Source of the DNA: an uncultured bacterium
GTDB taxonomy: Bacteria; Schekmanbacteria; GWA2-38-11; J061
Length of the DNA: 20,800 bases
Assembly (NCBI GenBank): GCA_964549305.1
Contig: CAZJVM010000046.1
Coordinates: forward strand, 1 to 20,800
Direction: 5' to 3'
Shown: one piece after another, positions 1 to 20,800 of the stretch
Layout of the letters: every line of letters begins with the position of its first letter
How positions within the stretch are numbered: the stretch's first letter is position 1
Translations under genes and position numbers: made by a program
The notes under the pieces: model-generated
Database searches by the model: none
What the model was told of the DNA's origin: nothing
What the model saw: only the letters and a program-made list of their open reading frames with translations

Positions 1-936
1 CTTTATGATGTAGCCATCTGCGGCGCTGGGGCAGGGGGGCTTTCGGCATCCATTTTCTGCCGAATGAGAGAAATGAAAACCCTTCTTCTTGACCTGAAAT
101 CAGGCGGAGGACAGATGCTTTCTATATATCCCGCAAAACCTGTAAGGGATTATCCCGCATATCCTGAGATTCCCGCACGGGAACTTGCCCTCAATATGAT
201 AAGACAGACAAAATCTATGGGAATTAAAATCTGCCAAAATGAAAGACTTCAGGATATCACGAAATCCGATGATATTTTTTCAATCCTCACCACAAAAAAC
301 AGCTATAAAACAAAAACCGTCATACTTGCAATGGGAGCGGGAATCTATAACCCGAGAAAACTTGGAATCATAGGCGAAGAGGATTTCTGTGGCAAAGGAG
401 TCACTTACGGAATCCCCTCTATAAAAGAAACGCGGGAAAAAAAGATAATATGCGTGGGCGGCGGAAACAGCTCTCTTGAAACAGCGCTCACCGTGAAAGA
501 CTTTGCCGAATCTGTCACAATAGTGCACAGAAGCAACACGCTTGAAGCCTACGAGTTCTATATAGACGCCGTAAAAGACTCTTGCGTAAAAGTACTTTAC
601 GATTCCGAATTGAAGGAAGTAATGGGAAACGATTCGGTAAAGGAAGCGATAATCTACGACAAGAAAAGTGACGACTACAATAAAGTGGAAGCCGACATAA
701 TCATAATCAATGTTGGAAGCGTGCCTTATTTTCAGAAGATACAAAAATGGGGAATCGGTGTGGATAAGTCAGGCGTAACAGTTGACAGGGAAATGAATAC
801 CTCAGTTCCGGGAATTTATGCCTGTGGTGATATGGTTTCCTACCGGGGAAAACTGAAACTTCTGATTTCAGCAAGCGGAGAAGGTTCCATTGCCGCGGAA
901 TCGGCATTCAAATATACAAAGGAACATTTCAGCTAA
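1..936 (+). CDS. TrxB-fold FAD-dependent oxidoreductase, ferredoxin-NADP(+) reductase type 2 (YumC-like); 5' end lies outside the window
   Basis: Frame is open from base 1 (LYDVAICGAGAGGLSASIFCRMRE..., FAD-binding GxGxxG), so the ATG at 64 is internal. Motifs GGQMLSIYPAKPVRDYP, VILAMGAG, second Rossmann VGGGNS, TSVPGIYACGD and YRGKLKLL match the TrxB/FNR family. No CxxC at the TrxR active-site position (GKGVTYGIP). Confidence 0.85.
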   Translation, partial: LYDVAICGAGAGGLSASIFCRMREMKTLLLDLKSGGGQMLSIYPAKPVRDYPAYPEIPARELALNMIRQTKSMGIKICQNERLQDITKSDDIFSILTTKNSYKTKTVILAMGAGIYNPRKLGIIGEEDFCGKGVTYGIPSIKETREKKIICVGGGNSSLETALTVKDFAESVTIVHRSNTLEAYEFYIDAVKDSCVKVLYDSELKEVMGNDSVKEAIIYDKKSDDYNKVEADIIIINVGSVPYFQKIQKWGIGVDKSGVTVDREMNTSVPGIYACGDMVSYRGKLKLLISASGEGSIAAESAFKYTKEHFS

Positions 937-2119
937 AGGGCAAAAGGGAAATTTTTAGAGTCGTTCCTCTGCCCTCGGAGCTTTCAATGCCAACCCTTCC
1001 GCCGTACTTCATTACAATCTGATTGACCACGGAAAGTCCCAGACCGAACCCTTCTCCTTCCGGACGCGATGTATAAAAGAAATCAAACACGGAATTAACC
1101 TTATCTTCGTCGATTCCTACTCCGCTGTCGGCAATCTCGAGCACTACGTACCCGCCTTCTCCATATCCCCGAATGCTGACATTCCTTTCTTCGGACAAGG
1201 AGACTGCCTGAAAAGCATTCATAAGAATGCTTACTGTAACTTGCCTCAACTCCCACAATGACCCTTTCACCGCGGGAAGGTCTTTCGGCAAATCCTTAGT
1301 TACGTTTATATTGTTTTCTTCCTTCATTCTCTTTAACAAAGGAAGGGTTTTTTCGATAACCTCATCCCAACTCACAGCGACTATTTTATCCTCTTTCACC
1401 GGTTTGGAGTATTCAAGGAGATTGCCAACCACATTACTGCACCTGTTTCCGCCGTCGATTGCAATATCCACAAATTTGTCAAGTTTCGCCTTCAATCCTT
1501 TTTCCGAATAAAAGGACTCCTTTAAATTTTCCAGGTCATTAACCTTCACGCCCTTCTGAGATAATTCTTCGAATATCTTTTTCCCAAAACGGTCAATTTC
1601 TCTTCTCAAAAGCTGAAGATTGGCTATTACTCCCGTAAGCGGGTTATTAATCTCGTGCGCGACTCCGCCTGCAAGACGACCTATGGACGCGAGTCTCTCC
1701 CTGTTCAACATTTCTTTTTTGAGAGAGCTGAGTCCTATGATGCTTTCCGCTCTTGTTCGAAGCTCATAGGCATTTATGGGGCGTACTATACAGTCGTCCG
1801 CGCCAAGACTAATTGCCTTCGCCTTCTCTTCTATTTCACGAAGAGAAGAAATGAATATAACAGGAATAGCGCGTGTTTCCACTTTTTCCTTTAATTTCTG
1901 AAGGACCCTGAATCCGTTCATTGAAGGAATGATATCATCGAGAATTATAAGGTCTGCGCCATTATCGTTTATGAATTCAAGAGCTTTCCCAGGTTCCCTG
2001 AAAGCGCGAACATTATACCCAGACGGTGAAAGGCTATCAGAGATTTTTTTTGAGGAATTCTCGGAGTCATCGACAACTACCACGGAAACATCTTCGGAAG
2101 TCTTTGTCACCTCAACCAT
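929..2119 (-). CDS. Cytoplasmic REC-histidine kinase hybrid (N-terminal receiver + HisKA + HATPase_c)
   Basis: Receiver VVVVDD...DLIILDDIIPSMNG; H-box GVAHEINNPL; N-box ILMNAFQA; G1 IADSGVGI; F-box VFDFFYTS; G2 GFGLGLS. No TM segments. Overlaps the nitroreductase stop, and converges on the FNR with an 8-bp overlap. Confidence 0.9.
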   Translation of the reverse strand: MVEVTKTSEDVSVVVVDDSENSSKKISDSLSPSGYNVRAFREPGKALEFINDNGADLIILDDIIPSMNGFRVLQKLKEKVETRAIPVIFISSLREIEEKAKAISLGADDCIVRPINAYELRTRAESIIGLSSLKKEMLNRERLASIGRLAGGVAHEINNPLTGVIANLQLLRREIDRFGKKIFEELSQKGVKVNDLENLKESFYSEKGLKAKLDKFVDIAIDGGNRCSNVVGNLLEYSKPVKEDKIVAVSWDEVIEKTLPLLKRMKEENNINVTKDLPKDLPAVKGSLWELRQVTVSILMNAFQAVSLSEERNVSIRGYGEGGYVVLEIADSGVGIDEDKVNSVFDFFYTSRPEGEGFGLGLSVVNQIVMKYGGRVGIESSEGRGTTLKISLLPFS

Positions 2120-2684
2120 CGACTCCCTCCCATTTTACTCTCCCCGGTTTGCGCCGGGAATGTTCGGGAGATTCCTCCGGATACCCGATTGTTATTATGC
2201 CTGCAAGCTCTTTGTCCCCGACGCCAAGGAAATCCGATATGTCTTCTGCAACATAAATGGCGCTTGAAACCCAACAGGCGCCAAGCCCTTCGGCGTGCGC
2301 CGCAAGGAGAAGATTTTCAACGCTTGCCGCCACGGAAAAAAGAGCTTCCGGGGAGGTTGTAAGGTCAACATCGGAAAAAACCGCAATGATGTTTGGTGCT
2401 TCGCCTGCAATATCAAGAAAAAAATCCGTTCTTTTACGAACACCCTCCGAAATATCATCATCGAGACATTCGGTAATTTTTCTAAATGAGTCCTCGAGGA
2501 AGCCAAACAATTCTTTTTTCTTTTCTCCTCCAAGGATGATGTAATGCCAATTCTGCCAATCCATATATGAAGGAGCCCATAATGCCGCCTCAACTACTTT
2601 TTCAAGAACATTCTTCGCGACAGGTTCCGGTTTGTAGCGCCGTACGCTTCGTCTCGTCTTTATAAGGTCCAAGATTTCCATCAA
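2112..2684 (-). CDS. Nitroreductase family flavoprotein
   Basis: IKTRRSVRRY FMN-binding motif, AALWAPS, ENLLLAAHAEGLGACWV, IITIGYP. Confidence 0.92.
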   Translation of the reverse strand: MMEILDLIKTRRSVRRYKPEPVAKNVLEKVVEAALWAPSYMDWQNWHYIILGGEKKKELFGFLEDSFRKITECLDDDISEGVRKRTDFFLDIAGEAPNIIAVFSDVDLTTSPEALFSVAASVENLLLAAHAEGLGACWVSSAIYVAEDISDFLGVGDKELAGIITIGYPEESPEHSRRKPGRVKWEGVDG

Positions 2685-2720
2685 TCATTACTTTTTCTCA
2701 AAATATTCGGGCATTCTTCT

Positions 2721-2951
2721 TTATTTTATTGTGCCCACTTTTTCAAAACTGCTGAATACCTCATCAGCGTGGGGCGCGCCGTCCATATCAGCGGTAAGGT
2801 CGACACCCGCGACGTGCATACCCACGTGCAAACCGTCTCCCCAAAAACTGCTGTCCGTGAGGTCATAAACACTGCCGTTATAGGCGACATAAGCTTTTTT
2901 GCCGTCCTTCCCGTCAAATTGGGCAAGCTCATCAAGGGTGAATTCTTTCAT
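2721..2951 (-). CDS. Cytochrome b5-like heme/steroid-binding domain protein
   Basis: FTLDELAQFDGKDGKKAYVAYNGSVYDLT...W..GLH..MHVAGVDLT...APH signature; GGAGG RBS upstream of the ATG. Confidence 0.9.
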   Translation of the reverse strand: MKEFTLDELAQFDGKDGKKAYVAYNGSVYDLTDSSFWGDGLHVGMHVAGVDLTADMDGAPHADEVFSSFEKVGTIK

Positions 2952-3006
2952 TTTGGTATTCCTCCGCTATAATTAATTATCTGATGGCATCTATATAAAA
3001 TCAAAA

Positions 3007-3183
3007 CTACTCAGAAACTAATTGAAGTCCTGCATCGAATACAACACTGCAACTCGGGCATATTAACTTCATCGCAATCCGCTTTTTACCTTTTCTTTCA
3101 AGCATAATATGAAACCCGTCCCTGTAACCACAGTTCGGGCACACTTTAAAGCTTTTCTTAATTTCAACTTTTTGAACAGTCAT
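3007..3183 (-). CDS. 58-aa four-cysteine zinc-ribbon/rubredoxin-like microprotein (CPNCG...CPSC), not in the ORF track
   Basis: Hand translation from ATG at 3183 to TAG at 3009-3007: MTVQKVEIKKSFKVCPNCGYRDGFHIMLERKGKKRIAMKLICPSCSVVFDAGLQLVSE*. Two CPxC knuckles; same strand as, and 55 bp upstream of, the cytochrome b5 gene. No strong RBS seen. Confidence 0.8.
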   Translation of the reverse strand: MTVQKVEIKKSFKVCPNCGYRDGFHIMLERKGKKRIAMKLICPSCSVVFDAGLQLVSE

Positions 3184-3352
3184 ATAAATTTAAAAAGTGA
3201 CAAAAATCTTATTATTCAAATAGAAATTAAAATGGAAAATGTAAAGATATTTAATAGATTGATGCCAACAAGGGGTGAAATATTTTTAAAACAAAATCCG
3301 GGATATTTTTTTTAAATTCGAAATAGAGATATATTTTCTGACGGAGACCCGA

Positions 3353-4036
3353 TTATTTATCCTTATACATATCCACACGGGGAATTACTTCATATTGGAT
3401 ATCATCAAGTTTTTGCCTGATTATTTCTTCGATTCGTTTATCTTCTTCCGTCCGGATAACACTGTTAATTTCATCGAGCACTTTTTCTTTCCACTTGTTG
3501 CTTGCCACGGCGATTTCCCTGTCAGATTTTAAATCTTCATCGGAAACCTTCTCGAGGTTTTCCTTCATCGAATCCATATTTCTGTTCACCACACCTATAA
3601 TCCTGTCTTTGAGCGCTCTTTCCAGTTTTTCCTTCATCAGGATTACGTCCAGTGACTCGAGAAATTCATCGGAATCGAATCCTATGTGGTCTATTCTTAC
3701 AGTAATGTCTTCATCAAGAAGTTCATACCGCATTTTTTCAGCAGAGTTTTTTCTCCAGGAACGAATATAATAATTTTTACTGCCGTCAGTGGCCTTTATA
3801 AACGATTCATTGTTGGGTTCGGAAAAATAACCTCTCGAAAGTATTTCATTTTCCAATATTTGAAGAAGTGAAATTTTATGTCCGCGATGCCTGTTGTAAA
3901 AATCCCTGCGGTCATCTTTTTCTATCTCCTCTATATGTTCGCCTTCTCCGGTAACTTTATATTCCGGACAATCATCGAATTCAGTGATTTTCATTGCACT
4001 TCCGCATTCAAAACAAACAAGAATTTCATTATCCAT
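3353..4036 (-). CDS. Hypothetical protein with N-terminal CxxC and HxxH (possible C2H2 metal site)
   Basis: 227-aa ORF with AGAGGA RBS, 24 bp downstream of the HD-GYP gene; VCFECG and RHRGH motifs; charged helical C-terminus. Family not recognised. Confidence 0.75.
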   Translation of the reverse strand: MDNEILVCFECGSAMKITEFDDCPEYKVTGEGEHIEEIEKDDRRDFYNRHRGHKISLLQILENEILSRGYFSEPNNESFIKATDGSKNYYIRSWRKNSAEKMRYELLDEDITVRIDHIGFDSDEFLESLDVILMKEKLERALKDRIIGVVNRNMDSMKENLEKVSDEDLKSDREIAVASNKWKEKVLDEINSVIRTEEDKRIEEIIRQKLDDIQYEVIPRVDMYKDK

Positions 4037-4060
4037 ATCATTATTCCTCTTATTAAAATA

Positions 4061-5161
4061 TTATTTAAAAGGATCTAATTTATCTTCATCTATTAATCTC
4101 AGAAGAATACTCACAAGTTCTGCGTCAAACTGAGTTCCCGCATTCATCTTGAGTTCTTTTATGACTTCCTCTCTGCTGAGTGCCTTTCTGTAGGGTCTGT
4201 CGCTTGTCATCGCCTCAAGGGAATCTGCAAGACAAACTATCCTTGAAGCAATGCTTATCTCATTTCCCGCCAATCCGTCGGGATAACCCTTCCCGTCTAT
4301 TCTCTCGTGATGGTGAAGCACCACATCGGAAATCAGCGAAGACATTTTTAGGGGGTCAATCAGTTCGAAACCGCGCTCCGGATGTTCCTTGATTAAACGC
4401 CAGTCATCTTCCGTGAGAGGCGTTTTTTTCATGTATGCATCACCTATCCCGATTTTTCCAATGTCGTGAAGAAATGACGCGACTTGTATCTCTTTGTTCT
4501 CTTTTTCCGAAAACCCGTATTCGTCGGAGAGAATATCAGCATACATAGAAACTCTGCTTGAATGCCCTTCGGTAAATATGTCATGACTTTCAAATGTGCA
4601 GGAGAGTATTTTGACAAACTCCGTAAAATCTTCATCTTCAACTTTTTTATTTCCGCTTTTGCTGATGAGAAGGTCCTTTAAATGACTTCCCGCTTCCTTT
4701 GATTTCAGGATGTTATATTCATTGTCATCACTGTTATACTTTGGGTCTAATTCTTTTATTCTGGAGAGAAAATCCTTCAACTGAAGATTGACCACTCTCC
4801 TTTCCGCAGCTTTTCTGATTACGGAAATTATCTCAGCCACATTGAAAGGTTTCGTAATATACTCATAGACACCCCAGTGAATAGCGCCTATCGCGCTTTT
4901 AACGGATGAGTTTCCTGTTATGACGATGACTTCGATTTCGGAATTGATTTTCTTTATCGCCTTTAGTACTTCGTTGCCGTCGAGCCCGGGCATCCTCAAA
5001 TCAAGTGTGACGATGTCTATATTTTCGTTTTTGACAATATCCAGCGCTTTGTTGCCGTTTTCAGCTATAAAGACATTATACGAGGGCTTAAGAATCATTC
5101 TTAAAGATTCTCTTGGTCCTATTTCGTCATCAACTATGAGTACGTTTTGATTCATTTCCAT
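4061..5161 (-). CDS. Response regulator with HD-GYP domain (putative c-di-GMP phosphodiesterase, RpfG-like)
   Basis: Intact receiver (LIVDD, TLDLRMPGLDG, VITG, YITKPF) followed by TEGHSSRV, LHDIGK, HPERG, HHERIDGKGYPDGL and AMTSDRPYR; AGGAGG RBS at 5167-5172. Confidence 0.93.
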   Translation of the reverse strand: MEMNQNVLIVDDEIGPRESLRMILKPSYNVFIAENGNKALDIVKNENIDIVTLDLRMPGLDGNEVLKAIKKINSEIEVIVITGNSSVKSAIGAIHWGVYEYITKPFNVAEIISVIRKAAERRVVNLQLKDFLSRIKELDPKYNSDDNEYNILKSKEAGSHLKDLLISKSGNKKVEDEDFTEFVKILSCTFESHDIFTEGHSSRVSMYADILSDEYGFSEKENKEIQVASFLHDIGKIGIGDAYMKKTPLTEDDWRLIKEHPERGFELIDPLKMSSLISDVVLHHHERIDGKGYPDGLAGNEISIASRIVCLADSLEAMTSDRPYRKALSREEVIKELKMNAGTQFDAELVSILLRLIDEDKLDPFK

Positions 5162-5212
5162 CAGTACCTCCTGTAAAAATTCGAACTTCCGGATGTTCTA
5201 AGGGTTTCTCAC

Positions 5213-5228
5213 TGCAATATCTGTGCCA
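5213..5228 (-). promoter_or_regulatory. Sigma54 (RpoN) -24/-12 promoter for the HD-GYP gene
   Basis: Minus strand reads TGGCACAGATATTGCA = TGGCAC-N5-TTGCA with exact GG-N10-GC spacing. Predicted +1 near 5202, about 40 nt before the ATG; adjacent to a sigma54 activator gene. Confidence 0.88.
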
Positions 5229-5265
5229 AAAAATAAATTTGGGAAGATGTTTATTCTTTACGGAA

Positions 5266-5278
5266 TAAGTGTTTGAAA
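5266..5278 (-). promoter_or_regulatory. Candidate IHF-binding site between sigma54 promoter and enhancer
   Basis: Minus strand TTTCAAACACTTA, one mismatch to WATCARNNNNTTR, at about -64 to -76. A perfect match (AATCAGCATCTTA) lies at 5382-5394. AT-rich background weakens both. Confidence 0.4.
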
Positions 5279-5324
5279 ATTAAAGATAAATTTTCATTGA
5301 AGAAAATTGTAAAAATAAGGAGGT

Positions 5325-5361
5325 TGTCAATTTTGAAGAAAAGATGTGTTCAAATTTGAAC
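5325..5361. promoter_or_regulatory. Candidate tandem upstream activator sequences (bEBP enhancer)
   Basis: Perfect 14-bp palindrome GTTCAAATTTGAAC (5348-5361) and imperfect copy TGTCAATTTTGAAG (5325-5338), 23 bp apart, centred about 130 and 152 bp upstream of the predicted sigma54 start. Confidence 0.55.
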
Positions 5362-5505
5362 GGTTTTTGAAGAGAGATATATAAGATGCTGATTTTTAAG
5401 GGAATGAACGCGTCATATTTTTTACATACATAGAATAACGCAAAAAAAACCAACAAAAATCAGGATACAGGTTCAGAAAGGAGTTAAGAAAAAATCGAAG
5501 GTTTT

Positions 5506-6858
5506 TTAAACATCAATCCCCAGCTTGTCCATTTTGTATTTTAAAACTCTGCGGCTTATTCCAAGAATATCCGCCGCTCGTGTTTGTATATTATTTGATT
5601 TTTTAAGCGCTTCCATAATCAGCTCTTTTTCAAGCTCGCTCTCCGCTTCTTCAAAAAGTATTCCGTCAGAGGCGACGCTGTTTTTCAACTCATCGAAAAG
5701 CGTCCGCTTCCTGAGATGCTCGGGCAAATCGCTCTTCGTTATCTCGGTTTTTTCCGTAAGGGTAATCAATCTCTCGATTGTATTTTCAAGCTCTCTTATA
5801 TTGCCGGGCCATTTGTAGTTGGTCAATATCTTCATCGCTTCAATGTCAATCCTCTTCTCTTTGCATTTTAACTCCCGTGATTTTCTTTTTAAAAAATGCT
5901 TTACAAGCGGCTCAATATCGTTTTTTCTGTCTCTAAGAGCAGGCACATAAATCGGAACAACATTGATTCTATAGAAAAGGTCTGAACGAAATCTACCCTC
6001 CGAAACCTCTTTTTCGAGATTTTTATTGGTTGCGGTAATCAATCTTATATCTATTTTAACGGGAGGACGACCTCCTACTCTTGTAAGCTCTCTTTCCTGA
6101 ATAACTCTTAATATCTTCGCCTGCATTGAAAGGGGAATATCGGCAATTTCATCAAGGAGAAGCGTTCCTCCGTGAGCCATTTCAAATTTTCCTATTCTCT
6201 TGGAAACAGACCCCGTGTAAGCGCCCTTTTCCGCGCCGAAAAGTTCACTTTCAATTAACGCTTCGGGAATGGCAGCACAGTTAATGGCAATGAACGGTTT
6301 CTTCTTCCGATCGCTTAAATTATGAATGGCTCTGGCAATGAGTTCTTTCCCCGTACCGCTTTCTCCCGTTACAAGCACTGTTGACTCGGTCCCGGCAACT
6401 TTTTCTATTATCCCGAATACTTCCTTTATCTTGTGGGAGTTGCCAACTATATCTTCAAAGACGTGTTTGCCGGAAGTATCTTTTTGTGACGGAGTTATTC
6501 TTTCACGGAAAACGGCATTATCAACTACCGTTTTGATTTCCGAAACGCAAAAAGGTTTTGTTATATAATCATAAGCCCCTATCTTCATTGCAGAAACGGC
6601 AGTTTTAAGGGTTTTGGTAGCTGTAAGCATAATGACCTTAATTTTTTCATTTTCCGATTTAAGTCTTTTCAGTATTTCAATTCCGTCAATGCCCGGCAAA
6701 ATAATATCCAGAAGAACGACATGGGGGTTTTCCTTCTCTACCATTCTGAATGCTTCTTCCCCGTTGCTGGCAAGAAAAACATTATAGTCATTTTTAAAAA
6801 TTATTCTCAGAGACTCTCTTACACTTATTTCATCGTCAACTATGAGCAGCTTTTTCAA
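5506..6858 (-). CDS. Sigma54-dependent response regulator (NtrC/AtoC family: REC + AAA+ + Fis-type HTH)
   Basis: Receiver LIVDD/LLDIILPG/LTA/YITKPF; Walker A GESGTGKE; INCAAIPEALIESELFG; loop 1 GAYTGS; Walker B LLLDEI; FRSDLFYRIN; WPGNIRELEN; HTH TRAADILGISRRVLKYKM. TTG start. Confidence 0.95.
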   Translation of the reverse strand: MKKLLIVDDEISVRESLRIIFKNDYNVFLASNGEEAFRMVEKENPHVVLLDIILPGIDGIEILKRLKSENEKIKVIMLTATKTLKTAVSAMKIGAYDYITKPFCVSEIKTVVDNAVFRERITPSQKDTSGKHVFEDIVGNSHKIKEVFGIIEKVAGTESTVLVTGESGTGKELIARAIHNLSDRKKKPFIAINCAAIPEALIESELFGAEKGAYTGSVSKRIGKFEMAHGGTLLLDEIADIPLSMQAKILRVIQERELTRVGGRPPVKIDIRLITATNKNLEKEVSEGRFRSDLFYRINVVPIYVPALRDRKNDIEPLVKHFLKRKSRELKCKEKRIDIEAMKILTNYKWPGNIRELENTIERLITLTEKTEITKSDLPEHLRKRTLFDELKNSVASDGILFEEAESELEKELIMEALKKSNNIQTRAADILGISRRVLKYKMDKLGIDV

Positions 6859-6885
6859 TTTCGCGCCCTTCTTTCTCCGTTAAAG

Positions 6886-8748
6886 TTAATCGCTTTTCCC
6901 CAGTGAGAGCAGATACCCGAAAGAATCTTCAATATCTTTTAAATAGAAAACAGACCCTTCACATTTTCCTACTGCTTTTTGTGCCAAAATGACCGTCATC
7001 TCTTCCAACTCTTCGCTCTTCTTTATCAATTCTCCCGATTTTTCATCAACGCAAATCTTTAATTCAACTTTGTCGTTAAAACCGTTATCACCGGAAATTT
7101 GGGACATAATTCTTATTATATTCCCCCGGGTGCAGTAACTGACAAGTGAAAAAAGAAGATTTTCGATGGAATACTTGATAACCTTTTTGGGGAATTTTAC
7201 TTTGGGATTGTCCTTGTCAAGCTGAAGCTCAACAGTCAGACTCTTTTCACGAAAAATATTCTTCTTTTCTTCGATTATCTCATTTACAACTTCATTGAGA
7301 GGAAATTCTTCTGCAACTGCGTTGTTGACGTTTTCATATTGCATAATTCTTTCTATGAGCAAATCAATGCGGTCGATATCACTATTCACTATTTGAAAGA
7401 AGTCCTTGCGAAATTCCACATCATCATATTTCTCCGGAAGAAGGCTTGCAAAAGTTTTGATTCCCACAAGAGGATTCTTAATTTCATGGGCAAGATTAAT
7501 CACTATGTCTGACGGCAGTTTCTCTTCATCCCCTCTGTCAGACGCTGTCTCGGGAAAACTTTCAGTCACAGGGTTTCTTACGGAATTTTCACTATGAGAA
7601 GATATTTCTTCACCTCCGGCATCTTCGCAAATCTTAAGGGGCATAAACTTCACATCATTTTCATTAACAGTATCCGATTCGCAAAATAATATACTTCTTT
7701 GAACAACGCTAATCAGTTCATCGATATTCGAAGGCCAGATGTATTTTTGCATAATATCAATCGCGGAAGAAGAGAAGGACTTAAAGGGGATGGAGTATTT
7801 CGAGCAATAAAATTCAGCAAGGTTATTGACTATCAGAGGGATTTCATCAGTCCTTTCACATAGAGAATGAAGTGAACATTCGGCAACTGACAAGCGATAA
7901 AAAAGTTCATCGTTTATCTTTTTTTCATTCAATAGCTCTTTGAGAGAAAAACGTGAAGACGCGATGATTCTCAACCTTATATCGGTCACTTCTTTTTCAT
8001 CAACCTTCAGATTTTCCATTCCGTCAAGAAGGGAAAGAATTTGCTCTTTAGATTCAGTGGAAAGGGCATCGAAATTCTCAATATATAGAGTTCCGCAAAT
8101 GAAGTCATCTTGTCGCAAAGTATTGACAATGCGGGAAAAGATTCCATTATCTTCATCGATGCCGTTAATTTTTAAAAACCCGAAACTTCTCATAGATGAA
8201 CCGTCATGAATCATTCTTGCAACATCCGCCCCTCTCATACCTCTTGCGCATTTAAAGAAAACCGGTATTCCCGTTTTCATGAGGAGCGATAATTTTTTAT
8301 TGGCGGGCATCCCGATAAAGGGATTCATATTTATGAAAAGTCCACTGCCGGCATTTCCCGGTGCCATGGCTATACTTCTTTTTTCTTTTAAATCATTAAA
8401 CAGAGATTCCGCCACATCGGGTATCGATAAAACAGAATCCGCTTTTCTGGCAAGGCAGATGACTTTTCCGAAAGGCAGGAAATAGGAAATTGCCCTGTCA
8501 TTTTCAGGTGATATGGTAATTAACGCTTTGTCATCGAGCTTTTCCGGAATATTGCCTAAAGCGGAAAAAAACTCCTTTAACGGTTTGTCAGTCCCAAATA
8601 TTATCAATTCAGCATCACTGCCCGATAAAATTTCACCAATTCCCTTTTCCGCGGCACATTCGGTGACTTCATAATCATCTTTTAAAACAATTCTCAGAGA
8701 TTCCCTGTAAATAAGAGAGTCGTCAATTATTAATACTTTTTTCTTCAT
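6886..8748 (-). CDS. Atypical signalling chimera: pseudo-receiver + degenerate sigma54-type AAA+ + HisKA (His retained) + degenerate HATPase
   Basis: N-terminus VLIIDDSLIYRESLRIVL; AAA+ remnants GTLYIENFDAL, LRIIASS, ELFYRLSV, YIWPSNIDEL; H-box LAHEIKNPLVGIKTF. C-terminal region lacks recognisable N, G1 and G2 boxes. ATG abuts the kinase stop (TAAATG). Confidence 0.8.
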   Translation of the reverse strand: MKKKVLIIDDSLIYRESLRIVLKDDYEVTECAAEKGIGEILSGSDAELIIFGTDKPLKEFFSALGNIPEKLDDKALITISPENDRAISYFLPFGKVICLARKADSVLSIPDVAESLFNDLKEKRSIAMAPGNAGSGLFINMNPFIGMPANKKLSLLMKTGIPVFFKCARGMRGADVARMIHDGSSMRSFGFLKINGIDEDNGIFSRIVNTLRQDDFICGTLYIENFDALSTESKEQILSLLDGMENLKVDEKEVTDIRLRIIASSRFSLKELLNEKKINDELFYRLSVAECSLHSLCERTDEIPLIVNNLAEFYCSKYSIPFKSFSSSAIDIMQKYIWPSNIDELISVVQRSILFCESDTVNENDVKFMPLKICEDAGGEEISSHSENSVRNPVTESFPETASDRGDEEKLPSDIVINLAHEIKNPLVGIKTFASLLPEKYDDVEFRKDFFQIVNSDIDRIDLLIERIMQYENVNNAVAEEFPLNEVVNEIIEEKKNIFREKSLTVELQLDKDNPKVKFPKKVIKYSIENLLFSLVSYCTRGNIIRIMSQISGDNGFNDKVELKICVDEKSGELIKKSEELEEMTVILAQKAVGKCEGSVFYLKDIEDSFGYLLSLGKSD

Positions 8749-10875
8749 TTATTGCCGTTCGTTCTTTCTCCGTTCCACTGAAGCGGGATTTCCCGGCAGG
8801 TCAATTATAAACACACTGCCTTTACCCATTTCGCTTTCGGCTCTTATGTTTCCCCTGTGTTCCTGAATAATCTGATGGCTTATGGAAAGCCCAAGACCCG
8901 TCCCTTCATGCTTTTTAGTAAAAAAAGGATTAAATATACTCTCAAGGTCTTTTTTTTCTATTCCCGTCCCCGTATCGGCAAACTCAATCTGCGCATAAAT
9001 CCTGTCGTCGTGACGCACATTTCTTGTGGTAATTTGTATCTTTCCGTTTTCGGGTGTTGCCTGTATCGCGTTTAATATTATATTCAAAAATACCTGTTTA
9101 ATCTGTTCCTTGTCAACAGCTACGAGACGCAAATTTTCGTCATAGAACTTTTCAATTCTTATCAATTTCTTTTTTACCTGATTTTCAATAAGGAATATTA
9201 TATTATCTACAAGTTCGTTGAGGTTTTCTTCGGCAAGATTCGGCTTAGAAGGTTTGGAAAAATCGAGGAGTGCCGTTAAAAGCGTGCTTATCCTGTCAAC
9301 TTCGGCGGTAGTTATTGTGAGAAAATCGGTTCTGAACTCTTCGTCGTTTATCCTCTCGGGCAGAAGCTGAAGAAAGGTTTTTATGGAAACAAGAGGGTTT
9401 CTTATTTCATGAGCCATTCCCGCCGCAAGTTGTCCCAGCGAAGCGAGCCGGTCAGACCTTCTAATTCTGTTTCTCGATTCTTTCAGGCTTTCATATAATT
9501 TGGCATTTTCCACATATACGGCGAATTGATTGGAAAGAGTCTGAAAAAGCTTCAATTCATTTTCATTGTATATTTCCCCGTTCATTTTCTTTCCCATACA
9601 CAATGAGCCGATAAGGTTTGAGCGGTTAAGAATGGGGACGCAGATTTCCGCGCTTAGCTCACTCATTTTTTCGAGTATATAGCCGCTTCTTGGAATATAG
9701 GGGCTTTCCATTATTTCCTCCTTCACGACAACGGTATTTTTTTCTTCAAGCCACCGGAAGAAAAAATCGTTTTTCTCATATTTTGTATCATTTGAATTGC
9801 CGTTCATGCCGCAGGAGGACTCAACTTTGAATTCCCCCGTTTCTTCGTTTAAAAGGACAATACTCGCGTGGTCGATATCAAGCTTTTTAACCACTGTTTC
9901 AACCATAGTGTTCAACAGGGGTGCCATTTCGAGCACTTTGATCATGGCATCACTCAATTCGTGAATGGTTTCCTCGTGATTTACCTGTTTTTTAAAAAGG
10001 ATATTTTCCAGAGTTCTTTCCGTTCCTATTTTCGCTCTCGGAAAAATAAGCCCAACTAATATAAAAAGGGCAAGCATCATGAGGCTGAAAGGTAAGTTAA
10101 CGAAACCGAAGACCTTCTCCTGTGACCATAGGAGGATCGCATAACAGGGCACAATGAGAATAAGGACTATCACGGAGTAGGTTAGACTCTTCTTTATGAC
10201 AAAGGATATGTCAAGAAGCTTGTATTTTATAATAGCATAACTCACGATAAAAACAAAAATCGCCGTAAAGGGAGACGCTACGGGAACTGCGCTATCAAAA
10301 ACAAGGGGGAAAAATGAAGTAAGACCGCTCATATATCCGAAAAAGGACGCTATAAAAAGATATCTTATCTGATTCTTTCTTATTGCCATCTCAGTAACGA
10401 GATATTCCGAAACAAGCTCATAGAGGATAAGCATTGCCACGGTAATGAAAACTATGAAATGAATAATATATGCCTTTTCCGGAATTTCATAAAAACCAAT
10501 ATTAGCGCGCCTCTCCACACCGCTGATGAAATAAGGAGTATAACTTAAAATGAGTTCCGCGAAACCGGCTATATAAACGCCGATAAGAAGCCCCTTCCTC
10601 TCCTGAAGGTTATTAATGAATGCCGTAATGAAGTGCATACTGAAGATAGGGACAAATATCGCTCCCGCGTAAATAATCCTGCACCAGAAGAGCGCTTCTT
10701 CGGGAGTGGAAGCAATAGATATGCTGAAGCGTCCGTACTGCCACAAGGATGCCGCAATGCAGAGAAGAAGCCAGGTGACGTTGGCAATATTGCGCTTGTT
10801 TTTCCAGAATACGAAAAAACCCGACGAAAGGGTAAAAACCGTTCCGAAAAGAAATCCTAGGGAATAAACGCCCAT
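8749..10875 (-). CDS. Membrane sensor histidine kinase (N-terminal 7TM-type multi-pass region + GAF + HisKA + HATPase_c)
   Basis: About 9 hydrophobic segments in the first ~280 aa; GAF-like ICVPIL...LIGSLCMGKKMNGEIYNENELKLFQTLSNQ; H-box MAHEIRNPL; N-box NIILNAIQA; G1 FADTGTGI; IFNPFFT; G2 GTGLGLS. Confidence 0.93.
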   Translation of the reverse strand: MGVYSLGFLFGTVFTLSSGFFVFWKNKRNIANVTWLLLCIAASLWQYGRFSISIASTPEEALFWCRIIYAGAIFVPIFSMHFITAFINNLQERKGLLIGVYIAGFAELILSYTPYFISGVERRANIGFYEIPEKAYIIHFIVFITVAMLILYELVSEYLVTEMAIRKNQIRYLFIASFFGYMSGLTSFFPLVFDSAVPVASPFTAIFVFIVSYAIIKYKLLDISFVIKKSLTYSVIVLILIVPCYAILLWSQEKVFGFVNLPFSLMMLALFILVGLIFPRAKIGTERTLENILFKKQVNHEETIHELSDAMIKVLEMAPLLNTMVETVVKKLDIDHASIVLLNEETGEFKVESSCGMNGNSNDTKYEKNDFFFRWLEEKNTVVVKEEIMESPYIPRSGYILEKMSELSAEICVPILNRSNLIGSLCMGKKMNGEIYNENELKLFQTLSNQFAVYVENAKLYESLKESRNRIRRSDRLASLGQLAAGMAHEIRNPLVSIKTFLQLLPERINDEEFRTDFLTITTAEVDRISTLLTALLDFSKPSKPNLAEENLNELVDNIIFLIENQVKKKLIRIEKFYDENLRLVAVDKEQIKQVFLNIILNAIQATPENGKIQITTRNVRHDDRIYAQIEFADTGTGIEKKDLESIFNPFFTKKHEGTGLGLSISHQIIQEHRGNIRAESEMGKGSVFIIDLPGNPASVERRKNERQ

Positions 10876-10881
10876 TTTATT

Positions 10882-12135
10882 TTATATCTTCTTAAAAATG
10901 CAGACTGCATTATATCCGCCGAATCCGAAAGATATTTTCATTACATTCTTCAAAACCTTTTCATTCCCTTGTGACGATACGAAATTAAGGTTGCACTCAG
11001 GGTCAGGGTCTTCGAGATTTAGCATTGGATGGAGAAAATTATTTTCCATCATCAACAGGCAAGCTGCAATTTCAAGAGAACCGCAACCGCCCATTGCATG
11101 ACCTGTGTAAGGTTTTGTCGCGCTTACAAAGATACTGCCCGACAATTCTCCGAAGACATTTTGAATAGTAAGCGCCTCCGCCCTGTCATTATGAAGGGTC
11201 CCGCTTGCGTGGGGATTTATATAGTCTATTTTTTCAGGATTGAGTTTTGCGTCTTTAAGGGCTATCTTCACGGCGTTTTCCGCCTGCTTTGCGTCAGGGA
11301 GAGGAGTCATTACGTGATAGGCGTCTGCCGTTGCGCCATAACCCGTTATTTCGGCATAGATTTTGGCTCCCCGTCTTTTTGCCCTTTCCATCTCCTCAAC
11401 GATAAAAAGCGCCGAACCTTCGCCGAAAACAAGCCCGTCTCTTTTTCTATCAAAAGTCTTGTAAGCTTTTTTCGGGTCTCCTTCCGCAGTGCTAAGCAGA
11501 TTCACATTGGCAAAGGTGCCCATTGCAAAAGGAGTAACAGGTGTTTCCGAACCGCCTGCAATCACTATCTCGCTTCTTTCAGACCTTATCAATTCCGCCG
11601 CTTCACCTACTGCCGAAGTAGATGACGCGCAGGCAGTTGTCAATGTGGAACAGGGACCGGATATCCCGAGATTAATCATTATCTGGCTTGCCGCTGAGCT
11701 TGGAATAATCGATGTGGCAAAAAAGGGATTTATCCTCTTATAGCCCTTTTCCATAAACAAAGCATGCTGGCGCTCGCCTATAGCAAGCGCTCCCACGGAA
11801 GTACCCACAATCACGCCGATTCTGTCTCTTTCCTCAGTATCGAGATTCAGGTCTGAGTCTTCGACTGCCATCTTTGCCGCGGCAATCCCGAATTGCGCAA
11901 ACCTGTCCAACCTCTTCGCGCTTCTTGCCGGAATAAAATCCTCCGGATTAAAATCATTGGCTTCCGCGGCAAATTTGCACGGTAAAGACGACGCATCGAA
12001 ACTCTTTATATAGTCAACACCGGTAATACCGTTTTTCAGAGAATGCCAAAATTTTTCTTTTCCTATACCAATTGCTGATACGACTCCAAATCCTGTAATT
12101 ACGGCACGCTTTCTCAAAAAAATTTCCTCCTTCAT
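10882..12135 (-). CDS. Beta-ketoacyl-ACP synthase II (FabF-type ketosynthase); no acpP or other fab gene adjacent
   Basis: RAVITGFGVVS, DRFAQFG, catalytic Cys in TACASS, His in NPHASGT, His in KPYTGH, GLVFGEG, SFGFGGYNA. Confidence 0.92.
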   Translation of the reverse strand: MKEEIFLRKRAVITGFGVVSAIGIGKEKFWHSLKNGITGVDYIKSFDASSLPCKFAAEANDFNPEDFIPARSAKRLDRFAQFGIAAAKMAVEDSDLNLDTEERDRIGVIVGTSVGALAIGERQHALFMEKGYKRINPFFATSIIPSSAASQIMINLGISGPCSTLTTACASSTSAVGEAAELIRSERSEIVIAGGSETPVTPFAMGTFANVNLLSTAEGDPKKAYKTFDRKRDGLVFGEGSALFIVEEMERAKRRGAKIYAEITGYGATADAYHVMTPLPDAKQAENAVKIALKDAKLNPEKIDYINPHASGTLHNDRAEALTIQNVFGELSGSIFVSATKPYTGHAMGGCGSLEIAACLLMMENNFLHPMLNLEDPDPECNLNFVSSQGNEKVLKNVMKISFGFGGYNAVCIFKKI

Positions 12136-12173
12136 GAATTCTGTTCATCATTTCTTCTGAATTTAATATTTTA

Positions 12174-12701
12174 TCATTTCAGGTAGTTATCTCCAAATTT
12201 TTCCTTCATTTTTTTTTCTTCGAGAAGTACTCTCACTAAAAGAAAAGGCATATATGAAACCATTGCCAAAAGCAGGGTATAAAAAGCGTTTGCAACGAGC
12301 GGAAAACTCAATATCTCCAAAAGCACGGAAAAATAATAAGGATGCCTGGTTAATTTATAAAGCCCTTCTCTTATGAGAGGATGATTTTCGCGAATTTCAA
12401 TATGTACGCTGTGATATTTACCCAAAGTCTTTATCGCCTTGTTTCTTACGAAAAGCGCCGCAAAAAAAAGCGCAAATCCTATGGCGGAAATTACGGGATT
12501 AATGTCTCTTTCAATAATCAGAAATTCGGATATAACGGATATAACCAGAAGAATATGAGTTATCATCAGAGCATTGAATGTCCATAGATAATGTATTGTC
12601 CCCTTTTCCTTTTCCCTTTTCGAAAAAGTTTCCGCAAGACGCTCGATTGACATAAAGGCAATAAAAATAAAAATAATTCCAATATATAAATTATCAGTCA
12701 T
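12174..12701 (-). CDS. Isoprenylcysteine carboxyl methyltransferase (ICMT/PEMT) family membrane methyltransferase
   Basis: Several TM helices; AIKTLGKY, HPLIREGLYKLTRHPYY and RVLLEEKKMKEKFGDNY match the ICMT/Ste14 SAM-binding C-terminal motifs. Confidence 0.88.
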   Translation of the reverse strand: MTDNLYIGIIFIFIAFMSIERLAETFSKREKEKGTIHYLWTFNALMITHILLVISVISEFLIIERDINPVISAIGFALFFAALFVRNKAIKTLGKYHSVHIEIRENHPLIREGLYKLTRHPYYFSVLLEILSFPLVANAFYTLLLAMVSYMPFLLVRVLLEEKKMKEKFGDNYLK

Positions 12702-12835
12702 AAAAATATAAATTAATTTAAATTTAAACCTTTGTTTTTCCGATGCTCATCTTTTTTAATCTTTTAACATACTGATATTACAACGATTTGCTTATAATTG
12801 TCATTAATTTATTTATAAAACGTACATTTTAAAGA

Positions 12836-12864
12836 TTGACAATATTTGAATATAAATGCAATAT
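12836..12864 (+). promoter_or_regulatory. Possible sigma70 promoter for the divergent small ORF
   Basis: Perfect TTGACA (12836-12841), 17-bp spacer, weak -10 CAATAT (12859-12864). Very AT-rich context. Confidence 0.3.
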
Positions 12865-12894
12865 TAACAAAAAATAAACAATATAAAACATAAT

Positions 12895-13227
12895 ATGTCC
12901 AATTTTCTTAACCAAAAAGGGAAATATTCAATGTCAGAAGCTAAAAAGGAAAAATTATTAAAAAATCAGTTCACAATCTGGGAAGGAAAAGTTTCGATAA
13001 GTAATAACAATCTTAACAAGAATGGGATTATTCCCGTAAGATTGAATAAAAACAAAGCAGTCCTTTTATCGGAAGATGCGGATATTTTATGTGAATTGTC
13101 CGATGATATTTCACAGGTAATAGCAAACTTTATTAAAAAAGATATTTTTATAAGTGCAATTATTACGGCAAGGCCCGACAAAAAAAACGCAACTGTAAAA
13201 ATCAAAATATTCGCTTTCTGTGAATAG
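12895..13227 (+). CDS. Small hypothetical protein, weak resemblance to a HIRAN-like beta-barrel; start may be the second ATG (12931)
   Basis: 110-aa ORF filling the gap between two minus-strand blocks. Pattern NKAVLL..D..ILCELSDDISQVIA..IKKDIFISAII loosely resembles HIRAN. Low GC. Confidence 0.5.
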   Translation: MSNFLNQKGKYSMSEAKKEKLLKNQFTIWEGKVSISNNNLNKNGIIPVRLNKNKAVLLSEDADILCELSDDISQVIANFIKKDIFISAIITARPDKKNATVKIKIFAFCE

Positions 13228-13250
13228 AATCACAGAAACGGGATTTTACA

Positions 13251-14942
13251 TCAGGCAAGGAACTCCTTTCTTTTCATTGTTTTTACCGCTTTATATAAAG
13301 AAACGGTAAGCAGCAAAATGCTTATTGTAAATATTGCAAAATAAGACATATACACTCCCGTGTTTCCCATATCTCTTAAAAATATCTCTCTTTGAAAATA
13401 AGCGTAAACAGGATATGCTTCGATTACTATCACAGCGCCAATATAACAAAAAGAAACTATCATAAGCACTATTCCCCCGTAAGACGCGGAGACCTGCACT
13501 ATGTTTTCGTGGGAAAATTTAGGAAACAATACTCCGCACAGGATTGACACCGCAACGATAACGGCAGTAATAATAACTGTCGTACATAACGACATAAACA
13601 TTATAAAAGGGCTTGCATTTAGAAGAGTGTTCGAGAAGTAGGTTATAAAAAGCGCGAAAAAAAGCAGGGGGAAAAAATAAAAATAATATTTCGACATTAT
13701 ATATTTCCCCGCATCGAGAGGCAGTGAGCGAATTAACCATATGCTTCTGCCTTCCATACTTATTGAAGGATAGACAAAACGCGCGCAAAGCGCGGCAAGG
13801 ACAAAACCCGCCATTCCCATATTTACGAATGCTATGAAGTTTTTCAGATAATAGTTATTCAGGGGAAGTTTATAAATGTTAAAAAGATAGATTAGAAGAA
13901 GCGCGCCGAGCAACAATACCTGAGTCCATTGTGACGGGTCTCTTACAAACATCTTAATCTCTTTTCGCCAAAGCTCAATAAAAAGCGACGAACTCCTTTT
14001 GCCCGATCCGCTGTTTAGAAAATACTTAACACTTTTTCCCCGCTTTTTGATTATCCTTCCCGCGGTTTCAAAAAGAGATTTTTCATAGGAAAAAAAAGCG
14101 ACAACCGTTGAAAGCAGAATAAAGAAAAGAGCGGTAAGAGAGCTTAATAATAATATATTTCCTACGGGAGTGAAAAAACCGTCAATTGAATGTCTTATCA
14201 ATGTGGCGCCCCAGGTACTCGGCAAAAAAGCGTAACCGGGAATCTTTAGCTGTTCAAAAAAATCAACCACCATTTCATCGGGGACATTCCCTATAAGCTT
14301 TTCAGGCTCCATAGCGCGAAACATAAGTAAAAGCGACACGACGAGAAAAGCCGCAAGGAAAGAACAGAGCTGATAAATCTTTTCTGGTCTGAAATATTTC
14401 ACTATGACCTGCGAAAGAGAATTTCCCATACTTGAAGCAGTTAAAAGGAGAAGCAAAAAATAGATTATCGATGAGGCATAGAATGCCGGCTCGAGCCCGT
14501 AGACATTTCCGAAAGCGAAGAAAATCGGAATTCCAAAAAGCAGAGGCATCCATACGCTCTGAATCAGGGACTGCAATGTTTTTATAAGATAAATACTGAG
14601 GCGCGACAGAGGCAGGGTTTTCAGATATCCGATATCGGAAGAAAGATAAAGATTGGATACGGAAATAATCAGGGATGAAAAAAGAACCATTGAAAAAAAG
14701 GAAATGAAAATAATTCTCCACAATTCCACAAGAAGTATATTGCCCACTCCGTCCTCAAGGTTGAAAATATATGTGGTCACTCTGAAGAAAAAGAAATAAT
14801 CAAAAAGAATGAAGACAAGGGCAATTGAAGAAAAAAACAGCAGTTTCGGAATATCTTTTAAGGTGACGGTAAAAAGGCTGTTTATTGCCATTAAAAGGCG
14901 CGCGCGTAACAGAGGCAGAAAATTCTTTAATATATTTATCAT
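13251..14942 (-). CDS. ABC transporter permease (ABC-2-like exporter membrane subunit)
   Basis: Many TM helices; LYLSSDIGYLKTLPL, KEIKMFVRDP and SISMEGRSIWLIRSLP motifs; 15 bp downstream of an ABC ATPase. Confidence 0.85.
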   Translation of the reverse strand: MINILKNFLPLLRARLLMAINSLFTVTLKDIPKLLFFSSIALVFILFDYFFFFRVTTYIFNLEDGVGNILLVELWRIIFISFFSMVLFSSLIISVSNLYLSSDIGYLKTLPLSRLSIYLIKTLQSLIQSVWMPLLFGIPIFFAFGNVYGLEPAFYASSIIYFLLLLLTASSMGNSLSQVIVKYFRPEKIYQLCSFLAAFLVVSLLLMFRAMEPEKLIGNVPDEMVVDFFEQLKIPGYAFLPSTWGATLIRHSIDGFFTPVGNILLLSSLTALFFILLSTVVAFFSYEKSLFETAGRIIKKRGKSVKYFLNSGSGKRSSSLFIELWRKEIKMFVRDPSQWTQVLLLGALLLIYLFNIYKLPLNNYYLKNFIAFVNMGMAGFVLAALCARFVYPSISMEGRSIWLIRSLPLDAGKYIMSKYYFYFFPLLFFALFITYFSNTLLNASPFIMFMSLCTTVIITAVIVAVSILCGVLFPKFSHENIVQVSASYGGIVLMIVSFCYIGAVIVIEAYPVYAYFQREIFLRDMGNTGVYMSYFAIFTISILLLTVSLYKAVKTMKRKEFLA

Positions 14943-14957
14943 ATACGGTTGCGCTCA

Positions 14958-15695
14958 CTACTCCTTGACAATGTTAAGAAATATTTCTTCAAGCTTCTCA
15001 CCCACCTTTCCCTTTGCTCTTCTCAACTCATCCATATTTCCCGTGGCAGCAATTTCACCCCTGTTTATAACGGCAATCCTGTGGCAAATGGACTCGGCAA
15101 GCTCAAGAGTGTGAGTTGACAAAAATACGGTGCATCCCTTATTCGTGATTTCACTTAATATACCGCGCACAAGCTTTGCGCTTTTTGGGTCAAGTCCCAC
15201 CATTGGCTCATCAACAACAAGCAATTGGGGGTCGTGAATCAATGCCGCTGAAATCACAAGTTTCTGCTTCATTCCGTGAGAATAATTTTCCACAAGTTCA
15301 TCTGATTTTGCTTCAAGTTCGAAATCCTTAAAAAATTTCTCACTCTTCCTTTCAATATCCTCTTTACTCATCCCGAACATTTTTCCAACAAACCACAAAA
15401 CCTCGCGCCCCGTAAGCTTTTCATAAAGATAGGGTTGCTCAGGTATAAGTCCCACCATCTTCCTTATCTCCATACTTTCAGCCACAACATCCTTACCGCC
15501 TATAAGAACTTTTCCTGAAGTCGGACGAAGAAGACAGGAAATAATATTTATTGTTGTGGTTTTGCCCGCGCCGTTAGGGCCTATGAATCCGAATATTTCA
15601 CCTTTCTTTACTCTAAAAGAGAGATTTTTCAGGGCATAATTATTTCCGAATTTTCTATCTACACAATCGAACAGGATAACATCTTTCACTTCCAC
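14958..15695 (-). CDS. ABC transporter ATP-binding protein
   Basis: Walker A GPNGAGKTT, signature YSHGMKQK, Walker B LLVVDEP, H-loop LSTH; GTG start with GGAG RBS. Confidence 0.95.
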   Translation of the reverse strand: MEVKDVILFDCVDRKFGNNYALKNLSFRVKKGEIFGFIGPNGAGKTTTINIISCLLRPTSGKVLIGGKDVVAESMEIRKMVGLIPEQPYLYEKLTGREVLWFVGKMFGMSKEDIERKSEKFFKDFELEAKSDELVENYSHGMKQKLVISAALIHDPQLLVVDEPMVGLDPKSAKLVRGILSEITNKGCTVFLSTHTLELAESICHRIAVINRGEIAATGNMDELRRAKGKVGEKLEEIFLNIVKE

Positions 15696-15808
15696 AAATA
15701 TTCTCCACTATCTTTTTGTCAGAGCGGCAAGAACAATCTTCTTTTCATAAAGAAGCAAATGAAATGTTTTCGAGGTTATCGGGTTTTAGAAAACTTTTGA
15801 ATATTATA

Positions 15809-16609
15809 TCAATCATTTTCGCAAAAAAGCGGATAGTCAATGAGTTCTTTTATAGTGGGGGAATCTCCGCAGACCCGGCACGCCTTTTTCCTCCCAATGT
15901 CAATCCTTCTCAACATCATAGCAAGGGCATCAACTACGAGAATGCCGTTAATCGTGTCGCCTATTCCGAGAAGCACTTTTATCACTTCCGTTGCCTGAAT
16001 CACTCCCACGAGTCCTCCTATAGCGCCTATAACTCCTGCCTCCTGACAGGAAGGTATAGTGCCCGGTTCGGGAGGAGATTCAAAGATGCAGCGGTAACAG
16101 GGCGTTTTCCCGGGAATAACGGTAAATACCTGTCCCATAAATCTCAATATACCCGCGATGCTTAACGGTTTCCCCGTCATGACACAGGCATCGTTTACAA
16201 GAAATTTGGCGGGAAAGTTATCGCTTCCGTCAACTACTACGTCATACTCTTTTATAACATCTAAAATGTTTTCCGAAGTTAACCTGAAATCATATGTGTT
16301 TACATTGATATCGGGCGTCATCGCTTTAAGTTTTGATGCCGCTGATTCGACTTTTTTCATATTCAGGGTCTTCATATTGTGAATAATCTGTCTTTGGAGA
16401 TTACTCAGATCCACTTTATCATAGTCAACAATCCCTATGGTACCCACTCCCGACGCCCCGAGATACATAGCGCATGGCGAACCAAGTCCTCCGGCACCCA
16501 CAATCAACACCCTGGATTCAAGAAGTTTTTCCTGCCCACTGCCTGACATTTCAGGAAGGATAATCTGCCTGCTGTACCTTTCTATCTGTTCCTCGCTAAA
16601 CTTGAACAT
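15809..16609 (-). CDS. MoeB/ThiF/HesA family E1-like adenylyltransferase
   Basis: RYSRQIIL, VGAGGLGSP, DKVDLSNLQRQ, VVDGSDNF, Zn motifs CYRC and CRVC, SCQEAGV. No rhodanese domain. MoeB versus ThiF cannot be decided. Confidence 0.92.
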   Translation of the reverse strand: MFKFSEEQIERYSRQIILPEMSGSGQEKLLESRVLIVGAGGLGSPCAMYLGASGVGTIGIVDYDKVDLSNLQRQIIHNMKTLNMKKVESAASKLKAMTPDINVNTYDFRLTSENILDVIKEYDVVVDGSDNFPAKFLVNDACVMTGKPLSIAGILRFMGQVFTVIPGKTPCYRCIFESPPEPGTIPSCQEAGVIGAIGGLVGVIQATEVIKVLLGIGDTINGILVVDALAMMLRRIDIGRKKACRVCGDSPTIKELIDYPLFCEND

Positions 16610-16636
16610 AGATTTTCTTAATTTTAAGTTTCCTTT

Positions 16637-16945
16637 TTACTGAATGTAATTAAATCCGTCGGGACCGTTCTGTGATATTTTTATTTCCCCGAAGTTCATC
16701 TCGTATTTTTCGATATGCTGGCTGAGAGCGATAGAAAGTCTTTTTGCGTGCTGGGGAGTAAGAATGACCCTTGACTGAAGTTTACCGAAGGGCGGATCGA
16801 TATTGATATATATGAAATCAACGGTAAATTCATCACTGCTGTGTGAGATTTTGGCAAGATTGGAGTAAATGCCCTGAGCCACTTCGTCCTCAACTTTTAT
16901 GTTGACCTGAATCTCCCTGTCATTCCCTTTCTTTTCATCGTTCAT
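16637..16945 (-). CDS. DUF3467-like conserved hypothetical protein
   Basis: GIYSNLAKISHSSDEFTVDF...SRVILTPQHAKRLSIALSQHIEKYE.NFGEI pattern. Start moved to ATG 16945 because GGAGG at 16954-16958 sits 8 nt upstream. Confidence 0.8.
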   Translation of the reverse strand: MNDEKKGNDREIQVNIKVEDEVAQGIYSNLAKISHSSDEFTVDFIYINIDPPFGKLQSRVILTPQHAKRLSIALSQHIEKYEMNFGEIKISQNGPDGFNYIQ

Positions 16946-17044
16946 AACGAAAACCTCCAAAGTTTTTGATTATTCCGCAAAAATAAACTGCTTTCCCATT
17001 TTTTAAATTGACTCGACAACTTTTTTAAAATATTACCCCAAACT

Positions 17045-17659
17045 ATGAAAACTCTCAAACTATTAGTAGTATCAAAAAACAGGGGAAAGTTAAAAGAAAT
17101 CAAAAAAATTCTCGAAGGCCTTCCAATAGAGGTATGCCTCCTTGGCGATATGGGGAAAAGACTCGTTCTGCCCGATGAAGGCACAGATTATGAAACAAAT
17201 GCCTGTGTCAAAGCAAAAACCGCATCTGATTTTTTCCATATTCCCTCTATTGCAGACGACTCAGGAATAGAAATCGATTTTCTTGACAGCGCGCCCGGAC
17301 CCCTTTCGGCGCGTTTCGGCGGAGAAGGCATTTCTGACAAAGAGCGCAATCGCCTTATTCTCGAAAAACTGAAAGGTGTTCCCGAAGATAAAAGAGGAGC
17401 GCGCTTCAGATGTTTTATCGCGTTATCTTTTCCGGGACAAAAATGCGTCACCACTCAGGCAACATGCGAGGGAATCATAGCGGAAAAACCTTCTGGTGAA
17501 AACGGATTCGGATATGACCCTATTTTTTACATTCCTTCTCTGTGTAAAACATTCGCGGAGATAGCTGAAGATGAAAAAAACGAATTGAGTCACAGAGGAA
17601 AAGCTCTCAGAAAAGCGCGAAAACTTATTGAAGAACTTTTCATTAACAATGATAATTAG
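17045..17659 (+). CDS. rdgB: RdgB/HAM1 family non-canonical purine NTP (dITP/XTP) pyrophosphatase
   Basis: SKNRGKLKE, NACVKA, ADDSGIEI, APGPLSARF, GFGYDPIF, KNELSHRGKAL. Confidence 0.93.
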   Translation: MKTLKLLVVSKNRGKLKEIKKILEGLPIEVCLLGDMGKRLVLPDEGTDYETNACVKAKTASDFFHIPSIADDSGIEIDFLDSAPGPLSARFGGEGISDKERNRLILEKLKGVPEDKRGARFRCFIALSFPGQKCVTTQATCEGIIAEKPSGENGFGYDPIFYIPSLCKTFAEIAEDEKNELSHRGKALRKARKLIEELFINNDN

Positions 17660-18600
17660 GTCTTTATATCCAAGTCTTTAACTGAAGGAACTCCTCCCAA
17701 ACCTTTCGCGCTCAAAACGGCATCTCTTATGGCGGTTTCCACGGCATTTGAAGCGGTAGAGGAAAGAGAATCCAAATCCGCTTTTCTATCTCCCGCGGAA
17801 GCAGTAAATATTATATCGCCGTCATAAAGAGTTGCCGCGGGGTTAACCGCCCTTCGAATCCCTTCAAATGCTCTTTTGGATATATTCCCGCATTGAGCCT
17901 TTGAAAACAGGGCATCGGTAATGATAACTGAAATGACGGTATTTTTCAAAAAGCCCGTAACGATATTTCCTTTTGAAAATATTTTCGATGTGCCTGCAAA
18001 TCCTTTTCCGTCTTCACAGCGCGCGCCTGCAATGATTGTCTTGCCGTCATCGCCGATTACATCTCCGAATGAATTTACGACTGCATATGCTTCGACTTTG
18101 GCGCCATCATCAGTCTTCACGGCACAAAAACCGAATCCCCCCTTCATAGCCCTTGAAATACCGAATATCTTGCCCACAGTAGCACCCGTGCCCGCACCTA
18201 TGCTTCCCCTTTCGGGAATCTCTGCCGCGGCATTTTCGCAGGCCTTATACCCCTCCCGCGCGGAAGGTCTCACCTTTGAATCTCCGATTGCAAGATCAAA
18301 TATTATCGCTGAAGGCACTATTGGTACAACGGCAACTCCCGCATCAAATCCCTGTCCTCTTTCTTCGAGGTATTTCATTACTCCCGATGAGGAATCGAGG
18401 CCAAATGCGCTTCCCCCCGATATGCAAAGCGCGTCAATTTTCTCTACTATGTGGTCTTCGGAAAGGGGGGCAAGCTCCTTTGTCCCTGCGGCACGCCCCG
18501 CAATGAAATACGAGCAGACGGCTTTGTTTTCGAAAAGAAAGACAGTGCATCCCGTAATTGCCGAAAAATCACTGTAATGTCCTATTTTTACCCCTTTCAA
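17656..18600 (-). CDS. P1/S58 (DmpA-like) peptidase family protein
   Basis: VKIGHY...TGCTV, GTKE, SGGSAFGL, VPIVPSAIIFDL, GSIGAGTGATVGK, KGGFG, VVNSFGDV, KNTVISVI (N-T cleavage/nucleophile site), DGDIIF; TTG start with GAGGAG RBS. Confidence 0.9.
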   Translation of the reverse strand: MKGVKIGHYSDFSAITGCTVFLFENKAVCSYFIAGRAAGTKELAPLSEDHIVEKIDALCISGGSAFGLDSSSGVMKYLEERGQGFDAGVAVVPIVPSAIIFDLAIGDSKVRPSAREGYKACENAAAEIPERGSIGAGTGATVGKIFGISRAMKGGFGFCAVKTDDGAKVEAYAVVNSFGDVIGDDGKTIIAGARCEDGKGFAGTSKIFSKGNIVTGFLKNTVISVIITDALFSKAQCGNISKRAFEGIRRAVNPAATLYDGDIIFTASAGDRKADLDSLSSTASNAVETAIRDAVLSAKGLGGVPSVKDLDIKT

Positions 18601-18621
18601 AGGTTTCTCCTCGCTGTCCGG

Positions 18622-18665
18622 AAAAAATAAATAAGGCGGACATTTTTAAAATGCCCGCCTTATTT
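18622..18665 (-). terminator. Rho-independent terminator after the large surface-protein gene
   Basis: Minus-strand RNA AAAUAAGGCGGGCAUUU-UAA-AAAUGUCCGCCUUAUUU followed by AUUUUUU. The single non-Watson-Crick position (18640/18654) is a G-U pair only on the minus strand, fixing orientation. Confidence 0.85.
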
Positions 18666-18685
18666 TCAAAAGTCATTTTACGAAT

Positions 18686-20800
18686 TTAGGGTTTATCAAC
18701 AATGGCGACATCATCGAGCATCCATCCCCTGAAACCGTTGAACTGGTCATCAATCGAATCAAAAACAAAGACAATTTTTATCCAGCTGCCTACATAGGGA
18801 GCAAGATCAATCTTGTAGGGAACCCAAATAGGTATTTTGTTAAATCCCGCGGAAGTATAGGGTTTGTCATCCCGGTCCTCTACGACAGGGTCCGCGTAGG
18901 GGTTGAGCAGAAGCACATTATCCCCTTCCACAGGATTGCCGAGACTCGTACCGTGTGCAATAAGGACACGCATTCTGTCATAACCCGTCTGATTAGGTTC
19001 GACACCTTCTATTTCAAACCATGATTTGAATCTCAACTCGGGGCTCGTTCCCGACTGAATGAAAATATATGGCGAAACAACGGCACCGGAATGTCCTTCG
19101 AGCAATTCCGAAGTGCCACCTCCATTCGGGACATCATCCGCTTCCTGTTTTCCCATAAAATTTCCTGCGGTAGAATCACCGAACCACATCACCCAACTTC
19201 CCGTAGGAGGAGAAGGCAAAGCGCCTCCCGAAGTATCTCCCGGAGGAAGGCTTACATAGTCCGGTACCGCGGAATTGACTATCGAGGAAGGATTTTGCGT
19301 CCTGCTCCACGATACAGTATCAGTGGTTACCGTATCGCTTATGACGATTGACCACGGCTGACTTGAAGAAGTCGGGAAAGCCGGCAAAGTCGATTCAAAG
19401 CTGTCTGCAAAAATCAGTGAAGCCGATGTTTCCGGAGTAAGCGAGAAATCGATGTTGGAGGTGTTCGTATTTGTTATTACAGATACTCCCGTTTGCGTTG
19501 CAGGTGTGAAAAAATCGGCAAAAGCGGTCGCCGTAAATACCGGAATCGGATTGCCCAATGTATCGAATACGGGAATAGCTCCAATCGAATAAAAACCGTC
19601 GGTATCGGTTTCCGCTGTGGCGAAAACTCCGTTTGTCTGATTACCTCCGCTGATTGTTACCACCGCGCTCTTAATCGGGTCGCCGTTGTTATCATTCAGC
19701 TTTCCTGAAATGCTTCCCACGGCAACACTTTGTCCCGAAGGCGCGAGCGAAGGGTCAATATTAAGTGTCGATGTAATGTAATCAACAGAGAATGAAGAAG
19801 AATAGTCCTGATATCCCGATTTTGAAACAGCAAAACTGTAATATCCCTCAGGCAGTCCGAAAGCATAACTGCCCTTTGAATCTGAGGTAACCGTTGCACT
19901 GAAAGGAGGAGACAACTCTGTCAACTCCAAAACAGAGAGTGTCGCTCCGCCTAATGGACTCTGAGTCTGCACATCTGTAACCGTCCCAAAAAGGTTTGCA
20001 AGATTCACCTCTACGGAATTCTTCTTGTTGCTGTTGCCTGTCCATACGGCGCCCACTTCCGCTTTTCCCGAAGATGGAATTTGCGACGGTGCGGTATATA
20101 ATCCTCCAGATGTAATCGTCCCGTTTAAATTTCCGCCGCTTACCGACCAGGTCACATCCTGATTATCAGTGCCTGTAACATAGGCGGTAAATTGCTGAGT
20201 CTGCGACTGAGGAACAAAAGCGTCATCGGGGCTTATAAACACCGCTGTGGGTACTGGAAAGTTTATTGTGTTCGACTTATATGAGGGAGCGGTAAAAGAT
20301 AACATAAACTGACTTAGAAACACGGAGACATTCCCTTCCTTTGTAAGCGTATTGACGGGCACCAATACCTTTAGGGTTTTTTCATCCACATACTCGGTGG
20401 ACACTTCCTGTCCATCAACGGATGCAGTTGTTTCGGAAGTAAAATTAGTTCCCGAAATCTCCATTACAATAAAATCACTTCCTGATATGCTTTTAAAGGA
20501 AACAAATTTTATACCGCCCAAAGTAGGTGCATCGGTGGGAAGAGCAGGAGCCGTAAACCGTATAACTTCGCTGTATCTGCTAAGGGCATAGATGTTGTTG
20601 CAAAGGTCAAGCTCGAAGCCTTCGAGTTTGTCAAGTTTCGGATCGGAAAGCTCGCCATAACTGCTTCCCGCAGGATCGAATATTTCAATGTAGTCTGAAC
20701 GTTCGCCTATAAAGACATTGCCCCTGTAATCAACAGCTACTCCCGTGCTTCCCCAATGATTCAATGTGGCGAATACCGACGCGGTTCCACTGCCACCGGG
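18686..20800 (-). CDS. Large multi-domain extracellular/surface protein (partial, N-terminus beyond window): NHL-like propeller end, IPT/TIG, Ig-like, two carboxypeptidase-regulatory-like beta-sandwiches, C-terminal jelly-roll domain
   Basis: Frame is open to base 20800 (PGGSGTASVFATLNHWGSTG...). GVAVDYRGNVFI (NHL), EISGTNFT...VDG (IPT), QQFTAYVTG..NQDVTWSV...GTITSGGLYTAP (Ig), GTVTD...PLGGATL and GSISGKLND.NGDPIKSAVV (CarboxypepD_reg-like), DSFES...DLAPYVG...GWMLDDVAI (MAM/InhA-like jelly roll). Ser/Thr/Gly-rich. Confidence 0.8.
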   Translation of the reverse strand, partial: PGGSGTASVFATLNHWGSTGVAVDYRGNVFIGERSDYIEIFDPAGSSYGELSDPKLDKLEGFELDLCNNIYALSRYSEVIRFTAPALPTDAPTLGGIKFVSFKSISGSDFIVMEISGTNFTSETTASVDGQEVSTEYVDEKTLKVLVPVNTLTKEGNVSVFLSQFMLSFTAPSYKSNTINFPVPTAVFISPDDAFVPQSQTQQFTAYVTGTDNQDVTWSVSGGNLNGTITSGGLYTAPSQIPSSGKAEVGAVWTGNSNKKNSVEVNLANLFGTVTDVQTQSPLGGATLSVLELTELSPPFSATVTSDSKGSYAFGLPEGYYSFAVSKSGYQDYSSSFSVDYITSTLNIDPSLAPSGQSVAVGSISGKLNDNNGDPIKSAVVTISGGNQTNGVFATAETDTDGFYSIGAIPVFDTLGNPIPVFTATAFADFFTPATQTGVSVITNTNTSNIDFSLTPETSASLIFADSFESTLPAFPTSSSQPWSIVISDTVTTDTVSWSRTQNPSSIVNSAVPDYVSLPPGDTSGGALPSPPTGSWVMWFGDSTAGNFMGKQEADDVPNGGGTSELLEGHSGAVVSPYIFIQSGTSPELRFKSWFEIEGVEPNQTGYDRMRVLIAHGTSLGNPVEGDNVLLLNPYADPVVEDRDDKPYTSAGFNKIPIWVPYKIDLAPYVGSWIKIVFVFDSIDDQFNGFRGWMLDDVAIVDKP

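Follow-up and report, generated by a model that had tools for sequence, protein, structure and literature searches.

Organization of the gene block

The gene block in the window, the latter meaning the whole stretch of 20,800 nucleotides analysed here, comprises seven ORFs, all on the minus strand, as shown in Table 1. An ORF check of the window placed them where the first-pass annotation had put them. The intergenic gaps from 5′ to 3′ along the block are 38, 6, 0, 27, 344 and 24 bp, and the first four confirm the run of five closely spaced same-strand genes claimed there. The block is a conserved module composed of a ketosynthase (KS), a 7TM kinase, a chimera, an NtrC-type protein, a sigma54 promoter, a receiver-output gene and a Cys/His protein.

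Table 1. Features of the gene block in the window.
Feature	Position	Strand	Basis
ICMT-family membrane methyltransferase, 175 aa	12174..12701	-	Pfam ICMT, E 5e-17
Stand-alone FabF-type KS, proposed signal synthase	10882..12135	-	Pfam ketoacyl-synt N and C
Sensor histidine kinase, 708 aa	8749..10875	-	Pfam HisKA_7TM, GAF, HisKA and HATPase_c
NtrC/kinase pseudo-protein chimera, 620 aa	6886..8748	-	Pfam partial Sigma54_activat, AAA_lid and HisKA
NtrC-type sigma54 activator (REC-AAA-HTH)	5506..6858	-	Pfam REC, Sigma54_activat and HTH_8; NCBIfam
Two moderate enhancer-like motif matches	5298..5362	-	Motif matrix from relatives
Sigma54 -24/-12 promoter of the output gene pair	5213..5228	-	Sequence motif; present in 13/13 loci
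REC + HD-GYP-type protein	4061..5161	-	Pfam REC and HD_5
Conserved Cys/His protein, 227 aa, no known family	3353..4036	-	No Pfam match

The sensor kinase consists of the HisKA_7TM domain (residues 1–228), two further helices, a GAF domain (about residues 295–466) and an intact transmitter with His489, and the transmitter residues are invariant in the alignment. Residue-level statements here and below are read from printed alignments, with no separate motif scan. PF16927 (HisKA_7TM) scores 45.2 and 49.3 bits in two scans against a gathering cut-off of 28.6, and HisKA and HATPase_c are also present. Seven membrane segments are found by hydropathy and nine helices in the AF2 model (pLDDT 91); the model is followed here. 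The 7TM part of the model was superposed on GPCR folds using VIA-align, resulting in Z values of 15–17 and r.m.s. differences of 3.2–4.2 for about 200–220 residues. According to the model, the HisKA_7TM domain of the kinase has a GPCR-like fold.

The ORF that had been described as a degenerate chimera was identified by alignments as an NtrC/kinase fusion depleted of catalytic residues. The N-terminal part is a degenerate REC-AAA resembling the neighbouring NtrC (profile alignment, E 3e-41), and the C-terminal part is a degenerate copy of the transmitter of the neighbouring kinase (profile alignment to kinases, E 8e-33). His421 is retained; the phospho-Asp, the Walker A lysine, the sigma54-contact loop and the ATP-binding glycine boxes are lost. 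The chimera is predicted to be catalytically dead, and it is a clear example from nature of a fusion between a pseudo-activator and a pseudokinase. No loci were found when the chimera was used as the only query against the genome contigs.

The ketosynthase and its linkage to the 7TM kinase

The best family models for the KS are FabF/KAS II and not FabH-like (KAS III), and the KS narrowly misses the TIGR03150 equivalog cut-off (481.3 against 493.75 bits). A second KS of the same genome, on contig C102, clusters with housekeeping FabFs, whereas the window KS does not. In a 34-row tree, a single branch with an SH-aLRT of 100 divides the kinase-linked KSs from the housekeeping FabFs; this tree was made after 20 out of 54 rows with long branches, KSs lacking kinase linkage or near-duplicate sequences had been removed, including those of the kinase-linked L146 (two rows) and L137_2788. 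One clade uniting the KSs of the Schekmanbacteria cluster with housekeeping KSs was rejected (p-AU 3e-22). In the earlier 54-row tree, which is a quick tree only, L146, L263, L045 and L103 fall between the groups. An assignment of the window KS as a housekeeping FabF was rejected on the basis of its score below the TIGR03150 cut-off and its grouping apart from the C102 FabF. The KS, taken by the first-pass annotation for an orphan enzyme, is indeed not the sole FabF of its genome, and the C102 KS is of the housekeeping type. One ACP was found in the genome.

The order ICMT–KS–kinase–chimera is retained in four of four Schekmanbacteria relatives (G001–G004). In the KS clade, mostly from Binatia, the kinase directly follows the KS in 11/11 genome loci and 33/33 metagenome loci, counting those with enough downstream DNA. 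The upstream regions of 90 countable loci from unrelated genomes were then compared. A KS is found in the 3.5 kb upstream of 16 of the 34 close 7TM kinases (13 families), of none of the 23 distant 7TM kinases and of none of the 33 kinases without 7TM (0/56 together). Four loci chosen as controls turned out to be 7TM-bearing, and the KS is directly upstream in all four. The comparison supports the earlier expectation that homologues of the kinase are linked to acyl-biosynthetic genes elsewhere.

For historical reasons alone, one transcript might combine a pair of lipid-tailoring genes with a signalling cascade, with no functional coupling. In G011 and G180, the part comprising NtrC, the REC-HD protein and the hypothetical protein does occur together with a different kinase, and the regions examined contain neither a KS nor a 7TM kinase. 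However, the KS–7TM adjacency is found in 13 families against 0/56 controls, and it persists despite altered gene order in L095 and L155. Such a coincidence is very improbable.

KS distances correlate with those of the 7TM domain (rho 0.84 and 0.86), the GAF domain (0.53 and 0.54), the kinase core (0.68 and 0.46), NtrC (0.53), GlnS (0.32) and FadL on the other flank (0.26), all from related genomes and hence not independent. KS divergence tracks the 7TM domain more than GAF, the kinase core, NtrC, GlnS or FadL. Recombination of neighbouring DNA as one block could also produce such covariation. Deep branches of the 7TM tree are poorly resolved, and the receptors do not group by synthase type in it. 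A linked, covarying pair of synthase and cognate receptor is a feature of quorum sensing, and the KS and the 7TM kinase are linked and covary in this way. We propose with moderate confidence that the block is a synthase–receptor signalling module, in which the KS product would be the ligand of the 7TM domain.

The catalytic residues Cys169, His309, Lys341 and His346 of the KS, the Cys-His-His-Lys set of KAS II, are retained, and according to the alignment they are invariant in 32 clade members. Among the kinase-linked KSs at large, the second catalytic His is replaced in 9/30 and the Cys is mostly retained, and thus a non-synthase role fits too. The KS might be a cytoplasmic sensing subunit, acylated by or binding acyl-ACP or acyl-CoA, which reports the status of fatty-acid synthesis to the kinase by contact and yields little or no free product. 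It is the sole enzyme of the block in Binatia, and contact between synthase and kinase has a precedent in RpfC, which binds RpfF (PMC13220807, excerpt). However, all four catalytic residues are invariant within the clade of the window KS, and KS divergence follows the membrane domain more closely than it does the cytoplasmic GAF and kinase core. ICMT, START cyclases and KS-CLF-like pairs adjoin related KSs, implying product tailoring. A purely sensing KS is considered unlikely.

Accessory enzymes, sigma54 promoter and output genes

The window ICMT is the only ICMT match in its genome (G000), and its C-terminus is about 15–20 residues short of most relatives in the alignment. It lies next to a condensing enzyme, as do BpsB/SrsB-type methyltransferases. 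BpsB of the ICMT family O-methylates alkylpyrones and resorcinols (PMC9827899, excerpt). The ICMT gene adjoins the KS gene in G001–G004, and it accompanies the KS in 5/16 KS-linked 7TM kinase loci of the unrelated sample and in L095. It is present in 0/39 Binatia-type loci (0/12 and 0/27). The claimed arrangement of ICMT and KS upstream of the kinase recurs in part, and ICMT is an optional, accessory tailoring gene. In G003 and G004, the kinase is duplicated and B12 radical SAM genes are inserted in the block.

Other close 7TM kinases are preceded by PLP enzymes of the alpha-oxoamine-synthase type, LuxI/FeeM-like GNAT, PilZ-thioesterase or thioester reductase, all of which are users of acyl-thioesters; 12/34 have no panel gene upstream. 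For the PLP neighbours, the serine palmitoyltransferase and BioF/Kbl models score above the CqsA-type model, and thus these enzymes could make membrane lipids. Their resemblance to serine palmitoyltransferase would suit a self-monitoring of membrane lipids, in which a long-chain lipid from the KS and the tailoring enzymes (an alkylpyrone methyl ether or a modified fatty acid) would reside in the membrane and alter it, and the 7TM kinase would read the lipid or the membrane state in the same cell, with no signalling between cells. A membrane-modifying role is discussed for type III PKS/ICMT products (PMC9827899, excerpt), several B12 radical SAM partners match lipid-associated models below the cut-off, and a feedback promoter is absent, as described below. 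On the other hand, the fast and matched divergence of KS and 7TM in close relatives suits private signals better than a physical property of the membrane, and a LuxI/FeeM-like GNAT is able to occupy the synthase position. FadL, encoded divergently next to the block in 39/39 Binatia-type loci, also speaks against self-monitoring, although this adjacency may be shared ancestry. We regard self-monitoring as improbable.

NtrC retains its catalytic residues, and it scores below every equivalog cut-off shown, including that of PrsR (TIGR02915, 420.5 against 502.6 bits). The sigma54 promoter predicted ahead of the REC-HD-GYP gene was confirmed. The -24/-12 element at 5228–5213 is the sole exact match within the window; when one mismatch is allowed, two matches are found against a chance expectation of 0.32. 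The element is located ahead of the receiver-output gene in 13/13 loci examined, including the window, and strict sigma54 matches were not found in L277, L095, L155 and L164. The earlier caveat that no sigma54 promoter precedes the ICMT gene is borne out, as 0/16 regions ahead of the block's first gene contain the element.

In the relatives, a conserved palindromic enhancer-like motif precedes the sigma54 promoter, with a Gibbs score of 210 against 124–126 in four shuffled sets. The matrix, built from the relatives with the window left out, gives two sites in the window, at 5362–5347 (9.5 bits) and 5313–5298 (10.0 bits). Sites of at least 10 bits occur at 0.07 per kb genome-wide, and thus the window sites are only moderately specific. 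A wider regulon was not defined by the matrix; only one other of 48 promoters outscored the window site. Upstream of the synthase genes, no match above 7.2 bits was found in 12 regions. Since neither a sigma54 site nor a strong enhancer-like match is located there, positive feedback is not visible. In quorum sensing, positive feedback on the synthase is common and not obligatory. Indirect feedback on the synthase genes may exist.

In the REC-HD protein, the HD pair and the GYP motif are visible in the alignment, and the protein is a probable c-di-GMP phosphodiesterase. The HD-GYP output suggested at first thus holds for the window and is not universal, as REC-HisKA-HATPase occupies the output position in Binatia. 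The REC of the HD-GYP protein is orthologous to that of the Binatia output kinase, and the first helices of the NtrC receiver and the output-protein REC resemble each other. In the 227-aa protein, Cys8, Cys11, His50 and His53 are invariant and possibly form a zinc site. This protein has 158 homologues, with no Pfam family among the 120 listed; it is present in 9/401 genomes, all nine with a kinase-profile match. A usable Atlas match and a Foldseek match at E<=0.001 were not obtained, and the C-terminal half gives helical-bundle matches only (Z<=8.6), with no clear fold match.

Proposed signalling and known systems

In the proposed mechanism, the KS would take acyl-ACP and malonyl-ACP from the general pool and release a small acyl product of condensation, for which an alkylpyrone or a ketide is plausible. 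Here the product would be O-methylated by ICMT, and in relatives B12 radical SAM enzymes would add further modifications. The product would bind within the GPCR-fold membrane domain of the adjacent kinase and alter the phosphorylation of His489. The kinase would feed both the receiver of NtrC and the output-protein REC, and NtrC~P would turn on the sigma54 promoter for the REC-HD-GYP and Cys/His proteins. The phosphodiesterase would thereby be both induced and activated, and c-di-GMP would change; in Binatia, a second kinase would act in place of the phosphodiesterase. The chimera, unable to bind ATP or take phosphate on Asp, might buffer the relay as a phosphatase, a phosphate sink or a dominant-negative partner.

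The lipid-signal circuit of the first-pass annotation is upheld in the KS–kinase linkage and the KS–7TM covariation, and is weakened by the accessory nature of ICMT, the non-universal HD-GYP and the lack of a feedback site. As judged from sequence, the module most likely serves a signal that is released and depends on cell density. Only tentatively, we suggest a widespread quorum-sensing family of uncultured bacteria, in which kinases with a GPCR-fold pocket would be combined with exchangeable acyl-signal synthases, mostly FabF-type KS. ICMT, B12 radical SAM enzymes and cyclases would diversify the signal, and the pseudo-activator/pseudokinase of this lineage would buffer the relay.

Many environmental bacteria have this pairing of KS and 7TM kinase, whose most likely role is to make and sense a lipid-like signal. 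If this is true, the HisKA_7TM domain would gain its first ligand class, a stand-alone KS II would represent a new signal chemistry, and Binatia, Schekmanbacteria and similar lineages that abound in soil and the subsurface would have a communication system; the kinases would form a class of bacterial receptors with a GPCR fold, for which nature supplies matched pairs. As the synthase gene is directly upstream, the ligand question is reduced to a two-gene experiment in E. coli. Excerpts of the literature on HisKA_7TM kinases name no ligand. No description of the KS/7TM-kinase module was found in the main texts of the openly accessible literature.

The genes of PhcB, PhcS and PhcR are adjacent, and the REC-kinase architecture of PhcR matches that of the Binatia output. 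This Ralstonia system (3-OH PAME/MAME) is similar in that an acyl-derived methylated signal is read by a sensor kinase (PMC7154725, excerpt). Compared by description, the present block differs in the KS II synthase, the optional ICMT, the HisKA_7TM sensor and the sigma54 relay. RpfF of Xanthomonas is a crotonase-type synthase, whereas no crotonase-family synthase was found by Pfam among the block proteins. The RpfF/RpfC/RpfG (DSF) system is similar in its membrane kinase, its cue derived from a fatty acid and its output, a c-di-GMP phosphodiesterase that becomes phosphorylated (PMC13220807, excerpt), and the window has the REC + HD-GYP output. Unlike RpfC, the kinase here is without a REC or HPt domain, and unlike in the RpfG system, the HD-GYP gene has a sigma54 promoter and gives way to a different output gene in Binatia.

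In Vibrio quorum sensing, LuxO provides a link to sigma54. CqsA/CqsS and LuxM/LuxN share an acyl signal, a membrane kinase (receptors: PMC13220807, excerpt) and a sigma54 activator with the block, and sister kinases adjoin PLP acyltransferases and LuxI/FeeM-like GNAT. The block differs in its KS synthase and has no LuxU-type HPt. CqsS/LuxN models are absent among the NCBIfam matches of the N-terminal 470 aa and among the fold matches. Photorhabdus PpyS (photopyrones) and DarABC (dialkylresorcinols) are precedents for a stand-alone ketosynthase as signal synthase (PMC7154725, excerpt). The suggested parallel with PpyS needs correction: PpyS is described as FabH-like (PMC7154725, excerpt), and the PpyS and DarABC signals are read by LuxR solos, whereas here a FabF-type KS is paired with a kinase. 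Bacillus BpsA/BpsB likewise combines a condensing enzyme with an ICMT-family O-methyltransferase; BpsA is a type III PKS, and the excerpt mentions no linked sensor (PMC9827899).

PrsK/PrsR of the PEP-CTERM/exosortase system also consists of a membrane kinase and a sigma54 activator, and PrsK is described as having an obscure stimulus (PMC1569441, excerpt). The kinase scores 124.6 bits with TIGR02916 against a cut-off of 300, NtrC misses the PrsR cut-off as given above, and no exosortase, PrsT or EPS genes are located in the window. The assignment of the window kinase and NtrC as PrsK/PrsR was rejected because of these scores, the lack of exosortase linkage and a separate PrsK-like gene on contig C65. 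The C65 kinase also has HisKA_7TM and belongs to another branch of the 7TM tree, and its gene adjoins an exosortase-like gene, named by eye from sequence.

Gene block and its variants

The seven block genes lie on the minus strand at the positions claimed by the first-pass annotation, and the domain contents according to Pfam and NCBIfam match its account. The window is the entire contig C46 of genome G000, and the intergenic gaps through the block are 38, 6, 0, 27, 344 and 24 bp.

Coordinates of the block and of neighbouring features in the window
Feature	Position (strand)	Remarks
ICMT	12174-12701 (-)	C-terminal end at 12174-12200
KS (FabF-type ketosynthase)	10882-12135 (-)
Kinase	8749-10875 (-)	708 aa; HisKA_7TM (1-228), GAF, transmitter with H489
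Chimera	6886-8748 (-)	620 aa; degenerate NtrC/kinase fusion
NtrC	5506-6858 (-)
Sigma54 element	5228-5213	sole exact match in the window
REC-HD	4061-5161 (-)
Hypothetical gene	3353-4036 (-)	227 aa
Small ORF	3007-3183 (-)	58 aa, two Cys pairs, read by eye; presumably zinc-ribbon-like
Small ORF	2721-2951 (-)	76 aa, read by eye; looks like a heme/steroid-binding domain of the cytochrome b5 type
Nitroreductase overlapping a REC-HisKA-HATPase gene	929-2684 (-)	about 0.7 kb downstream of the block
ORF divergent from ICMT	12895-13227 (+)	110 aa; AT-rich surroundings (GC about 0.30); without a match in Pfam or NCBIfam or a paralogue in G000

Close relatives of the KS are labelled Candidatus Schekmanbacteria. 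The kinase was found in all four relatives of the order (G001-G004), and ICMT, KS, kinase and chimera are side by side in each. G002 and G003 show the downstream half as well; in G001 and G004 the contig stops within the chimera. The 7TM kinase occurs as a tandem pair in G003 and G004, and the ICMT/KS block of both contains a B12 radical SAM gene.

The search for the KS clade yielded 22 loci in genomes and 76 in metagenomes. Identity is 47-52% in 12 of the genome loci, which bear the titles Binatia, deltaproteobacteria or, in one case, Acidiferrales; of the metagenome loci, those from outside Schekmanbacteria with at least 42% identity were tallied (40 loci). The genome and metagenome counts are not independent, because some metagenome loci duplicate genome loci. 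The kinase is next after the KS in 11/11 genome and 33/33 metagenome loci with enough downstream DNA, and NtrC, the receiver-output gene and the hypothetical gene then follow in all long loci (10/10 and 11/11). The full chimera is present in 8 and 10 of these, respectively; it is split into two ORFs in locus L034 and missing from L042 and L088. No ICMT was found in the Binatia-type loci with upstream DNA (0/12 genome, 0/27 metagenome), all of which carry a divergent FadL gene. A third gene order, KS-ICMT-kinase-REC-HD-hypothetical, was observed in L095. The Binatia gene after the sigma54 promoter still has the orthologous receiver, joined to HisKA-HATPase in place of HD-GYP; REC-HD was seen in Schekmanbacteria, G158, G011, G180, L095, L155 and L164. 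Thus, KS, kinase and relay make up the core; ICMT can be exchanged, as can the output domain. Of the five-part lipid-signal circuit proposed in the first-pass annotation, KS, kinase and sigma54 relay are retained, and ICMT and HD-GYP are not constant members.

The C-terminal tail seen in eight other aligned ICMT homologues is absent in the ICMTs of the window and G002 (L009:11301), which end just past the last invariant Tyr. Many Binatia loci (L033-L044) have a small HTH_17 gene as the first gene of the operon, 5' of the KS and with FadL divergent; short direct repeats precede the HTH_17 gene, close to a sigma70-like promoter.

A sigma54 element is located upstream of the receiver-output gene in 13/13 loci examined. 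It is absent from all 16 examined regions upstream of the block's first gene, in agreement with the earlier caveat that no sigma54 promoter precedes ICMT. A palindromic motif is kept 70-190 bp upstream of the sigma54 promoter (Gibbs score 210; shuffled sets, 124-126), with two moderate matches in the window; before the synthase genes, nothing above 7.2 bits was found in 12 regions.

Ketosynthase and 7TM sensor domain

The residues C169, H309, K341 and H346 of the KS are kept in 32/32 aligned clade members. In a wider set, the second His is lost in 9/30 kinase-linked KSs, and L137 has a pair of KSs, one without the Cys, like a chain-length factor. That the KS serves as an acyl-sensing subunit is considered unlikely. 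The window KS is not the only FabF of G000, a point raised earlier: a second KS on contig C102 (40% identity) groups with housekeeping FabFs. The single ACP detected in G000 is on C16, among fabD, fabG and rnc-like genes (named by eye). A kinase-linked KS plus a separate KS closer to that of C102 were found in 14/15 genomes searched (two cut by contig ends); G312 has a housekeeping-type KS only, and its kinase begins at the contig end. In a 34-row tree, with 20 of 54 rows left out, a single branch (SH-aLRT 100) parts kinase-linked KSs from housekeeping FabFs. A recent KS duplication within Schekmanbacteria was rejected (p-AU 3e-22). The housekeeping fabF (G000:C102, L020-L024) is apart from acpP and upstream of a carboxyl-transferase-like gene in 5/5 genomes of the order, with a B12 radical SAM-like gene 5' in at least four of the five.

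The AF2 model of kinase residues 1-470 is confident (pLDDT 91). In the model, residues 1-228 align to GPCR folds (Z 15-17, r.m.s. difference 3.2-4.2) and residues 295-466 to GAF domains (Z up to 18.4). A GPCR-like fold of 7TM histidine kinases is already reported in PMC13581589.

The kinase family is large. When 401 genomes were searched with the profile, scoring two candidates per genome, 125 places were listed; of the 118 lying outside G000-G004, 100 were fetched, and counts were made on the 90 whose upstream DNA spans at least 1 kb. A same-strand KS within 3.5 kb upstream was found for 16/34 close-7TM kinases (13 families), 0/23 distant-7TM kinases and 0/33 kinases without 7TM. The linkage of kinase homologues to synthase genes, which had been named as a check, is thus observed, and mere co-location of the genes is very improbable. 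ICMT is upstream in 5/34 close-7TM kinases, each time together with a KS. Any gene of a panel of acyl-using enzymes was found in 22/34, 2/23 and 1/33, respectively; KS and ICMT were fixed in the panel beforehand, and the counts for PLP acyltransferase, LuxI/FeeM-like GNAT, thioesterase and START cyclase are circular, as these were drawn from the test loci. Four loci picked as controls carried the 7TM domain, and a KS is directly upstream in 4/4. According to Pfam scans, 38 control neighbours are housekeeping or unknown genes.

Among the alternative partners, the GNAT of L163 is above the Autoind_synth and FeeM cut-offs. The partners in L135, L149, L169 and L178 are PLP enzymes of the alpha-oxoamine-synthase type, which stay under every NCBIfam cut-off and are nearer serine palmitoyltransferase and BioF than CqsA. 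A PilZ-thioesterase and a thioester reductase also occur. PilZ is fused to synthase-like genes 5' of related 7TM kinases in L134, L149, L169 and L179 (radical SAM, PLP acyltransferase, GNAT, thioesterase), a hint that c-di-GMP may control the synthesis of the product. On Manganitrophus plasmids (L054, L055), a related kinase whose N-terminus has additional membrane sequence is followed by sigma54 activators, and no KS is among the annotated neighbours.

Pairwise distances were compared in 15 and 14 Binatia-type loci. KS distance and 7TM-domain distance correlate (0.84 and 0.86; partial correlation 0.76 given NtrC, 0.85 given GlnS), the permutation counts being inflated by kinship. Weaker correlations were obtained with GAF (0.53-0.54), kinase core (0.68 and 0.46), NtrC (0.53), GlnS (0.32) and FadL (0.26). 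This pattern would be expected if the membrane domain reads the KS product. Block recombination of adjacent DNA could yield the same covariation; however, FadL, on the other flank of the KS, does not track it.

As the most likely reading, we consider it somewhat probable that the KS makes and releases a small acyl condensation product, which would be methylated by ICMT in this lineage, bind in the 7TM pocket and determine how phosphate is passed to NtrC and to the HD-GYP protein. A membrane-resident lipid read inside the same cell is a doubtful alternative. The released product may be an alkylpyrone, a guess by analogy, because of the BpsB chemistry in PMC9827899 and the START cyclases beside related KSs.

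Relation to known systems

In its way of working, the block resembles PhcB/PhcS/PhcR, CqsA/CqsS and RpfF/RpfC/RpfG (PMC7154725 and PMC13220807). Assignment to the Rpf system, PrsK/PrsR, housekeeping FabF or PpyS-type KS failed. In the literature searched, no description of a KS-7TM kinase module was found, and HisKA_7TM appears in two papers, both dealing with archaeal or eukaryotic kinases (PMC5847659 is one of them). We conclude that the block is a real, widespread variant of synthase-receptor signalling, apparently undescribed.

Chimera and 227-aa protein

The chimera has eight homologues spanning most of its length. Its first 370 residues align to the neighbouring NtrC (E 3e-41); in them, the phospho-Asp is replaced by Gly, Walker A has decayed and the sigma54-contact loop is missing. 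The last 200 residues align to the neighbouring kinase transmitter (E 8e-33), with H421 and N530 kept and the glycine boxes missing. The gene order kinase-chimera-NtrC suggests tandem duplication of a kinase-activator pair with fusion at the junction. Since the phospho-His helix is the same in chimera and kinase, the chimera should meet the same receivers, with a role as sink, phosphatase or inhibitor. Some lineages can do without it.

The 227-aa protein has 158 homologues and invariant Cys/His residues; no Pfam family was found in the 120 homologues listed. It is present in 9/401 genomes, all with a kinase-profile match. In G011 and G180, its gene is grouped with NtrC, promoter and REC-HD downstream of another kinase, of AAA-PAS type, and no KS was found in the fetched regions. 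Thus, a different input can serve the output half. A stand-alone paralogue is located elsewhere in Schekmanbacteria genomes (G000:C60 3183-3944; L272, L280, L281).

Follow-up and report, generated by a model that had tools for sequence, protein, structure and literature searches.

The window, i.e., the whole stretch of 20,800 nucleotides analysed here, carries on its reverse strand a cassette of signaling genes, of which gene X is the unusual member. X (6886-8748(-), stop codon inside the span) encodes a 620-aa protein in which a pseudo-receiver, a pseudo-AAA+ domain, a DHp domain, and a pseudo-CA domain are fused. Upstream lies the cognate sensor kinase (8749-10875(-)), which consists of HisKA_7TM, GAF, HisKA, and HATPase_c domains without a receiver, and whose stop abuts the start of X. 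An earlier note on this DNA had described a long open frame at this junction, and the frame is indeed unbroken over 620 codons, with the ATG at 8748 directly behind the TAA of the kinase gene. The cognate NtrC-type sigma-54 activator (5506-6858(-)) begins 27 nt past the X stop and is preceded by a GGAG-type ribosome site. It contains a receiver with Asp51, an intact AAA+ domain, the L1 loop GAYTGS, and HTH_8. Both neighbors of X give full canonical Pfam matches.

Further downstream, a receiver-HD-GYP response regulator, which is a putative c-di-GMP phosphodiesterase (4061-5161(-)), is followed by a 227-aa protein of no known family (3353-4036(-)). The receiver of the HD-GYP protein shares about 48-52% identity with orthologues of the activator receiver, and the 227-aa protein is kept after the HD-GYP gene in genome G002 and in one Thermodesulfobacteriota locus. 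Directly upstream of the kinase, a FabF-like beta-ketoacyl synthase (10882-12135(-)) occupies the same position in both phyla, and an ICMT/PEMT-family membrane methyltransferase (12174-12701(-)) belongs to the extended cassette. By analogy with Rpf/DSF, the cassette with its synthase, methyltransferase, and HD-GYP regulator may form a circuit leading from a lipid signal to c-di-GMP.

A perfect sigma-54 -24/-12 element, TGGCACAGATATTGC (5214-5228(-)), is located 53 nt upstream of the receiver-HD-GYP start. A sigma-54 promoter is present at the same position in two related genomes, which makes 3 of 3 genomes checked, and rpoN is present. The cassette likely has its output promoter here. The palindrome GTTCAAATTTGAAC (5348-5361), which lies about 120 nt further upstream, could be a binding site for the activator.

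The gene order is almost always 7TM-GAF kinase, X, and sigma-54 activator, often with the receiver-HD-GYP gene next. X is found in the same cassette in all five genomes of the taxonomic order to which the window belongs. Among 25 Thermodesulfobacteriota loci, the kinase is directly upstream of X in 20 of the 22 that are assessable (19 complete, 1 partial ORF), and the activator is directly downstream in 19 of 22, with 2 more partial. When orthologues of the activator are taken as the starting point, X is directly upstream in 26 of 27 assessable loci.

Domain organization of X

X joins a response regulator copy and a histidine kinase copy end to end, both of which look inactive. Only three Pfam matches are obtained: Sigma54_activat at residues 219-290 (profile positions 95-166, E 3.4e-9), AAA_lid_14 at residues 298-367 (E 4.3e-12), and HisKA at residues 418-473 (E 4.4e-10). 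Pfam detects no PAS domain, and Response_reg, HATPase_c, and HTH_8 are not matched even at E<=1. The full-length model (pLDDT 80.4) matches the receiver plus AAA+ portion of NtrC1 at E 2e-20, which Foldseek aligns over 391 columns. The N-terminal half of the family profile matches NtrC1 from position 4 (E 1.6e-69), and the C-terminal half matches ZraS (E 3e-29) and ThkA (E 1e-22). The lost sites were read from alignments of X to its two neighbor proteins, and the strings that the earlier note quoted (ELIIFGTDKP, CARGMRGADVA, YIENFD, and LAHEIKNPL) all occur in the translation.

Residues 1-125 (8374-8748(-)) have the (beta-alpha)5 fold of a receiver-like domain, in which Gly52 takes the phospho-Asp site, and in the model the (beta-alpha)5 secondary structure fits residues 3-127. 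The replacement of the phospho-Asp by Gly had been noticed before and is seen in the alignment to the activator receiver. The KP motif had also been described as absent, but its Lys is kept as RKA, and the DD pair (IIDDS) is still present. Helix alpha1, RESLRIVLKDDYEV, is similar to alpha1 of the neighboring activator, and the beta1-alpha1 segment of that activator is the sole match of an in-genome search with the pseudo-receiver (62% over 26 aa). Of the 54 family rows that have a residue in the phospho-Asp column, 4 have Asp and 50 another residue, namely Gly in 38, Glu in 7, Ala in 3, and Asn in 2. PF00072, which has no match in the window's X at E<=1, reaches E<=0.001 in 10 of 57 relatives, 5 of them above the cut-off. 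Family forms of roughly 515 aa miss the pseudo-receiver.

The sigma-54-activator-type AAA+ alpha/beta subdomain, residues 140-295 (7864-8331(-)), has lost Walker A and the L1 loop. Walker A reads CARGMRG and contains neither the Walker A Lys nor the glycines conserved in the family, Walker B is YIEN instead of hhhhDE, and the L1/GAFTGA stretch is deleted. Sensor II has NIDEL against NIREL, with Asp in place of Arg. HTH_8 is not found in X, and no HTH is found in 57 of the 60 top representative matches. The damage to Walker A, Walker B, GAFTGA, and HTH that the earlier note listed is thus confirmed in every item by the alignment to the neighbors and by Pfam. Its assignment of the central region to the sigma-54 activators also stands, through the partial Pfam matches and the NtrC1 match of the family profile; the model matches NtrC1, NtrX, PspF, and FleQ. 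Throughout the family, the L1 stretch has 0-11 residues (63/63 rows) compared to 20 in the activator, the first Walker B position is Asp in 9/63 rows, and the sensor II Arg is retained in 12/63. The Walker A Lys is present in about 25/63 members, and hence some of them may still bind nucleotide. A relative that retains Walker A is the Ca. Desulfofervidus auxilii protein.

The AAA+ lid, residues 296-370 (7639-7863(-)), is the second best conserved part of X. Its residues Y336, W338, N341, E344, and R351 are invariant in the family alignment (A2), and the two arginines of the PLRER motif are present in 59/63 and 57/63 members. The first of these arginines is Cys in the window's X. Between lid and DHp, an acidic linker, residues 371-410 (7519-7638(-)), is unconserved and predicted to be disordered (pLDDT 29-36). 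In 3 of 26 relatives the protein is split into two ORFs, and the split falls in this linker.

The HisKA-type DHp, residues 411-476 (7321-7518(-)), is the best conserved part, with helices at residues 413-474 in the model. Its H-box, LAHEIKNPLVGIKTF, is of the LAHEIKNPL type that is also found in NtrB. His421 is encoded by codon 7486-7488, and Asn425 is at H+4. The description of an intact H-box is borne out by the HisKA match and by the LAHEIKNPL string, and the conservation of the His among homologues has held as well. In 63 family members, His is present in 62, the H+4 Asn in all 63, and an acidic H+1 residue in 57; at the genome loci, His and Asn are present in 26/26 and the acidic residue in 18/26, the other loci having Arg (7) or Lys (1). 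Helix 1 is also conserved at H+7 (60-62/63), H+11 (62/63), and H+12 (56/63), where X has V, T, and F, the same residues as the cognate kinase. The view that X keeps only the phospho-His is too narrow, since the H+4 Asn, the H+7, H+11, and H+12 positions, the PLRER arginines, and the Y-W-N-E-R set of the lid are conserved too.

The CA-fold (Bergerat) domain, residues 477-620 (6889-7320(-)), has lost the G1, F, and G2 boxes and, from the N-box, the second Asn. The earlier note had the ATP boxes missing altogether, which is right for the second N-box Asn, G1, and G2 and goes too far for the N-box, whose first Asn (N530) is kept. The C-terminal model (pLDDT 90.2, pTM 0.86) has the DHp-CA fold of HK853/YycG (E about 5e-12), and the CA domain superposes on that of ThkA with Z 19.2 and rmsd 2.2 Å over 134 residues. 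Throughout the family, G1, G2, and the second Asn of the N-box are missing, and no member scanned reaches the Pfam cut-off for HATPase_c. Judged by these boxes, the CA domain is dead across the family.

Distribution, conservation, and selection

The family to which X belongs occurs in records of Schekmanbacteria, Thermodesulfobacteriota, Nitrospirota, Binatota, and Myxococcota. The 57 of 60 top representative matches without HTH contain the sigma-54 AAA+ and HisKA domains, and HATPase_c is not found in 56 of them and is sub-threshold in 1. The Gly site, the deletion of the GAFTGA loop, and the dead CA are common to the family. Conservation decreases in the order DHp, lid, AAA+ and receiver (about equal), CA, and linker.

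The frame of X is intact in 5/5 genomes of the window's order, and relative P0004 is 99% identical to the window's X. Compared to G002, X has 35% identity and its neighbors 66-73%, and X evolves at about twice the rate of its neighbors. The dN/dS values of X are 0.054, 0.327, 0.265, and 0.075 in four unsaturated pairs, against 0.02-0.21 for the neighbors; these pairs come from a phylum other than the window's, 3 of the 7 pairs are saturated, and the comparison to G002 is saturated at 35% identity. X is under purifying selection (dN/dS 0.05-0.33). The earlier judgment that X is no pseudogene is upheld, as intact homologues exist and dN/dS is well below 1. In-frame stops occur in some matches.

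Origin of X

X has a single origin and has co-diverged with the kinase. In trees built with a quick setting, the X proteins form one clade for DHp-CA (SH-aLRT 100) and fall on one side of a branch for AAA+/lid (SH-aLRT 99). Against 18 other kinases of the genome, the DHp-CA of X groups with the cognate kinases (SH-aLRT 99.7), and the best in-genome match of its DHp is the neighboring kinase (43% over 68 aa, 65 bits compared to 41 for the next). The AAA+ of X is not specifically sister to the cognate activators. The DHp identity of X to kinases is 0.445 for cognate and 0.451 for non-cognate pairs, and its receiver identity to activators is 0.250 and 0.247, respectively. Since X is no closer to its own neighbors than to those of other loci, the fusion is old and common to several phyla. 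The equal similarity of cognate and non-cognate pairs also rules out that X was recently duplicated locally, or converted, from its neighbors. The earlier picture of X as a decayed, fused copy of its two neighbors is therefore correct in the likeness and wrong in the local decay, because the X proteins are one clade and resemble cognate and non-cognate partners alike.

X arose once, probably when a regulator paralogue comprising receiver, AAA+, and lid without HTH was fused to a kinase transmitter paralogue. The kinase-derived half would have contributed DHp and CA without a sensor. Since then, X has lost every catalytic site that requires ATP or an acceptor Asp.

Comparison with known systems

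The parents of X are pairs such as NtrB/NtrC and AtoS/AtoC, to which its two halves are homologous. In contrast to these pairs, X has the regulator half first, the reverse of the signal flow, and has lost the catalytic sites except His/Asn. ChpT of Caulobacter and Spo0B of Bacillus have a DHp hairpin with His followed by a CA fold that does not bind ATP, and they act on receivers. They are small proteins without receiver or AAA+ and work in His-Asp-His-Asp relays fed by a phosphorylated receiver. X resembles them in architecture only, through the DHp His and the CA-like domain without ATP site, but it is fused behind a pseudo-receiver and a pseudo-AAA+ domain and its cassette has no evident first Asp. 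ChpT and Spo0B are absent among the 50 fold matches listed, and two regulators are encoded downstream of X beside a kinase without receiver.

In NifL, PAS sensors are combined with a GHKL domain that binds nucleotide, and the His is not used. NifL is kinase-derived, as X is, and is likewise encoded beside a sigma-54 activator; NifL controls this activator through protein contact without phosphorylating it. Unlike NifL, X has no PAS, a dead GHKL domain, invariant His and Asn, and an AAA+ domain of its own. The kinase-derived nature of NifL as anti-activator of NifA is described in PMC12998190.

RetS (with GacS), DivL, and ChrS keep the kinase fold, while their kinase activity is lost or unused, and act on a partner as X might. 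RetS and DivL retain a recognizable HATPase_c domain, and their structures are among the fold matches of the C-terminal model of X. None of the three has an N-terminal sigma-54-type AAA+ domain or pseudo-receiver. The ChrS pseudokinase is described as forming heterodimers with HrrS (PMC9491836), and Osp as a receiver-fold protein that binds and inhibits the transmitter domain of CckA (PMC9430884). Osp is thus a precedent for a possible decoy role of the pseudo-receiver. However, Osp has only one domain, whereas the pseudo-receiver is one of the four modules of X, and the short members of the family do without it.

A two-component system is generally taken to consist of a kinase and a regulator. 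X is a third, catalytically stripped protein made from both, and it is retained beside both partners under purifying selection in at least two phyla, those with loci examined. A receiver-AAA+-HisKA protein or a kinase-X-activator cassette was not found in the literature searched, which did not include most subscription journals, and its absence from the literature is not proven.

Possible function of X

X would most likely damp or buffer the phosphate signal of the kinase and the sigma-54 activator. The explanation favored here, which is held tentatively and with somewhat less than even confidence, is that X is a kinase-dead third component whose DHp acts on the receivers of the cassette, mainly as a phosphatase or negative modulator. 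X is the third member of an old conserved signaling cassette of 7TM-GAF kinase, X, and NtrC-type activator. It has kept the presumed determinants of interaction and phosphatase activity, including the His, H+4 Asn, and regulator-docking positions of DHp helix 1, alpha1 of the receiver, and the lid. The DHp dimer would dock the activator receiver in its phosphorylated state, and probably the receiver of the HD-GYP protein as well, and strip or withhold the phosphate as a dedicated phosphatase or a competitive sink. With respect to the kinase and the activator ring, the pseudo-receiver and pseudo-AAA+ would function as decoy or tether. By removing or withholding phosphate, X would set the threshold and the reset rate of the sigma-54-dependent output. 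According to Willett & Kirby (PMC3510030), the acidic residue is needed only for kinase activity and the Thr/Asn only for phosphatase activity. The conservation pattern of X leans towards a phosphatase or negative modulator over a relay.

Several points speak against a phosphatase. The near-invariant His exceeds what a pure phosphatase would presumably need, and phosphotransfer fits it at least equally well. A separate phosphatase is not obviously required, as the cognate kinase carries a HEIRNP motif itself and is probably bifunctional. The phosphatase activity of HisKA proteins is often stimulated by a nucleotide-bound CA, whereas the CA of X appears unable to bind nucleotide. Under this reading the role of the AAA+ and lid stays vague, even though only the DHp is better conserved than the lid. 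The Walker A Lys of about 25/63 members and the faster evolution of X relative to its neighbors count against it too. It is possible, though doubtful, that X is the hub of an obligate three-protein complex and a 'mirror-image decoy' of kinase and activator. The pseudo-receiver would then fill the docking site of the kinase, the DHp would hold and dephosphorylate the activator receiver, and the loop-less AAA+/lid would cap the activator ring. If so, kinase, X, and activator together would have a threshold and a reset built in, a device undescribed for two-component systems.

That X works like ChpT/Spo0B, as a histidine phosphotransferase or a phosphate sink, is an unlikely reading that keeps some weight. 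His421 would be phosphorylated in trans by the CA of the kinase or by back-transfer from a phosphorylated receiver, and the phosphate would be stored or moved between the activator and the receiver-HD-GYP protein. The His in 62/63 members and 26/26 genome loci, the DHp plus CA fold without ATP site, and the two receivers of closely related sequence in the cassette are consistent with such a role. However, the kinase lacks a receiver and the receiver of X lacks the Asp, so there is no obvious first Asp for a His-Asp-His-Asp relay; the acidic H+1 residue is variable, and X does not match ChpT-type families in Pfam at E<=1. More doubtful still is a modulator that acts through a heterodimer of the X and cognate kinase DHp domains, or through a pseudo-receiver that docks on the kinase like Osp on CckA, with the autokinase blocked or redirected. 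The grouping of the X DHp-CA with the cognate kinases against 18 others, about 45% identity to their DHp, and the activator-like alpha1 of the pseudo-receiver point in this direction, and ChrS-HrrS (PMC9491836), Osp-CckA (PMC9430884), and the RetS-GacS co-complex among the listed fold matches provide precedents. Against it, the similarity is not specific to cognate pairs and the invariant H+4 Asn is left without explanation. The pseudo-receiver cannot be the core of this mechanism, as it is missing in the roughly 515-aa forms.

It is improbable that X is an anti-activator, resembling NifL or a dominant-negative subunit, which joins or caps the activator hexamer through its AAA+/lid while phosphate chemistry is irrelevant. 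Without a GAFTGA loop in X, a mixed activator ring would be defective. The lid with its invariant Y, W, N, E, and R and the PLRER arginines (59/63, 57/63) is highly conserved, and NifL is a kinase-like anti-activator of NifA (PMC12998190). On the other hand, the most conserved part is the DHp and not the AAA+, the invariant His and Asn would have no reason, the window's X is without the first PLRER Arg and the family-conserved Walker A glycines, and the AAA+ of X shows no specific relationship to the clade of the cognate activators. An active kinase with unconventional ATP binding, e.g., through the AAA+ domain of those members in which Walker A survives, could draw on the Walker A Lys in 25/63 members and on the His and Glu in most. 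It is very improbable, given that no scanned member has HATPase_c above the Pfam cut-off, that the whole family lacks G1, G2, and the second Asn of the N-box, and that the window's X has no Walker A at all. The faster evolution of X compared to its neighbors, its two ORFs in 3/26 relatives, and the in-frame stops would suit a functionless gene in decay. This last explanation is near refuted by the intact frames in all five genomes of the order, by dN/dS well below 1, and by the deep family with conserved synteny.

If the phosphatase or decoy function of X is true, its architecture is a new one among the few pseudo-kinase and pseudo-receiver modulators (ChpT, NifL, RetS, DivL, and Osp). X would also be a natural example of a signaling pair that acquired a buffer of its own through duplication and fusion. 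In vitro tests of X are straightforward, since the three proteins and the likely target promoter are defined.

Annotation of the family

X proteins are named 'sigma-54 interacting transcriptional regulator', 'NorR', 'AtoC', 'histidine kinase', or 'hypothetical' in public records. These names mislead, because X has no GAFTGA loop, HTH, or ATP site and cannot have the named activities. The practical gain of the present analysis is a corrected annotation and a defined family. A contig scan with the pattern LAHE[ILF]KNP[LM] gave 79 loci, which are mostly NtrB-NtrC gene pairs joined as one match, and the proteobacterial titles of that scan are thus not the X family. A true single-ORF family member is present at only 2 of the 79 loci (L013 and L014). 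Among metagenome proteins, there are possible short forms with lid, DHp, and CA only, which may be gene-call artefacts on short contigs.

Domain architecture and lost sites of X

The genes of the cassette region form one minus-strand run in the window: an ICMT-like (ICMT/PEMT-like) membrane methyltransferase (12174-12701), a FabF-like ketoacyl synthase (10882-12135), a HisKA_7TM-GAF-HisKA-HATPase_c kinase (8749-10875), X (620 aa, 6886-8748), an NtrC-type activator (5506-6858), a receiver-HD-GYP regulator (4061-5161), and a 227-aa protein (3353-4036). The kinase TAA abuts the ATG of X, the X stop lies 27 nt from the activator start, and a 344-nt gap separates the activator from the HD-GYP gene.

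Every residue string quoted for X in the earlier note is found in its translation, and alignment with the neighbours bears out each lost site. Pfam matches Sigma54_activat (C-terminal half), AAA_lid_14, and HisKA in X and nothing else; Response_reg, HATPase_c, and HTH_8 are absent even at E ≤ 1, whereas the kinase and activator give full canonical matches. Two AlphaFold models show predicted folds that are kept despite the lost sites. From the N-terminus, the full-length model (pLDDT 80.4) has a (beta-alpha)5 receiver followed by the AAA+ alpha/beta subdomain and the lid; a disordered linker of 40 residues then leads to the DHp hairpin and an alpha/beta CA. The N-half of this model matches the receiver and AAA+ of NtrC1 (E 2e-20). 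The C-terminal model (pLDDT 90.2) matches HK853, YycG, DivL, and RetS at E about 5e-12, and the CA part aligns with ThkA (Z 19.2, rmsd 2.2 Å, 134 residues). X lacks the catalytic features that define its three parent families and is thus not to be filed as a sigma-54 activator, histidine kinase, or response regulator.

The X family

A word-index search with X returned nine proteins alike in length and domain content (identity 99, 48, 35, and 26-30%). An exhaustive search gave 25 matches at E ≤ 1e-30, and many further proteins of ~600 aa in which one matched stretch covers both halves of X. In a Pfam scan of 60 such matches, 57 have a sigma-54 AAA+ followed by HisKA without HTH_8, the other three having different architectures; 56 of the 57 have no HATPase_c and one has a sub-threshold match. 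Source records carry generic or wrong names (sigma-54 interacting regulator, NorR, AtoC, DctD, histidine kinase, hypothetical), and the organisms named are Ca. Schekmanbacteria, Thermodesulfobacteriota, Nitrospirota, 'Deltaproteobacteria', and Ca. Desulfofervidus auxilii. Two ESM Atlas clusters with the X architecture are commonest in Binatota and Myxococcota. The family profile has 241 PDB matches; none of the 60 listed structures unites both halves, each being confined to profile positions ≤385 or ≥387.

Across 63 family members, the acceptor-Asp column reads G 38, E 7, D 4, A 3, and N 2 (54 rows with a receiver), and the Walker A Lys position reads K 25, Q 14, R 12, and other 12. The L1/GAFTGA stretch has 0-11 residues in all 63, against 20 in the activator. 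Sensor II Arg is retained in 12/63, the two PLRER arginines in 59/63 and 57/63. In the H-box, His is present in 62/63, the H+4 Asn in 63/63, and an acidic H+1 residue in 57/63; in the CA, the second N-box Asn, the G1 Asp, and the G1/G2 glycines are unconserved. Relative to the consensus, the X of the window is a further degenerated member whose losses include the glycines and Glu of Walker A, the first Arg of PLRER, and the Pro-Phe that follows the receiver Lys.

In the sampled Thermodesulfobacteriota genomes, X comes in two forms, one of ~640 aa and one of ~515 aa without a receiver. The latter (L108, L109, L111, L112, L114, L117, L118, L126-L130, L137, and L139) keeps the full Walker A (GxxGTGK), but Arg replaces the acidic residue beside the His (HRIKNP). 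At three of 26 loci (L138, L140, and L150), X lies in two ORFs broken at the disordered linker, an AAA+/lid part and a DHp/CA part, which may be a natural split with separable halves or an assembly or gene-call artefact. Several short metagenome proteins, to which the same two readings may apply, begin near the PLRER motif.

Conservation of the cassette

X is without an internal stop in all five genomes of the window's order, the copy in the same-genus genome G001 being cut by the contig end. All five share the gene order ketoacyl synthase, one or two kinases, X, activator, and HD-GYP regulator. G003 and G004 have two tandem 7TM-GAF kinases 5' of X instead of one (L010 10670-14976; L011 1885-6188). 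In Thermodesulfobacteriota, 24 of 301 sampled genomes contain a match at E ≤ 1e-95. At the 25 loci, X immediately follows a same-strand kinase ORF in 20 of 22 assessable cases (19 complete, 1 partial; L106 and L116 are the exceptions) and immediately precedes an activator in 19 of 22 assessable cases, with two more partial and none at L106. Conversely, with the activator orthologue as query in the same genomes (30 best loci, 27 assessable), X is directly upstream at 26/27. The one activator without X, probably a paralogue, scores lowest; its loop is the canonical GAFTGA and the kinase beside it is ordinary.

In larger stretches of the other phylum, the ketoacyl synthase, ICMT-like methyltransferase, 7TM-GAF kinase, HD-GYP regulator, and 227-aa protein recur. 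The FabF-like synthase precedes the kinase in both phyla, often with the ICMT/PEMT-like methyltransferase (synthase region: window 10882-12701, minus strand; L121 1125-5231; L123 4361-5602; L125 4051-5319). The L121 region additionally holds a FadL-like porin and an NAD-dependent epimerase/reductase. This set, taken with the HD-GYP regulator, may resemble lipid-signal circuits such as Rpf/DSF or 3-OH-PAME. The 227-aa protein, which belongs to no Pfam family, begins with Cys-x2-Cys and contains an RGH motif. It is kept directly 3' of the HD-GYP gene both in G002 (49% identity) and at a Thermodesulfobacteriota locus (L125 11927-12709; 33% identity, E 2e-25).

Origin and evolutionary rate

The earlier note likened X to a decayed, fused copy of both neighbours that keeps only the phospho-His. 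The likeness itself is real: within the window's genome, the closest relative of the X DHp is the neighbouring kinase (43% over 68 aa, 65 bits vs 41 for the next), and the only other match of the pseudo-receiver is the first 26 residues of the neighbouring activator (62%). Across 15 trios it proves to be a property of the families and not of the locus: X-DHp identity is 0.445 to the cognate and 0.451 to non-cognate kinases, and X-receiver identity is 0.250 to the cognate and 0.247 to non-cognate activators. In a quick DHp-CA tree, all 15 X rows group in a single clade (SH-aLRT 100) whose branching mirrors the kinase clade, and X with its cognate kinases is set apart from 18 other kinases of the genome (99.7). 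In a quick AAA+/lid tree, the 12 of 15 X rows scored (three were dropped by a motif filter) all fall on one side of a branch (99) and are not placed beside their cognate activators; the window's X branch is very long (3.0). X thus had a single, ancient origin, followed by inheritance with the cassette.

X evolves at about twice the rate of its neighbours. Its identity to G002 is 35%, whereas the kinase has 67%, the activator 66%, and the synthase 73%; its N-half has 34-37% identity to G001, against 75% and 84% for the neighbours. Domain by domain, identity to G002 is highest in the DHp (64%), followed by the lid (43%), receiver (36%), AAA+ (33%), CA (25%), and linker (15%), a ranking that recurs among 36 family members. 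Four pairs, all from the other phylum, have unsaturated dS; in these, dN/dS of X is 0.054, 0.327, 0.265, and 0.075, all below 1 and 1.3 to 4 times the neighbours' values.

Proposed function of X

The mechanism is read throughout from what selection has kept. On sequence conservation, the lid, DHp, and CA fold make up the universal core of X; elsewhere decay is mosaic, affecting Walker A in the window's lineage and, in the short forms, the receiver and acidic H+1. The helix-1 regulator-specificity positions H+7, H+11, and H+12 are identical in X and the cognate kinase. As judged from the family, the acidic H+1 is dispensable, and the H+4 Asn is kept without exception. In one study of four HisKA kinases, loss of the acidic residue affected kinase but not phosphatase activity, and loss of the Thr/Asn had the opposite effect (PMC3510030).

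Given the invariant Asn, the dispensable H+1, and the helix-1 positions shared with the kinase, the favoured reading of X is a kinase-dead DHp that would dock the receivers of the cassette and remove or withhold their phosphate. The kinase, however, probably has phosphatase activity of its own, and phosphate removal explains the strong lid conservation only loosely. A role in phosphotransfer or as a phosphate sink fits the invariant His at least as well. Under the docking and phosphate-removal proposal, the pseudo-receiver would be a decoy for a DHp site, for which Osp offers a precedent (PMC9430884), and the AAA+/lid would tether X to the activator ring or cap the ring, a role for which NifL is a remote precedent (PMC12998190).

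In its proposed working, X resembles the known kinase- and receiver-fold modulators ChpT/Spo0B, NifL, RetS, DivL, the ChrS pseudokinase, and Osp. A literature search, with most subscription journals outside its scope, found no description of the architecture or cassette. X is read as a fused double pseudo-enzyme that would be an obligate third component.

Probable output of the cassette

A perfect -24/-12 element, TGGCACAGATATTGC (window 5214-5228, minus strand), lies about 53-55 nt upstream of the HD-GYP regulator start and is the sole zero-mismatch match in the window. One-mismatch elements occupy the same position in G002 (L009 12195-12209) and G003 (L010 7088-7102), which suggests that the activator drives this c-di-GMP phosphodiesterase-type regulator; rpoN is present in the window's genome. 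About 120 nt upstream of the promoter, a perfect 14-bp palindrome, GTTCAAATTTGAAC (5348-5361), is a candidate enhancer site for the activator. The cognate activators (window 5506-6858, minus strand, and L092-L154) are orthologous to one another and carry non-canonical L1 loops, GAYTGS in the window and GAFTDA, GAFTNA, GAFTHA, GAYTNA, or GSFT[D/N]A elsewhere; none has GAFTGA itself. Such variants are listed as compatible with activation in a survey of Desulfovibrio activators (PMC4641369). The likely wiring runs from the kinase to the activator, the sigma-54 promoter, and the HD-GYP regulator with the 227-aa protein. The HD-GYP regulator has a receiver close to that of the activator, so the same kinase may have it as a second substrate.

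Farther downstream, a 396-aa receiver-HisKA-HATPase_c protein (929-2119, minus strand), a receiver-controlled kinase, has blast matches to kinases. By blastp, the 2.9-Mb genome of the window has at least 16 sigma-54-activator-like and about 30 kinase-like ORFs, a signalling load that is large for its size.
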